A stretch of DNA of 64,000 nucleotides from Eubacteriales bacterium (GTDB lineage: Bacteria > Bacillota > Clostridia > Oscillospirales > CAG-382). The position numbers and the translations under genes were made by a program. The DNA lies in the NCBI GenBank assembly GCA_045600125.1, contig JAZRXH010000119.1:1513-65512 (forward strand), written 5' to 3'. The notes beneath the pieces were generated by a model that saw only the letters and a program-made list of their open reading frames with translations, made no database searches and had not been told where the DNA came from. Of the stretch, positions 1-64,000 are shown piece after piece (the first letter of the stretch is position 1; each line of letters opens with the position of its first letter).

Positions 1-963
1 TGCGGAACCAACAGCGGCATCGGCAACTACGTGGTCATTCAGCACGACGAGGGCTGGACCTCGCTGTATTATCATCTGTCCTACTACACCGTAAAGATCG
101 GGCAGGAGGTAGAGTGCGGCGAGAGCATCGGCGTCATGGGAAATACCGGTGGCAACTACGGCATCCATCTGCATTTCCAGACCTGCGACGGCTGGTACGA
201 CGGCATCTGGGCGACCCAGAACAATCACCACGCAGCGCCTCACACCTACGTGCCGCAGCTTCTGTCGGCGTTCAATTACACTCCCGACTATGAGAGCGAA
301 AAGAGCGACCGGGTCATCGTCACAAAGTTCGAGATCCCCTCGGAGATGGTCGTGGGAAGCGCTTATCCTCTTACGAAAAACAAGCCCTATTTCTCAAGCG
401 AAAACAATATCTGTTCCTATGCCTTCACCGTGACCGATGAGAACGGAAACACCGAAATGTCCGCCGTCGAGGATTCTCCCGTCATGCGCAGCGACGGCTA
501 CTATAAATACTGCGACGTTTCAAAAGGCTTTGACGGCAAGTGCTGCTTCGACTCTCTGTCTCTCGGCAAAAAAGAATGGACGCTCACGGTGACCACTTCG
601 CTCGGACGGACACGGGTGGTAAAGCACGGCTCCTTCCTTGTGCGGGAGATGACCGCAGCCGAAAAGAAGGCAAAGGAGGAAGCCGAGCGCAAGGCAAAGG
701 AAGAAGCCGAGCGCAAGGCGAAGGAAGAAGCCGAACGCAATGCCGAAAATGAGGCAGAGACACAAGTCCGCACCCCGGAAAGCGGCGAAGGATCCTCCGA
801 CGCCGAAGAAACGGAAGACGATGCCGGGGAACCTTCTGACGGCGACGCCGACAGGGATGCCGGAGAAGAAGAACCGGGAGAGGCGGAAGAGGCGGAAGAA
901 CCGGAAGTGGATGCCGACGGAAACGGGGTGGAGACGCTTGCCGCTTCGGACAGTACCGAATGA
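1..963 (+). CDS. M23 family metallopeptidase with charged helical repeat and acidic tail (5'-truncated by the window)
   Basis: Frame is open from base 1 (GNYVVIQH...YYHL...GNTG...HLHF, the M23 HxH motif), followed by (KAKEEAER)x3 and a D/E-rich tail. Confidence 0.8.
   Translation, partial: CGTNSGIGNYVVIQHDEGWTSLYYHLSYYTVKIGQEVECGESIGVMGNTGGNYGIHLHFQTCDGWYDGIWATQNNHHAAPHTYVPQLLSAFNYTPDYESEKSDRVIVTKFEIPSEMVVGSAYPLTKNKPYFSSENNICSYAFTVTDENGNTEMSAVEDSPVMRSDGYYKYCDVSKGFDGKCCFDSLSLGKKEWTLTVTTSLGRTRVVKHGSFLVREMTAAEKKAKEEAERKAKEEAERKAKEEAERNAENEAETQVRTPESGEGSSDAEETEDDAGEPSDGDADRDAGEEEPGEAEEAEEPEVDADGNGVETLAASDSTE
667..738 (+). repeat. 24-bp in-frame tandem repeat encoding KAKEEAER x3
   Basis: aaggcaaaggargaagccgagcgc units. 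Confidence 0.8.
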
Positions 964-1011
964 GTCTGCATTTTTACTATTTGTAAAAATACTTTAACGG
1001 AGGAAGGAACT

Positions 1012-2175
1012 GTGGGAGTTGAACGACTGAAAGCTGCAGACTTTGAAGATCTGACGGATTTTATCAATCTTGTTTTTTCACAGACGCTGTTCAAAGTCGA
1101 CTTCAAAAAAGATCTGGGATATCTCTATGCCAAAGATGACGAGCATATGAGGCGGCAGTACGCATACCGTGACGAAGCGGGGAAGATCCGTTCGGCGGTG
1201 GGCGTTATGCCGTACACTTATAAAGTCGGAAACGAAGAGTTTTCGGCTAAGACCATCACCAACGTAGCGACCCACCTTGACTGCTCCGGCAAAGGGTATA
1301 TGAGTTCCGTACTGAAAAAAGCGATATCCGACATGGAAGAGGACGGAACGGATTTTGCTATCCTTCACGGGCAGAAGGAAAGGTACCTGAGCTTCGGCTT
1401 CAACACCGCCGGCGTCGGTGAAAGCGCCGTTTATAAGGCCTTCAATATCCCCGACCGTGTGCGGATGGGAGAGGTGTTTGATTACTCCTTCGAACCCGTT
1501 TCGGAAAAGGACGCCGTTAAATGTGAAGAGCTGTTTGAAAAGGAGCCTCAGCATTTTGTGCGCCCCGAGGGAGAATTCTTGCGCTGTCTTTCCCTATGGA
1601 ACGGACGAACGTTTGCGGTGCTTGACAAAAACGGGGACTTTTCGGGTTACCTGAACTGCATGACCCATTTCGGCTCCCCGGTCATCCGCGAAATTTTCCT
1701 CAAGGATCCCGCCGAAGCGGCAAAGATCATCTATTCCTTCATGAAGGAAAAAGGCTTTGATTCGGTAAAGGTGCATTTTTCGCCTTTTAACGAAAAGCTC
1801 AGCCGCACGATTTACGAAACCGCCGAGGATACGGCGCTGACACACCTTAACCGCATAAAATTCTTTCGGCCGAAAAGACTTCTCGAGGCTTGTCTTGATC
1901 TCAAAAATGAGTTTTGTCCGCTGTCGGAGGGAAGACTCGTCGTAAAAAGCGCATTCGGAAATCTTCTGATCGAAAACGACGGAAAATTTCACGTGCAGGA
2001 CACCGACAAAGAGCCGGACTTCGTAGTAGAAGGACGCGAAACGAACGCCTTCTTTTTCGGTCCGCACCCCAACCTTTGCGGCTTGGCGGATCGGTCAACG
2101 GAGCTTTCGGTAAAGATCCCGGCTTGCACGTGGTTCCCCGCTCCGCTTTACATACACAATTCGGAGCTGTATTAA
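1012..2175 (+). CDS. GNAT acetyltransferase, Eis-like
   Basis: ITNVATHxDCSGKGYM acetyl-CoA motif; GGAGG RBS; C-terminal SCP2-like region. Confidence 0.75.
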   Translation: MGVERLKAADFEDLTDFINLVFSQTLFKVDFKKDLGYLYAKDDEHMRRQYAYRDEAGKIRSAVGVMPYTYKVGNEEFSAKTITNVATHLDCSGKGYMSSVLKKAISDMEEDGTDFAILHGQKERYLSFGFNTAGVGESAVYKAFNIPDRVRMGEVFDYSFEPVSEKDAVKCEELFEKEPQHFVRPEGEFLRCLSLWNGRTFAVLDKNGDFSGYLNCMTHFGSPVIREIFLKDPAEAAKIIYSFMKEKGFDSVKVHFSPFNEKLSRTIYETAEDTALTHLNRIKFFRPKRLLEACLDLKNEFCPLSEGRLVVKSAFGNLLIENDGKFHVQDTDKEPDFVVEGRETNAFFFGPHPNLCGLADRSTELSVKIPACTWFPAPLYIHNSELY

Positions 2176-2457
2176 CGGGGGAACCGTATAGAAAAAGCAA
2201 TAACCGAATAATATAGGACGGAAAGAGTGAAACGGCGTCTGTACCCCGCTTTTTCTTCAAAACCGGAAAAGCGCCGGGAAGAGCGGAAAAAGCCTTGCCG
2301 CACAAGGCTTTGCGGGGTGTGCAGATCCTGAAAAATGCTCTTGTCATTCGATTTTGAAAAAGTGAGATATTGTGCGATATTTTGAGATATTCGAAGAAAA
2401 CAGAGTAATTTCTGCAAAAAGGTGTTCTCTGCGTTTTGAAAACGTCTGCCGCCGTCT

Positions 2458-2486
2458 TTGACAAAAGACGCATTCTCTGCTATAAT
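2458..2486 (+). promoter_or_regulatory. Consensus sigmaA promoter (TTGACA-17-TATAAT, extended -10 TG)
   Basis: TTGACA 2458-2463, TATAAT 2481-2486. Confidence 0.85.
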
Positions 2487-2495
2487 AGTCGCAAC

Positions 2496-2598
2496 AAAGG
2501 GAGTAGTCAGGGACGAAGATTCCGTGCACGCCTCGTCAGGACGGTCCGCAAGGGCCCGGGACGCGCAAAGACTCACGACGGGTTTTGACAAGACTTTT
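2496..2598 (+). ncRNA. yybP-ykoY (Mn2+-sensing) riboswitch aptamer
   Basis: AAAG-GGAGTA-GTCA...TGAC-AAGA-CTTT (P1/L1) and CTCGTCAGGACG-GTCC-GCAA-GGGC-CCGGG (L3/P3), matching the family consensus from memory; starts ~10 nt after the -10 box. Confidence 0.85.
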
Positions 2599-2631
2599 AC
2601 GGCAGAGGGATTCTCCGTAAAAGTCTTTTTT
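2590..2631 (+). terminator. Intrinsic terminator, the riboswitch expression platform
   Basis: AAGACTTTTACGG/CCGTAAAAGTCTT 13-bp stem plus T-tract; the 5' arm overlaps the aptamer P1 3' strand. Confidence 0.85.
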
Positions 2632-2716
2632 GTACCGACCGCTTTCTTTGCAAGGTAAACGGTACCGTAAAAAATAAGGGGGCACGTGCCCCGAAGAAAG
2701 AGAAAGGAAGAAAATC

Positions 2717-4144
2717 ATGCCTCAGATCAGTACCAACACGATCACAGCCATCGTCCTTGCGGTAATAGCCGCCGTTGTCCTCTTTGCCATGGGTTACCTG
2801 AAAGCGCCGCCGGACACGGCGTACATCATCACGGGTCTCGGCAAAAAGCGTATCCTCATCGGTAAGGCGGGATGGAGAGTGCCCTTCCTCGAAAGAGTGG
2901 ACAAGCTTTCCCTCCGTGTCATGCAGGTAGACGTCAAGACCAGCGAAGCCGTACCGACAAACGAATTCATCAACGTAACGGTAGACGGCGTTGCCAACAT
3001 CAAAATATCCTCCGACCCGGAGCTGCTGAAGCGTGCCGCCGAGGCGCTCCTCGGTATGCGCCAGCCCGAGCTTATCAATCTTGTAACGCAGGTGCTGGAA
3101 GGCAACATGCGTGAAATCGTTGGCTCCGTCGGTCTTAAGGAAATGGTTCAGGACAGACAGGGCGTTGCAAAAAAGATCACCGAAAACGTAGTGCCGGATA
3201 TGCAGAAGCTGGGTATTGAAGTGGTGAACTTCAACATTCAGAACTTCAAGGACGGTGCGGGCACCATTGAGAACATGGGTATCGACAACATCGAGCAGAT
3301 CCGCAAGAACGCCCAGATCGCCAAGGCGAATGCGCAGAGGGATATCGCCATTGCGACCTCCAACGCACAGCAGGAAGCCAACGCCGTAAAGGTGCAGGCA
3401 GACCGCAAGATCGCCGAGCAGAACACCGAGCTGGAGGTGCAGAAGGCAAATCTCCGTGCGCAGGCAGACTCCAAGAAGGCGGAAGCCGACGCCGCATACT
3501 CGATCCAGCAGGAAAATCAGCGTAAGACCATCGAGATCACCAAGGCGGACGCCGACATCGCAAGGCTCGCAAAGCAGACCGAGCTTGCCGAAAAGGAGAT
3601 CGCCATCAAGGAGCGTCAGCTCGACGCCGACATCCGCAAGCAGGCAGACGCCGAGAAGTACAAGGCGGAGAAGGAAGCGGAAGCCGATCTGATCCGTCGT
3701 CAGAGAGATGCGGAAGCAAAGACCTACGAAGCCACGAAGGAAGCCGAAGCGCTTAAGGCAGAGGCGGAAGCGAAGAGATTCGCCATGGAGCAGGAGGCCG
3801 AGGGTATCCGTGCCAAGGGCCTTGCCGAAGCGGAAGCCATCGAAAAGAAGGCGGAAGCGCAGAAGAAGATGGGCGAAGCCTCCATCCTCGAAATGTACCT
3901 CTCCGCTCTCCCCGAGGTCGTAAAGAATGCCGCCGAGCCTCTGTCCCAGACCGACAAGATCGTTATGTACGGCGACGGCAACTCCACAAAGCTCGTGCGT
4001 GACGTCATGGCAAGCACCAATCAGGTCATCGACGGCATCAAGGAGTCTACCGGCCTCGACGTGACCGCTATGCTCAGCGGTGTCATCGGCGGTAAGCTGG
4101 CAAATACCAAGACCGAAGAAACTACCCCCGCCGTGGGCGAATAA
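2717..4144 (+). CDS. Flotillin / SPFH (Band 7) family protein
   Basis: N-terminal TM segment, SPFH domain (RVPFLERVDKLSL...VLEGNMREIVG), AEA-rich coiled coil. Confidence 0.92.
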   Translation: MPQISTNTITAIVLAVIAAVVLFAMGYLKAPPDTAYIITGLGKKRILIGKAGWRVPFLERVDKLSLRVMQVDVKTSEAVPTNEFINVTVDGVANIKISSDPELLKRAAEALLGMRQPELINLVTQVLEGNMREIVGSVGLKEMVQDRQGVAKKITENVVPDMQKLGIEVVNFNIQNFKDGAGTIENMGIDNIEQIRKNAQIAKANAQRDIAIATSNAQQEANAVKVQADRKIAEQNTELEVQKANLRAQADSKKAEADAAYSIQQENQRKTIEITKADADIARLAKQTELAEKEIAIKERQLDADIRKQADAEKYKAEKEAEADLIRRQRDAEAKTYEATKEAEALKAEAEAKRFAMEQEAEGIRAKGLAEAEAIEKKAEAQKKMGEASILEMYLSALPEVVKNAAEPLSQTDKIVMYGDGNSTKLVRDVMASTNQVIDGIKESTGLDVTAMLSGVIGGKLANTKTEETTPAVGE

Positions 4145-4157
4145 AACGAATTTCATG

Positions 4158-4552
4158 CAGGGGGCTGCTCGCCCCCTGCGACCCCGTCGCCGCCTTTTGA
4201 AAAAGGCGGGCGAAAACTTTGAAATGAGGCAAAGCCCTGAAGCGGGCTTTGCCCTGGCTTTTCTCAAATAAAGGGTTATTGCCTACGGTCTGTTGCGGCA
4301 GTGCATGCCGCAAGCGCCTCCCTTGGCGCTTGCGACAGCGCTAAAGTTTTCTTCGCAAACTTTCACTCAGAGAAGCTTTGTGCGAAGTGACCATGAGCTT
4401 TGCCGCTTTGATATACGGCGGCAAAGCGGGGCAACAGTCGGGCATCTGCATTTCCGATTTATACGGAGGTGCATTCTCGTATTGCCTGCGGGGCTCCCCG
4501 CAAAAAGGCGGGCGAAAACCTTCAAATAGTCAAAGTCCGTTCGGACTTTAAC
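4158..4552 (+). repeat. Modular palindromic intergenic repeat, copy 1
   Basis: GGGGCTGCTCGCCCC; CGCCTTTTGAAAAAGGCGGGCGAAAACTTT; AAAGGGTTATTGCCTAC; GCTTTGCCGC...GCGGCAAAGC; CAAAGTCCGTTCGGACTTT. Confidence 0.9.
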
Positions 4553-4727
4553 GGGGGGTTGCATAATTCGTATGTGCGAGATATTGCTGAAATCCTGCCG
4601 CAGCAATTATGCCGAGTGGATGTGACGGATTTGAGGTTATATCCACTTTTTTATTTACATTAAAATTGTCATTTCTTTCTCACACACCAAAAATTATGAT
4701 GAACCAATAAAATAGGAGTAAAAAGCT

Positions 4728-4949
4728 ATGTTTGAAAAAATCAAAGAAAAGCGCGAACGGCAAATGAGAGAAGCCCAAGAGAAATTAGAACAAGAAATCA
4801 AATCAGAACGTGAAAGACTAATGGCATTAAGTGAGAAGGAACTTATGGTAGAAACAATAATCGAATTAAAAAAGATTACATACGGTTGCAAGGTAATATC
4901 GTCTCAGTGCGATGATATTGCGCGCAAAATAGTTGTTTGGAGTAATTAA
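4728..4949 (+). CDS. Small AT-rich hypothetical coiled-coil protein
   Basis: AGGAG RBS, 73 aa, low GC relative to neighbours. Confidence 0.6.
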   Translation: MFEKIKEKRERQMREAQEKLEQEIKSERERLMALSEKELMVETIIELKKITYGCKVISSQCDDIARKIVVWSN

Positions 4950-5011
4950 TAATTCGATTTCTATGTACGGAGCACGCATTACGCCTGCTCCGGTTTCTTT
5001 ATACTTCACCC

Positions 5012-5122
5012 CTGAGTTTGACCGCTTTGCTTTATGGCGGTCAAACGGGATAATACCCGGACGTCAGCGCCCCCGATTTTGTCTGCGGTAGGGTCTCGGA
5101 GTGGCAGTGGGGTCTCCCCGCC
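5012..5122 (+). repeat. Modular repeat, copy 2 (GTTTGACCGC...GCGGTCAAAC variant)
   Basis: Homologous to 4395-4500 and 23422-23530. Confidence 0.75.
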
Positions 5123-5307
5123 CTGCCTTCGCTCTTGATTTTTTCTGCAATTTGTGGTATGCTGTTCTGAGAGAATCGAAGACCGCCGATCGACGGGACG
5201 CACCGGAGAAAGGAACAGAAAACACTGCTTCCCTTTTCGTCAGATTCTGTCATAATTTGGTCAAGCGGCGGTCAGGCATCGTTTTAATAAAACAGTCAGG
5301 AGATCAT

Positions 5308-6303
5308 ATGCAGGAGCTTGTTCGTCCGCTTTTGGACTGGTACGAAAAAAACGCCCGGATGCTGCCGTGGCGGCAGGATATCACCCCCTATAAGGTCTGG
5401 GTCTCGGAGATCATGCTGCAGCAGACACGGATTGATGCGGCGCTCGGGTACTACACCCGCTTCATCGAAGCCTTTCCCACCGTGGAGGCTCTGGCAAACG
5501 CCGACACCGAGGAGGTGCTGAAGCTCTGGGAGGGGCTCGGTTACTACTCCCGTGCCCGGCATATGCAGGAATGCGCACGGAAGATCTGCTCGGAATTCGG
5601 CGGCAGCTTTCCCGAAGAGGCCTCCGTGCTCCGCAACCTTCCCGGCATAGGCGACTATACGGCAGGCGCCGTGGCTTCCATCGCCTTCGATAAGCCGGAG
5701 CCCGCCGTGGACGGGAACGTCCTGCGTGTATACGCCCGTCTCTGCCGGTGCGAGGAAAACGTGGGGGACAATGCCGTGAAAAAAAGAGTCCGTGAGGAGC
5801 TCCGTGCTCTGTATCCAAAGGGAGAGTGCGGCGCCTTTTCCGCCGCATGGATGGAGCTGGGGGAGGTCGTTTGCATCCCCGCTTCTCCCCGCTGTGCCGT
5901 CTGCCCGCTGGCGGAGTTCTGCAAGGCGCACGAGGCGCAGAAGGAAACCGACTACCCACGCCTGCCGCCGAAAAAGCCCCGCCGCATCGAGCACCGGAAC
6001 GTCCTTCTTCTTTTGTGCGGCGACCGGTGCGCTCTGCAGAAGCGCCCGGAAAAGGGACTGCTTGCAGGTCTTTGGGAACTTCCCAACAGACTCGACGGCG
6101 AGCCGCTTCCCGAAGGTGCCGAGCCATGCGGGGAGGCTGTCCATATATTCAGCCACATCGAGTGGCACATGAAGGGGTACATCCTGCGCACTGAAAAAGA
6201 GCTTCCCGGGTACGTGTGGTTGTCACGGGAAGAACGGCTTCAGAGAGCGCTCCCCAGCGCCTTCCGGTACTATGTGAACGTTCTGGAAAAGATGGGCTAC
6301 TGA
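5308..6303 (+). CDS. mutY: A/G-specific adenine glycosylase
   Basis: VWVSEIMLQQT, LPGIGDYTAGA HhH motif, AVDGNV, CX6CX2CX5C FeS cluster; AGGAG RBS before ATG 5308. Confidence 0.95.
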   Translation: MQELVRPLLDWYEKNARMLPWRQDITPYKVWVSEIMLQQTRIDAALGYYTRFIEAFPTVEALANADTEEVLKLWEGLGYYSRARHMQECARKICSEFGGSFPEEASVLRNLPGIGDYTAGAVASIAFDKPEPAVDGNVLRVYARLCRCEENVGDNAVKKRVREELRALYPKGECGAFSAAWMELGEVVCIPASPRCAVCPLAEFCKAHEAQKETDYPRLPPKKPRRIEHRNVLLLLCGDRCALQKRPEKGLLAGLWELPNRLDGEPLPEGAEPCGEAVHIFSHIEWHMKGYILRTEKELPGYVWLSREERLQRALPSAFRYYVNVLEKMGY

Positions 6304-6389
6304 TTTTCCACGCCTCAAAGACGATAATCGTATCGACGATCCTCCGTGAAAAATTCACGGGGGATTTTTGCATAAAGGGACTGCCTGCC

Positions 6390-7028
6390 GCAAGCGGCGG
6401 GGAAGCCCCCGCGGGCAACTCGGGACTGTACCACAGACAAAATCGGGAGTGCAGATACCCGAGTATTGTCCGGCTTTGCCGCCATAAATTCAAACGTCAA
6501 AGCTCATGGTCACTTCGCACAAAGTTACTCTGCGTGAAAGTTTTCGAAGAAAACTTTAGCATGTCGCAACAGACAGTAGGCACTTACCCTTTAGTCAAGA
6601 AAAAACGCAGCCCAAGTCCGTTTGGACTTGGGCTTATTTCAAAGTTTTCGCCCGCCTTTTTGCGGGGAGGCCCCGCCGCCACTTCGGGACTGCACCGCAG
6701 GTGAAATTCGAGAGCGCAGATGCCCGGAACTATCCCCGCTTTGCCGCCATATATTCAAGCGGCAAAGCTCATGGTCACTTCGCACAAAGTTTCTCTGAGT
6801 GAAAGTTTTCGAAGAAAACTTTAGCATGTCGCAACAGACAGTAGGCACTTACCCTTTAGTCAAGAAAAAACGCAGCCCAAGTCCGTTTGGACTTGGGCTT
6901 ATTTCAAAGTTTTCGCCCGCCTTTTTCAAAAGGCGGCGACGGGGTATGGGGGCGAGCAGCCCCCAAAAAGGTTTGCAGGGGGCGAGCAGCCCCCATAAAA
7001 AGGTTTGCAGGGGGCGAGCAGCCCCCAT
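6390..7028 (-). repeat. Modular repeat, copy 3: two tandem ~265-bp units plus 3 GGGGCGAGCAGCCCC hairpins
   Basis: 6498-6661 is nearly identical to 6763-6926; reverse complement of copy 7. Confidence 0.92.
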
Positions 7029-7031
7029 AAA

Positions 7032-7871
7032 TCAAAGCACGTTGATATAGTAGCTGAGCTCGAATCTGTTGTGGGGAGCAAGGAAGTTCATGCAGTACCG
7101 GCTGCGGAAGTCGTCATCCGTTCCGACCTTGTCGTCACAGCCGAACCAGGGCTCGATGCAGCAGAAGGGAGCGCCCACGGGAGACCAGAAGACGCAGTTG
7201 GGGAAGCCGGTGAAGGAGACCTCGATGTACTCGCCGTTTTCATCCGCCAGTCTTGCGGCGTAGAGCTGCTTTTCGGTGAAGAAGAGGGCGTCCTTCTTGA
7301 AGGTGTCGGCGGTAATGGTTATGCGGTCATTGCAGGGCACGCTCTCCTCGGGCAGAAGCTTGGCTTCGAGATTCTTGAAAGAGTAACTGCCCTTATTGCC
7401 CATAAGGTGGATCTCGTTGCCGAGCTTTGATACGAAGGCGGGATGCGCACCGAACTGGAAGGGCATCGTCACGTCGCCCGTGTTTTCAACGCAGAAGGTC
7501 ACCTTTACGCTGCTGCCGATGAGCTCGTGGCTGATCCGGAAATCAAATTCAAAGGGGTAGACCGCACGGGTCACGTCGTCGGATACACGGCGATGAACGA
7601 TCTTTGTGTCGGTTGCCTCGATGCATTCCATGGGATTGCGGCGCACGAAGCCGTGGATGATCAGCTCGTATTCCTTGCCGTCCAGCGTGTACTTGACGTT
7701 GTGGAAGCGTCCGGTCACCGGGAAGAGGCAGGGCGAGGTGTTATCCCACCAGGCGGGATCTGCCTTGAACAGATATTCCCGTCCCGTGGCGTTCTTGACG
7801 AGGGAGCGGGGCTCGCCGCCGATGTCGGATACCTCCAGAGTAAGCGTTTCGTTTTTCAGTGTGTGAAGCAT
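7032..7871 (-). CDS. Aldose 1-epimerase family (LacX/GalM-like)
   Basis: SPCLFPVTGR, HGFVR, FGAHPAF, CIEPW. Confidence 0.9.
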   Translation of the reverse strand: MLHTLKNETLTLEVSDIGGEPRSLVKNATGREYLFKADPAWWDNTSPCLFPVTGRFHNVKYTLDGKEYELIIHGFVRRNPMECIEATDTKIVHRRVSDDVTRAVYPFEFDFRISHELIGSSVKVTFCVENTGDVTMPFQFGAHPAFVSKLGNEIHLMGNKGSYSFKNLEAKLLPEESVPCNDRITITADTFKKDALFFTEKQLYAARLADENGEYIEVSFTGFPNCVFWSPVGAPFCCIEPWFGCDDKVGTDDDFRSRYCMNFLAPHNRFELSYYINVL

Positions 7872-7903
7872 GGCTTTTTATCCTTTCTTGTCAGAGTTTT
7901 ATA

Positions 7904-8863
7904 TTACCTTTGCGTAATGATTTCCATCGCCCCGAAGGCGGCGGCGTTGTCGCAAATTTCATCTTCGGCGCAGATGCATTCGACGCCGGAGTGCCGCAGA
8001 AGAAGGGCAAGCTCGCTTTTCAGCGGCTCGGAGCCTCCCACGATGACGGGGGTGTTTTCGTTCTTCCGGAAAGCCTTCACCGCCTCCACGTCGCCGCAGA
8101 GGATCTCTCCCATGAAGAAGGAGGATGTCTCCGCTTCGGTGGGGTGGAACGTCTTTTCGAGGAGCCGCACGCCGAAGAGCGCCCGGTTGATCCCGTGCTC
8201 CCGGCAGTATTCATAGCCGGATACAAGATATTTTTCGTCGTACTGCGCCGTGAGCGAGAAGGAGTTTTTCAGAATCGTCCCCTTTGACAGCGCCGAAGCC
8301 ATCTCGCCGCTCAGCGTCGTGGAGAAGGAGAAGATCGTGTTTTCGTCCCCGTGGATGACCTTGTTGTGCGAGCCGGGAAGGACGACCGTAACGCCCCCCT
8401 TGACGCCAAGCGCCTTCGTGAGCCCGAAGTATTCGCACTCCTCGCCCCGCATGAGATCCACGTCACAAAGACCGGACACGTCCCGCACCTTTGAGCTTCT
8501 TTTTACCCCGGGAATGAAGCAGAACGGGACAGCGGATATTTCCGGAAGGGACGTGCGGACAGAAGCCCTTGCAAGGTCTGCTCTCGAGGCGGGTGCCTCT
8601 ATGTGCGGCACGCAGAAAAGTCCGATCTCCGAGCAGATCATGCCCGAAAAGACTGCCGCTTCCACGTCTTTTTCGCCGAGCGATGCGCAGCGAAGAAGAG
8701 AAGCGATGCCCTCCTTTACCGCTCCGGCAAGAGCGGAGTTGTCGCTGCCCTTCGTGCTTCCCGCACCGATATTCAACTTTTCGGAAAGTGTGATCGTCCC
8801 GTCCTTCACAAGGCGCAGACGGGTGGAGGTCGTGCCTCCGTCTATAAATATAAAAGCTGCCAT
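7904..8863 (-). CDS. dgoK: 2-dehydro-3-deoxygalactonokinase
   Basis: IDGGTTSTR, SGMICSEIGL, DLMRGEE, LPGSHNK, TLSGE. Confidence 0.85.
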   Translation of the reverse strand: MAAFIFIDGGTTSTRLRLVKDGTITLSEKLNIGAGSTKGSDNSALAGAVKEGIASLLRCASLGEKDVEAAVFSGMICSEIGLFCVPHIEAPASRADLARASVRTSLPEISAVPFCFIPGVKRSSKVRDVSGLCDVDLMRGEECEYFGLTKALGVKGGVTVVLPGSHNKVIHGDENTIFSFSTTLSGEMASALSKGTILKNSFSLTAQYDEKYLVSGYEYCREHGINRALFGVRLLEKTFHPTEAETSSFFMGEILCGDVEAVKAFRKNENTPVIVGGSEPLKSELALLLRHSGVECICAEDEICDNAAAFGAMEIITQR

Positions 8864-8864
8864 A

Positions 8865-9290
8865 TTACCCTATTTTCTCTATCGTTATCCTTCGTTCGCT
8901 CTCACCGAGCCGTTCAAAGCGCACCTCGTACCGATCATCTGGCAGGTCTTCTTCGATGTTCTCGCACCATTCGGCGAGGATGACCCCGCCCCGCTCCGCA
9001 TAGTCGTAGAAGCCGGTGGAATAGAGATCGTCTGCGTCTTTTATACGGTACATATCGAAGTGGAAAAGGTCGAGCCTTCCTCTGTACTCGTTGACGAGGG
9101 CAAAGGTGGGACTGGTGACACGGACGCCGGGACAGAGCACCGAGGCAACGCCCCGCACGAAGGCGGTCTTTCCCATGCCGAGCGTTCCGAAAAAGGCGAC
9201 AAAGTCCCCCGAAACAAGGCTCTTTGCAAGCTCGGCGCCGATTTTTTCGGTATCCTCGGGGCTGTGGCTCGTGTATTCTTTCTTCGGCAT
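8865..9290 (-). CDS. tsaE: tRNA threonylcarbamoyladenosine biosynthesis ATPase
   Basis: GTLGMGKT, VTSPTFALVNEY, HFDMYR, AEW. Confidence 0.95.
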   Translation of the reverse strand: MPKKEYTSHSPEDTEKIGAELAKSLVSGDFVAFFGTLGMGKTAFVRGVASVLCPGVRVTSPTFALVNEYRGRLDLFHFDMYRIKDADDLYSTGFYDYAERGGVILAEWCENIEEDLPDDRYEVRFERLGESERRITIEKIG

Positions 9291-9562
9291 ATCGCCGCCT
9301 CCTTCCGCATAATGAAAGCTTTTTGACCATACAGCGTGATTATACACTTTTTCCCGTGCTTTGTCAAGGGCGGGCAGGTACCGCTGCGCAGAAAATCCCC
9401 GCCTGCAAGATTTATGAATCCCTCTTGCATTTTCCGAAAAAACGTGATACAATAGAGTTGTAATAATAATTACGTCCATTAAATCAGCCGTCCGCAGGAC
9501 AACAGAGCCGGATACCGTCTTTTTGTTTTGCGCCCGGCGAATACCGGAGGTCAAAAATCAAG

Positions 9563-10876
9563 ATGAAACTCACCGAACTCAAGTCCGCCATCCTCGGCGG
9601 CAAATACGACAAGGCGTTCGCTTCCCTCTACGGAGCTGACTTCGATAAGGAAGCCACCTACGCAAGATACGCCGACGCTGCGGAAAACTTCGAGAAGCTC
9701 TACGGCGCAAGGCTCGCTCCCGACGCCGACGTGTGCCTCTTCTCGGTACCCGGCAGAAGCGAGATCAGCGGAAACCATACCGACCATAACCACGGTAAGG
9801 TCGTTGCCGCCGGCATCTCCCTCGACATCATCGCCGTAGCCGCCAAGACCGACGCCGGCGAGGTCCGTATCAAGTCTGCGGGCTTTGATGAAGACGTAGC
9901 CGAGATCGCAAGCTGTGCGACGGTCGTCGAAGCACAGAAGTTCAAGGCAACCGCCATCGTCCGCGGTATGTGCGACGGCTTTGTAAAGAACGGCTTCAAG
10001 GTAGGCGGCTACTGCGCCTACACCACCTCCAATGTGCTCAAGGGCTCGGGACTTTCCTCCTCGGCAGCCTTCGAGGTCATGGTGGGCAATATCCTCAACC
10101 ACTTCTATAACGGCGGTTCTATCGACGCCGTAACGATCGCCAAGATCGCCCAGTATTCCGAAAACGTACACTTCGACAAGCCCTGCGGCCTCATGGATCA
10201 GACCGCCTGCGCCGTGGGCAGCTTCGTTGCCATCGACTTCAAGGACACCAGCGCTCCCGTTGTGGAGAAGCTGGGCTTCGACCTTACAAGGCACGGCTAT
10301 TCCCTCTGCATCGTCAACACCGGCGGAAACCACGCAGACCTTAACGAGGACTACGCTTCGGTGCCTGCCGAGATGAAGTCGGTCGCAAAGTACTTCGGCA
10401 AGGAATTCCTCCGGGACGTGGACAAGGCGGAGATCCTCGCCAACGTGCCGATCCTGCGCAAGGCATGCGGCGACAGAGCCGTACTTCGTGCGCTCCACTT
10501 CTGCCATGAAAACGAGAGAGTGGCAAAGCTCACCGAGGCTCTCAAAAACGACGATCTCGCCTCTTTCCTTGCCGGCATCAAGGCTTCCGGTCTCTCCTCG
10601 ATCACCCATCTTCAGAACACCTACACCACCAAGAACGTAGCGGAGCAGGGCATTTCCCTCGCCCTTGCCGTTGCCGGTGAAGTCCTTGACACAAAGCCCG
10701 GTACGGCATACAGAGTACACGGCGGCGGCTTTGCGGGCACGATCCAGGCATTCGTTCCCGATCAGTACGTGGAAGAATTCAACGTCATGATGAAGAGCGT
10801 CTTCGGCGAAGACTGCGCCTACGTCCTCAAGGTACGTCCCTACGGTGCGGTCATGCTCGAAAATCTCGCAAAGTAA
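9563..10876 (+). CDS. galK: Galactokinase
   Basis: PGRSEISGNHTDH, GSGLSSSAA, CGLMDQ, GGGFAG (GHMP kinase motifs). Confidence 0.9.
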   Translation: MKLTELKSAILGGKYDKAFASLYGADFDKEATYARYADAAENFEKLYGARLAPDADVCLFSVPGRSEISGNHTDHNHGKVVAAGISLDIIAVAAKTDAGEVRIKSAGFDEDVAEIASCATVVEAQKFKATAIVRGMCDGFVKNGFKVGGYCAYTTSNVLKGSGLSSSAAFEVMVGNILNHFYNGGSIDAVTIAKIAQYSENVHFDKPCGLMDQTACAVGSFVAIDFKDTSAPVVEKLGFDLTRHGYSLCIVNTGGNHADLNEDYASVPAEMKSVAKYFGKEFLRDVDKAEILANVPILRKACGDRAVLRALHFCHENERVAKLTEALKNDDLASFLAGIKASGLSSITHLQNTYTTKNVAEQGISLALAVAGEVLDTKPGTAYRVHGGGFAGTIQAFVPDQYVEEFNVMMKSVFGEDCAYVLKVRPYGAVMLENLAK

Positions 10877-10896
10877 GCGGGATACCGGGATATCCG

Positions 10897-11337
10897 ATGA
10901 AATACACGGTCGATCGCAAAAGCGGCTCCGGTACAGGGAAGCGTCCGAAGGGCAAAAACAGCCCGGAAAGCCGTAAAAAGGTGCTCGCTCTTGCCTTGTG
11001 GGGGCTTGCCGCCCTGACGCTGTACCTCGTATTCTCGAAACACTTTGCCGTTACCACGGTGCAGGTCATGGAGGTGCTCGTCCTCGGCTCGCTTCTTCTC
11101 TACGGCGCTGTCCTCATCACCGTTTCGGGGCTCCGGAAGGAACCGGAAGGCGGCAAAGCAGGGGATAAAGCCGAACGGAAGGAAAAGGAAGAAAAGCTGG
11201 CAAGGCTCGAAAAGCTGTCCAAAGGGCTCATCATTTTCGTGATCCCGCTGCTCTTCCTTCTGATCTTCGACTTTCTTCTGTCCACATGGCAGATGTTCGG
11301 CTCCGGCGTCCTCGGCTTCGGGAAGCCGAAACGGTAA
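10897..11337 (+). CDS. Hypothetical membrane protein (3 TM)
   Basis: Three hydrophobic segments; closely follows galK. Confidence 0.6.
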   Translation: MKYTVDRKSGSGTGKRPKGKNSPESRKKVLALALWGLAALTLYLVFSKHFAVTTVQVMEVLVLGSLLLYGAVLITVSGLRKEPEGGKAGDKAERKEKEEKLARLEKLSKGLIIFVIPLLFLLIFDFLLSTWQMFGSGVLGFGKPKR

Positions 11338-11589
11338 CAAAACGAGATAAGCAGGATTTCCCCCGCCGGAAGGTGGGGGAATTTTGCTTATCGAAAGAAG
11401 CAGCTTCCGTGCCCTTTGCCGCTTCTCCCGTGCCGCTGTCCTTGACAGTTTGCGCCGAGTATGATATGATATCTTCCGCAAGCATGCTGTCCGGCTGACG
11501 TTTTCCTCTTTGCGGCAGTCTTGCACCAAAGAGTCTGCCGATACGTATTTATAGTTGTATATGATCTTCCCAAAGCGAAAGGAGCCCCC

Positions 11590-12393
11590 ATGTTCTTTTA
11601 CCCCGAATTCATTTTCATTCTCGCCGCCATTGCCCTTGTCTGCCTTGTCGGCTTTAAGAAATACGTATGGTTCATCTCGGTGGGCTACGGCTTTTCCATC
11701 AGCGCCGCAGGCGTGTGCCTTGCGGTGCTGTACCGGAAGCAGCTCGGAGCGGGGCTGATTCTCTCCTCTCTGCTTCTCGTTCTGTACGGTCTGCGTCTCG
11801 GCGGCTTCCTGCTTCTTCGGGAAAAAAGAAGCCGCACCTACAACGCAAGGATGAAGACCGAAATATCCGACGGAAGCGGCATGAAGCTGTATTTGAAAAT
11901 CCTTCTTTGGCTTTCCTGCACCGTGCTGTATTTCCTCATGACCTCGCCCCTCATCTACCGCTTTGCAAACGGTCGCAGAGACGACGGCTGTCTTTTCGCC
12001 GGGCTTTTCGTCATGCTGTGCGGCATCGTTCTGGAGGCGCTGTCCGACGCACAGAAGTCCCGTCTTAAAAAGAAAGCGCCCCGCCGCTTCTGCGACACGG
12101 GACTCTTCCGCCTTGTGCGCTGTCCGAACTACCTCGGAGAGCTGATCGTTTGGACGGGCGTCTTTATTTCCGGCTGTTCTGCACTTTGCGGGATCGGTCA
12201 GTGGACGGCGGCGATCGTGGGCTATCTCGGGATCGTCTACGTCATGTTCAGCGGAGCAAGGAGGCTCGAGCTCCGGCAGGACAGGACCTACGGTGAGGAT
12301 GCGGAATACCGGGCGTACGCAGCCAAAACGCCGATCCTGCTCCCGCTCGTACCGCTTTACAGCGTGAAGAAATACAAGTGGCTCGTGGGCTGA
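11590..12393 (+). CDS. DUF1295 / steroid 5-alpha-reductase-like membrane protein
   Basis: EALSDAQK, GLFRLVRCPNYLGE. Confidence 0.85.
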   Translation: MFFYPEFIFILAAIALVCLVGFKKYVWFISVGYGFSISAAGVCLAVLYRKQLGAGLILSSLLLVLYGLRLGGFLLLREKRSRTYNARMKTEISDGSGMKLYLKILLWLSCTVLYFLMTSPLIYRFANGRRDDGCLFAGLFVMLCGIVLEALSDAQKSRLKKKAPRRFCDTGLFRLVRCPNYLGELIVWTGVFISGCSALCGIGQWTAAIVGYLGIVYVMFSGARRLELRQDRTYGEDAEYRAYAAKTPILLPLVPLYSVKKYKWLVG

Positions 12394-12642
12394 GCGGTAA
12401 AGGAGCGCTTCCGGCACCTCCGTTTTTGCCGAAAGCGGCAAACGCTTTGAAGAATCGCCAAAAAAAGATGTACGCAATACCGAAAAAATGTAACAATACC
12501 TGATTTTGCGCAAAAAGGCTTGCAATTTGCGCCGCTTTGCGTTATAATGTATGTGGTTGAATGTGCGGTTTTGCGGCACAGCCATTGAAAAGGCACAAAA
12601 GGGACGTATCGACCCCCAAGTGCGAAAGGACGGACAGACACT

Positions 12643-13716
12643 ATGAGCAATGTAAGAAAGACGAAGCACAATCTTTGTGTGATCGGTTACGGCGGAATGG
12701 GCGGCGGCTTCCATGTGAAGAACGCTCTTACCAGCGACGTTGTCAATCTCGCCGGAATCTACGATATTGACCCCGCAAAGCGGGAAAAGGCAAGACAGAA
12801 CGGCATAAAGGCTTACGAATCTCTTGAAGAGGTTCTTGCCGACAAGTCGGTGGATCTCTGCACCGTAGCGATTCCCAACGACGCCCACAAGGACACCGTC
12901 GTAAAGTGTCTTCTCGGCGGCAAGAACGTGATCTGCGAAAAGCCGGTGGCTCTTTCCAGCGCCGAGCTTTCGGAAATGATCGAGGCGTCGAAGAAGTCCG
13001 GCAAGCTCTTCACGGTCCATCAGAACCGCCGTTGGGACGTGGACTTCCTCGCCATGAAGAAGATCCACGACAGCGGAGAGATCGGCAGGATCTTCAACAT
13101 CGAGTCCCGTATCCACGGCTCGAGAGGCATCCCCAGCGACTGGCGGCGCGAAAAGGAACACGGCGGCGGTATGCTTCTGGACTGGGGCGTGCATCTGATC
13201 GACCAGATTCTCCGGATCTACACCGAAAAGATCGAAAAGGTCTACTGCCGTTTCGATTATATCACCGAGACCGAAGTGGACGACGGCATCCAGCTGTACA
13301 TCTACTTTGAAGGCGGTGCAAGAGCCTACGTGGAGGTCGGCACCTACAACTTCATTGCTCTTCCACGGTTCTATATGCAGGGCGAAAAGGGAACGGCGCT
13401 CATCACCGACTGGCGTGAAAACGCAAAGGTGGTCAAGTGCAAGGCATGGCACGAGAGCGACGTCCTCCCCGTAGAGACCGCCGCAGGTCTCACCAAGACC
13501 ATGGCGCCCCGGGACGAGATCACTACCGATACCTATGAGATCGACCGCCCGAAGTCGGACGTCCATGACTTCTACCGCAACGTCTGCGCCGCTATCGACG
13601 GCAGGGAAACACAGCTCGTTACCCACGAGCAGGTCATGAGAGTCTTTAAGGTCATGGAAGCCGCCTGCGAGTCTGCCCACACCGGCAGGCCCGTGCTTTT
13701 CCCCGAGAAGCTTTAA
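12643..13716 (+). CDS. Gfo/Idh/MocA oxidoreductase
   Basis: IGYGGMG, CEKP, HQNRRWD, GGGMLLDWGVHLID. Confidence 0.92.
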   Translation: MSNVRKTKHNLCVIGYGGMGGGFHVKNALTSDVVNLAGIYDIDPAKREKARQNGIKAYESLEEVLADKSVDLCTVAIPNDAHKDTVVKCLLGGKNVICEKPVALSSAELSEMIEASKKSGKLFTVHQNRRWDVDFLAMKKIHDSGEIGRIFNIESRIHGSRGIPSDWRREKEHGGGMLLDWGVHLIDQILRIYTEKIEKVYCRFDYITETEVDDGIQLYIYFEGGARAYVEVGTYNFIALPRFYMQGEKGTALITDWRENAKVVKCKAWHESDVLPVETAAGLTKTMAPRDEITTDTYEIDRPKSDVHDFYRNVCAAIDGRETQLVTHEQVMRVFKVMEAACESAHTGRPVLFPEKL

Positions 13717-13727
13717 ATGTTTATATA

Positions 13728-13877
13728 TGGGGGCTACTCGCCCCCATACCCCGTCGCCGCCTTTTGAAAAAGGCGGGCGAAAACTTTTACTCAGTGGCAG
13801 TCCGTTCGGACTGCCACGATTCTTTTTTAGATAAAGGGTCGTTGCCTACTGTCTGTTGCGGCAGCGGGAAGCCCCCA
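13728..13877 (+). repeat. Modular repeat, copy 4, between convergent genes
   Basis: GGGGCTACTCGCCCC; CGCCTTTTGAAAAAGGCG; GTGGCAGTCCGTTCGGACTGCCAC; AAAGGGTCGTTGCCTACTGT. Confidence 0.9.
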
Positions 13878-13886
13878 TAAATCAGG

Positions 13887-15248
13887 TTATTCTTCGAAAA
13901 GTCCCCTCATCCAGTAACGGGAGAAGACACAAAAGGTGCAGACGGCGGCACGGACGGCGTAGTCCGAGAAGAGGCCGATGATGAGTCCGTAGATACCGAG
14001 GCTCGTATATTTGACAAGGACGTAAGCCACGGGGATCCGGACGCACCAAGGTGCGAAGGTATGGAAGAGCATGGTGATCACGGCGTGGCCCGTCGCCTTG
14101 AGCATCCCCTGCCCCGCCTGATAGCCGGTGGTGAGGGGGATCGAGAAGCACATGATCCGCATGATGAACACACTGTCCGCAAGGAGCTTTGCATCGTTTT
14201 TGGCAAAAAGCGAACAGAGCGGCGTGGCAAAAAGGAAGCAGACCACCGCAAGGATGCCGAGAATGATCTGAGAAAGAATGTAAATGCCCTGACCGTAGCG
14301 CTTAGCGCCTTCCTTGTCCATTTCGCCCACCTTGTTGCCAACAAAGGTGACCTGCGCATTTTCCAGTCCGCCGGTAACACAGTAAAGAAGGTTAAGGATG
14401 TTGTTCTGCAGCTGATAGCCCGCAAGAGCCGAGGTCCCGAGCATCGCCGTGACCGACTGGATGCCGAGGTACGCCACCTGAATGAAGAAGTCCGCCGCCA
14501 TGGAGGGCGCTCCGATCTTCAGAAGCTCCCGCATGGCATACAGACACGGCTTTTCAAGACGGGTGATACGCACGATCCCCGCCTTCGGCGAAAGAATGTA
14601 CAGAATTCTCGATACGCCGCCGAATATCGTCGAAATGAGGAACGCATAGGCGGGACCTTCGATGCCGCTCTTTTTTACGACGATGAAAAAATAACACAGC
14701 GACAGGTTGATCAGATTGGATATAAGGGTGAGAATGAACGGCGTCTTTGCATCCTTTGCTCCCCGCAGAACGGAAGAAAGCGCAATGTCCATGGCAAGGA
14801 AGGGCATCGACGGGATGATGATGTGCAGATAACGACACGCCCTTATCCGGATCGCCTCCTCCGAGTTCTTGAAAAGGAAGCCGAGAAGTCCGTCCGCCCA
14901 GCCGAGGCTGAGGATCAGTGCGATAAGGCTGAGCCCGAGACAGAGATAGATTGCACTCATCGCAAAGACGTGTATCTTCTCTTTTTCGAGGGTGAGCCGC
15001 CTCGATATGCTTACGCTGGCGCCGATGGAAAGGCCAAGAAGCGTCTGCCGCAGGATGCCGATGTACGTACTGGAAATGGATACCGCGCTGATGTCCACGG
15101 CGCCGAGATATCTTGCAATGAAGACCGTGCCGATGGTGGCGGAAAGGACGAGAAGCACCCTCTCGCCGATGGCGGGAATGGCGAACGTGAAGATCTCACG
15201 AAGAAATGCGGGCTCAAAGAAGCCCTTTTTGCTTTGTGCCGAAGTCAA
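13887..15248 (-). CDS. MATE family efflux transporter
   Basis: About 12 TM segments, LRGAKDAKTP, two-fold MATE repeat. Confidence 0.9.
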   Translation of the reverse strand: MTSAQSKKGFFEPAFLREIFTFAIPAIGERVLLVLSATIGTVFIARYLGAVDISAVSISSTYIGILRQTLLGLSIGASVSISRRLTLEKEKIHVFAMSAIYLCLGLSLIALILSLGWADGLLGFLFKNSEEAIRIRACRYLHIIIPSMPFLAMDIALSSVLRGAKDAKTPFILTLISNLINLSLCYFFIVVKKSGIEGPAYAFLISTIFGGVSRILYILSPKAGIVRITRLEKPCLYAMRELLKIGAPSMAADFFIQVAYLGIQSVTAMLGTSALAGYQLQNNILNLLYCVTGGLENAQVTFVGNKVGEMDKEGAKRYGQGIYILSQIILGILAVVCFLFATPLCSLFAKNDAKLLADSVFIMRIMCFSIPLTTGYQAGQGMLKATGHAVITMLFHTFAPWCVRIPVAYVLVKYTSLGIYGLIIGLFSDYAVRAAVCTFCVFSRYWMRGLFEE

Positions 15249-15356
15249 TTTTTACACCTTTTTCTGCTTTGTCTGCGTTTGTTTTCCCGCCTGTGACGGT
15301 TTCTGCCTGCCTCTTTTGCGGCTGTCCCGCAATAAAGGGGATGAACGGTTTTGTCC

Positions 15357-16244
15357 TTACGTTTCCGTCCCTTCCGGAGCGCTGCTTCCGGAGCGGCGAA
15401 AATCCGCCGGGGTCTTTCCCACGTGGGCACGGAAGGATTTGACGAAATGAGGCACGTCGGTAAAGCCCACGGCAAAAGCCACCTCGGATACCGACATATT
15501 ACTGCAAAGAAGGAGGTTCTTGGCGGCGCTGATGCGGCAGTCCACGAGAAAGCCGTGGAGCGTCATGCCGGTCTCCTCCCGGAAAATGCGGTTCAGATGC
15601 ACCGGATGGAAGTTGAATTCCTCCCCCAGTGCCTCGTAGCTCAGATCCTCTTCGTATTTCGTCTGGATGAACCTGATCAGCTCGGTGACGAGGAAGGTGC
15701 TTCCGCTGCCGCTCTCCTCGGTGTTCTCGGCGGAAATGACCATCTTGACGATGACCGTTTTGAGAAGCGACGAAGCCAGCGCCTCCCGGGAGGGGCTTCT
15801 TGTGTTGAAGGCGTGGGTGATCTCCCAGAAGCTCTCCTCCAGACTCTGCCGGTTCTGCAGTACCATCGGAGAATTCAGGCACGGCGTCTTCGGGAAACCC
15901 ACATCCGCCTCGAAGGGCGTCACGGTACAGCCGATGCCGAGAGGAACGGAGGATTTATAGGCAGCCCGGAAGTCCATTGTGAAATCGAAATTCAGCGGGA
16001 TGTGCTTCACGTCCCCGCAGGGGCGCCACTTATAGACCGTGCCGGAGGGGATGTAGATCACCGTGCCCCGGTCGAAGGGGTATTCGGTGCCGGAGATACC
16101 TATCTTCCCGCAGCCCTTCACGATGTAAAAGATCCGCTGATCTCTGGCGCACAGGGCTTTGAATATGTACTTGTTGCTTTTTGTAAAGGTAAAGCAGCTC
16201 GTGCTTCGAAGATACGGGGTCACGTTTTCAAGGGTAAGCTCCAC
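15357..16244 (-). CDS. AraC family transcriptional regulator
   Basis: Cupin N-terminus; HLNRIFREETG and SEVAFAVGFTDVPHFVKSFR; start uncertain (GTG 16244 or 16268). Confidence 0.9.
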   Translation of the reverse strand: MELTLENVTPYLRSTSCFTFTKSNKYIFKALCARDQRIFYIVKGCGKIGISGTEYPFDRGTVIYIPSGTVYKWRPCGDVKHIPLNFDFTMDFRAAYKSSVPLGIGCTVTPFEADVGFPKTPCLNSPMVLQNRQSLEESFWEITHAFNTRSPSREALASSLLKTVIVKMVISAENTEESGSGSTFLVTELIRFIQTKYEEDLSYEALGEEFNFHPVHLNRIFREETGMTLHGFLVDCRISAAKNLLLCSNMSVSEVAFAVGFTDVPHFVKSFRAHVGKTPADFRRSGSSAPEGTET

Positions 16245-16580
16245 CGTGTTTTCCCCCCTTTTTTTCAAGTCGTTCCAAGTTAAGTATTATACAGCAAATT
16301 ATAATCCCTGCATAGGGATTTTGTCAATATATACTTGTGTTTTCCAAACATTTTTCCGTTATTCCCGGGAAATCTTCAAAAAAAGTGCGCCGTCCATTGC
16401 CATGGAGCACTTTCTTTCCGGCATCGGCGCGGGGCGCTTCCGGAACGGATGGAAGAAACAGAACAAAGCAAATTCGCAGACAAAGAAAGACCGCCGGGGA
16501 ATTGTCTCTCCGACGATCCTTTGTCTTTTTCACTTTTTGACCTTTGCCTCTTTCGGGGCTTTCCCGAAAAATCGCCTTTA

Positions 16581-17126
16581 TCAGTCGTGGAAGAAAAGCG
16601 GAAGCTCCTCGAGGAAGAGGATATCGTCCCGCTTTGCGGCGTCGCCCTCGGCGAGGATCGCCATTCTGCCGCAGATGCTGCCGCCTGCCTGCTCGACCAG
16701 CTTTTCAATGGCGGTAAGGGATTCGCCGGTGGAGATCACGTCGTCCACGATGAGGACCCGCTTTCCCTTCATGAGCTTTGCGTCCTCGCCGTCAAGATAG
16801 AGCGTCTGGGTGTGCTGGGTGGTGATGGAATTCACCGTCACCGAAAGGGGATCTACCATGTAGACCTTGAGTCCCTTGCGGGCGATGATGTGGCGCTTGT
16901 CGCCGTGCTGGCGCGCCATTTCGTGGATGAGCGGGATGCCCTTTGCCTCGGCGGTCACAAGGTAATCGTATTCGGGAGCGATCTTCAGAAGCTCTCTTGC
17001 GCACGCTTCGGTGAGCTCTACGTCGCCGAGGATGACGAAGCCCGCAATATCGAGCCTGTCGCTGACGGCACAGATGGGAAGCTGTCTTTCAAGACCCGCC
17101 ACCTTCAGTGTATAATAGTTCGGCAT
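16581..17126 (-). CDS. Adenine phosphoribosyltransferase-like type I PRTase
   Basis: TAEAKGIP, VLIVDDVISTGES. Confidence 0.88.
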   Translation of the reverse strand: MPNYYTLKVAGLERQLPICAVSDRLDIAGFVILGDVELTEACARELLKIAPEYDYLVTAEAKGIPLIHEMARQHGDKRHIIARKGLKVYMVDPLSVTVNSITTQHTQTLYLDGEDAKLMKGKRVLIVDDVISTGESLTAIEKLVEQAGGSICGRMAILAEGDAAKRDDILFLEELPLFFHD

Positions 17127-17174
17127 ATCTTTTTCAGTCCTTTCAGAAGTTTTGACAAGGCAAGGCAAGCCCTG

Positions 17175-17513
17175 TTACGCCATTTTTTCGGGGAGCTTCG
17201 TCCCGCCGAGAATGTGGAAGTGCAGATGCTTTACCGACTGACAGCCGTCCTCGCCGCAGTTGGTGATGACACGGTAGCCGTTCGTAAGACCTGCCGCCTT
17301 GGCGATCTCGGGGATCTTCTCGAAAATGTGCTTCACGTAGTCGGAATTGTCGGCGCTGACGAAATCACAGCTCTCGATGTGGAGCTTGGGGATCACCAGC
17401 ACGTGTACCGGCGCCATGGGATTTATGTCCTTGAAGGCGAGGATCTTATCGTCCTCGTATACCTTTGTCGAAGGGATGTCGCCCTTCGCGATCATGCAGA
17501 AAATGCAGTCCAT
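17175..17513 (-). CDS. HIT family nucleotide-binding protein (HinT-like)
   Basis: CIFC, DINPMAPVH, HLHFHILGG. Confidence 0.95.
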   Translation of the reverse strand: MDCIFCMIAKGDIPSTKVYEDDKILAFKDINPMAPVHVLVIPKLHIESCDFVSADNSDYVKHIFEKIPEIAKAAGLTNGYRVITNCGEDGCQSVKHLHFHILGGTKLPEKMA

Positions 17514-17681
17514 TGATTTGTCCTCCGTCTTGTTTCTTTCGGCTTCGGAAACCGTGTTTCCGCTGAGCCCTTTTTTATGCGTCTATTTTATCACGGACTT
17601 TCGGAATTGTCAAGTTCCCCCGGAAAAAACGGGAGAGGCCGAAAACGGCTTCCCCCGACTTTTCTTTTTTTCTTTTTTTTC

Positions 17682-18470
17682 TTATTTCTTTATGAGTTCC
17701 TTTGCGATCTCAAGATACGCCGTTGCACCCTTGGAGTACTTTTCGTAGTACAGCGCCGGCATTCCGTAGGAGGGAGCCTCCGAGAGCTTGACGTTTCTCG
17801 GCACCGGCACCTTGAAGAGCTTCCCGGGGAAGTGCTTCTTGATCTCCTCCAGCACCTGCAAAGAAAGATTCAGTCTGCCGTCGAACATGGTGATGATCAC
17901 GCCGATGAGCTCCAGCTCGGGGTTATAAAGGCGCTTCACCTGCCCGATGGTCATGGTGAGCTGGGTAAGCCCCTCGAGGGCGTAGTATTCGCACTGCATG
18001 GGGACGATGACGCCGTCGGCGGCGCACAGCGAGTTGATGGTCAGAAGCCCCAGCGACGGCGGGCAGTCGATGAATATGTAGTCGTACAGACTGCGCAGAG
18101 GCGTCAGCGCCGTTCTCAGCTTATATTCCCTCTCCGGCACGTCCACCAGCTCCAGCTCCGCACCCGCAAGGGCGATGTTGGAGGGCAGAATATCCAGATT
18201 TTTGAATTCGGTCTTCTTGATGATCTTCTCGGGCTCGGTCAGATTGATGAGAGCGTCGTACACCGAAAGGCTGTTCCTTTTGGAAACGCCCACGCCGCTG
18301 GTTGTGTTGCCCTGAGGATCCAGATCCACCAGAAGCACCTTCTTCCCGAGAGCCCCCACGCTCGCCGCAAGGTTCACGGCGGAGGTGGTTTTGCCTACGC
18401 CGCCCTTCTGATTGGCGAAGGCGAGAATTTTACAGTATCCGGTTTTATTCAAAACGTTTCTTCCTTTCAA
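17682..18470 (-). CDS. soj: ParA/Soj family ATPase
   Basis: NQKGGVGKTT, DLDPQGN, DCPPSLG, PMQCEYYALEG, PRNVKLSEAPS. Confidence 0.9.
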   Translation of the reverse strand: MKGRNVLNKTGYCKILAFANQKGGVGKTTSAVNLAASVGALGKKVLLVDLDPQGNTTSGVGVSKRNSLSVYDALINLTEPEKIIKKTEFKNLDILPSNIALAGAELELVDVPEREYKLRTALTPLRSLYDYIFIDCPPSLGLLTINSLCAADGVIVPMQCEYYALEGLTQLTMTIGQVKRLYNPELELIGVIITMFDGRLNLSLQVLEEIKKHFPGKLFKVPVPRNVKLSEAPSYGMPALYYEKYSKGATAYLEIAKELIKK

Positions 18471-19136
18471 AAGTCAAAAGGTCCCGCCGATAAAGGCGGC
18501 AAAAAGGCGGCGGTACGGCAAAAGTGCGTGCCTGCCATCCCGGGTGAGCCGTATGCGGAAACAGATGACGGTATATCGCAGCTTGCAAATGACAAAGGAT
18601 CGGAAAGCCGGTTCATAGGACCCGGAAAGACATCGCACCCTCTTTTCGGGAAGTACGATTCTGCTTTTTTGCCCTCTCTTCTCCCTTTCGGGTCCGGAAG
18701 GCAGAGAAAAACGGCGATATCCCCGGTATTTTCGGCAAAAATGCGGTGAAAAAAATACGTCAGTCCGAAAAAAATAAGGACTGCCATAAAACGATCCGTA
18801 AAAATGGCGGGCAAAGCCGTAACGGCTTTTCTCCGGACAGAGAACCCCGCAAACGGTATTGTATCACAGTTTTGCCGTTTTGTCAATTCAGAACCGCTTT
18901 CTTCTCCGAAGGGCTTTTGACGCATGGAATTGTGGTCATCGGCGCTTTCTTTCGCCATTTTTGTCTACATTTTGTGGTTCGGCGGCAAATTTTGTTTTTC
19001 GGCGGGAAATGTAACAAAAAAATTCTACATTTTGACTAAAAATCGGAAGGCGCCGCTTTTTCTGCCCTTTTCACCTTGCAAGAAAGGGACGGAAAAAGGA
19101 ACTCCCCTTCCCGTAAAGCTTCTCAAAACGGGAAAA

Positions 19137-19165
19137 GCATAAAGGAAAAAGACGGCACATATACT
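19137..19165 (+). promoter_or_regulatory. Putative sporulation sigma (sigE-like) promoter of spoIIP
   Basis: GCATA-16 nt-CATATACT upstream of spoIIP. Confidence 0.45.
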
Positions 19166-19246
19166 GTCACGGCGGCTCGGCGTTTCGGGATCGTGCGCCG
19201 CACGCAGCCCTGAAAAAGAATGCAGGAAAGGAAAAGGAAAAGTGAG

Positions 19247-21028
19247 ATGACCATGGCATACACAAAATTCACCTCTCTGAAAACTCCGTCCTATATGGGG
19301 AAAAGCGCCTATGCCGGCAAGGCGGGGCAAGAAGAGAAGAACCAACAATTTCTTCCCGCGCGGGAAAGAACACAGAGCCCCCTTCGCAGCAAAGAAGCCC
19401 GCTTCTCCCCGCTCTCGTCCCCGGCGGGCACCGCTTTGAAAAATCCGGCGGCAAGGCAGACAAGCGCCGCTTCGGGCACAGCCTCGGTAAAATCCGGGGC
19501 AAAACAGAATGCCGGCACGGTTTTCGGCAAGGCGGCAATGAAAACGGGGACGGCTTTTGACAAGCAGCCGGCAGAACAGACCGGCACGGTTTTCGGCAAG
19601 GCAACGGTCGAACAGACCGGCACGTCGGCGGCAAAAAAGACGGGGTATGCCTCCGGCAGGTCGGCGGGAAGACCGGAGGGGACGGCTTCGGGCGCTTCTT
19701 CGGGTATTTCTTCGCAGGAGAAGAGCCGGCAAGGTATGGAGAAGGTCGCCGGACAAGGTTCGGAAAAGCCCCGTTTCTCGGCATCGAAGGTCTGCGTCTT
19801 TTCCCTTCTCACGCTGGCGGTCTTTACCTCGGCGGTGTATTCCTCCGGGCTCTGTGCCCCCGAGCATTTTACAAGGGCGTTCCTCGCCTACTGTGAGAAA
19901 GCCGGGCAGGCGGAGACACGGCTTCGGGCAAAGGCAAAAGGCATCGGAAGCGCCGAGGCAGACGCTTTCGGCGAAAGTCTGTACGTGCAGGGGCTCGGCA
20001 ATGCGGGCACGGAAGGCACTTCCGGCTCTGCCGCACGGGATGCCGATTTTGCAGGCTCGGGAAAAGGCTTTGAAAGCGGCGGGAGCTATGCGGGCTCGCT
20101 TCTTACGGGAAGCGGCGCTTCGGGAGCGGCAAAGACAGGGACACCCGGAAGCGGCATGACGACGGTCCTTGCGGCTTCGGCGTACACGGACGGCGCAGGC
20201 GATCCTTCCGCTGTCTTTCCCGCATACACAAGCGAGGCGGACGCCGTGTTCTCTTCCGATTCCCCGCCGCCTGCCTATGACGAAGGCGATATCGTCTGCC
20301 GGGACCTTTCCCGGGGCGGTGACGGGATCTATCTTCTCAACGAAACGGGGAGGGACATTGACGTGGAGGCGCTTTCGGCGTCGCCTCTTCCGGAAGCTCT
20401 GCGGCTTTACGGCACCGAAGAGCCGGAGGTACTGATCCTCCACACCCACGGCACCGAGAGCTACATCGACACCGGCAGCAGGAGCACCGACACCGAAAAG
20501 AACGTGGTACGGGTGGGGGATGAGCTGGCAAAAGTCCTTGAGGCGTACGGGATCTCGGTTCTCCATTCGAGGACGATGCACGACGAATACTCCTACATCA
20601 CCGCCTACAAGAGCTCCAAGACCGAGGCGCAGAAGCTCCTTGCCTCCTACCCTTCGGTAAAATACGTCATTGACCTGCACCGGGACGCTCTGCCGAAGGA
20701 CGGCGGGGCACGCATCAAGTGTGTAAGCGATATACACGGAACGGCGGCGGCGCAGATGATGCTGGTCATCGGCTCGGATGCGGGGGGCGGGAACCATCCG
20801 AACTACACGGAAAACCTTGCGGCGGCGTCACGCCTTCAGGCGGAGATGAACCGGGAATTCCCCACCCTCATGCGCCCCATCAACCTGCGGAGCGCCGTCT
20901 TCAATCAGGACATCTGCCGCGGGGCGATGATCCTCGAGGTGGGCTGCAGCGACAACACGCTGGAGGAGGCGCTCTGTGCCGTGCGGTGCTTTGCAAAGGC
21001 GTTCGTGCGGACAGGGCAGGGCGCATAA
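19247..21028 (+). CDS. spoIIP: Stage II sporulation protein P with long low-complexity N-terminus
   Basis: ILHTHGTESY, NVVRVGDEL, IDLHRDA, FNQD, ILEVG; start uncertain (19220/19247/19253). Confidence 0.85.
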   Translation: MTMAYTKFTSLKTPSYMGKSAYAGKAGQEEKNQQFLPARERTQSPLRSKEARFSPLSSPAGTALKNPAARQTSAASGTASVKSGAKQNAGTVFGKAAMKTGTAFDKQPAEQTGTVFGKATVEQTGTSAAKKTGYASGRSAGRPEGTASGASSGISSQEKSRQGMEKVAGQGSEKPRFSASKVCVFSLLTLAVFTSAVYSSGLCAPEHFTRAFLAYCEKAGQAETRLRAKAKGIGSAEADAFGESLYVQGLGNAGTEGTSGSAARDADFAGSGKGFESGGSYAGSLLTGSGASGAAKTGTPGSGMTTVLAASAYTDGAGDPSAVFPAYTSEADAVFSSDSPPPAYDEGDIVCRDLSRGGDGIYLLNETGRDIDVEALSASPLPEALRLYGTEEPEVLILHTHGTESYIDTGSRSTDTEKNVVRVGDELAKVLEAYGISVLHSRTMHDEYSYITAYKSSKTEAQKLLASYPSVKYVIDLHRDALPKDGGARIKCVSDIHGTAAAQMMLVIGSDAGGGNHPNYTENLAAASRLQAEMNREFPTLMRPINLRSAVFNQDICRGAMILEVGCSDNTLEEALCAVRCFAKAFVRTGQGA

Positions 21029-21160
21029 CAGGTCGCCGTTCTCTTTTCCCCTCTTGAATTTTCCGTTAAAGTGTGGTATGATAGTCCCATACGGGAGGAA
21101 CGTCCGCAAAAGGCGAAGGCTTCCCGGAAAACCATACAAAAAAGAGAGGGACAGACGATC

Positions 21161-21958
21161 ATGCTTCTTCACGATATACACGTACACACCCATCTTTCAA
21201 GCTGTGCAAAGCCGACGGCGATCGCCGACGAATACATTCGCAGGGCAAGTGCCATGGGGCTTCACACTCTCGGCTTTGCCGATCATTTCTGGGATGAAAA
21301 GGTGACGGAATACCCGGCGTCCGACTGGTACCGTCCGCAGAATTTCGATCATATCCGTCAAATTCTCGGGGAGGTCACCGAAAAGCCGGAAAACCTTCGC
21401 ATTCTGTACGGCTGTGAGACCGAGTTCTGCCGCGGGCAGTTCCTCGGCATCACCGAGGAGCGGGCGAAGGCGCTTGACTTCATTCTCGTTCCCCATTCCC
21501 ACACGCACATGCACGGCTTTACGATAGACGCCGAGGCAGCCCTCGATCCGAAAGCCCACGCCGCTTATCTTGTGGAGAGCTTCAAGGCGGTATGCCGTCA
21601 TCCTCTGGCAAAATACATCACCTCCATTGCGCACCCGTTCCATCCCGTGGCGGTAAAGCCGGATTTCGAGACGGCAGTCATCGAGAACATCAGCGACAAC
21701 GATTTCGGCGAGTGCTTCACTCTGGCAGGAGAAAAGAACATCGGCATCGAGCTGAACGCCTCTCACGTTTCAAGACCGAATATTGACAGGACCTCGAGGA
21801 TCTTCAAGTGTGCCAAGGATGCCGGATGCCGGTTCTCCTTCGGCTCGGACGCTCACGACACGGTTTACTACGTGCCGGAGATGCAGAAGGTACTCACCGA
21901 CTTTTCGTCGTCCCTCGGTCTTACCGACGACGATCTTATCGACCTCATGCGCCGATAA
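21161..21958 (+). CDS. PHP domain phosphoesterase
   Basis: DIHVHT, ADH, GCE, AHP, GSDAH. Confidence 0.88.
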   Translation: MLLHDIHVHTHLSSCAKPTAIADEYIRRASAMGLHTLGFADHFWDEKVTEYPASDWYRPQNFDHIRQILGEVTEKPENLRILYGCETEFCRGQFLGITEERAKALDFILVPHSHTHMHGFTIDAEAALDPKAHAAYLVESFKAVCRHPLAKYITSIAHPFHPVAVKPDFETAVIENISDNDFGECFTLAGEKNIGIELNASHVSRPNIDRTSRIFKCAKDAGCRFSFGSDAHDTVYYVPEMQKVLTDFSSSLGLTDDDLIDLMRR

Positions 21959-22009
21959 AGCACGGCAAAAGCCATCGGCTGCATTATCACCCGGAAAGGA
22001 AAAACAAAG

Positions 22010-22894
22010 ATGGGAGACAAGGCTCTTCTTGACAGGCATAATTTCAAATTCAAAAAGCAATACGGGCAGAACTTTCTGACCGACCGCAAAATTCCCGCAA
22101 GGATCGCAGAGAACTGCACGGCTCTTCCGGTACCGGAAGCGGAGGACGGCAGGCGGTGTGACGAGGTGATCCTGGAGATCGGGCCCGGGGCGGGCATTCT
22201 GACGAAGGAGCTTGCTCTTCGCTATCGCCGTGTGGCGGCGGTGGAGATCGACCCGAACCTGATCCCGATCCTCTCGGAGGCGCTGGCGGACTTTCCCAAC
22301 ACGTCGGTACTGAACGAGGACATCATGGCGGTGGATCTGCCGGCGTTCGTGGCGGAGATCACCGAAAACGGAAAGTATCCCGTGTCGGTCTGTGCGAATC
22401 TCCCCTACTACATCACGACGCCGATCCTCATGAAGCTGCTCGAAACACGCTGCGGCTTCGGGTTCATCACGGTGATGGTACAGAAGGAGGTCGCCCGCCG
22501 TCTCTGCGCCGCTCCGGGAAGTCCGGACTACGGTTCCATCAGCGCCGAGATCGGTCTTTACGGTCAAGCCGCAAAGCTGTTCGACGTGCCCTCCGGGTGC
22601 TTCAACCCGAGGCCGAAGGTGGACTCCGCCGTAGTCAAAATTTCCCTCGACAAGTCGGAAAAGTACCCGATAGATCTTGCCGACAAGACGAGCGCTCTGA
22701 TCCGTGCCGCCTTCGGACAGCGCCGTAAAACATTGGTAAACTCCCTCTCCGTCCTCGGCGGCCGCCTCGTGTCGCAGGATAAAGCCGAGCTTGGGCGCAT
22801 CATAGCAAATACCCTCGGCGTCCCCGAAGACGTGCGGGGCGAAAAGCTCAGCACGGCGCAGTTCGCCGCCCTTGCACCTATCCTCATCAAATAA
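22010..22894 (+). CDS. rsmA: 16S rRNA dimethyladenosine transferase
   Basis: KKQYGQNFL, EIGPGAG, ANLPYYITTP, MVQKEVA, PRPKVDSAV. Confidence 0.96.
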   Translation: MGDKALLDRHNFKFKKQYGQNFLTDRKIPARIAENCTALPVPEAEDGRRCDEVILEIGPGAGILTKELALRYRRVAAVEIDPNLIPILSEALADFPNTSVLNEDIMAVDLPAFVAEITENGKYPVSVCANLPYYITTPILMKLLETRCGFGFITVMVQKEVARRLCAAPGSPDYGSISAEIGLYGQAAKLFDVPSGCFNPRPKVDSAVVKISLDKSEKYPIDLADKTSALIRAAFGQRRKTLVNSLSVLGGRLVSQDKAELGRIIANTLGVPEDVRGEKLSTAQFAALAPILIK

Positions 22895-22897
22895 TAT

Positions 22898-23092
22898 GCG
22901 GGGCTGCTCGCCCCGTACCCTCGCCGCCTTACGATAGCGCGGGGCTGCTCGCCCCGTACCCTCGCCGCCTTATGATAGCGCGGGGCTGCTCGCCCCACAC
23001 CCTCGCCGCATTACGATAGCGCGGGGCTGCTCGCCCCACACCCTCGCCGCATTACGATAGCGTGGGGCTGCTCGCCCCACACCCTCGCCGCC
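22898..23092 (+). repeat. 41-bp tandem repeat, about 4.7 units (amplified end module of the repeat family)
   Basis: GCGGGGCTGCTCGCCCC(GT/AC)ACCCTCGCCGC(C/A)TTA(C/T)GATAGC with no unique spacers. Confidence 0.92.
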
Positions 23093-23530
23093 TTTTGAAA
23101 AAGGCGGGCGAAAACTTTTACTCAGTGGCAGCCCGTACGGACTGCCACGGTTCTTTTTTTGAGATAAAAGGATAAGTGCCTACTGTCCGCCGGGGGCAAG
23201 CGCCGCCCCCGGCGGATGTTTATTTTCGTTTTCTGATTAGTGGGTGGCTGTCTACTGTCTATTGCGGCAAGAAAGCAGTGCCGCAACAGAGGTTCTTTTG
23301 CGGTTTTAGAGAAAACTCCGGGTTTTGCCGCTTAGGATGATAACGGCAAAAACAAATCTCCGCTGAGGTCGTATCTTGATCTCAGCGGACAGTGGGAACT
23401 GATTATTGTTACAAACCCCATGAGTTTGACCGCTCAGGATCATGGCGGTCAAACGGGATGATACTCGGGCATCGGTGCTTTCGGTTTTATCGGAGGTAAA
23501 GTCCCGAAGTGGCGGCGGGGTCTCCCCGCA
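23085..23530 (+). repeat. Modular repeat, copy 5
   Basis: CGCCTTTTGAAAAAGGCG; GTGGCAGCCCGTACGGACTGCCAC; TGCCTACTGT; CCGCTGAGGTC...GATCTCAGCGG; GTTTGACCGC...GCGGTCAAAC. Confidence 0.88.
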
Positions 23531-23564
23531 AAAGAAAAAACGGCTTGCAATGCAAACCGTTTTC

Positions 23565-23649
23565 TGGTGCGGATGATGGGACTTGAACCCATATGATATA
23601 CATCACACGCCCCTCAAACGTGCGCGTCTGCCAGTTCCGCCACATCCGC
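23565..23649 (-). tRNA. tRNA-Leu(GAG)
   Basis: GCGGATG acceptor, CACGT-TTGAGGG-GCGTG anticodon arm, long variable arm, GTTCAAGTC, encoded CCA; TTGACA...TATAAT promoter at ~23679-23708. Confidence 0.95.
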
Positions 23650-23917
23650 ATGTCCTTGGTTTCCCAACGGAACGACGTTATTATATCACACGCACTCCCG
23701 TTTGTCAAGGGTTTTTTGAAAGTTTTTCAGTTTTTTTCGATTTTTTCGATTTCGCCAAAATGTGTTATTTTTTCGGGAATATCATAGGCATTTTACCGAT
23801 ATTTTGCCGTTTTGGCGTGCATTTTCGCCACATTTTGCCTTTTTGAAATATAATTTTATATCATTATTCACACATTTTTGATAGAATGAGCAAAAATACA
23901 TAAGGAGGAATCCTCAC

Positions 23918-24454
23918 ATGAGTATATGTCAGAAATGCGGTCAGCCTCTTGCAGAGGGCGCTAAGTTCTGTACCAACTGCGGCAATGTCGTTCCCGCTCC
24001 CGCCGCTTCCAAGGCAGAACCTGCTGCCGCACAGGCAAATCAGTATACATCCGGTCAGTCTTACACGACCGGTACGCAGGGCCAGTACAACCAGTACAAT
24101 CAGCAGAATCAGTACAATCCCCAGCAGAACCGCACCTACGGTCAGTACGCCAATCCCCAGACCCAGACGTCTTATATCCCCACCGCTCCCGCTTACACCG
24201 CTCCCGCAAAAACGCCGGTCACGGCAGGAGGTTACATTCTCCGGTCGCTCCTGAACCTCATCCCCGTTGTCGGCTGGCTCATTTACTTCATCATGCTCTT
24301 CGTATGGGCAAACGATCAGACCAAGGAAGACAGCTTCCGCGGATGGGCAAAGGCACAGCTGATTCTGATTTTCATCGGTATCGGCATCGCCATCATCTTT
24401 GCGATCATCGCCGCTGTTGCGGGCGTAGGCCTCCTTGATGCACTGTATTATTGA
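23918..24454 (+). CDS. Zinc-ribbon domain membrane protein
   Basis: CQKCG...FCTNCG, Q/Y-rich linker, 2 C-terminal TM segments; AGGAGG RBS. Confidence 0.85.
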   Translation: MSICQKCGQPLAEGAKFCTNCGNVVPAPAASKAEPAAAQANQYTSGQSYTTGTQGQYNQYNQQNQYNPQQNRTYGQYANPQTQTSYIPTAPAYTAPAKTPVTAGGYILRSLLNLIPVVGWLIYFIMLFVWANDQTKEDSFRGWAKAQLILIFIGIGIAIIFAIIAAVAGVGLLDALYY

Positions 24455-24504
24455 TTTACCGATCGTTTTTCCCGGTAAAGGCGTTCACAACCGAAAATAA
24501 AAAC

Positions 24505-24537
24505 GGAAGCTCCGGAAAAATCCGGGGCTTCTTTTTT
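24505..24537 (+). terminator. Intrinsic terminator
   Basis: GAAGCTCCGGA-AAAA-TCCGGGGCTTC-TTTTTT. Confidence 0.7.
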
Positions 24538-24618
24538 GCCCGATATAGATATAAAACGGTATAAAACGGCGGGCACAAAAAGAAAAAGCGCTGCCGAAAA
24601 GCAACGCTTTCTTTGAAG

Positions 24619-24690
24619 TGACCCGTGCGGGAATTGAACCCACGTTACAGCCGTGAAAGGGCCGTGTCTTAACCTCTTGACCAACGGGCC
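24619..24690 (-). tRNA. tRNA-Glu(TTC)
   Basis: GGCCCGTTGGTCAAG...CGGCC-CTTTCAC-GGCTG...GGTTCAATTCC; CCA not encoded. Confidence 0.95.
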
Positions 24691-24696
24691 GAAAAG

Positions 24697-24770
24697 TAGC
24701 GGAAGTCGGATTTGAACCAACGACCTGCCGGGTATGAACCGGATGCTCTAGCCAGCTGAGCTATTCCGCC
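24697..24770 (-). tRNA. tRNA-Met(CAT), elongator type
   Basis: GGCGGAATAGCTCAGCTGGCTAGAGC-ATCCGG-TTCATAC-CCGG...GGTTCAAATCC. Confidence 0.93.
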
Positions 24771-25039
24771 GAAAAGTGTTGGAACGTGACCGCCACAACG
24801 CTTGATTATTATAGCACGCAAATACCGTTTTGTCAAGGGCTTTTTGAAGATTTTTTTGCCAAATTTACGCAAATTTCACTTTTTTATGTTTTTGGCAGGG
24901 GAAATTTCAGCAGAGCGAAAGAAACCGGTCTTCATATCCGTCCGGCAAAACGCCGACGAAGAGCGGGGCGCAAACGTTCGGCAGCGTGCTTTTTGTCAAA
25001 GCCTGCGCCCGCCGCTTTTCGCATCCATATCCGTTTTGA

Positions 25040-26437
25040 TCAGACCTGCTTTTCCGACCAGCCGGCGTTTTTGTAGACGTCGGCTTTGCTCTTTCCTTTG
25101 ACCTTCCGATAGATGGCGTGGCTTCTTTCCGCCATGTTTCCCACCCGCCCGGCAAACCGGGTAAAGCTCTTGTCACCGCAGGTGAGAAGCCCGAAATACA
25201 CGACCGACGGGATCCCTCTCGGGGCAAAAAGACGGTTCCACGTGGTTTTCAGAACGCCGAGGTGTTTTCCTTCTTTGGCTGCCTCGAAGGCGGAATTCAG
25301 GTCGGCGTCCTCCTCCCAGGGACACAAGAGGACGTCAAAGCCGTTTTTCGCAAAGAAGTCCGCACTTTTCCAGGGGCTTTCCACGGCGTTATACTGCCAG
25401 TCGGCGATGATGATATCCTTATCGAGCCGCTCAATGAGCGCCGCCGCATATTCGGCGGAGGAATTGCACTCATAGACGTTACAGCCGTTTTTCCTCTCTT
25501 CGCCCGCTTTCGGCTCAAAGAACCTTTTGCAAAGGAGCATATCGCCCCAGATGATGGCTTGTCTGCCCTTTGCCTTCAGAGAAGCGCTGACTTCATTCAG
25601 ATAGTCGCACAGCTCCTCGGCGTCGAATTCGATGCCTGCCTCGTCACAGCCGAGATGGAAATACCCGGAGTTCCCGAAAAGCTCCATCAGCTCTTCCCGG
25701 ACTCCGGAAAGAAGCTCCCTTGTTTCCGGACTGTTGAAATTCCACACCCAGCCGTAGCTTTTCGGATAGTACAGATACTCCAGACACGGATCCTGATCCA
25801 GCAGCGTATGCTTTCCGGAGTATCCGAGCCGTGCAAGCGAGGCGTGACCGAGGTGCTGGAAGAACGGCACGATGGCAAGGCCGAGGGCATTGGCTTCCCG
25901 GACGATCTGCCGGATCTCGTCTTTTGTCAAGGCATTTTCCCATGACAGCTCCCTCAGCGTATCGAGCTTTACGGCGCCCCACGTTTCAAGAAAAACGTGG
26001 GTATATTTGGCGATGGCGCAGGTCCGTATCACCCGGCGGATATCCTCAAAGGAATACTCGGGGAACAGGCAGAGGTGAACGCCCCGGAAGCCGATATCTG
26101 CCTTTTCCCGGATCTCGCCGCACTCGGCACGGTAGTCCAGCTTCCCGTAGCAGAAAATCATCTCGAGAAAGGTGAAGAGTCCCCGCATGGTACCGGCGTG
26201 GTCTGCGCCGCAGAGGAAGACTCCCTTTTCGGTGACGTTTACGGCGTAGTCGCCCTCGCCGAGCCCGATCTTCTCACCCCTGCCGACCGTTATTTCAAAA
26301 ACATCCGTGCCTTCGGAATAGGAAATATCCCACTCGATACCGGGAGTATAGCCGGAAAGCAGTTCTTCGACAAAGGGGGTCTTCGCCGCCTTCGGCAGTG
26401 TGATCCTCTGCCCGTTTTCAATATAAAAGTAGTTCAT
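25040..26437 (-). CDS. GH20-like glycoside hydrolase (hexosaminidase)
   Basis: FRGVHL, QHLGH, FHLGCDEA catalytic motif, IWGDML. Confidence 0.82.
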   Translation of the reverse strand: MNYFYIENGQRITLPKAAKTPFVEELLSGYTPGIEWDISYSEGTDVFEITVGRGEKIGLGEGDYAVNVTEKGVFLCGADHAGTMRGLFTFLEMIFCYGKLDYRAECGEIREKADIGFRGVHLCLFPEYSFEDIRRVIRTCAIAKYTHVFLETWGAVKLDTLRELSWENALTKDEIRQIVREANALGLAIVPFFQHLGHASLARLGYSGKHTLLDQDPCLEYLYYPKSYGWVWNFNSPETRELLSGVREELMELFGNSGYFHLGCDEAGIEFDAEELCDYLNEVSASLKAKGRQAIIWGDMLLCKRFFEPKAGEERKNGCNVYECNSSAEYAAALIERLDKDIIIADWQYNAVESPWKSADFFAKNGFDVLLCPWEEDADLNSAFEAAKEGKHLGVLKTTWNRLFAPRGIPSVVYFGLLTCGDKSFTRFAGRVGNMAERSHAIYRKVKGKSKADVYKNAGWSEKQV

Positions 26438-26526
26438 CGTGATCTCCGTTCTGCCGGGGAAACCGGCAAAAAGCGGGGTCCCCCAAAACCCGGAGCCCCG
26501 CTTAAAACTTGATAATAATTCCCCGT

Positions 26527-26853
26527 TTACTCGTCTTCCTCAGTCTCCACCTGCGGAAACGCCGTATCGTTGACCGTGAGGTTCGGCTCCCGACACTCGG
26601 GGTATTCAAAGGAATGGAACCAGTCGTCGTACTTCGAGCAGCAGCGGCGAAGCATCTTATCGTACTTCTTTTCTTCCGCCGCATCCAGCATGGCAAATAC
26701 GCCGCCTGCCGCCGACGCCGCCGCGGCAAGTGCCGCAAGCGTCCCCGCGATCCCCTTGCTCTTCCGTACCGAAAACGCAAAAGCTGCGAGGAACGTCGCC
26801 GACGCCGCAAACAGCGTCACCGCTGTCAGTAATTTATTTCTGTTGTTCTTCAT
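26527..26853 (-). CDS. Small hypothetical membrane protein
   Basis: GAGGTG RBS, 2 Ala-rich hydrophobic segments, acidic tail. Confidence 0.55.
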   Translation of the reverse strand: MKNNRNKLLTAVTLFAASATFLAAFAFSVRKSKGIAGTLAALAAAASAAGGVFAMLDAAEEKKYDKMLRRCCSKYDDWFHSFEYPECREPNLTVNDTAFPQVETEEDE

Positions 26854-26878
26854 ATCTGCACCTCGCCAGTCAATATGC

Positions 26879-27423
26879 AGGGCTACTCGCCCTGCACCTC
26901 GCCATATTGTGGGTCTACTCGCCCCACACCCTCGCCGCCTTTTGAAAAAGGCGGGCGAAAACTTTCAAATAGTCAAAGTCCATACGGACTTTGACGGGAA
27001 TTTTTTGAATAATGGGTCATTGCCTACTGTCTGTTGCGCAGGAAAGCAGTGCCGCAGCGGGGTACCCCCGCAGGCAAATCGGGACTGCACTTCCGACAAA
27101 ATCGAAAGTCCCGATTCCCGAGTATCATTCCGTTTTGCCGCCATAAATTCGAGCGGCAAAACTCAATGCTTATACCAATATCAAAACTTACCTGTGTTGC
27201 GGTGCTGCTTTTCCGCTGCAGTGTGGGTACCCCCGCGGGCAATTCGGGAATGCACCTCAGTAAAAAAACGGAATAAGGTGATCCTTTGTTCTGAAAAACA
27301 CCCCGTCAAAGTCCGAACGGACTTTGACTATTCAAAAGTTTTCGCCCCGCCTTTTTCAAAAGGCGGGCGGGGGTGTGGGGCGCGCAGCCCCGCAAAAAGG
27401 GGGTATTGAGCGAGCAGCCCCGC
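26879..27423. repeat. Modular repeat, copy 6 (inverted composite with outward-facing ends)
   Basis: CGCCTTTTGAAAAAGGCG plus GTCAAAGTCC...GGACTTTGAC at 26934-26996, and the inverted set at 27304-27393. Confidence 0.88.
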
Positions 27424-27430
27424 CAATAAA

Positions 27431-28543
27431 TCACTTTAGGAAGTTGCCCTTGGCTTTGAGGAAGGCGTTCATGAAGCCGTCGAGCTCGCCGTCCATCACG
27501 GCGGTGACGTTACCGTCCTCGTAGCCGGTCCTTGCGTCCTTCACGAGGGTATAGGGCATAAAGACGTAGTTACGGATCTGGGAGCCCCACTCGATATTGA
27601 GCTTATCGCCCCGGATATCCTCGATCTTATCCAGCTTTTCACGGGTCTTGATCTCCATGAGCTTGGACTTCAGCATACGAAGGCAGGTCTCACGGTTCTG
27701 GAGCTGGCTTCGTTCGGTCTGACAGCCGACGACGATACCGGTGGGGATATGGGTGATACGCACGGCAGAGTCGGTCTTGTTGATATGCTGACCGCCGGCG
27801 CCGCTGGCTCTGTGGCATTCCATCTTAATGTCTTCTTCCTTGATCTCGATGGAATTATCATCGGTAAATTCGGGAGTGATCTCCACCGAAGCAAAGGAAG
27901 TCTGTCTTCTGCCGGAGGCGTCGAAGGGAGAAACACGGACGAGTCTGTGTACGCCGTTTTCGCTTCGGAGATAGCCGTAGGCAAATTCGCCCTGCACAAG
28001 GAAGGTGGCGCTCTTGATGCCCGCTTCGTCGCCGTCGAGGTAGTCGATGAGCTTTACCTTGAAGCCGCTCTTCTCTGCCCAGCGGTTATACATTCTGTAC
28101 AGCATTTCCGCCCAGTCCTGCGCCTCGGTACCGCCGGCACCGGGATGGATGGACACGATGGCGTTGAGCTTGTCGAACTCTCCGGAAAGGAGCGCTCTTA
28201 TGTTCTGATCCTCGTATTCCTTTTCAACTCTGGCAAGCTCTGAAAGGATCTCCTCGGTAAAGCTCTCGTCCTCTTCCTCCAGAGCCATGGCGATGAGCTG
28301 TTCGAGGGAATCGGCGTCGCCGGAAAGTCTGTCGTAGCCTTCGATGACTGCCTTTGCGTCCTTGAGGGCGGTCAGGACGGTCTGGGTATCCTCCCGTCCC
28401 CAGAAGTCGGCTGCGCAGGTCTCGGCTTCGAGATCCTTTGCCTTCTGTCGGTTCTCGTCGACTCTGAGGCTTTCGGCGAGCTCCTTTATATCTTCCTTGA
28501 GGGATTGCAGTTTAAGTCTTGCTTCATCAAGCTGGATAATCAA
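27431..28543 (-). CDS. prfB: Peptide chain release factor 2 (continuous ORF)
   Basis: SPF anticodon motif (RVSPFD), GAGGQH; GGAGG RBS before TTG 28543. Confidence 0.95.
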   Translation of the reverse strand: MIIQLDEARLKLQSLKEDIKELAESLRVDENRQKAKDLEAETCAADFWGREDTQTVLTALKDAKAVIEGYDRLSGDADSLEQLIAMALEEEDESFTEEILSELARVEKEYEDQNIRALLSGEFDKLNAIVSIHPGAGGTEAQDWAEMLYRMYNRWAEKSGFKVKLIDYLDGDEAGIKSATFLVQGEFAYGYLRSENGVHRLVRVSPFDASGRRQTSFASVEITPEFTDDNSIEIKEEDIKMECHRASGAGGQHINKTDSAVRITHIPTGIVVGCQTERSQLQNRETCLRMLKSKLMEIKTREKLDKIEDIRGDKLNIEWGSQIRNYVFMPYTLVKDARTGYEDGNVTAVMDGELDGFMNAFLKAKGNFLK

Positions 28544-28710
28544 TGTCTTGTCCTCCGTACACATATATTCAGTTTATATTATATACCAAAATCCCGCTTT
28601 TGTAAAGAGGGGAGCGTAAAATTTTACATTTCGGGCTTTTTCAGACCTTTTCGGGACTTTCGCGCTTTCCGGAACACCAAATAACGGTGAAAATCCGGGC
28701 GGCGTCCGAC

Positions 28711-29108
28711 CGTGGAAAACTTCTCCACGACCATGTGTTCCAAACGGATGCTCCACTGTATCTTGTGGTATCGCCTGCTCCGGAAGCAGCCCCGGAGGCG
28801 CCGAAAGTGGATAAATCTGTGGAATATGTGGATAACGCAAAAGCACAGAGCGAATACTCCATACAGAAGCACGGGAAGGCTGTCGAAAAAAGTGGAAAAT
28901 CCCGTGCCTGCGGCATTTCAGCACCGTTTTTTGTGGACAAATCTGTGGAATATGTGGAAAAGTTGCAAGGGATATTTTTACAGATATACCGAAACGGTGC
29001 ATATATTCAGAGAAAAATACGCCGTTTTCCACCCGAAAATCCCCTTTTCGGGGTTACTATATATAGATGCGGAGAATCCACTTGCCCATGTTGGAATCCT
29101 GTGGAAAA
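28711..29108. promoter_or_regulatory. DnaA-box cluster
   Basis: AGTGGATAA 28806, TGTGGAATA 28818, TGTGGATAA 28827 (perfect), TGTGGACAA 28932, TGTGGAATA 28944, TGTGGAAAA 28953 and 29100, plus weaker boxes. Confidence 0.7.
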
Positions 29109-29137
29109 ATCCCCGTTCCGGTGCCCCGCGTGCGGGC

Positions 29138-29166
29138 TTGACAAGGCGCCGGTTTTCGTGTATAAT
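29138..29166 (+). promoter_or_regulatory. Consensus sigmaA promoter
   Basis: TTGACA-17-TATAAT. Confidence 0.8.
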
Positions 29167-29227
29167 ACCGGTAGTCGGCAGAGCTTGCCGTAAATACCTA
29201 CTGATATATGAAAGTGAGAAAAAGAAA

Positions 29228-29629
29228 ATGGATGTAATCGAACTTGCAAGACAGCTTGGACACGCAATTCAGAACGAGCCCGCCTATAAGGCCGTTACCG
29301 CCGCCGGCGACGCCGTAGACGCCGATACCGACCTTACCGACCTCATCGGTGAATTCTCGGACAAGCGTGAGCTGATCGCCGACACGACCGATCAGGCAAA
29401 GCTGGACGAGCTCGACAAGGAGCTGGAGGCTCTTTATAACAAAATCATGACAAGTCCGAAAATGCAGGCGTTTGAGGAAGCCAAGCACGAATTCGGCCAC
29501 CTCATGGAAAGGATCCTCGCCATCGTTACCAAGTCCGCCGACGGCGAAGACCCCGATACCGCCGAGCCCGACGAGGAGTGCGACGGCGACTGCTGCTCCT
29601 GCCACGGCTCCTGCGGCCACGAGCACTAA
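29228..29629 (+). CDS. YlbF/YmcA family regulator with Cys/His-rich tail
   Basis: MDVIELARQLGHAIQ..., C-terminal CDGDCCSCHGSC. Confidence 0.82.
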   Translation: MDVIELARQLGHAIQNEPAYKAVTAAGDAVDADTDLTDLIGEFSDKRELIADTTDQAKLDELDKELEALYNKIMTSPKMQAFEEAKHEFGHLMERILAIVTKSADGEDPDTAEPDEECDGDCCSCHGSCGHEH

Positions 29630-29646
29630 AACGAACCAACCATTGC

Positions 29647-29997
29647 GTGGGGCTGCTCGCCCCCCCGGATTTATGGGGGCTGCTCGCCCCCATACCCCGT
29701 CGCCGCCTTTTGAAAAAGGCGGGCGAAAACTTTGAAATAAGCCCAAGTCCTGTCGGACTTGGGCTGCGTTTTTTCTTGACTAAAGGGTAAGTGCCTACTG
29801 TCTGTTGCGACATGCTAAAGTTTTCTTCGAAAACTTTCACTCAGAGAAACTTTGTGCGAAGTGACCATGAGCTTTGCCGCTTTGATATATGGCGGCAAAG
29901 CGGGGCAACATTCGGGCATCTGCGTCTCCGTTTTTTACTGAGGTGCATTCCCGATTTGCCCGCAGGGGCTACCCTGCTGGCGGCGGGGGCTCACCGC
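29647..29997 (+). repeat. Modular repeat, copy 7, between convergent genes
   Basis: Near-identical reverse complement of the copy 3 unit; AGCCCAAGTCC...GGACTTGGGCT hairpin variant. Confidence 0.92.
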
Positions 29998-30022
29998 TGG
30001 CGAGAAGCTCCCTGTTATATAC

Positions 30023-30733
30023 TTATTCTTCGGTCGAATAGCGTGTCTTGTCGTTGGGCACGTCGAGGATATCCTCGAGCTTGACCTCGGGGCCGGAGGG
30101 CCGGGCGACGAGTCGGTTAATGGAATAGCCCCGGGCGGAGAAGGTCGCTTCGTACTCGGTGACCACGTTGTCGGCGTTATAAGGGGAATGATGGAGGTCG
30201 AAGGTCACGTCGGAAAGGGCGTAGCCGGAAAGCGGGAACTCCACGAGAGAGAAGTCGAAGAAGGGACGGTTATCGGTCTTGAAGTAGATCACGCCGTCCT
30301 TATTCAGAAGCTTCCGGTAGGTCAGAAGGTACTTCCGGTAGGTGAGTCTGCGCTTTGCGTGGCGCACCTTCGGCCACGGGTCGGAGAAATTCAGATAGAT
30401 CTCCGAAAGCTCCCCGTCTGTAAAATAGTCGCAGAGGTAGTCGGCGTCGCCGCAGACAAAACGCACGTTGTCGATCGCCGGGTCGGCTTCCACCTTCTCC
30501 ATGGCGAGCATAATCACGTCCTTGACCCGCTCCATGGCGATAAAGAAACGCTCCGGGTGCTTTTTTGCCATGCCGAGGACGAAACTGCCCTTGCCGCAGC
30601 CGATCTCGAGACACAGCTTGCGGTCTCCCGCCAGCTCCTGCCACTTTCCCTTATATTCGGTCGGGTTCTCGATATGGATATCCGCACACTGTGCCATACG
30701 CTCGTCGGTGTGCTTTTTCTTTCTCATTCGCAT
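30023..30733 (-). CDS. trmB: tRNA (guanine-N7)-methyltransferase
   Basis: LEIGCGKG, NFSDPWPKVRHAKRRL, FKTDN, TEYE. Confidence 0.96.
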   Translation of the reverse strand: MRMRKKKHTDERMAQCADIHIENPTEYKGKWQELAGDRKLCLEIGCGKGSFVLGMAKKHPERFFIAMERVKDVIMLAMEKVEADPAIDNVRFVCGDADYLCDYFTDGELSEIYLNFSDPWPKVRHAKRRLTYRKYLLTYRKLLNKDGVIYFKTDNRPFFDFSLVEFPLSGYALSDVTFDLHHSPYNADNVVTEYEATFSARGYSINRLVARPSGPEVKLEDILDVPNDKTRYSTEE

Positions 30734-31229
30734 CGTTTTGTCATTCCTTTCAAGAATCAAAATATCAGCAAAGTAAAATCGCCATATACGGAAAAATCAA
30801 GAAAAATCGCCAGTAGAATCAAAGCAAAGACCGGGCATAATTCGCCCGCCTTTGCAAAAAATACGCTTGTCGCAGGAATTCTGCGCTTGCGAACGGCGTT
30901 TTGCAAATCCGGAATTCTCATATATGAAATTATGAAATCCGAAAATCCGAAAAATCGGGAAAGAACGGAGCTTTTCGCTCACGCATCCGTGCTTTTTGTC
31001 CGGCAAAGGCTCGGGCAGATACCCGAAACGCCGCCTTTTTGGCAGAAAGCAGAATATAGAAGAACTTCCCTCCGCCTTTTTGCGGCAAAGCCCGCCGGAA
31101 GCCGGGAGGCAGGGGAAAAAGAACCCCGGAGAAAACAGCGGCGTCAGCCAAAAAACAGGACTCCGGGACAAAAAACAAGATAAACAGGAAAGGAAGCTTT
31201 CATTTTTCAGTGAAAGCACGGTCATAACT

Positions 31230-31442
31230 ATGCTTGACAGAATCGCACTGGTACTTGCCATCATCGGCGGTCTGAACTGGGGCGGCATCGGCCTCTTTCA
31301 GTTTGACGCCGTGGCATGGCTGTTCGGCGGTCAGGACGCTGTCCTCAGCCGGGTGGTATACGTCGTAGTGGCTCTCGCCGCACTCTGGTGTATCTCTCTT
31401 CTGTTCCGCTCAAGAGAAGTCCTGCCGGACAACCACAACTGA
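31230..31442 (+). CDS. DUF378 small membrane protein
   Basis: LAIIGGLNWG...FDAVAWLFG...SRVVY. Confidence 0.88.
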   Translation: MLDRIALVLAIIGGLNWGGIGLFQFDAVAWLFGGQDAVLSRVVYVVVALAALWCISLLFRSREVLPDNHN

Positions 31443-31574
31443 TCTTGCCGTAAACGGCGAACAGCCTTGCGCTTCGGCAGCGCCAAAACAGACGGGAAGT
31501 GCAGGGAAAAGCCTTCGGAGGGCTGTGCGGGAACGTGCGGCCCTTCCGTTTTTTGCAGGTAATGAAAATGCGTT

Positions 31575-32444
31575 TTACAGAAGCGGTATGATTTCCCTTA
31601 CCGACGGGAAAACGAGGTCGGCAGTCTGATCTTCCGGCGCCGCAAGCCGCATTTTCTCGGTGGTCTCGCCGCTCATGACAAGGATCGAGCAGAGTCCGTT
31701 GCGCCTGCCGAGGGCGATATCGGTATAAAGTCTGTCGCCGATCATGGCGATCTTTTCCTTTGGGACGCCGGACATCAGAGCCAGCATCTCCGCCGTTTCG
31801 GCGTAGGGCTTTCCGAAATACCGGGGCTGTTTTCCGGTGGAAAGGCTGATGGCGGCACAGAGAGCGCCGCTGTCCGGGATAAAGCCGTCCTTTGTGGGGC
31901 AGTTGATATCGGGATGGGTGGAATAGAAGACCGAGCCGTTCCGGATGAGGGTGCAGGCGTGCTCCAGCCTCTCGTAGGTCAGCGTCTTATCGAAGCTCAC
32001 AAGGGTGATCGGCGCTTCCTCGTGGATATCCGCCAGCGGGATTCCGGCGCTCGCAAGGCTCTCGCAGAGAGCGGGCGTGCCCATCACGTAGACCTTCTCC
32101 CCTTTGTGGTACCGATTGAGGAATGCCGCCGTCACGTCGCCGGAGGTGACGATATTACTTCTTGTGCAGGGGAAGCCGAGGCGCACAAGGCGCTTCACGT
32201 ATTCCTCGGGGCTTCGGGAGGCGTTGTTCGTAAAGTATACCAGCTTTCTGCCCTTTTTGAGGATCGTTTCGCAGAATTCGATGGCGCCGTCGATCACGTC
32301 GTCGTCAAGATACAGCGTTCCGTCCATGTCGAGGACGAAAAGCCCCGCATCGTCGATCCGTTTCTTTGCGGCGTCGCCTTCGGAAAACTCCCTTGTACCG
32401 TAGACAAGAGAGGCACGCGCATTCTTATGCTCCACACAGTCCAT
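31575..32444 (-). CDS. HAD-IIA (NagD-like) phosphatase
   Basis: DMDGT, FTNN, GKP, IGDRLYTDI. Confidence 0.92.
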   Translation of the reverse strand: MDCVEHKNARASLVYGTREFSEGDAAKKRIDDAGLFVLDMDGTLYLDDDVIDGAIEFCETILKKGRKLVYFTNNASRSPEEYVKRLVRLGFPCTRSNIVTSGDVTAAFLNRYHKGEKVYVMGTPALCESLASAGIPLADIHEEAPITLVSFDKTLTYERLEHACTLIRNGSVFYSTHPDINCPTKDGFIPDSGALCAAISLSTGKQPRYFGKPYAETAEMLALMSGVPKEKIAMIGDRLYTDIALGRRNGLCSILVMSGETTEKMRLAAPEDQTADLVFPSVREIIPLL

Positions 32445-32935
32445 TTTACTTTTGCCCGCCCTTTGCGAAAAGCAAGGGGCTTTCCTTCCGTTCTCGGTAC
32501 TCTCGTATCCCGGTCATAGCCACGGTCATTATTGCCGCGGTCAGCGTTTACAAGTGCTTCCGGTATGCCGGCTTTTTCCGTCCGTCCCGTCCGCATCCAA
32601 GCGGGAAAGCAAAAGAATCCGAACAGATTCGCCTCAAGTGTCGTTTATAATCTCGCCGTCGGCATACGACCGTTATTATAAACCGATTATAATGCCCCGG
32701 AAAAGTTTTTTCAAGAAAATATATGTTAAATTTTCCGTGCGGTGTTTTTCGCAATGTGAATAATTACAAATATTGACAAGGTTTCCCTCTTAATTTATAT
32801 ATTACATCCAAATAAGGGCGGAAAAATTTATGGATAACGGAAAAAAACGAGGCAAACAAAGATTACCTATTGACAAAATCCACCGTTTATGTTAAACTAC
32901 TCACAGTGAAATATTTGAATAAGTATCGGTGGCAA

Positions 32936-33580
32936 ATGGACGATCGGAAAAGTTTTGAGAAAAGCGAAGAGATAAGCGGATCTGTCAAAGCGGAGTCCTC
33001 GGCAGAAGCTCCCGCAGGCGCCTCGGTTTATGCGTCGGGATCGGAAGCGGATGACGGAGAATTCGAGCATACGGCAAGGCGTTTTGACAAGGTTCTGCGT
33101 GCTATCGCCGGCTCCTTTGAAGGAGTCCCGGAGTCCGAATTTGACGATCTTGTCCAGGAGGGTCTGATCGCTCTCTACCGTGCGTTCTGCAGTTACAAGC
33201 CGGGAATGTCGAGGTTTTCGACCTATGCGGAGGTCTGCATCAAGCGGGCGATGGTATCGTACCTGCGAAGTTACAACGCCAAAAACCACAGGGTCATCTC
33301 CCTTCCGGAGGACGATGAGATGTCGGCAGACGGCGGGGCGCTTGCATCGGCTGCGGGCAGCTTCGGACAAGATCCGGAGTCGCTGTACCTGTCGAAGGAG
33401 AGTCTTCAGAGTCTGAAGAGGCGTGCGCTTGAGCAGTTATCGGACTACGAGCGGTGCGTATTTCTTCTGTATCTCGAGGGCTTCGAGTCGGGAGAGATCA
33501 GCCAGACGCTGGGAAAACCGCAGAAGTCGGTGGACAACGCCCTTGTGCGGATCCGCAGGAAGCTTTCGGGAAAAAGCTGA
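32936..33580 (+). CDS. sigH: SigH-like RNA polymerase sigma factor
   Basis: DDLVQEGLIAL, FSTYAEVCI, LSDYE, KSVDNALVRIRRKL; start uncertain, and it could be a sigH paralogue. Confidence 0.75.
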   Translation: MDDRKSFEKSEEISGSVKAESSAEAPAGASVYASGSEADDGEFEHTARRFDKVLRAIAGSFEGVPESEFDDLVQEGLIALYRAFCSYKPGMSRFSTYAEVCIKRAMVSYLRSYNAKNHRVISLPEDDEMSADGGALASAAGSFGQDPESLYLSKESLQSLKRRALEQLSDYERCVFLLYLEGFESGEISQTLGKPQKSVDNALVRIRRKLSGKS

Positions 33581-33727
33581 GGCAGAACGTCGATCCTTTG
33601 CAGCCGTGATTATTCGGTATCCACTCTGTATGCCTATGCGAAAAGCATCGCCAAAGTGCGAGCGTGGGTTATCACCATGCAGGGCAATAACAAATTTTTA
33701 TCCAAAGTTAAAGCGAGGGAAAAAATC

Positions 33728-34009
33728 ATGTACGAAAACAAGACATTGGTATGTAAGGATTGCGGTAAGGAATTCGAGTTCACCGCAGGCGAACAGGAAT
33801 TCTACGCAGAGAGAGGCTTCCAGAACGAGCCCCAGAGATGCAAGGAATGCAGACAGGCAAGAAAGAATGCTTCCAAGGGTCAGAGAGAATACTTCACCAC
33901 TACTTGCGCTAAGTGCGGCAAGGAAGCTAAGGTTCCCTTCCAGCCCAGCGATGACAGACCCGTATACTGCAGCGAATGCTTCGCAGCTATGAAGGCTGAA
34001 CAGCAGTAA
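33728..34009 (+). CDS. Zinc-ribbon protein (CxxC-x17-CxxC family)
   Basis: CKDCGKEFEFTAGEQEFY...PQRCKECR; CAKCG...VPFQP...RPVYCSEC. Confidence 0.92.
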   Translation: MYENKTLVCKDCGKEFEFTAGEQEFYAERGFQNEPQRCKECRQARKNASKGQREYFTTTCAKCGKEAKVPFQPSDDRPVYCSECFAAMKAEQQ

Positions 34010-34186
34010 CAGATTTGCCACATTAACATAGTTTCCGAATGGTATTCGTCTTTATGCCGGTGATAACACGGATCCTAAGTTAAAGACATTACCGTGTTTG
34101 GTTTGCCGCAGGACTCTTTTGTGATATTTTCCGTCGCAGGGCCTATCCAACGGCTGTCCCTGACATCAATTCAAAAATCTATGGAA

Positions 34187-34218
34187 AGAGCCGACACGTC
34201 AAGTGTCGGTTCTTTTTT
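34187..34218 (+). terminator. Intrinsic terminator
   Basis: AGAGCCGACAC-GTCAA-GTGTCGGTTCT-TTTTT. Confidence 0.8.
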
Positions 34219-34220
34219 GC

Positions 34221-34908
34221 AGGGAGCCCCTGCGGGCAATTCGGGAATGCACCTCTGTATAAAACGGGAGTGCATATGCCCGAGTATTGTCCCGCTTTGC
34301 CGCCGCGGGGAGGCCCCGCTGCCACTTCGGGAATGCACCGCAGACAAAAACGGGAATACAGATGCCCGACTATTGTCCCGCTTTGCCGCCATATATCAAA
34401 GCGGCAAAGCTCATCCTTTATCGGAATTCGCAATTTGGAATTATTTTCTGCAGCGAAATATTTGCGCTTTGCGCAAATGTGAAATAATGGCTTTTCGCCA
34501 TTGTGAAATATTCTCGCTTTCGCTCGAATGTGAAATGAAATAAACTCCCTCATTTTCACGCCCGCAGGCATTTCACACGCCGCAGGCATTTCACACGCCG
34601 CAGGCGTATTTCACACCCGAAGGGTATTTCACAAATCCCGTAAGGGATTTATTTCACTGCGGAGTGTTCCGAGGACACTCCGCATGGGAGCCCCCGCCGG
34701 CAATTCGGGAATGCACCGCAGACAAAACCGGGAGTGCATATGCCCGACTATTGTCCCGCTTTGCCGCCATATATCAAAGCGGCAAAGCTCGTGGGTTCTG
34801 TGGAAACGGTTATCTCCTACCGTCCGCTGAGGTCAAGACACGACCTCAGCGGATATTGTTTCGGAGCACTCGGTAAAAGTTACTTTGAGTGAAAGTTTTC
34901 GAAGAAAG
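34221..34908 (-). repeat. Modular repeat, copy 8 (three GCTTTGCCGC units) enclosing a hairpin ladder
   Basis: Units at ~34225-34305, 34325-34412 and 34700-34790; CCGCTGAGGTC...GACCTCAGCGG at 34824. Confidence 0.85.
34451..34685. repeat. GTGAAAT / ATTTCAC hairpin ladder
   Basis: 4 G(T/C)GAAAT motifs then 6 (A/T)TTTCAC motifs, mostly separated by short hairpins. Confidence 0.85.
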
Positions 34909-34923
34909 CCATAGGTCTTCCCC

Positions 34924-35880
34924 TCACTTTCCCCAATTCTCCGCCGCTCTTTCGCACATCTTTTCGATGTAGTCCCGCCCTTGGAGCTTTTCCAGCCACT
35001 CCTTCGGGATCGCCTCATACCCGTAAAGGGCTCCGGCAAGGCTTCCCGCAACGGCGGCGACCGTGTCGGTGTCATCGCCGAGGTTGACTGCTTTGAGGAC
35101 GCATTCCCGGTAGGAATCGGTGGTCAGAAGGCACCAAACTGCCGCTTCGAGGGTATCGACGACGTATCCCGAGCTTCTTATCTCCTCTCGTCTGAGCTTT
35201 TCAAAATCAAACGACAGCATCCGTTCGTAATAGCGAAGCTGCGGATTCTCCCCGTAAAAGCTCACCGCACGTCTGAGCCCCGTATACACCGTCCGTTTGT
35301 CTTTGTCGCTCAGAAGATGCCACAGGATCATCGAATACAGCCCGCAGCCGACCTTTGACCGTTCGTGGGCATGGGTGAGGGCGGACGCTCTGTGGATCCG
35401 GTCGAGCATTTCCGAAGCGGTAAGAGAGTCCCGATGATAGTATAAGTACAGCGCAAACGGAGCAATCCTCATCAGCGAGCCGTTGCCGTTGTTCTGTTCG
35501 CCGGTAAGACCGCAGTGATCGACGTTTGCAGAGCCGGCAAAATAGTTTTCGATGGCAAAGCTGCAAGTGTTTCCCACGTCGAAGGTTTCCCCGGTCGGCG
35601 TAAAGGCATCCTCGTCGTACCACTTGCCGAAGTTCTCCATGATCTTTTCGAGGTCGTACGCGTTATCCGCCAGAACGTCCAGCGCGCACAGCGACATACT
35701 GGTGTCGTCCGACCACGAGCCCGCCGGTACGGGATAGGTCCCGAAGCCGGTCATATCGGTGACCGGTTCGTCGTCCAGCTCCGCACGGGAGGCAAACTCC
35801 ACCGGGACGCCGAGCGCATCGCCGACGGCGTGACCGAGAATGACGGCTTTTATTGTGTCAAGCATATTTTTGTTTTCCAT
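34924..35880 (-). CDS. ADP-ribosylglycohydrolase (DraG/ARH family)
   Basis: GDALGVPVEF, WSDDT, GNGSLMR, LTH, GDDTDT. Confidence 0.94.
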   Translation of the reverse strand: MENKNMLDTIKAVILGHAVGDALGVPVEFASRAELDDEPVTDMTGFGTYPVPAGSWSDDTSMSLCALDVLADNAYDLEKIMENFGKWYDEDAFTPTGETFDVGNTCSFAIENYFAGSANVDHCGLTGEQNNGNGSLMRIAPFALYLYYHRDSLTASEMLDRIHRASALTHAHERSKVGCGLYSMILWHLLSDKDKRTVYTGLRRAVSFYGENPQLRYYERMLSFDFEKLRREEIRSSGYVVDTLEAAVWCLLTTDSYRECVLKAVNLGDDTDTVAAVAGSLAGALYGYEAIPKEWLEKLQGRDYIEKMCERAAENWGK

Positions 35881-36215
35881 AAATCCTGACCATTCCTTTC
35901 GTTTGTACGGCACCGGTGCCGCTTTTCTTTGCAATGCTTTTTTGCAACAGTATACCACCTCTTTTTTTATTCGGATTTTTCGGTGCTTTTTTCCGAAAAT
36001 CGCACAAAAAATGCCGAAAACCGGATCCCGCAAAAACCGTGACAGAATGGTGGTCATCCGATAAAAAAGGATCGCAGGGCATTTCTGCCTTACGATCCTA
36101 TTATAACCTGTTTACTTTCGGGAATGGTCGCTTGCCGGGCGACTTTCATCTTTTGATAAATCTTTTTGCAAATATTTCCGTCGAAGGCGTGGGGCGAGCA
36201 GTCCCCCTGCAACAC

Positions 36216-38327
36216 TTACAAAGAAAGAATTACCACGTTTGCGGTGATATCCTCCTGCCCGGTGACGAAGAGCCTGCCGTCCCTGACGAAGATCTTATCG
36301 TCGGGATAGAGCATATCGGAAACAGAATAATCGCCGAGGAGGGGAATATCGAAGTCACGGCACTCATGCATGGAATGGATGACGCAGAGGAGTTTTGACT
36401 TGTCCTCGGAATAGCGGGCGACGATCTGGGTGCCGGCGGGATGTCCGTAGGAGGCACGGTCGGTCGCATAGATGTAGCTGGTGCCGTGCTTGATGATGGG
36501 ACTTGCCTTGGCGTAGAGCTTTTCGGCGTCGATCATCATGGCGTACTGCTCATCGGACAGCTCGAGGATCTTGCCCGACCAGCAGAGCCTTCCGAGGAAG
36601 CCTCCGGCAATGATGTATTTCGTCCGTCCGAGCGGATAATGACGCTGCAGCGAGCACCATACCTGCGACTGTCTCGGCGGGATCAGATAGTGCAGACCGC
36701 CTGCCACGATCGGGATCTCCAAAACCTCATGAGTGTCCGAGCAGCTGGACATCGCCGTGATATCCATCATAGACGGCTCAAGACGGCAGCCGCCGGAAGC
36801 GCAGTTCTCGATGATGATGCCGGGAACCTTTTCTTTTATGCGCTTGAAATATTCTCTGGCGCCGATCATCTGCTGACGCACACCCTCGCCGGGGCTCTCG
36901 AAACCGTCACAGCCGAGGCCGATGCTGGCGTTGTAGTCGATTTTCAGATAGCCGAAGCCGCCGTCGTTCAGCGTGCCGATGCACACCCTGTCAAGACGGT
37001 CCCATGCCTTCCTGCTTGTCATATCGAGAAAGCTCTCGCTTCTGCCGTTGATGACGTGACCGACCACCACGTGGCCGTCCTTCCTGACCTTCATATCGTC
37101 GAATTCGGGACCGAAGGATACCGCCGCCTCGCCGGTAGCTTCGATTTCCATCCAGATGCCGGGGACGAAGCCCAGCTTCTTTACGTCGTCCGCATAGGCA
37201 CGAAGACCGTCCGGGAATGCCTCCTTGTCCACGATGTCGTAGTCGCCGATCTGCCGTGCCGGGTACCAGCCCGCATCCATCACGAAGTACTTCGTGCGGG
37301 AGCCGATGCTGCGGAGCTTCCCGGCGATTTCCAACAGGAGCTTGTGGTTGGGGTGTCCCCACGTGGTGATGAACTCGTTGAAGAGGATCGGCATACAGCC
37401 GTCGGCATCGTCGGCTTCACCGTAGGCGTCGATCGCTCTGTTCCGCATGGCAAGAAGGCGGTTCGACAGCTCGGCAATGCCGCCGCGGCAGGCGGAAACG
37501 TAGACGGCAGGAGAAGTAAAGATCTCACCGGAGGCTACGTTCTTTTTCCATGCGCCGAACTGCACGTCCGCAAGTCCGATGGAAAGAGAGAGCTTCTTGT
37601 TCGCTCTGGTAAGCTCTGCCTGCCAGGAGGCGTTATGGGCAAGATAAGCGCCCCAGATTACGCCGTTTTCCTTGTCCTCCAGGGCAAAATACGGGTGATA
37701 GCCCTGCACCGGACGGGAGCCCACGACGCCGTATTTCAGATTTTCATAGCATCCGCCCCACGCCTTTTCCATGGAAAGATCCACAAGATCCGTCTCCACG
37801 TGCTTTGCTTCCATCGCCCAGCCGGAACGGAAGGTGTGAAGCGTGGTCTCGTGCGCCGAATCGGAGGTAAGATACGGGGAGAGGCAGTCGAGGGAAGCGC
37901 TCGTAAGGTACTCAAGCGTAAGCATCTTATCCGAGTCGTTGCGGAAGGATGTGGTGATCTCGGCGCCCTTGTCGCCCTCCCGGTAGGTAAGGGTATGGAT
38001 GACGGCGTACTGCTCCTCCTCGCATTTCAGGAGAGTCGTGATAATGGTCACACCGTTTTCGGTCTTTACGTCCTGCGAGGCGTAGCGGAGCTTTTCGAGG
38101 CTGTCGCTGAGCTTATAGCAGTTGGAATATTTACCGGTGTTGTGATGGGACAGCTGGAGCTGTACCATGGAGCAGTTGGCGTTTTCGGCTTCGGGAGCGC
38201 TTTTACCGTCAAAGAAAGCTGCTTTGTCCTCGGTGCCTTCGGGGAGAAGCAGAAGCACACAGTGTCCTTCCCCCTCGGGAAGATAATAGCGATACGTCAC
38301 ATCGCCAAGGCAATAGTCCTTTATCAT
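36216..38327 (-). CDS. Alpha-galactosidase, GH36
   Basis: FVMDAGWY, GIWMEIE, YLKIDYN, ENCASGG, SCSD. Confidence 0.9.
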   Translation of the reverse strand: MIKDYCLGDVTYRYYLPEGEGHCVLLLLPEGTEDKAAFFDGKSAPEAENANCSMVQLQLSHHNTGKYSNCYKLSDSLEKLRYASQDVKTENGVTIITTLLKCEEEQYAVIHTLTYREGDKGAEITTSFRNDSDKMLTLEYLTSASLDCLSPYLTSDSAHETTLHTFRSGWAMEAKHVETDLVDLSMEKAWGGCYENLKYGVVGSRPVQGYHPYFALEDKENGVIWGAYLAHNASWQAELTRANKKLSLSIGLADVQFGAWKKNVASGEIFTSPAVYVSACRGGIAELSNRLLAMRNRAIDAYGEADDADGCMPILFNEFITTWGHPNHKLLLEIAGKLRSIGSRTKYFVMDAGWYPARQIGDYDIVDKEAFPDGLRAYADDVKKLGFVPGIWMEIEATGEAAVSFGPEFDDMKVRKDGHVVVGHVINGRSESFLDMTSRKAWDRLDRVCIGTLNDGGFGYLKIDYNASIGLGCDGFESPGEGVRQQMIGAREYFKRIKEKVPGIIIENCASGGCRLEPSMMDITAMSSCSDTHEVLEIPIVAGGLHYLIPPRQSQVWCSLQRHYPLGRTKYIIAGGFLGRLCWSGKILELSDEQYAMMIDAEKLYAKASPIIKHGTSYIYATDRASYGHPAGTQIVARYSEDKSKLLCVIHSMHECRDFDIPLLGDYSVSDMLYPDDKIFVRDGRLFVTGQEDITANVVILSL

Positions 38328-38551
38328 TTCGGTTTTGTCCTTTCTGATTCCTTTTTATACTTTACGGCAAAAAACTATTGCCCTTTTGCAAAAGAGCCCG
38401 AATGCAGGATTCCCCGCCCCCGGCAAAGCAGTTTTGCCGTAGCCATCACCTATATTATACCAACGATCAAGGCACGAGTCAAGGAAAATTTTCTTTTGTT
38501 CCGTCTCCCTTTCATCACGGCTCCACATTTCCACCTCTCCAAATAATCAAA

Positions 38552-39037
38552 TCTCCGCTGAGGTCGGCTTTTGACCTCAGCGGACAGTAGGCACTAACCC
38601 TTTATTCTAAAAAACACCCGTCAAAGTCCGTATGGACTTTGACTATTTGAAAGTTTTCGCCCGCCTTTTTGCGGGGATGCCCCTGCGGGCACCTCGGAAG
38701 GATTGCACCTCAGACAAGACCGCAATCCCCGATGCCCGAAACTGTCCCCGTTTTGCCGCCATATATCCAAGCGGCAAAACTCACTGCTTTCTCCAAGCCC
38801 TCAATATAACCTCTGTTGCGGCACTGCTTTATGTCGCAACAGACAGTAGGCAATGACCCTTTACTCCAAAAAATCTCCGTCAAAGTCCGTATGGACTTTG
38901 ACTATTTGAAAGTTTTCGCCCGCCTTTTTCAAAAGGCGGCGATGGGGTGCAGGGGGCGAGCAGCCCCCTGCAATAGGCGTAGACGCAGTGGGGCGAGCAG
39001 CCCCTGCAATAGGCGGAATATGGGGCGAGCAGCCCCA
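38552..39037 (-). repeat. Modular repeat, copy 9 (two tandem units plus 3 terminal hairpins)
   Basis: CAGTAGGCA...ACCCTTTA, then GTCAAAGTCCGTATGGACTTTGAC, then AAAGTTTTCGCCCGCCTTTTT, present twice. Confidence 0.9.
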
Positions 39038-39252
39038 TAATATGTCAATGCTGTTTTTCACATGTTTTTTAATAAAAAACACATTGAAAAAGGGACCCGT
39101 CTGTGTTATGATAGCAATAAGAAACAGCGGTAATTTCTCCTGCTCCTTGCTTACGATACGGCGAAAAATCGGGTCGGCACGAAGGCAGGATGTCGGAGCC
39201 GCTGCATATACTGCTTTGTATATGACAAAAATCACATTTCGGAGGTAACGCC

Positions 39253-40578
39253 ATGTCAAGCTACGTTCGCAGAAAAACCCCCGGCGATACCGAGTGGTTC
39301 GTACACGACCGCTTCGGTATGTTCATCCATTGGGGACTCTACGCTCTTCCCGCCCGCCACGAGTGGATCAAGAACAAGGAAAGGATCCCCGAAGCCAAAT
39401 ATCAGAAATACTTTGAGCACTTCGACCCCGATCTTTACGATCCCAAGGACTGGGCGAAAAAGGCGAAGGCGGCGGGCATGAAGTACGTCGTCCTCACCAC
39501 CAAGCATCACGAAGGCTTCTGCTTGTTTGATTCGCAGTACACCGATTACAAATGCACCAACACCCCCGCCGGGCGTGACCTTGTGAAGGAGTACGTGGAC
39601 GCCTTCCGAGCCGAAGGTCTCCACATCGGCTTCTACTATTCCCTCATCGACTGGCATCACCCGGATTTCGTCATCGACCACCTGCATCCCAGAGCCTACG
39701 ACGAAAACGTGGACGAGCTGAACAAAGGCAGGGATATGCACCGCTATGCGGAATATATGCGGAATCAGGTCACCGAGCTTCTCACCAACTACGGCAAAAT
39801 CGACATTCTCTGGTTCGACTTCTCCTACCCCGCCGCCACCAATTTCAAGCCGCCCCGCGACTGGATGAAGGGAAAAGGCGCCGAGGATTGGGAAGCGGAA
39901 GAGCTCATCGCCACCGCAAGAAAACTTCAGCCCGGTATCATCATCGACAACCGGACAACGATCGAGCAGGATCTCTGGACTCCCGAGCAGTATCAGCCTA
40001 CCGAGTGGGTGCGCCATAAGGAAACCGGCGAGCTGGTAACGTGGGAAGCGTGTCAGACCTTCTCCGGCTCATGGGGATATTATCGGGACGAATCCACATG
40101 GAAATCCCCGGAAATGCTCCTTCGGATGCTGATCAATACCGTTTCCCTCGGCGGAAACCTTCTCATGAACGTAGGTCCCACCGCAAGAGGCTACATCGAC
40201 TACCGTGCCGAAGCGGCGCTCGGCGTATACGCGGAGTGGATGAAATACAACTCCCGCTCGATTTACGGCTGTACCATGGCGGAGCCGGAGTTCACCGCCC
40301 CCGATGACTGCCGCCTCACCCAGAGAGAGGACGGAAAGCGTCTCTACATCCACATTTACGCCTACCCCTTCAAGCACCTCCGTGTGAAAGGCCTTGCCGG
40401 TAAGATCGACTATGCCCAGTTCCTCCACGACGCCAGCGAAGTCCTTTATATCGAGGAAAAGATGTCGAACGACGCAAACTTTGAAGGAAGCAACGACCTT
40501 GCGAGCGACGTGGTATTCAAGCTTCCCGACGTGAAGCCCCATTGCCTCATCCCCGTTATCGAAGTGTTCCTCAAGTAA
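39253..40578 (+). CDS. Alpha-L-fucosidase, GH29
   Basis: FGMFIHWG, TKHHEGF, YYSLIDWHH, LWFDF, LLMNVGP; no signal peptide. Confidence 0.95.
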   Translation: MSSYVRRKTPGDTEWFVHDRFGMFIHWGLYALPARHEWIKNKERIPEAKYQKYFEHFDPDLYDPKDWAKKAKAAGMKYVVLTTKHHEGFCLFDSQYTDYKCTNTPAGRDLVKEYVDAFRAEGLHIGFYYSLIDWHHPDFVIDHLHPRAYDENVDELNKGRDMHRYAEYMRNQVTELLTNYGKIDILWFDFSYPAATNFKPPRDWMKGKGAEDWEAEELIATARKLQPGIIIDNRTTIEQDLWTPEQYQPTEWVRHKETGELVTWEACQTFSGSWGYYRDESTWKSPEMLLRMLINTVSLGGNLLMNVGPTARGYIDYRAEAALGVYAEWMKYNSRSIYGCTMAEPEFTAPDDCRLTQREDGKRLYIHIYAYPFKHLRVKGLAGKIDYAQFLHDASEVLYIEEKMSNDANFEGSNDLASDVVFKLPDVKPHCLIPVIEVFLK

Positions 40579-40647
40579 GCAGCCCCCAAGGGGTGACAAC
40601 CCATTCAACCCGCTTTTCAATTTCGGGCAGAATTCAACCAAGACAGC

Positions 40648-40688
40648 AAAACCGCCGAGAGGTTTTCCCTTTCGGCGGCGTTTTTGTT
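40648..40688. terminator. Bidirectional terminator between convergent genes
   Basis: AAAA-CCGCCGA...TCGGCGG-CGTTTTT. Confidence 0.65.
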
Positions 40689-40691
40689 TAT

Positions 40692-41204
40692 TCAGTGTGT
40701 GCTGTCGTAGTACCCGACGAGGATGTCGACGATCTGCCGCTCGTGGGTATAGTAATACTCGTCAGCTTCGTCGAAAATCTCGGTTTCTTCCTCGGTATAG
40801 TCATCTTTTTCAAAGTCGAAGACCGCTTTTGCCTTATGAAAGTTTTCAAGAAGGTCCTCCGGAAGTACCTTTTCGAGCTCGGCAATGATCTTTTCCGGAT
40901 CCTCTGCGGCGTTGCAGATATTGAACAGCCATCCCTCGTGACCTTCGCCGTTGATGCCGCAGTCGTAGTCAACCAGCGCATAGATGCCGAAATCTTCCTT
41001 CTCGAGCTCGCCGCTTTCCCATTTATCCATGAGAGCATTGATCTTGCCGTCTTCGTCAAGCGATTCTACGATCGCACCTCCTGCGGTGTCCGAATTGCCC
41101 TCGTCTTTACCGATATCTTTCGGCACATTTACACCCGTGCAGGAAAATAAGCAAAACGATAGAACCGCTGCAAGAAATGACATAACGATCTTTCTGATTT
41201 CCAT
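40692..41204 (-). CDS. Acidic lipoprotein, DUF4375/DMP19-like domain
   Basis: Lipobox LFSC; YDCGINGEGHEGWLFN resembles the DMP19 (E)VNNGG..Q.F.N motif; ADEYYY. Confidence 0.6.
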   Translation of the reverse strand: MEIRKIVMSFLAAVLSFCLFSCTGVNVPKDIGKDEGNSDTAGGAIVESLDEDGKINALMDKWESGELEKEDFGIYALVDYDCGINGEGHEGWLFNICNAAEDPEKIIAELEKVLPEDLLENFHKAKAVFDFEKDDYTEEETEIFDEADEYYYTHERQIVDILVGYYDSTH

Positions 41205-41336
41205 ATTTTAATCCGTTCCTTTCACATATTGCTGTCTTTGTGCCGTATTTCACTGCGCAGAAAAGCGGGGTCCGCATCGGGTCAATGCTTTACACTTCCG
41301 TACAGATTTTGCACCCGTCCCGACGGTACAAAAAAT

Positions 41337-41368
41337 GGGGAGAGATAAACGTCTGCTTATCTCTCCCC
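41337..41368 (-). terminator. Intrinsic terminator of the cohesin/dockerin operon
   Basis: GGGGAGAGATAA...TTATCTCTCCCC with an adjacent A-run on the + strand. Confidence 0.7.
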
Positions 41369-41397
41369 TTGGGTCATACTATTGTGTCAGCGCTTAA

Positions 41398-43779
41398 TCA
41401 GCCTTCTGCAGCGGTCGCACCATAGTTTGCCTTAACGAATGCGAGGTCTGCAATGGTAACTACGCCGTCCTCGTTGATATCCACACAGAGAACTTCGTCA
41501 TCTGTGAGAGCATTATCAACGTCAAAGCCTCTTACGACTCTTACGAAGTCGGCGAGGTCGATCTTGCCGTCACCGGTCTTTGCATCTGCGCTGTTCTTGA
41601 TATCACCGGGAACGAGGTCGATCCGTTCGATCGTGCCGTTCTCAACTGCCTTGAATTCAACAATGTCGGAAACAAGGTAGCCGTTCTTCTTTACGACGAG
41701 CGAATAGCCGCCTGCAGCGATTTCAAGAGTATACGCAACGTCGCCGCCATCGGAAACAGTCTCTTCGGTTTCGAGGAGTACGTCATCCGCATAAACGGAA
41801 CCGTCAAGGTTGAAGATCGTTGCATAAGCAGGAGCCTTTGCAGCGCCGCTTTCACGGGCAACTCCGAGGATACCGGTAAGAGTGAATACGGGAACATCAC
41901 TGATGGTCTCTTCGACGGGATCAATGACAACGGGCTTTTCGATGACTTCAAGTCCGGTACCTGCGGGAATGTAAACGTAGCTTGTACCGTTGGAGACATA
42001 CTTCTTAGCTGCAACAGATGCACCGTAGAATCTTGTTGCGGAATCTTCGGTCTTGAATTCTGCTGCGCCGATGTACTTGAAGGTGAGCTTACCAAGGAGT
42101 ACGGGTTCGTCCACTGCGTCGATGCACTTGCCGGCAACGATGCCTTCCTGATCGAGCAGAACTGCGTTCTCGTAGTGACCTTCGGTATTTACTTCAAATG
42201 CGGGAGCACCGCCAACGTTGAAGGTGTCGAGACCTTCAGCGGGAGCAAAGCTTACGAACTGGAGCTGAGCCTTGTCGTAATCGAAGCCGAACGCTACGTT
42301 GTCAGCCTTAACGCCGCTGAAGTAGAGCTCTACCGTATAGTCGTCATTGTATTCGTTGTATACAGCCTTGGGAGTGATGAGAGCTACGCCCTCTTCCTGC
42401 CAGATAGCCGTGAAGTTGGTGGCTGCGGTAGGAGTGAAGGATGCGCCTGCGTTGAAGAGTGCCGTGCCGTTGCTCCAGCCTACGAACTCATAGCCTTCTG
42501 CGGCAGCGGGAGCTGCGGGAAGAACGAGAGCGGGTGTGCCGTACTCATAAACAACGGCTGCGGGAGCCTGCGTGCCTTCTGCGGCATGATCGCCGAGTGC
42601 GAAGGTTACGTTGTATTCGTAAGCCTTCCAAGCAGCGGTGAAGGTCATGTCAGAGGAAACGGCAACTTCTGCGAGAGGTGCGTAGGTCGTGGTTCCGTCA
42701 GACCAGCCGAGGAAGCTGTAGCCAACCTCTGCAAGAGCGGCGGGAAGCTTGACCTTATTGCCTTCGGTGATCACTTCGGAGGTTCTCGAAAGAGTACCGT
42801 GACCGCCGTCTGCGTAGGTGATGTTGTACTTGGCAAGCTCTCTCCACTGAGCCACTACAGTCGTTTTAGCAGTGGGAATGAAGCCGATGCCGGGGCCGAG
42901 CAGGGAATCGCCGACCTTCCAGCCGTCAAATACGTATCCGTTTGCTGCTGCAGGAGCCTCGGGAAGGATGATTCCGGGGTCGCCTTCCGTCCAGGTGATC
43001 GATGCGGGAGCAACAGCGCCCTTTGCGGCATGATCGCCGAGAGAGAAGTTTACGATGTACTTTGTCGTAACGCCCTTAACGGTGAACTCTGCGGGATATG
43101 CCGTGTAGGGAAGGAATATGCCCTTGCTGTAGGTCATAATACCGTCATCCATCCACTGAACGAAATAAGTGTTGGGATCATACGGAGGCTTGGAAATCCT
43201 GCCGTCGGTATCGATCGCAATAACCTGCTCAGCCGATGTGATGGTATCTTTTATCTTGAAGGTGAATTCTGCAAAAAGGACACCGGTAGATTCCGGTTCT
43301 CCTGCGTCTTCGTTCGATGCAGGACCATTATCCGGCAACAGCCAAACGAAGTCGATGGTGCCGTCTCCGTGGTCGTTATAGTCACCAAACGTCTGGTCAT
43401 AATTAATGAAGGGAGTCGGATTCTTGGTAACTGCTCTGTTCCTTCCGGATCCGGTCGCTACTTGTTCCGTCTCGATAAGCTCAACAGAGTCAGTGTCGTA
43501 AAGAAGTCTTACAACACCCGTGTTGGGACCGACTTTACCGAAATACCACATCTTGATTTCGACGTTGTCGCCGATCTCATATTCCAGCTTATCGGAAGTA
43601 AGTTCAAATACGTACTCTCCGGGATCGTCGGGGATCTTATAATCGTCGACCCACTCAAAATACTGTTCTCTGTCCTCAAAAAATTCGGTAACGTGGGGAA
43701 CAGCCGCCATAACCGGTGCTGACAGAAGTGCTGCTGTCAAGACTCCTGCAAAACCGGCGAGAATTTTCTTCATCTGCAT
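41398..43779 (-). CDS. Secreted scaffoldin-like protein: cohesin-like + 3 InlB-B/Flg_new repeats + cohesin-like + X + dockerin
   Basis: Signal peptide; LLYD/FDYD cohesin-like strands with LxFK endings; three LPxA...GYxFxGW repeats; C-terminal DGKIDLADF / DINEDGVVTIADL EF-hand pair. Confidence 0.7.
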   Translation of the reverse strand: MQMKKILAGFAGVLTAALLSAPVMAAVPHVTEFFEDREQYFEWVDDYKIPDDPGEYVFELTSDKLEYEIGDNVEIKMWYFGKVGPNTGVVRLLYDTDSVELIETEQVATGSGRNRAVTKNPTPFINYDQTFGDYNDHGDGTIDFVWLLPDNGPASNEDAGEPESTGVLFAEFTFKIKDTITSAEQVIAIDTDGRISKPPYDPNTYFVQWMDDGIMTYSKGIFLPYTAYPAEFTVKGVTTKYIVNFSLGDHAAKGAVAPASITWTEGDPGIILPEAPAAANGYVFDGWKVGDSLLGPGIGFIPTAKTTVVAQWRELAKYNITYADGGHGTLSRTSEVITEGNKVKLPAALAEVGYSFLGWSDGTTTYAPLAEVAVSSDMTFTAAWKAYEYNVTFALGDHAAEGTQAPAAVVYEYGTPALVLPAAPAAAEGYEFVGWSNGTALFNAGASFTPTAATNFTAIWQEEGVALITPKAVYNEYNDDYTVELYFSGVKADNVAFGFDYDKAQLQFVSFAPAEGLDTFNVGGAPAFEVNTEGHYENAVLLDQEGIVAGKCIDAVDEPVLLGKLTFKYIGAAEFKTEDSATRFYGASVAAKKYVSNGTSYVYIPAGTGLEVIEKPVVIDPVEETISDVPVFTLTGILGVARESGAAKAPAYATIFNLDGSVYADDVLLETEETVSDGGDVAYTLEIAAGGYSLVVKKNGYLVSDIVEFKAVENGTIERIDLVPGDIKNSADAKTGDGKIDLADFVRVVRGFDVDNALTDDEVLCVDINEDGVVTIADLAFVKANYGATAAEG

Positions 43780-43806
43780 GGTGTATAACTCCTCTTTCTA
43801 TATCTG

Positions 43807-44529
43807 TCAGCGGCCAAGGAAGATCTGAAGGATGTTCGCTGCGTCAACCGAGTTAACGATGCCGTTGCCGTCAACGTCAGCTACTGCAAGTTGAGCTGCG
43901 GTAAGCGGAACAGTGGACTTGCCGAGGAAGTGCTGGAGAACGAGAGATGCGTCAACCGAGTTAACGATACCGTTGCCGTCAACATCGCCGAGAAGTCCGA
44001 TATCGCCGTCTTCGTAGGTAACGGTGCCGTTTTCAATGTCAACAGCTACTACTTCGCCGTTATCTTCGAAAATGCTGTCCATCACAGTTACGGTAAAGGT
44101 GTTTTCATCGGCAACCTTATCTGCATCAACTGCGAAGTTGAGGTTGAAGAGGGTACCCGATTCGTCTTCAATATTGTAGAGGCAAGCTGCAACGATCTTA
44201 ACGATGCTGTTTTCTGCGTCGTCAACGATAACATAGGTGGGTCCTTCGTAGCCGCCGAGAGAAAGCCAGAAAGTATCTTCGTACGCTTCGTCGATCGCAC
44301 CGTCTACAAAGGTAAAGCCTTCGGGATATGCTACTTCAAAGCCGATGGTGTTGAAGCCTTCGGTGTTGCCTTCAAAGTCAACGGATACTGCGAGAGTGGT
44401 GTCAGCGGAGGTGATCGTGTCCTTTTCGGGGGTAGCCTTGATGATCATACCGCCTTCAGCATTTGCCGTGAAGCATGCGCAGGATGCGAAAAGCATTACT
44501 GCTGCCATTGCCATAGAGAGTTTTTTCAT
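43807..44529 (-). CDS. Secreted cohesin + dockerin (adaptor-like) protein
   Basis: Signal peptide, cohesin-like domain (FEVAYP...GTLFNLNFAV), duplicated DVDGNGIVNSVDA dockerin. Confidence 0.8.
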   Translation of the reverse strand: MKKLSMAMAAVMLFASCACFTANAEGGMIIKATPEKDTITSADTTLAVSVDFEGNTEGFNTIGFEVAYPEGFTFVDGAIDEAYEDTFWLSLGGYEGPTYVIVDDAENSIVKIVAACLYNIEDESGTLFNLNFAVDADKVADENTFTVTVMDSIFEDNGEVVAVDIENGTVTYEDGDIGLLGDVDGNGIVNSVDASLVLQHFLGKSTVPLTAAQLAVADVDGNGIVNSVDAANILQIFLGR

Positions 44530-44625
44530 GAGATTCAGCTCCTTAAAAAATTTTTCGGATTGCTCCGTTTGGCATCACGGTCGATTTCGCTGTTTCGAGT
44601 CCTATGATACCTTATCTTAGCTTAT

Positions 44626-44654
44626 ATTATATATGCTTCTGCAAGAAAAATCAA
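44626..44654 (-). promoter_or_regulatory. sigmaA-like promoter of the cohesin/dockerin operon
   Basis: TTGATT-17-TATAAT on the minus strand. Confidence 0.6.
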
Positions 44655-44928
44655 GTAGTAAATCCGTTTTTTTTATGGATTTTATCGTTTTTTTTGCCAT
44701 TTGACCGGAAATCGGTCCAAAAAAACCGCCCGAATAGTGCGTTTGTGAATTTTTTGTTAATGTACAGTGCCTTTCAATCTGCGTCTTCCCGTCATAAAGA
44801 ACAAAAACGGCGTTCCGGCATTCACCGATATTTGCCAAAACGCCAAATGCCGACCGGGAAATCGTTCATCGGCATATTATATATAACTCGAAGGGCGCTT
44901 TTGTGCAATGTGACAGCATCCTGCCGCT

Positions 44929-45194
44929 GGCGGCGTTTTCGCCGCCTGCGTCATCCGAAAGCTGTTTGCGTGAGGTGTGAGGCTGAGCCCCAAAGTGTAC
45001 GGCGGGCAGAAGACATCCGAATGTGCTGACCCGGCATCCCGCGCAGCGTTTGTCCGCCCCCGGAGGCACGCAGAAGGCAAGGACAGGTCGAACGACCGTG
45101 AGCAAGGTGCAGAAAACCCGTCGGTGTGCGGACTCCTTCTTGTACTCCTTAGCCGCAGCGGCTGTACAGAGCGGAGAATCCGATTCCCGACGGG
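44929..45194. other. GC-rich structured intergenic segment (candidate ncRNA)
   Basis: Nested stems 44946-57/45061-73 and 45001-10/45049-58, plus a 78-nt hairpin 45117-45194. Confidence 0.4.
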
Positions 45195-45251
45195 ATTCAT
45201 GCCGTTTTTCCTACATATAATATATGTGAAAAATGTTGCTGCCGTACCGAT

Positions 45252-46235
45252 TTATTTTCCGAGCTTTTCGCCGACGCTGCGCAGGATGTCAACGGCGGGA
45301 GCGGGGAAGCGTCCGAGACCGTCGGGGCCTACGTTGAGGAGGAGATTGGCGCCGCACTTCCGGCACTTGCCGAGGATCTCGAGAACCTTATCCGGACTCT
45401 TCCAGTCCTCGTCGAAGCTCTTGTAGCCCCAGGTATGATTGAGGGTGATGGGGGCTTCCACGAGGCTTTCGGTATATTCCTCCGGCAGTTTGTTGTCGCC
45501 GCAGGAGCGGTAGTCGCCCATGCCGTTTCCGATTCGGGAATCCACAAGGCACCACGGCTGATAGAACTTGACCATATCGCAAAGCTCACGGCTGTATTCG
45601 GGAAGGATATCGAGGGGCGTATCGAACCAGACAAGGCACAGATCGCCGTATCTCGTGAGGATCTCCTTCACCTGGGGCTTTATCTTCTTTTCATAGCAGA
45701 TGCGGTACTGCTTTCCGGCTCTGTCCGGGAAGTCCCAGTCGTTGTCCCAGCTCATGCCGCCGACGTTGGTGTGGTAGAACTTCATGCCGTAGCCGCCGCC
45801 GTGGGGTTCGTGCCAGTCGATGACCTGCGAGTAATAGAGTCCCAGCTTCATGCCGTACTTGGCGCAGGCGTTCGCCAGCTCCTCGATGACGTCCCGTCCG
45901 AAGGGGGAAGCGTCCACTATATTATACCTGTCCACCTCCGAATGGAAGAGGGCGAAGCCGTCGTGATGCTTGCTGGTCACCACGATGTATTTCATGCCGG
46001 CGTCCTTGGCGAGCTTTACCCATTCGTCGGCGTTGAAGTAGATGGGATTGAAGGCTCCGGCGAGCTTTTCGTATTCACGGTTCGGGATCTGGAACCGGGA
46101 CATGATCCATTCACCGATGTAGTCCATTCTTTTTCCCTGCCATTCGCCGGCGAGGAGAGAATAGAGTCCCCAGTGGACCATCAAGCCGAAACCGGCTTCC
46201 TTGAACCATTTTTTGCTTTCTTCGAGTGTCATCAT
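45252..46235 (-). CDS. Alpha-L-fucosidase, GH29 (catalytic domain only)
   Basis: FGLMVHWG, SKHHDGF, YYSQVIDWHE, VWFDT, LLLNVGP. Confidence 0.93.
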   Translation of the reverse strand: MMTLEESKKWFKEAGFGLMVHWGLYSLLAGEWQGKRMDYIGEWIMSRFQIPNREYEKLAGAFNPIYFNADEWVKLAKDAGMKYIVVTSKHHDGFALFHSEVDRYNIVDASPFGRDVIEELANACAKYGMKLGLYYSQVIDWHEPHGGGYGMKFYHTNVGGMSWDNDWDFPDRAGKQYRICYEKKIKPQVKEILTRYGDLCLVWFDTPLDILPEYSRELCDMVKFYQPWCLVDSRIGNGMGDYRSCGDNKLPEEYTESLVEAPITLNHTWGYKSFDEDWKSPDKVLEILGKCRKCGANLLLNVGPDGLGRFPAPAVDILRSVGEKLGK

Positions 46236-46489
46236 CGCTTTTTCCTTTCCGGTACTTGCGTACATAAATGAAATGTGTGAAGGACACCTATGTGTCTTTG
46301 CCCATTATACACCAATGCGGTATACTTTTCAAGACCTATTCCGGAGTAAAGTATGCAAAAGCACTTTATTTTCTGTAACGCACGGGAGGAGCAAGCCCTC
46401 CTCTCCTGCGATGCCATGTGATATGAAACAACGCCGGCGAACGCAGTTCGCCCCTACGGTCTGCCGCTGTTTTGACAAGGAGAAAAAAC

Positions 46490-46782
46490 TCCGATGAAGT
46501 CGGCGTTTGACTTCATCGGAGCAGTAGAAACTGACCGTTTTCACCGCCCTATGAGTTTGACCGCTCGGATATATGGCGGTCAAACGGGACGAGGTTCGGG
46601 CATCGGGGATTACGGTTTAGTCTGAAGTGCAATCCTTCCGAGGTGCCGGCGGTGGCACACCGCCCCATGAGTTTGACCGCTCGGATTTATGGCGGTCAAA
46701 CGGGACGAGGTTCGGCCATCGGGGATCACGGCTTTGTCTGCGGCGCAGTCCTTTCGGAGTGCCCGCGGGGGCGTCCCCGCAG
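46490..46782 (+). repeat. Modular repeat, copy 10 (two GTTTGACCGC...GCGGTCAAAC units)
   Basis: 46551-46610 is similar to 46668-46730. Confidence 0.85.
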
Positions 46783-46784
46783 AA

Positions 46785-47339
46785 TCATGCAAGCCACAGC
46801 TCCCGGCGGCTGGTGGAGATGGCAAAGGCGCCGGCGCTGAGGGCGGCGATGACGTCGTTTTTGGTTTCGATGAGGCCGCCGGCAATGAGGGGGACGCCGA
46901 TGCCATCCGAAAACGCTTCGATCTGTCTCGGGAGGACGCCCGGCATGATCTCGATCATATCCGGCTTTGAGGAGCGCACCGTGTCGAAGGCGATCTCCAC
47001 CGAACGGGAGTCCACGATGAAGAAGCGCTGGACGGTGGCGAGTCCTGCGTCCTTGGCGTACTTGATCAGGTTCGAGCGGGTAGAGATGATACCGTCGGCG
47101 CCGACCCTTCCGAGGTATTCCACGCCGGCGCCGTCCTTCCCGATGCCCTCCGCCATGTCGATATGCACGAATACCTTTTTCTCCGGCTGCGTCTTTTTCG
47201 CCTTCGCAAGGTATTCCTCCATGGTGTTGATATTCGGAGCCAGCCAGAAGATCACGCCGCAGGGAGACGACAGAGCCGCAAGAAGCTCCTCCCCCGTGCG
47301 GACGGCGGCGATGATCGGGCATTCTGTAAGGTCAAGCAT
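46785..47339 (-). CDS. glpP: Glycerol-3-phosphate-responsive antiterminator
   Basis: PIIAAV, VHIDMAEGI, GIISTR, QRFFIVDS, EIMPG, IAGGLI. Confidence 0.9.
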   Translation of the reverse strand: MLDLTECPIIAAVRTGEELLAALSSPCGVIFWLAPNINTMEEYLAKAKKTQPEKKVFVHIDMAEGIGKDGAGVEYLGRVGADGIISTRSNLIKYAKDAGLATVQRFFIVDSRSVEIAFDTVRSSKPDMIEIMPGVLPRQIEAFSDGIGVPLIAGGLIETKNDVIAALSAGAFAISTSRRELWLA

Positions 47340-47492
47340 CGGACAGTCCCTCCGTTGTTCTTAGAAAATAAATATACCGTAAAATGATTATAGCCCATTT
47401 TCAAAGGATATGCAAGCCCCTTCGCCCGGCTTTGCCGCATACAATATATATATTTAGGAAAAATTCCGGGGACAAGGCTGTTTTCGGGCTTG

Positions 47493-47846
47493 TCAGTCTG
47501 CGTTTTTGGCGGCAACGAGGGCGACCCCGGTACCGGCGATATTCTCCGTCAGCACGTCTCCGATGCGGACGGGAGCCGAGGCGGCAAGGCATGCGACCTC
47601 CTTCATGCAGTCGAAGAGCTTTTCCTTCGGGACGGGGTAGGCGGTCTTGACGGGGAGCATTCCCTCCCGGTTCGCAAGACGCACGGTGGTGGTGAGGGTA
47701 CGCATCGGGTGAAGCACCTCGTTTTTGCCGTAGATCTCGCCGTTTTTGCAGGTGTTCCCGGTGACACCGAGGACTTCGCCGTCCTCGTATTCCACCTTCA
47801 GGGGGCAGCCCATGGGGCAGCCGATGCAAATCAGTTCTCTTATCAT
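47493..47846 (-). CDS. DUF1667 metal-binding protein
   Basis: CIGCPMGC...GNTC..G...PMRTLTTTV. Confidence 0.9.
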   Translation of the reverse strand: MIRELICIGCPMGCPLKVEYEDGEVLGVTGNTCKNGEIYGKNEVLHPMRTLTTTVRLANREGMLPVKTAYPVPKEKLFDCMKEVACLAASAPVRIGDVLTENIAGTGVALVAAKNAD

Positions 47847-47913
47847 ATATTTTGACACGGCTCTCGCAAAATAGGCGAAAGCATCCTTTCCTGTTTTCTT
47901 TTTCAGAGCGGAA

Positions 47914-49167
47914 TTATTCCCGGAATTCGAGCGCTAAGGTGACAGAGCCGCCTGCGATCTTTTCGAGGACGTCCCCCTTTACGTCGAAGCGCTCCATTTC
48001 GCCGGGAGTGACCTTTCGGCGGCTTTTCTTGGCAAGGACGGTATCGCCGTCGGTAAGGGTGACGGTCACGTTCCTATATACGTCGGCGACACGAAAGTAG
48101 AGCGAGGCGCCGTCCGCTTCTTTGGATATTCTCTGCGGGACGGTATACCGCACGCCGTTTTGGGGGATGACGGTGATATATTCCGAGCCTTTTTTATTGC
48201 CCCTTATAAAATCGGCGGCTCCCTTCCCTGCCGTTTCGGCTTCCTCCGATACATAATCCACCAAATCGTGGACGTGGAGAACGTTGCCGCAGGCGAAGAT
48301 GCCGGGGATATCGGTCTCTCTCGTTTCGGAAACGGCGGCGCCGCCGGTCACCCGGTCAAGGGTCACGCCCGCCTTCCCGGTCAGTTCGTTCTCGGGGATG
48401 AGTCCGCAGGAAAGAAGGAGGGTGTCGCATTCGATATACTCGGCGCTCTCCGGGACAGGCTTTCTGTTTTCATCCACCCGGCAGACGGTAACGCCGGTGA
48501 CACGTTCTTTTCCGTGGACGGCGGTGACGGTATGCGAGAGCCGGAGCGGGATATCAAAATCCTCGAGGCACTGGACGATGTTCCTCGTAAGACCGCCGGA
48601 ATAGGGCATAAGCTCCAGCACGGCTTTGACGTTTGCCCCCTCAAGGGTCATTCGCCTTGCCATGATGAGACCGATGTCGCCGGAGCCGAGGATGACCACG
48701 TTCTTGCCGGGCATCACGCCGCAGATATTGACGAACTTCTGCGCCGTTCCGGCGGTATAGACCCCGGCGGGTCTTGTGCCGGCGATATTGAGGGCGCCCC
48801 TCGAGCGTTCCCGGCAGCCCATGGCGAGGATCACCGCTCCCGCCTTTATTTGAAAGTAGCCTTCGGACGAGTTGACGGCGGTGACGACTCTGTCTGCCGT
48901 AACGTCCACGACGGTGGTATCGGTGAGGTACGGGATGCCGTACTCCTTTACTTTGGCGATGTATCTCTCGGCGTACTCGGGTCCGGTCAGCTCCTCGCCG
49001 AACCGATGCAGTCCGAAGCCGTTGTGGATGCACTGCTTGAGGATGCCGCCGAGCGCACTCTCCCGCTCGAGGATCAGTATGTCCCGTATCCCCTGCTCGC
49101 AGGCACCGAGTGCCGCACTGAGACCGGCGGGACCGCCGCCGATGATGACAAGCTCTGTTTCTTTCAT
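47914..49167 (-). CDS. NAD(P)/FAD-dependent oxidoreductase
   Basis: IGGGPAG, GGILKQCIHNGFG, AMGCRER, GSGDIGLIMARR, CGNVLHVHDLVD. Confidence 0.92.
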   Translation of the reverse strand: MKETELVIIGGGPAGLSAALGACEQGIRDILILERESALGGILKQCIHNGFGLHRFGEELTGPEYAERYIAKVKEYGIPYLTDTTVVDVTADRVVTAVNSSEGYFQIKAGAVILAMGCRERSRGALNIAGTRPAGVYTAGTAQKFVNICGVMPGKNVVILGSGDIGLIMARRMTLEGANVKAVLELMPYSGGLTRNIVQCLEDFDIPLRLSHTVTAVHGKERVTGVTVCRVDENRKPVPESAEYIECDTLLLSCGLIPENELTGKAGVTLDRVTGGAAVSETRETDIPGIFACGNVLHVHDLVDYVSEEAETAGKGAADFIRGNKKGSEYITVIPQNGVRYTVPQRISKEADGASLYFRVADVYRNVTVTLTDGDTVLAKKSRRKVTPGEMERFDVKGDVLEKIAGGSVTLALEFRE

Positions 49168-49204
49168 AAATAGTTCCGTCCTTGTTGTTTGTTCATATTC
49201 ATTT

Positions 49205-50366
49205 TCGTTTATTTCTCCGCCTGCGCCTCCGGCGGTGAAGCTATCGACTGCTCTTTTTGAGAACGGGGAACGTGTTATCCTCAAATCACGCCGTGAGTGC
49301 GGCGAACGACCGCCTTTTCTTGAAACGGGGGCGTATTGCCCCCGGCTCACGCCGTAAGTGTATCAATCGCCTTGTTGCACACGAACGGGGGCGTTACTTT
49401 TTCCACGAGCGGCAAAAGCCGATACACTTCGAAATGCATGATATGCATTTCGTGCGGTATCGCACCAAAAACGCCCGGCGGGTACGGGAGGGCGGCAGTC
49501 CATAAATGGTAACTGCAGAGAAACCACTGCACAGCAATGCTTTTTGAATGCTGTTCTCGTCCTTGTTGCGGCTTGCCCCCTCCCGCCGCCACCACACCCA
49601 CCCCGGAATACACCAATGTCTATGCAAAACTTGGTGGGGCGATGTGGGTCCCCATTGTTGCAGCGCGTCCGCAGCGGACGCTATGACTCGGAGCTTCTCC
49701 TACGGGAATGAAGAGAATGCCTTACCGAGAAGTCCTATCTAACTTTGCACACTGATAAGTATCATCACGTCAATGAGCAAGTGCTATCCTTTAGTGAGCG
49801 CCTTTCCCACGGGAAGTTGAACCGTTATCTTTTTCCCGAACTATATGCGGTCGGCGGGAATTATGCCGACCCATAGGACGGGAAAGAAGAGACCAAGTAC
49901 ATCACGCACGAACTGAGGTCAGAATTACCACTGAGGAAAAAAGTCCCCCGTAGAGCACGACAAAAATGTACATGGCGGAACCGTTCCTCGGGAAAGGTAT
50001 CGGAAAACCGCATAGGTTTTCTGATGGTAGACCATTTGCTGTCGGCAAGATGCGAGGATGCAGCCCCACACGCCGCCGAAAACAAGTGCGCAGGGTTGGT
50101 GTCGGAGGGCAACGCCCTATCCGACGGGCTCTTTTGGGTACTTTTGCAGCCCTTGGCAAAAGTCACACCACCGTTCCGTGTGCAGTGGGGCAATCGCTAC
50201 ACCCCCGGCGGGAGGCGAGGATAATACGCCCCGTATCGTGTGCAACAAGGCTATCGCTGCACTCACGGCGAGAGCCGGGAATAAATTCTTGGTCGGTCAA
50301 GGCGAATGCCTGTCAACCTCTTCCGTCACGGCAAGCCGTGACACCTTCCCCAAAGGGGAAGGCTTT
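49205..50366. other. ORF-less, hairpin-dense element bounded by inverted ~60-bp repeat arrays (candidate large ncRNA or non-autonomous element)
   Basis: 49341-49394 vs 50226-50279 inverted, 45/54 identical by manual count; more than 10 internal stems. Confidence 0.6.
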
Positions 50367-50387
50367 TGTGGCGAAGTTAAAACGATA

Positions 50388-50541
50388 TCCGCTGAGATCG
50401 TATCTTGACCTCAGCGGACAGTGGGCAGCAACCATTACCCCTTAAAAAACACCGTGGCAGTCCGTATGGACTGCCACTATTGAAAGTTTTCGCCCGCCTT
50501 TTTCAAAAGGCGGCGATGGGGCTTTTGAGGCGAGCAGCCCC
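50388..50541 (-). repeat. Modular repeat, copy 11
   Basis: CCGCTGAGATC...GACCTCAGCGGACAGTGGG; GTGGCAGTCCGTATGGACTGCCAC; CGCCTTTTTCAAAAGGCG. Confidence 0.88.
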
Positions 50542-50571
50542 AAAAAAAGAAGTACTTGAAAAGGAGAAATT

Positions 50572-50985
50572 ATGATCATATTGGGAATCGACTACGGCGA
50601 CGCAAGGATGGGCTTTGCGGCAAGCGACATGACCGGCTTTCTGGCGGGAGGCATCGGCACGGTAAAGGTGACGGGACTCCACAGCGCCGTGGAAGCGGCG
50701 GCGAAGACGGCAAAAGAGCGAGGGGCACAGAAGATCGTCGTGGGACTTCCCGTGAACATGGACGGCACCGAAGGGGACAGAGCCGCAAGATGCCGCCGCT
50801 TCGGAGAAGAGCTTGCCGAAAAGACGGGGATCCCCGTGGAGTACCACGACGAGCGCCGCACCACCATCCTCGCCGCCGGCTACATGAACGAGACCGGGAC
50901 CTACGGCAAGAAGCGTAAGGCCGCCATAGATACCCTCTCGGCACAGCTTATCCTGCAAAGCTATCTCGACAGAAACAGAAAGTGA
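50572..50985 (+). CDS. ruvX: YqgF/RuvX pre-16S rRNA nuclease
   Basis: LGIDYGDARMG, VVGLPVNMDG, DERRTT, IDTLSAQLILQSYL. Confidence 0.93.
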   Translation: MIILGIDYGDARMGFAASDMTGFLAGGIGTVKVTGLHSAVEAAAKTAKERGAQKIVVGLPVNMDGTEGDRAARCRRFGEELAEKTGIPVEYHDERRTTILAAGYMNETGTYGKKRKAAIDTLSAQLILQSYLDRNRK

Positions 50986-51108
50986 TGCCTTTTGCCTGCG
51001 GTGAATGCGAAAAACAATTACCGGGAAGGACTGCCACGTCCTTCCCGGCTTTTTACGCATTGGTCTTGTTTTCTCGATTAAGAGATTAAGAGATTAAGAG
51101 AGAAGATT

Positions 51109-52455
51109 TTATTTTCCGATGGGCTTGAAGACGCAGAGCTTCGTGTTTCCGTCGGCGTCATCGCAGAAGCTCCAGATAATACAGCCGTCCTGAAGAGTGA
51201 AATAACCTTCTCCGTCCTCGTAGAGCACCTCTTCGGTGGCGTTTCCGTCCTCGTCGTAGGTCACGTAGCTCTTTTTGCAGTCCTTGTAGGCAAGGTCGCC
51301 GTCTCTGTCGGAAGCGGCGCTCAACTTCCAGTTCATAGCGGCGGACGCACTGTCAGCCCAGGATATCTCGATCAAAAGCCGTCCGAGCTCTTCACTGTAA
51401 GACGCATCGAGAACGGCTCTGCCGCTGATCACATCCTGATAGGAACCGGTGAATTCTTCGTAATACGCCGCCTTTTCTTCCGCCGTCATCTTGTCGAGAA
51501 ACAGCGCTCTCAGCTCATCGGCGATGCCGCAGAAGGTCTCGGAATCGTAGTCCTCCAAGTCGACGGTGCTGATGATATACTGCATCTCACCGTCCACAAA
51601 GCGGCACACGTAGGCGCTGTCCGTGCAGACGGTTTCCGTTTCGTATTCGGCACCGGCAGCACTTTCAAAAATCGACTTTCCGTCTTCGCCGAGAATGCCG
51701 GAGATATCGTCCGACGTCTTGGCGGCACGTACCGTGAAGGTCCTTCCGGCAGCGGTGAAGGTGTACTCGGCAACGTCCGTGTCGGCGCCGATCACGGAAA
51801 AGCTCTCATCGGTCACGCCCGTCACGCCGGGCTTTACGATGTGACAGCCGAGTTTTTCGTTCAGCTCGTCCATGGAAGCACACTCGACCTTTTCACCGTC
51901 AAGCCCTCCGAGAACAGAGCACTTTCCGAACGATGCCGACGTGAGGGAAACCGTTTCCTCGCAGATGCCCCTGAACTGTTCTTCTTCTATGTCGCCTTTT
52001 GCATAGAAAACGTACTGCACGCCGTCCTTTGACCAGCGACCGGCTCTGCCGCCGTCGTATGCGGCGATCTCGAGGTCTGCATTCTCTTCACATTCGCCGA
52101 AAAGGGAAGCGCCGTCCGCATAGAGACCGGAAAAGTCCTCGCCGGTCTTTGCGCCCCGCAACGAAAATTCATAGCCGGCGGCTTTGTAATCGTACTGTGC
52201 GATCGGAGCGGAGGCTCCGCCGTTTATCACGAAAAATGCCTCGTCGGTAACGCCCATGATGCCGGGATGCACGATGTTCGTGCCGGCAATCCCGTTAATC
52301 TCGTCAAGAGACCTGCAGCTGACCATGGGATTGGCAAGACCTGCAAAGGCTTCGTTTTCCGGCTCGTTCCCGGTCTGCACGGCGGTTTCACAGCCGACAA
52401 AGGAAAGCGTAAGGGCAAGGCACAGAAGCGCCGTCAGTGTTTTCTTCATGTTCAT
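51109..52455 (-). CDS. Acidic lipoprotein with an internally duplicated domain
   Basis: Lipobox FVGC; two copies of C.S.DE.N...G..IV.PG..GVTDE.F.VI...A.Y...AAG..F..R.AK...D.SG. Confidence 0.75.
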   Translation of the reverse strand: MNMKKTLTALLCLALTLSFVGCETAVQTGNEPENEAFAGLANPMVSCRSLDEINGIAGTNIVHPGIMGVTDEAFFVINGGASAPIAQYDYKAAGYEFSLRGAKTGEDFSGLYADGASLFGECEENADLEIAAYDGGRAGRWSKDGVQYVFYAKGDIEEEQFRGICEETVSLTSASFGKCSVLGGLDGEKVECASMDELNEKLGCHIVKPGVTGVTDESFSVIGADTDVAEYTFTAAGRTFTVRAAKTSDDISGILGEDGKSIFESAAGAEYETETVCTDSAYVCRFVDGEMQYIISTVDLEDYDSETFCGIADELRALFLDKMTAEEKAAYYEEFTGSYQDVISGRAVLDASYSEELGRLLIEISWADSASAAMNWKLSAASDRDGDLAYKDCKKSYVTYDEDGNATEEVLYEDGEGYFTLQDGCIIWSFCDDADGNTKLCVFKPIGK

Positions 52456-52574
52456 GTTCTTTTTCTCCTTTTGTTCTGTTCTGGTTGTTCCTGAATGCTG
52501 TTTTGATTGGTTTTTGTGTCTTGAAAACCTTTTCCCGCCTTCCGAATCCGAAAGAGAACGGGAAAACGGCGGTT

Positions 52575-52934
52575 TCAGTTTTTGTCGGAGTTTTCCGCAG
52601 CCGCTTCACGCTCCATGTCAAGACGGGTGTTGCGGAAATAGAGAAGGACGTCGATGCCGATCTCGATGAAGTTCATCACGTAGAATACGGCGCTGAGGAA
52701 GAAGATCCAGCCCTCCAGATCCGCAAAGCTGATCGCATGGTGGAGCACCGTGATCTGAATGACCTTCCGGGCGATGCCGAAGGCATAACCGACGAGAAGG
52801 AAGATCTCAAAGAAAAGGCTTTTGCCCTTCGCCGTCTTCGATACCAGCGATTTCCGAATGGAGATCGGCCAGGAAAGACCGAAGCAGAAGATGGTCAGAG
52901 CCTCAAACAGATTGGTGAGTGTTTCGGGTGACAT
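52575..52934 (-). CDS. PQ-loop/SemiSWEET-like 3-TM protein
   Basis: CFGLSWPISIRKS...TAKGKSL. Confidence 0.7.
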   Translation of the reverse strand: MSPETLTNLFEALTIFCFGLSWPISIRKSLVSKTAKGKSLFFEIFLLVGYAFGIARKVIQITVLHHAISFADLEGWIFFLSAVFYVMNFIEIGIDVLLYFRNTRLDMEREAAAENSDKN

Positions 52935-52975
52935 GATTTATCATTTCCTTTCTTTTTTTGTTTCCTGCTGTGATT

Positions 52976-54388
52976 TTATACCATTTTTTCCGGTCTTACC
53001 GCCCTGTCGAATTCTTCCCCGGTAAGAAAGCCGAGAGAAACGCACGCCTCACGAAGCGAGATATTTTCGGCAAACGCCTTCTTTGCGGTCTTCGCCGCAT
53101 TTTCGTAGCCGATATGCGGATTCAGCGCCGTTACCAGCATCAGCGAGCCCTCGAGGTTCTCCTTCATCTTCGTGCGGTTTGCCCTGATGCCGACGGCACA
53201 GTGCTCGTTGAAAGAGACGACGGCTTGCGCAAGGAGCCGCACCGACTGTAAAAAGTTATACGCCGCCACCGGCATGAATACGTTCAGCTCGAAGTTGCCC
53301 TGCGACGCCGCAAGACCCACTGCCACATCGTTGCCCATGATCTGACACGCCACCATGGTGACCGCCTCGCACTGGGTGGGATTCACCTTCCCCGGCATGA
53401 TGGAGGAGCCGGGCTCGTTTTCGGGAATGGTGATCTCCCCGAGCCCCAGCCTCGGACCCGAGGCGAGCCAGCGCACGTCGTTGGCGATCTTCATCATGTC
53501 GCAGGCTGCCGCCTTCACCGCTCCGTGGGCGAAAACGAACTCGTCCTTGCTGGTGAGAGCGTGGAATTTATTCTTCGCCGTGACAAATTTCGTCCCGGTG
53601 AGAAGCGAAATCTTTTCGGCAGACAGGGTGTCAAAGCCCTTCGGGGCGTTGAGCCCCGTGCCCACCGCCGTGCCGCCCAGCGCCAGAGCGCAAAGAGGGC
53701 GAAGGGAGGCTTCCAGAAGCTCCGTGTCCTTTTCGAGGCTCGAACGCCAGCCGCTGATCTCCTGACTGAAGGCGATGGGGGTTGCGTCCTGCAGATGGGT
53801 GCGCCCGGATTTGATGACGCCCCGGTTCTCCTTTTCAAGTGCCTTGAAGGTGGCGATGAGCCCCCGCAGAGCGGGAAGGAGAGTGTCTCTCACTGCCGTC
53901 ACCGCCGCAATGTGCATCGCCGTGGGGAAGGTGTCGTTGGAGGACTGGCTCATGTTGATGTCGTCGTTGGGATGGGTGAGTTTTTTTCCGGCAAGGGCGT
54001 TCACCCGGTTCGCAATGACCTCGTTGGCGTTCATGTTCGACTGGGTGCCGGAGCCGGTCTGAAAGACCACGAGAGGAAAATGCTCACAAAGAGCCCCGCT
54101 TATGACCTCATCGCACGCCTTTTCGATGTATCCCAGCTTTTCCGCCGTCATTTTTTCCGGCAAAAGCTCGGCGTTCGCCATGGCTGCCGCCTTTTTCAGA
54201 ATGCCGAAGGCACGGATGATCTCGGCGGGCATCGGCTCTGTCCCGCTGCCGATCCTGAAGTTTTCAAGGCTCCTCTCGGTCTGTGCGCCCCAGAGCTTGT
54301 CCGCCGGCACCCGAACCTCACCCATGGAGTCGTGCTCCGTGCGGAAGACGGATTTTCCCGGGGAGTCGTTTCTGTCGTTCTCTTTCAT
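52976..54388 (-). CDS. fumC: Class II fumarate hydratase
   Basis: QTGSGTQSNMNANE, GRTHLQDATP, GSSIMPGKVNPTQ. Confidence 0.96.
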   Translation of the reverse strand: MKENDRNDSPGKSVFRTEHDSMGEVRVPADKLWGAQTERSLENFRIGSGTEPMPAEIIRAFGILKKAAAMANAELLPEKMTAEKLGYIEKACDEVISGALCEHFPLVVFQTGSGTQSNMNANEVIANRVNALAGKKLTHPNDDINMSQSSNDTFPTAMHIAAVTAVRDTLLPALRGLIATFKALEKENRGVIKSGRTHLQDATPIAFSQEISGWRSSLEKDTELLEASLRPLCALALGGTAVGTGLNAPKGFDTLSAEKISLLTGTKFVTAKNKFHALTSKDEFVFAHGAVKAAACDMMKIANDVRWLASGPRLGLGEITIPENEPGSSIMPGKVNPTQCEAVTMVACQIMGNDVAVGLAASQGNFELNVFMPVAAYNFLQSVRLLAQAVVSFNEHCAVGIRANRTKMKENLEGSLMLVTALNPHIGYENAAKTAKKAFAENISLREACVSLGFLTGEEFDRAVRPEKMV

Positions 54389-54473
54389 GGTGATCCCTTT
54401 CTCGAATCTTGAAATATCGCTTTTTACGGTCTTACCTTCTTTTACCCGAATGCCGTTCCCTGCGAAAAAGCGG

Positions 54474-54502
54474 TTGACACGCCGGGGAAAATGCATTATA
54501 AT
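54474..54502 (+). promoter_or_regulatory. Consensus sigmaA promoter
   Basis: TTGACA-17-TATAAT. Confidence 0.75.
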
Positions 54503-54577
54503 GGGAGTGTCCCCGAAAAGAAAAAAAGGGAAAAAGGCGAACCCGAAAATCAGTAAATCAAAAAGGACGGTAAGAAT

Positions 54578-55411
54578 ATGCTTTTTCAGTATCTCGGCAC
54601 CGCCGCAGCCGAAGGCGTTCCCGGACTCTTCTGTGACTGCCCGGTCTGCACGGCGGCAAGAAAGAAGGGCGGACGGTGTATCCGCAGCCGCTCCCAGGCG
54701 GTCATTGACGGAAAACTGCTCATCGACTTCCCCTCGGACACCTATCTCCACGTGGTAAACAACGGTCTTGATCTCACGAAGATCCGCGCCTGCCTTATCA
54801 CCCATTCCCACATGGATCATCTGTATGCAAGGGACATCTTCTGCCTTCGCAACGGCTATGCCTCCCACCGCCCGGAAGGATATCATCTGACCTTCTACGG
54901 TTCAAGGGCGGTCACCGGGCTCATTGCCGAAGAGGTCGATCCCTTCGCAAAGGAGGGCAGCTGCAGCTACAAGACAATCGAAGCCTTCGAGACCTTCGAC
55001 GCCGCAGGCTATACCGTGACGTCCTATAAGGCCATCCACGACCCGGAAGCCGGTCCGCTCTTCTACTCGGTCTCCGACGGAAAAAAGACGGTGCTGTATG
55101 CCCACGATACCCACTGTTTCTGCGATGAGGTGTGGGAGTATCTTGAAAAGAACAAGCCCCACTTCGACCTTGTTTCCCTCGACTGCACCAACTGCACAAG
55201 ACCCGTGAACTATATCGGTCACATGGGACTTCCCGAGAATATAAGGGTGAGGGAGCGCCTTCTCGGAATCGGCTGTGCCGATGAAAAGACGGTCTTTGTC
55301 TGCAACCACTTTTCGCACAACGGCGGGAACGCCGACTACGACGACTTTGTGCAGTGCGCCGCAAAGGAAGGCTTCCTCGTTTCATACGACGGCATGAAGC
55401 TGGAAATCTGA
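54578..55411 (+). CDS. MBL-fold metallohydrolase (PhnP-like)
   Basis: LGTAAAEGVP..C.C..C, THSHMDH, HDT, NHFSH, YDGM. Confidence 0.88.
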   Translation: MLFQYLGTAAAEGVPGLFCDCPVCTAARKKGGRCIRSRSQAVIDGKLLIDFPSDTYLHVVNNGLDLTKIRACLITHSHMDHLYARDIFCLRNGYASHRPEGYHLTFYGSRAVTGLIAEEVDPFAKEGSCSYKTIEAFETFDAAGYTVTSYKAIHDPEAGPLFYSVSDGKKTVLYAHDTHCFCDEVWEYLEKNKPHFDLVSLDCTNCTRPVNYIGHMGLPENIRVRERLLGIGCADEKTVFVCNHFSHNGGNADYDDFVQCAAKEGFLVSYDGMKLEI

Positions 55412-55619
55412 AAAGATACACGAAAAATTCCCACTAATCCGTAATTATACCAAGAAATTTTGTATTTGTAAAGGCTTTTTTGCGTACATTTTTCGGCTTT
55501 TTTCGGTTTTTTCGGTTTTTTCGGTTTGTTCTGTAACAAACGGTGACGTCCCCAAAACGGGACAATTACAGACGTTTCCTCTTTCGGCGACAGCTTCTTC
55601 CGGCTGCCGCCGTTCTTTT

Positions 55620-57371
55620 TTGCGCTCCCCGTGCGTAAAGTGCAAAGAAGAGCGTTTCTTTAGGGAGGGACGGGACACGGACAGAATTGATGCGGCGAAG
55701 ACTTCACGGAAGGCGCGGGACAATCGGAAAAAAGAAAATAGCGGCGAGATCTCCCGCCGCACTGTTCCCGCCCGGGATCGGTGCCGTGCCTCGGGAAAGA
55801 ACCTGTCGGTCTCGGTCACGGCACAGCTTTTCATCACCCTTGCCAATTTCCTCTGCCGAAGGATCTACGTGCGGATCCTCGGTGCAAACCTTGTGGGACT
55901 CGGCGGTCTTATGGGGCATATCCTCGGGCTTCTCACTCTTGCCGAGCCCGGCTACGACGCCGCCTGCGCCTATGCGCTGTATGAGCCGCTGTCACAAGGG
56001 GACGACCGGACGTGTGCGGGCATCTGCTCTTTTCTCGAGAAAAAATACCGCCGCACCGCCGTCCTCACTTTTCTTCTCGGCATGGCGGGTCTGCCCCTCC
56101 TTTTTCTGACGCAGGGGGGAGAGGGACGGCTTTATGAAAGTGCCCGGGTATATCTTCTGTCCCTTACGGGGCTTTCCCTCTCCTATCTTTATTCCCATCG
56201 GCGCATCCTCCCGGCGACGGATCAGAAGGGGTATATCGTCACCACCTTCCGCTACGTGTTTTTTATCCTCACCTGCGCCATGCGTATCGCCGCCGTGTAT
56301 TTTACCGGGAGCTTTACCCTGTATCTCCTTGCGGGACTCGTCTTCGGCTTTTTCGAGGATCTGTGCCTTGCGCATTACGTGGAAAAACGCTACCCGTATC
56401 TCTTGAAAGAAAAGAGGGAGCTTCCCTTTCCGGAGAAGGAAAAGATCTTTCGAAGGATCCCCTCGCTGTTCCTCTCAAAAGTCGGCGGCATCATCGGCGG
56501 CTCGGCGGATAATCTTGCCGTTTTCTTCTTCCTCGGGCTTTTCGGCGGCACCGTGTATTCCAACTACACCATGCTGTTCGGAAGCTGTGCCTCGCTTATA
56601 TCCCTTATGACCGCCGCCGTATCCTCCGGAGTGGGGGACATGGAGGTGAGCGGGAGCCGGGAGCATTCCGAAAAGGTGTACCGGGCGTCGTTCTTCTGCG
56701 TCTTCTTTGCCGCCTCGTTCCTTTCTCTGTCGCTGTATTTCGTCTGCCCCTCCTTCATGGCGCTGTGGATGAGCGGAAGCAAGGAGGCGAGGACGGGCGT
56801 GCAGACCGGGAATATGCTCCTCGGAAAGACCGAAACGCTTCTTTTCTGTGTTTTCTTTTTTCTTTCGGCTCTGCGCCGTCCCACGGGGATCTTTCTTGAC
56901 GGGTGCGGGCTTTTTGAGAAGGAAAAATACAAATCGCTTCTCGAAGGCGTCCTCTGCGCCCTGCTCGTGTTTTTCCTCACCCCCCGCTTCGGTATTGCGG
57001 GCGTCCTTGCGGGACAGATCGCCTCGGCGCTTCTCGTTTCCTTTTGGTATGAGCCGAAAATTCTGTACCGATACGGCTTCAAAATGTCCGTCGGGCGTTT
57101 TTGGGGAAGGCTTCCGAGGCTTTTTCTTGCCCTTGCCGCCTCGGCTTTTCTGTCTTTTCTTTTCTGCCGCTTTCTTCCGGCGTCGTTTCCCGCCTTTCTC
57201 CTTCGCATCCCGGCGTGCCTTGCCGCAAGCGCCGTTTCCTTCGGACTCGTCTTTGCCGGGAGTGACGATCTGCGCCTTGCCCTCTACTACGTATGCCGGG
57301 TCGTCGGCACCGCAGAGGGAGGAGAGCGGAAGAGTCCAAGAAGCGGGCGGCGCCAAAAACGCAAAGGATGA
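55620..57371 (+). CDS. Polysaccharide/oligosaccharide flippase (Wzx/MOP-like)
   Basis: Multi-TM; LTLAEPG...YALYEPL, DQKGYI, YSNY, FWYEP; true start uncertain and probably downstream. Confidence 0.75.
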   Translation: MRSPCVKCKEERFFREGRDTDRIDAAKTSRKARDNRKKENSGEISRRTVPARDRCRASGKNLSVSVTAQLFITLANFLCRRIYVRILGANLVGLGGLMGHILGLLTLAEPGYDAACAYALYEPLSQGDDRTCAGICSFLEKKYRRTAVLTFLLGMAGLPLLFLTQGGEGRLYESARVYLLSLTGLSLSYLYSHRRILPATDQKGYIVTTFRYVFFILTCAMRIAAVYFTGSFTLYLLAGLVFGFFEDLCLAHYVEKRYPYLLKEKRELPFPEKEKIFRRIPSLFLSKVGGIIGGSADNLAVFFFLGLFGGTVYSNYTMLFGSCASLISLMTAAVSSGVGDMEVSGSREHSEKVYRASFFCVFFAASFLSLSLYFVCPSFMALWMSGSKEARTGVQTGNMLLGKTETLLFCVFFFLSALRRPTGIFLDGCGLFEKEKYKSLLEGVLCALLVFFLTPRFGIAGVLAGQIASALLVSFWYEPKILYRYGFKMSVGRFWGRLPRLFLALAASAFLSFLFCRFLPASFPAFLLRIPACLAASAVSFGLVFAGSDDLRLALYYVCRVVGTAEGGERKSPRSGRRQKRKG

Positions 57372-57573
57372 CTTTTAGTCACATTGCACAATTTTTGTTA
57401 CCTATTTTTTACGGACTGCAGAAGCAAGCATAAAAAATATGCTATTTTTTCCGAAACATAATAAAAATATGACACTTTTGCCTCTTTACAAATCGCTTTC
57501 GGCTGTGTATAATGGATACAACGACCGGAGTTCGGTCTCAGAGTTATATTTTTTTGATCGGGAGGATTTATCT

Positions 57574-60500
57574 ATGAAAAAAGCGACAAAGCTTCTGAGC
57601 CTCGTGCTCTCACTTCTTCTCGCTGTGACAGCCTTTGCCGTTGTACCGGCATACGCTGAACCTTCGGGAACTGCCGTTGTATTCGTCAAGGACGGCGGCG
57701 ACGGCTCCGGCGCATCGGCAGACAGCCCTTTGGGCTCTGTCTCCACGGCGGCGACCACCATTGCCCGGGCGGGCGGCGGCACCATCGTAGTCTGCGGTGA
57801 AGCCACCGTCAGCGGCAACACGGCTTTCGGTACCCGTGCGGGAACCACCATCAAGGTCACTTCCGTCTACGACGGTGTGGACTACCGTGAAAAGGGAGCC
57901 AAGTTCATTCTCGGCAAGGCATGGACGAATTTCGAGTCAAGAGAAGCCTTCGAGTTTGATGACATCGAGATCGCTGTCATGGGCAACAACTGCTCCTTCT
58001 ACGCAGACGGTTATCCCATCACCTTCGGCAGAGGCGTGACCACGTCCCTGATCGATCAGGACGAAAAAAAGGCGGCGAACTGGCCCAACGTATACGGCGG
58101 CTCCGCCTGCGACCTTTCCGGAACCGACAACTGGCCTGCCAATACCTCGGTCACCGTCCTCGGCGGTACCTATAACCTTGTCGTTACCTGCGGCAAGGGC
58201 GACTCGAGAGGCGACAGACCCAGCAAGGACGGTTCTCTTTCCATCGGCGAGAACGTAACGATCATGGGGAAGGGCACCTTCTGCGACAACCCCGTAAACG
58301 CAGCGGTCGAAGGCAAGAAGATCCTGGTCGTCAACGGCGGAACCGCTGATAAGGCGGACGTTGCGGAAGCCGACATCACCATTACCGCCACCGGCAACGG
58401 CTACGTGCAGAGCCTCCGTGAGGGCGTTGTGAACCTCTGCGCCGATTCCGGCTATGCCGCCAAGATCGACGGCGAGTTCGTTGTCAACGGCGAGTACAGC
58501 TACGAGGGTGCTTCTCTGAAGGTCTCCTTCGAGAAGTCGGATATCAACAAGGCGGCTGAGCTTGCAAAGTCCCGTCCGCAGATGCCCGCAGCCTTCCCCG
58601 GCGAGTACATCAAGGGCTACTCCGAACCGGACGGCACCCATACCTTCAGACCCGAGAACGACATCACCATCGCCGAAGCGACTACCATCCTCGTTCGTCT
58701 TATGACCACCGAGGAAAAGGTCGCAGGAAAGTACCAGACCGATAAGGCGAACCCCGGCGACTGGTTCTATGACAACGTGGCTTCCCTCGATGCCTTCGGC
58801 TTCTTCGATGCCTTCGATAACTTCGACGGCGACAGAGCCATCACGAGAGCCGAATTCGTTCAGCTCATCGTTCTGAGCAAGAAGCTCCAGAAGAACACCG
58901 ACGAGGTGGAATTCACCGACGTTGCCGCTGATTACAAGTATGCGGACGCCATCAAGGAATCCACCGAGGCAGGACTCATCAAGGGTTACAAGAACGACGA
59001 CGGTTCGCATTCCTTCAAGCCCGAAAACAGCATCACCCGTGCCGAGGTCGTTACCATCATCAACCGTGTATTCGGCATGGCTGACCTCGCTCCCATCAAG
59101 TACAAGAACATGATCCCCGCCTTTACCGACGTGGATCCCCTCCACTGGGCGGCATATCAGATCATCGCCGCTGCCGGCGGTAAGGAAAAGCCCAAGGAAG
59201 AGGTAAAGCTCGAGGGCACCGGCAACGTGGAATTTGCCGTAGAGGGTCCCGTAGTATTCGCCGATGACTCCATGCCTGCCGAAAACGACGGTCTCACTCC
59301 GAAGACGGCACTTCCCTACGATAAGGCGAAGAACCTTCTCGGCGATAAGGGCGGCACCATCGTCCTTTCCGGTCAGGCTCATCTTGCTTCCAACTACTTC
59401 CTCGGCGGTATCCATACCGGCACCGTTCTTGTGACCTCGGTTTACGACGGTGTTGACTACCGTTCGGAGAATGACGCAGCCTTCATTTACGAAGCATCCT
59501 GGAAGAACCTTAGCTGCGGCGGCGACGTGATCCTCGACAACGTAGCCATCATCAGCAAGGGCGCAAACTGCTCCATCTACGCCGACAACCATCACCTCAC
59601 CGTCGGTAAGGACGTTGTCTGCGTACTCGAAGAGGGCGGCGCATATCCTACCATTTACGGCGGCTCCGCATGTGACCTTTCCGCAACCAGAAACTACATC
59701 GGCTCGGAAGACACCACCGTTTCCCATACCGGCGACTATAACGGACACGTGACCGTCAACGGCGGTACATGGACCGGCGTATACGGCGGCGGTAAGGGTA
59801 CTACCGAAAAGCCCAGAGAAAGCAACTGTGCGGTCGTTGAGATCGGTCCCGACGCCAAGGTCGGCTCGGTTGACGGCAGAGCTCTCAACGAGCAGGCACT
59901 GGTTCACGGTCTTAAGACCATCATCCTCAACAACACCGATGCATACCCCGTTGACGATTCCTACGACGTGATCGTAAGCGTTTCCGGCGACGGCTGCGCA
60001 GAAGCCATCGCACAGGATAAGGAAAGCGTGACCATCAAGGTCACTGCCGCAGACGGCAAGCCCGTGGAAGGTCTTGAAAACGACACCTACACCTTCAAGG
60101 GCGAAGGCTCCATGGCGGTCACTCTTGATGCCGCCGGCAACAAGGCTGTCATCGCCGGCAAGGGCGATATCGCCGTTGACGACGGAAACGTTACCTACAT
60201 CACCGACGCAGAGCTTGCTGCCATCGACGCAAAGGCAGAGGCTCTCAAGAACGAGATCCTGAACACCAAGACCACCGTAAAGCCCGCAAACGGCGGCAAG
60301 GCATACTACGTTTCCACCTCCGGTGACGACGCAAACGACGGTCTCTCCGAGGCGAAGCCCATAAAGTCCATCGACAAGGTCAATACCCTCAGCCTCGGTG
60401 CAGGCGACGTGGTATACTTCAAGAGAGGCGATATGTGGAGAACCCTTACCACCCTCAGTGCGAAGTCCGGTGTGACCTACTCCGCCTACGGCGAGGGCGC

Positions 60501-61629
60501 AAAGCCGATCATCTCCCGTTCTCCCTTTGACGGTGCCAAGACCGGTACATGGACTCTCACCGATATTCCCAACGTATACAAGTACAGCGAGAACATGACC
60601 AACGACATCGGCTCCATCTCCTTCAACAACGAAACCTACACCGAAAAGTATGCGCAGAGAGTACACTTCGGCTATACCTCCGACAACAAGGCATACCTTG
60701 GCGGTGCCGTTGTGGACAATCCTCTCACCAAGCTCACAAACGACCTCGATTACTGGCACGACCTCGGCGGTCCCGTTCTGACGGCTTCCAAGGGTACGCT
60801 GTATCTCAGAAGTGACAGCGGTAACCCCGCCGAGCGCTTCTCCAACATCGAGTTCAACCCCAACGGACATACCATCAGGATCGGCGGCAACAACGTCACC
60901 ATTGATAACCTTGACATTCGTCATGCCGGTTCTCACGGTATCAGCGCCGGCACCGTTGCAAACCTGAAGGTCACCAACTGCGTGATCCTCTGGATCGGCG
61001 GCACGGCTCAGAATTACACGGCGAAGGACGGCATCAAGTGGCCCACAAGATTCGGTAACTCCGTGGAGGTTTACGGCGGCTGTGACGGTTATCTCATCGA
61101 CCACTGCTACATCGATCAGGCATACGACGCCGGTGTAACGCATCAGTACTCCGATTCTTCCGCAGGCGACTGCATCATGAAGAACGTGACCTACTCGAAC
61201 AACCTTATCCTCAACTGCGTATACTCCATCGAGTACTTCAACCGTAAGAACGCCGGTACCACCAGATACCTGTCGAACATCAAGATCAACAACAACATCT
61301 GCCGCTACGCAGGCTACGGCTTCGGTATCACCCGTCCCGACGGCGGTATGATCGGTCACTTCCGTTCCGGCACCATCGTTCCCGATACGGCTGACTTCGT
61401 GGTCGAGAACAACATCTTCGACCGCTCCACGGGCAATATGTTCTATCTTGCAGCCGGCGGCGACGAAGAGATCCAGTGGAAGAACAATACCTACATCCAG
61501 TACTACGGCGATCTCTACGGAACCATCAAGGGCGCTAAGACCATGTACAACGGCGTCATTGCCGAGTCCGTAAAGGCAGGCTTCAAGTATCCTGAGGTAG
61601 GCGGTACCTATTACTTCATGAAGAAGTAA
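57574..61629 (+). CDS. Large secreted S-layer-homology protein with a duplicated N-domain and C-terminal right-handed beta-helix
   Basis: Signal peptide; SLH motifs (FRPENDITIAE, ITRAEF, FKPENSITRAEV); YYVSTSGDDANDG...GDVVYFKRG; duplicated VTSVYDGVDYR...YGGSACDLS. Confidence 0.85.
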   Translation: MKKATKLLSLVLSLLLAVTAFAVVPAYAEPSGTAVVFVKDGGDGSGASADSPLGSVSTAATTIARAGGGTIVVCGEATVSGNTAFGTRAGTTIKVTSVYDGVDYREKGAKFILGKAWTNFESREAFEFDDIEIAVMGNNCSFYADGYPITFGRGVTTSLIDQDEKKAANWPNVYGGSACDLSGTDNWPANTSVTVLGGTYNLVVTCGKGDSRGDRPSKDGSLSIGENVTIMGKGTFCDNPVNAAVEGKKILVVNGGTADKADVAEADITITATGNGYVQSLREGVVNLCADSGYAAKIDGEFVVNGEYSYEGASLKVSFEKSDINKAAELAKSRPQMPAAFPGEYIKGYSEPDGTHTFRPENDITIAEATTILVRLMTTEEKVAGKYQTDKANPGDWFYDNVASLDAFGFFDAFDNFDGDRAITRAEFVQLIVLSKKLQKNTDEVEFTDVAADYKYADAIKESTEAGLIKGYKNDDGSHSFKPENSITRAEVVTIINRVFGMADLAPIKYKNMIPAFTDVDPLHWAAYQIIAAAGGKEKPKEEVKLEGTGNVEFAVEGPVVFADDSMPAENDGLTPKTALPYDKAKNLLGDKGGTIVLSGQAHLASNYFLGGIHTGTVLVTSVYDGVDYRSENDAAFIYEASWKNLSCGGDVILDNVAIISKGANCSIYADNHHLTVGKDVVCVLEEGGAYPTIYGGSACDLSATRNYIGSEDTTVSHTGDYNGHVTVNGGTWTGVYGGGKGTTEKPRESNCAVVEIGPDAKVGSVDGRALNEQALVHGLKTIILNNTDAYPVDDSYDVIVSVSGDGCAEAIAQDKESVTIKVTAADGKPVEGLENDTYTFKGEGSMAVTLDAAGNKAVIAGKGDIAVDDGNVTYITDAELAAIDAKAEALKNEILNTKTTVKPANGGKAYYVSTSGDDANDGLSEAKPIKSIDKVNTLSLGAGDVVYFKRGDMWRTLTTLSAKSGVTYSAYGEGAKPIISRSPFDGAKTGTWTLTDIPNVYKYSENMTNDIGSISFNNETYTEKYAQRVHFGYTSDNKAYLGGAVVDNPLTKLTNDLDYWHDLGGPVLTASKGTLYLRSDSGNPAERFSNIEFNPNGHTIRIGGNNVTIDNLDIRHAGSHGISAGTVANLKVTNCVILWIGGTAQNYTAKDGIKWPTRFGNSVEVYGGCDGYLIDHCYIDQAYDAGVTHQYSDSSAGDCIMKNVTYSNNLILNCVYSIEYFNRKNAGTTRYLSNIKINNNICRYAGYGFGITRPDGGMIGHFRSGTIVPDTADFVVENNIFDRSTGNMFYLAAGGDEEIQWKNNTYIQYYGDLYGTIKGAKTMYNGVIAESVKAGFKYPEVGGTYYFMKK

Positions 61630-61653
61630 GAAAATCGAGACCCTGCCTCAGGC

Positions 61654-61782
61654 AAAACCGGGAGTGCATATTCCCGAGTATAGTCCCGCTTTGCCGCCAT
61701 AAATCCGAGCGGCAAAGCTCGTGGGTAAATCATAAACAATCAGTTACTACTGTCCGATGCGGCGAGAAAGCAGCGCCGCATC
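61654..61782 (-). repeat. Modular repeat, copy 12
   Basis: CCCGCTTTGCCGCCATAAATCCGAGCGGCAAAGCTC; CTACTGTCCG. Confidence 0.8.
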
Positions 61783-62028
61783 GGATATTTGTTTTTGAGG
61801 AATGCGCATTTATGTAGTGCGCCGAAACACCCGGCATAAAAAAGCCAGAAAGAGGGAAAACTTTTCCGGTTTTCTTTCCCCGCTTGACAAGCCGGGGCGA
61901 AAATGGTACAATAACGGAAAAGCGGCAAAGGGCGCCTTTATTCCGGAGATGAGCAAAAAGCCCTTTTCTATGAAACGACGAAAACGGAATAACGAAAACT
62001 TGAAAACAGTGCGGGGAACGATAACGAT

Positions 62029-63255
62029 ATGGAATTTATCAATTCATCTTCTTATTTTGTCCCGGTCTTTCTGGGAGACTATGTAAAATTTAATAAAGGC
62101 ATCGGCAAGGATCCGAACTGGGAACAAGTCAGCAACGATACCATCAAGCTCCCGTATCTGATGAATTACGTGACCGATCTTGCGCATGATCCGAAAAAGT
62201 ACGCCGAATATCACTATACGGATCTCGGCAAAGTTTCGGAAACGCTTTTTACGGGAAAAATGTTTTCCCAAAAAAGCACAGCGGTAAAGCTTCTGGACGT
62301 GCGTTTTTCCTGCTTCTCCACCGATATCGGATTCCTTGAATTCCGGATTTCCTACGGTGATATGTCTCTTTATGAGATCGCCGATTTTGCCTACGAGTTC
62401 AAGAAGGCAAAAAAGTCCGGAATGTACGAAACGGCGAAAAAACTTGCCGCACTTACCGGGGAAGAGAAGATATTCTTCACAAGTACCGTTGACTTCAAAT
62501 ACGAGTGTATGTGCTTCCATATGATCATGGCAGAGGGAGTCCCGGAGAAGGAACTGGAAGCCGGGCTGAACCTTTTGAAACGGACGTACAGCTCCGGCTT
62601 TGCCGACGGACGCAACAGCGAAAACGACCCCGACATGATCTACAGACCCTATGCTTACGACAACTGGGCGGGAAGTCAGGAGGGACTTGTGAACATCGTC
62701 ACCGATGCGGGACCCGGGAACACGCAGGCGAATTTTTATCTGAAGAATTATCTGTATGAGAATCTTACCTCGGATTATCGGATGCTGTACCTGCTTCTTC
62801 TGGATCAGCGCTTCTGCGCCTTGAAGTGCATCGCAGATATCGCTTCCACCGACGATAAAGAGACGAAACGCCTTGAACACCTCGAAAAAATGATCATCCG
62901 CCTGAAAACCGAGTTTTCCTTCCGGGTGCTCTCTGACGATATGCAGTATCAGAACATCTACTCCATGATGTATGAAATTCTCAATATCGATTCCCTTTTG
63001 ACCGACATCCATGAAAACGAAAGCCGCATGGCAGCTCTCAAGAGCGCCGAGATGGCGAAGACCGAAAGCATAACCAATCTTGTCCTTTTTTGCTTATCCA
63101 TTTTGTCGGTTTTTTCTGCTCTTATTGACGCCGCAAGCTATTTCGACCGATTTGAGCACCTTACTGAAATTTCGACCGTGCTGAGCATTTTCGGGGCGGT
63201 TGTACTGCCTTGTGCAGTGTTCGTTGTTATTTTTGCCAAAAGGAAGCGAAAATAG
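62029..63255 (+). CDS. Hypothetical protein with CorA-like architecture (soluble domain, long helix, 2 C-terminal TM)
   Basis: LLLLDQRF..., helical stalk, two C-terminal hydrophobic segments, basic tail KRKRK; TTGACA...TACAAT promoter upstream. Confidence 0.6.
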   Translation: MEFINSSSYFVPVFLGDYVKFNKGIGKDPNWEQVSNDTIKLPYLMNYVTDLAHDPKKYAEYHYTDLGKVSETLFTGKMFSQKSTAVKLLDVRFSCFSTDIGFLEFRISYGDMSLYEIADFAYEFKKAKKSGMYETAKKLAALTGEEKIFFTSTVDFKYECMCFHMIMAEGVPEKELEAGLNLLKRTYSSGFADGRNSENDPDMIYRPYAYDNWAGSQEGLVNIVTDAGPGNTQANFYLKNYLYENLTSDYRMLYLLLLDQRFCALKCIADIASTDDKETKRLEHLEKMIIRLKTEFSFRVLSDDMQYQNIYSMMYEILNIDSLLTDIHENESRMAALKSAEMAKTESITNLVLFCLSILSVFSALIDAASYFDRFEHLTEISTVLSIFGAVVLPCAVFVVIFAKRKRK

Positions 63256-63311
63256 TGCTGTGCTTTATGTCGAAAAGAAAATCCGAACAGCAAGTCCGCC
63301 CCCGGACGGAC

Positions 63312-63470
63312 TTTATTTTGTTGCGTGATGGCGGCTTTCGACGCATCGAGCTCGCCCTGCACGGCCTTCAGCCTGTCGGCTTCCGCACCGATGGCTTTGC
63401 CGTGCTCCGCCATGATCTTGTCGATGCTCTCGTCGGACAGCTCAAGACCCTTGAGGAATTCTCTTTTCAT
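63312..63470 (-). pseudogene. Truncated phage scaffolding protein (Phage_GP20-like)
   Basis: MKREFLKGLELSDESIDKIMAEHGK N-terminus with GGAG RBS; after ~53 aa the frame runs into unrelated sequence antisense to the neighbouring gene. Confidence 0.75.
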
Positions 63471-63623
63471 GTTATTCTCCCCGGCTACACTTTTTAACGT
63501 GGCATTGCCCACGGAGCCGTGCACCGTTTACGCCGGGTGCTGCGGCGAATTTGTATAACAAAAGCCCGACAACAGAAGTTTTCTGTTGCCGAGCTTCGGT
63601 TATTAACTTGTTTTTGAATTGCG

Positions 63624-63678
63624 AAAATTCGCTTCAACGAGTGAAAAACAGTGAAAATTCACTTCAACGAGTGAAAAA
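63624..63678. repeat. 30-bp-period direct repeat
   Basis: AAAATTC(G/A)CTTCAACGAGTGAAAAA x2. Confidence 0.7.
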
Positions 63679-63724
63679 TATCATATTCATTCAATTTCAT
63701 CTTTAACTTGCTCTCTGCAATTTG

Positions 63725-63964
63725 TCAATACCACATCAGCAGATAATTCTCTGCTTTTTTCTCTTTTTCTTCATACATCTCTTGAAGTAGGAACCTTGCT
63801 TTCGACGCATGCAAGGTGCAATGCTCGTATCCCGGCGGAAGCGTATATTGATACTCGCCGGAAGCAAAGTTAACCGTTAGCGTTCCGCTTTCCTCGCTTC
63901 CTTCCGGATAAATATTACAGCTTTCCGTGCTTTTGTCAATTTTTATGTTTTTTATCCAAACCAT
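63725..63964 (-). CDS. Small hypothetical protein, prophage-associated
   Basis: GAGG RBS, 79 aa, lower GC, upstream of the phage scaffold remnant. Confidence 0.65.
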   Translation of the reverse strand: MVWIKNIKIDKSTESCNIYPEGSEESGTLTVNFASGEYQYTLPPGYEHCTLHASKARFLLQEMYEEKEKKAENYLLMWY

Positions 63965-64000
63965 AGAACTTCCTCGTTTCGTCTCCGTAATTAAACACTT

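Follow-up and report, generated by a model that had tools for sequence, protein, structure and literature searches.

Within the window, by which we mean the whole stretch of 64,000 nt of DNA that was analysed, an oxidoreductase gene on the left and ruvX on the right are divergently transcribed and separated by a gap of 1,404 nt. This gap contains an ORF-less, hairpin-dense element bracketed by inverted arrays of ~60-nt units, the copy in the window occupying positions 49241-50285 (~1,045 nt) and being extended to 50363 by a 3' module specific to a subfamily. The host assembly is a MAG of 3.06 Mb in 166 contigs, 97% complete. The features of the locus are as follows:

47914-49167, minus strand: pyridine-nucleotide-disulphide (FAD/NAD) oxidoreductase gene, left flank, outside the element (Pfam Pyr_redox_2, E 7.1e-29)
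49168-49240, unstranded: unique flank, upstream region of the oxidoreductase gene, outside the element (genome BLAST coverage 0-1, the sole match being itself)
49241-49381, plus strand: left arm, two ~60-nt end units preceded by a partial, degenerate one (49267-49310 and 49328-49381; unit profile)
49384-49418, plus strand: arm hairpin with the stem CTTTT..AAAAG (profile; about two per element)
49420-49463, plus strand: optional near-perfect hairpin of 42 nt, present in some copies only, in the left or the right arm (inverted pair; profile)
49464-49815, plus strand: core module B (46 nhmmer matches)
49819-49989, plus strand: middle cassette of type 1 (10 matches), an unrelated type 2 taking this place in most other copies
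49990-50140, plus strand: core module D, two hairpins with compensatory changes, ending in the inner inverted repeat (44 nhmmer matches)
50141-50284, minus strand: right arm, inverted with respect to the left arm, with arm hairpin 50141-50175 and end units 50179-50232 and 50239-50284
50289-50363, plus strand: 3' module E of the subfamily, a pair of hairpins with a T-run after the second one, which is terminator-like on this strand (terminator-like site 50344-50362)
50385-50423, unstranded: H1, a small hairpin repeat forming a family of its own and resembling a terminator on the minus strand (132 matches, 70 isolated from any core)
50444-50548, unstranded: three-hairpin repeat T234, a separate family (100 matches, 66 isolated)
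50572-50985, plus strand: ruvX, right flank, outside the element (Pfam RuvX, E 3.1e-39)

BLAST coverage along the query revealed that all of ~49248-50547 is repeated in its own genome and that 49168-49240 is unique. The preliminary description, which had placed the element at 49205-50366, was therefore too long on the left, where 49205-49240 belongs to the unique flank, and ended on the right just beyond the subfamily module.

The composition of the arms was largely as first described. The AACGGGG anchors were confirmed at 49262, 49324 and 49384, although of the three left units of ~61 bp proposed from them only two were recovered by the profile, the third being the distinct arm hairpin, which begins with the same start as the end units. 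The right end did consist of two units inverted with respect to the left arm, the direct pair 50171-50224 / 50231-50284 being 74% alike, and the best inverted pair (49341-49394 / 50226-50279) was 83% complementary over 54 nt, the very 45/54 first reported. Three more inverted pairs stretch the arms to ~49275-49487 and 50115-50284, and each end unit has a small palindrome of its own. Tandem Repeats Finder returned no rows for 49000-50700, owing to the degeneracy of the left units. The left and right arms pair together when the entire flagged stretch is folded to minimum energy, and the core (49464-50140) is more stably folded than every one of 20 dinucleotide shuffles, whichever strand is taken (z -4.27 for plus, -5.12 for minus), in agreement with the dense structure first noted.

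Coding capacity was assayed both in this copy and across the family. None of the seven ORFs tested had a Pfam match at E<=0.01, as expected from the earlier statement that no protein-like ORF was present. Mechanical ORFs of up to 159 aa do overlap the region, which is what a decayed protein-coding gene would leave, but no ORF of at least 25 codons was conserved in more than 7 of 10 complete copies, the reading frame is not kept across the gaps between copies (1, 5, 7, 14 and 53 alignment columns), and the encoded peptides, rich in Arg, Pro and Ser, vary in length and are not shared between copies, as would be expected of GC-rich DNA translated at random. A search for small conserved peptides resembling type I toxins gave none that was hydrophobic or conserved. 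With regard to known RNAs, no Rfam family reached its gathering score in the region (4227 models), so that the absence of RNase P, tmRNA, SRP and group II signatures, judged by eye at the outset, held. At E<=10 only chance-level matches were obtained, the best being P15 with 26.3 bits against a gathering score of 70, located on the terminator-like hairpins at 50454-50553; four other copies, type 2 included, gave no Rfam match at E<=1. That the element is a protein-coding gene in decay, or what remains of a known RNA gene, is thus barely conceivable. The suggestion of a single large ncRNA of the OLE/GOLLD/ROOL class was, in that form, not supported either, given that no Rfam match was found in five copies and that the sequence occurs as at least 44 dispersed copies and is not a unique gene.

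Copies of the element in the genome and beyond

The flagged stretch is one of at least 44-46 dispersed copies in its own genome and not a unique locus. A BLAST of the intergenic stretch against its own assembly gave at least 153 matches among those listed, and a second one gave 375 HSPs in 191 regions, many of them at contig ends. Iterated nhmmer searches with the two core modules yielded the 46 matches of B and 44 of D tabulated above, spread over 51 contigs. The alternative middle cassettes appear as two forms in the alignment of copies, and in the iterated profile searches type 2 had 31 matches genome-wide, compared with the 10 of type 1.

The modules of the arms were found almost exclusively in the company of the core. 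Out of 158 genome-wide matches of the ~60-nt end unit, 135 lie within 700 nt of B or D and 8 are isolated; for the arm hairpin, 70 of 72 matches lie within that distance and none is isolated; and for the optional 42-nt hairpin, 22 of 23 are near a core and again none is isolated. Module order is identical in all 10 copies that are complete within a contig: one to three end units, the arm hairpin, the optional 42-nt hairpin, B, cassette 1 or 2 and D, followed by the optional 42-nt hairpin, the arm hairpin and one to three end units, all of these inverted. B opens with 24 nt that are matched, in inverted orientation, by the ~24 nt closing D, which makes an additional inner inverted repeat (49464-49487 with its partner at 50115-50137 in the window copy). 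Module E gave 14 matches, of which 8 are near a core, and each of these 8 is oriented as D is and follows it downstream by 90-211 nt. The arms are inverted with respect to each other within the copy in 6 of 7 copies checked, and the similarity of the arms within a copy exceeded all between-copy values in only 1 of 7.

The copy in the window belongs to type 1, carries E and has ~2.5 units on the left and 2 on the right. Its nearest relative, at the start of contig C25, is 93% identical over 609 nt. Around other copies the repeated block spans 609-2,160 nt, the cleanly bounded copy on contig C6 having 1,119 nt. In the C6 copy it is the right arm that carries the optional 42-nt hairpin, opposite to its position in the window copy relative to the core, and a form skipping 49418-49464 is present in contigs of runs X1 and X12. 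On contig C161 (2208-3753), two copies lie head to head, and the second, which is inverted, is cut off by the end of the contig. Pairwise identity of B between copies has a median of 81% and a maximum of 95%, by which the copies are apparently old, with both copy number and age biased because near-identical copies would collapse in a short-read assembly.

The two repeats that lie between the element and ruvX belong to a different class of sequence. Terminator-like in form, H1 and T234 are found in either orientation and mostly independently of the 1-kb element, and the window contains another 11 partial copies of them:

4161-4231, 6880-6969, 13730-13861, 23063-23200, 23356-23396 and 26907-26990: H1/T234 copies
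27295-27399, 29670-29736, 34816-34861, 38551-38670 and 38842-38967: the remaining H1/T234 copies

About 160 nt from one H1 hairpin copy there is a full-length match to the Rfam Gut-1 RNA motif (34583-34659, minus strand; 80.3 bits against a gathering score of 50). Further families are repeated in tandem, with a unit of 87 nt (9 copies), of 180-219 nt or of 330 nt, and some of them flank copies of the 1-kb element:

C37 345-1126, C22 3923-4273, C90 3506-4665 and C9 12435-13062: tandem repeat loci

The repeated share of the assembly amounts to 9.06%, and 2.87% is repeated at least 20 times. At 3.06 Mb, the genome compares with ~1.9-2.1 Mb in several genomes of the same genus (G001, G004 and G005 compared), and the expansion of repeats may be tied to its larger size.

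Outside the genome, the element was not found in 40 relatives searched by BLAST, which gave only short T234 matches in three genomes (G005, G006 and G033, in whose loci the T234 profile recovers them again) and a match to an E hairpin in one. A covariance model of the most conserved block (R1) found nothing in 150 genomes of the same family, representing 15 genera, versus 27 places in its own genome. Exact-pattern searches of GTDB species representatives and of viral contigs gave no hit, nor did BLAST against plasmids and phages, and a profile scan of 80 metagenome loci and 13 loci of relatives detected no element module. Among the collections searched, the family thus appears restricted to this genome. 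In the contigs of X1 and X3, from two animal-gut metagenome studies, a strain ~94% identical in the flanking genes was accompanied by pieces of the element at depths of hundreds versus ~7 for the flanking genes; a related population elsewhere therefore also carries the family.

Conserved structure of the core

Module B contains a long-range helix, the most conserved block of the element (49654-49752) and two sites at which whole hairpins have been exchanged for different ones while the neighbouring blocks stayed fixed. The mean column identity of that block is 91% versus 73% for all of B, and it includes a UACG-looped hairpin that can be read as such on the plus strand only.

The comparison of copies came out in favour of conserved structure, as hairpins of both B and D are kept by compensatory changes. 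For B (alignment A1, 21 sequences), RNAalifold predicts 48 pairs, and 98.3% of the cells pair versus 97.3% in shuffles, a value reached by 0 of 500 shuffles. Double-sided changes were counted in 11 cells compared with 4.3 in shuffles, again with 0 of 500 reaching the observed number, and the 4 pairs in which they fall were equalled by 24 of 500 shuffles. On the other hand, 27 of the 48 pairs are invariant and the covariation term is only -0.16. The long-range helix shows one U-A / G-C exchange, with 11 versus 6 sequences and 3 broken. In D (alignment A3, 16 sequences), 5 of 20 predicted pairs are changed on both sides and the covariation term is -1.86. As the element occurs in a single species among those searched, no deep covariation is obtainable.

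The strand on which the structure would act was compared by several counts. RNAalifold consensus energies are nearly equal on the two strands (-48.5 and -47.7). In the default RNAalifold helices the ratio of G-U to A-C is 131/15 for the plus and 59/7 for the minus strand; in strict Watson-Crick helices the ratio of G-T to A-C is 10/27 in B and 9/7 in D; and in strand-symmetric consensus helices computed with no GU it is 10 versus 13. Hence, no consistent strand asymmetry emerges across these wobble-versus-mismatch counts, and what is constrained may be an RNA read from one strand, single-stranded DNA or palindromic sites bound by proteins.

Insertion, candidate enzymes and readings of the element

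Copies sit between ordinary genes in either orientation, and their orientation with respect to neighbouring genes is unbiased (14 same and 18 opposite upstream, 22 same and 23 opposite downstream). A target-site duplication was sought in the flanks of 10 bounded blocks and 10 copies, with no consistent direct repeat found, the outer ends being ragged because the number of units varies. The RuvX loci of 6 genomes of the same genus encode a protein 69-72% identical, are not syntenic and have no oxidoreductase neighbour, and the 80 metagenome loci retrieved for the oxidoreductase reach at most 69% identity. This divergence leaves no filled and empty sites to be compared, and the low identity of RuvX implies that the "genus" is a deep one.

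Regarding enzymes, 14 Pfam families of transposases, recombinases and reverse transcriptases were searched in the genome's own assembly. There were no matches there for Y1, DDE_Tnp_1, IS256, IS110, TnpB, ISL3, IS66, IS1595, DDE_Tnp_1_6 or reverse transcriptase, and for the Y1 (RAYT-type) family PF01797 the control genomes did respond. The enzymes present are one IS3-like rve gene, one IS of the IS630 family, one large serine recombinase and five tyrosine recombinases, and in this 97%-complete assembly no transposase or recombinase had ends matching the arms. The IS3-like rve gene was rejected as a partner, its ends being unrelated to the arms, as was the IS630-family IS, whose AT-rich ends have no similarity to them. 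The partner enzyme may be absent from the bin. The IS630-family IS itself (contig C18, 25-1258) is AT-rich, encodes a Pfam DDE_3 domain between perfect inverted ends of 31 bp and lies within a GC-rich hairpin repeat module; sequences 99-100% identical to its ends stand at no fewer than 12 contig ends, and it is therefore a collapsed, probably active multicopy IS.

The reading that we favour, and to which we give somewhat better than an even chance, is that of a lineage-specific foldback or MITE-like non-autonomous mobile repeat of ~1.0-1.1 kb. It fits best because the architecture is fixed over 1 kb, the arm modules are bound to the core, insertion occurs in either orientation, the sequence is noncoding and a single lineage holds it. 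The element would have a foldback design, in which two composite inverted arms of ~150-250 bp, each made of one to three tandem ~60-nt units and then a hairpin, enclose a polar core of ~650 nt composed of B, cassette 1 or 2 and D. It appears to have multiplied in this lineage and we infer that it moves, or once moved, as a unit. The repeated end units would putatively offer several sites to which a transposase or recombinase provided in trans could bind, and the conserved core hairpins might either serve transposition or be tolerated cargo. Of the undescribed non-autonomous mobile element first envisaged, the dispersed family of fixed architecture and its occurrence in either orientation were borne out, but no target duplication, no empty site and no enzyme with matching ends was found, and we count all three against the mobile-repeat reading. 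Also counted against it are the age of the copies set beside core parts 91% conserved with whole hairpins swapped, which suggests a constraint on a folded molecule and not the neutral decay of a dead transposon, and the polarity and terminator-like 3' end conferred by E, which fit an RNA gene.

This last observation leads to the alternative of a multicopy structured ncRNA gene family, in which the ~650-nt core, closed through pairing of the inner inverted repeat and possibly of the arms, would be transcribed from B to D into a functional RNA, while the DNA copies were spread by whatever moves the arms. We regard it as a minority possibility, and it is not mutually exclusive with the mobile-repeat reading. 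The compensatory changes of D and B, the conserved junction blocks beside hairpins swapped at fixed sites, the strand-specific UACG hairpin and the constant position of terminator-like E downstream of D argue for it; nevertheless, the wobble counts and consensus energies give no strand preference, more than half of the B pairs are invariant, and many hairpins are near-perfect palindromes with minimal 3-nt loops, like DNA-level repeats. No Rfam family and no conserved promoter were found, the sole plus-strand promoter-like site (49145-49174) being outside the element, as it starts inside the oxidoreductase gene and ends in the unique flank. In the metatranscriptome X12 there are contigs identical to 49892-50019 and further ones on the arms and on D, and none on ruvX, but these are contigs only, which carry no strand information and may hold DNA, so that they give a weak hint at most; some parts of the stretch are bare in single runs, as ruvX is in X12, and nothing was inferred from such holes. 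A little less probable still, and speculative, is that the core represents a new class of large structured RNA or a single-stranded DNA intermediate, whose folded molecule would aid the spread of the element or the host. Such a molecule would combine a conserved junction scaffold with exchangeable peripheral hairpins, two alternative cassettes and foldback arms in at least 44 copies.

Two further explanations dispense with a transposing unit. The element could be a mosaic of small palindromic repeats of the REP/BIME kind, accreted module by module and then copied by recombination or duplication. The genome is indeed rich in small hairpin repeats (H1 and T234) and in tandem families with periods of 87 and 180-219 nt, the copies of the element combine discrete variant segments in mosaic fashion, and in 6 of 7 copies the arms are no more alike than arms of different copies. 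Independent accretion, however, would not yield arm modules that almost never occur away from the core, the order of modules does not vary among the 10 complete copies, and no Y1 (RAYT-type) transposase was found, which makes this explanation improbable. The other, an invertible DNA switch in which a site-specific recombinase flips the core between the inverted arms, would account for the inverted repeats that flank the core, for the 42-nt hairpin of the C6 copy being on the opposite arm, and for opposite-strand joints at the arms seen in contigs of other samples. These joints are not assignable to this locus because the family is multicopy, and other copies, together with a hairpin that is optional on either arm, explain both them and the C6 arrangement. 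Since, moreover, there is no recombinase gene beside the window copy and the similarity between copies spans the whole 1 kb and not the repeats alone, we hold such a switch to be very improbable.

Likeness to known systems and implications

Read as a mobile repeat, the element resembles MITEs in being noncoding, with inverted ends, in many dispersed intergenic copies in either orientation, restricted to a lineage and devoid of a transposase of its own. MITEs usually measure a few hundred bases, and the element, at ~1.0-1.1 kb, is larger than that. It differs from them also in that its ends are composites of 150-250 bp made of tandem ~60-nt units instead of short simple inverted repeats, in that neither a target duplication nor a parent IS sharing its ends was found for it, and in having a core with conserved hairpins and compensatory changes. 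Eukaryotic foldback elements and the IR-DR ends of Tc1/mariner transposons have long inverted ends composed of direct subunits whose number is variable. With these the element shares, by their general description, the long inverted ends of repeated subunits in variable number; they are nonetheless eukaryotic, and any relation in sequence or enzyme would be hypothetical, the sole IS630/Tc1-family transposase of this genome being in an IS with ends unlike the arms.

The hairpin modules, mosaic combinations, intergenic position and high copy number are shared with the REP/BIME sequences of enterobacteria and with REPINs. The element differs from these in an order fixed over 1 kb and in palindromic modules bound to a 650-nt core that is never without arms, and from REP/BIME systems with RAYT in that the Y1 transposase was not found in its own genome. 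The neighbouring H1 and T234 repeats fit the REP/BIME type well. With OLE, GOLLD and ROOL, the element has in common the size class, a dense predicted structure and the lack of an ORF; it departs from them in having no Rfam match, in its at least 44 copies per genome instead of one or few, and in its occurrence in a single species among those searched. Among the titles and abstract openings retrieved on MITEs, REPINs and foldback elements, none describes it.

The element and the other repeat families make up 9% of the assembly and account for many contig breaks, and they therefore bear on the assembly and binning of gut MAGs. The at least 44 diverged copies constitute a ready alignment in which the core can be tested as RNA or as DNA. 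If the folded core were the active part, this would be a non-coding mobile element acting through a folded nucleic acid with no relative in Rfam. If the mobile-repeat reading holds, bacteria can carry kilobase-sized, protein-free interspersed repeats with ends built from subunits and a constrained, hairpin-rich core, a design usually linked to eukaryotic foldback and IR-DR transposons and absent from current catalogues of prokaryotic repeats.
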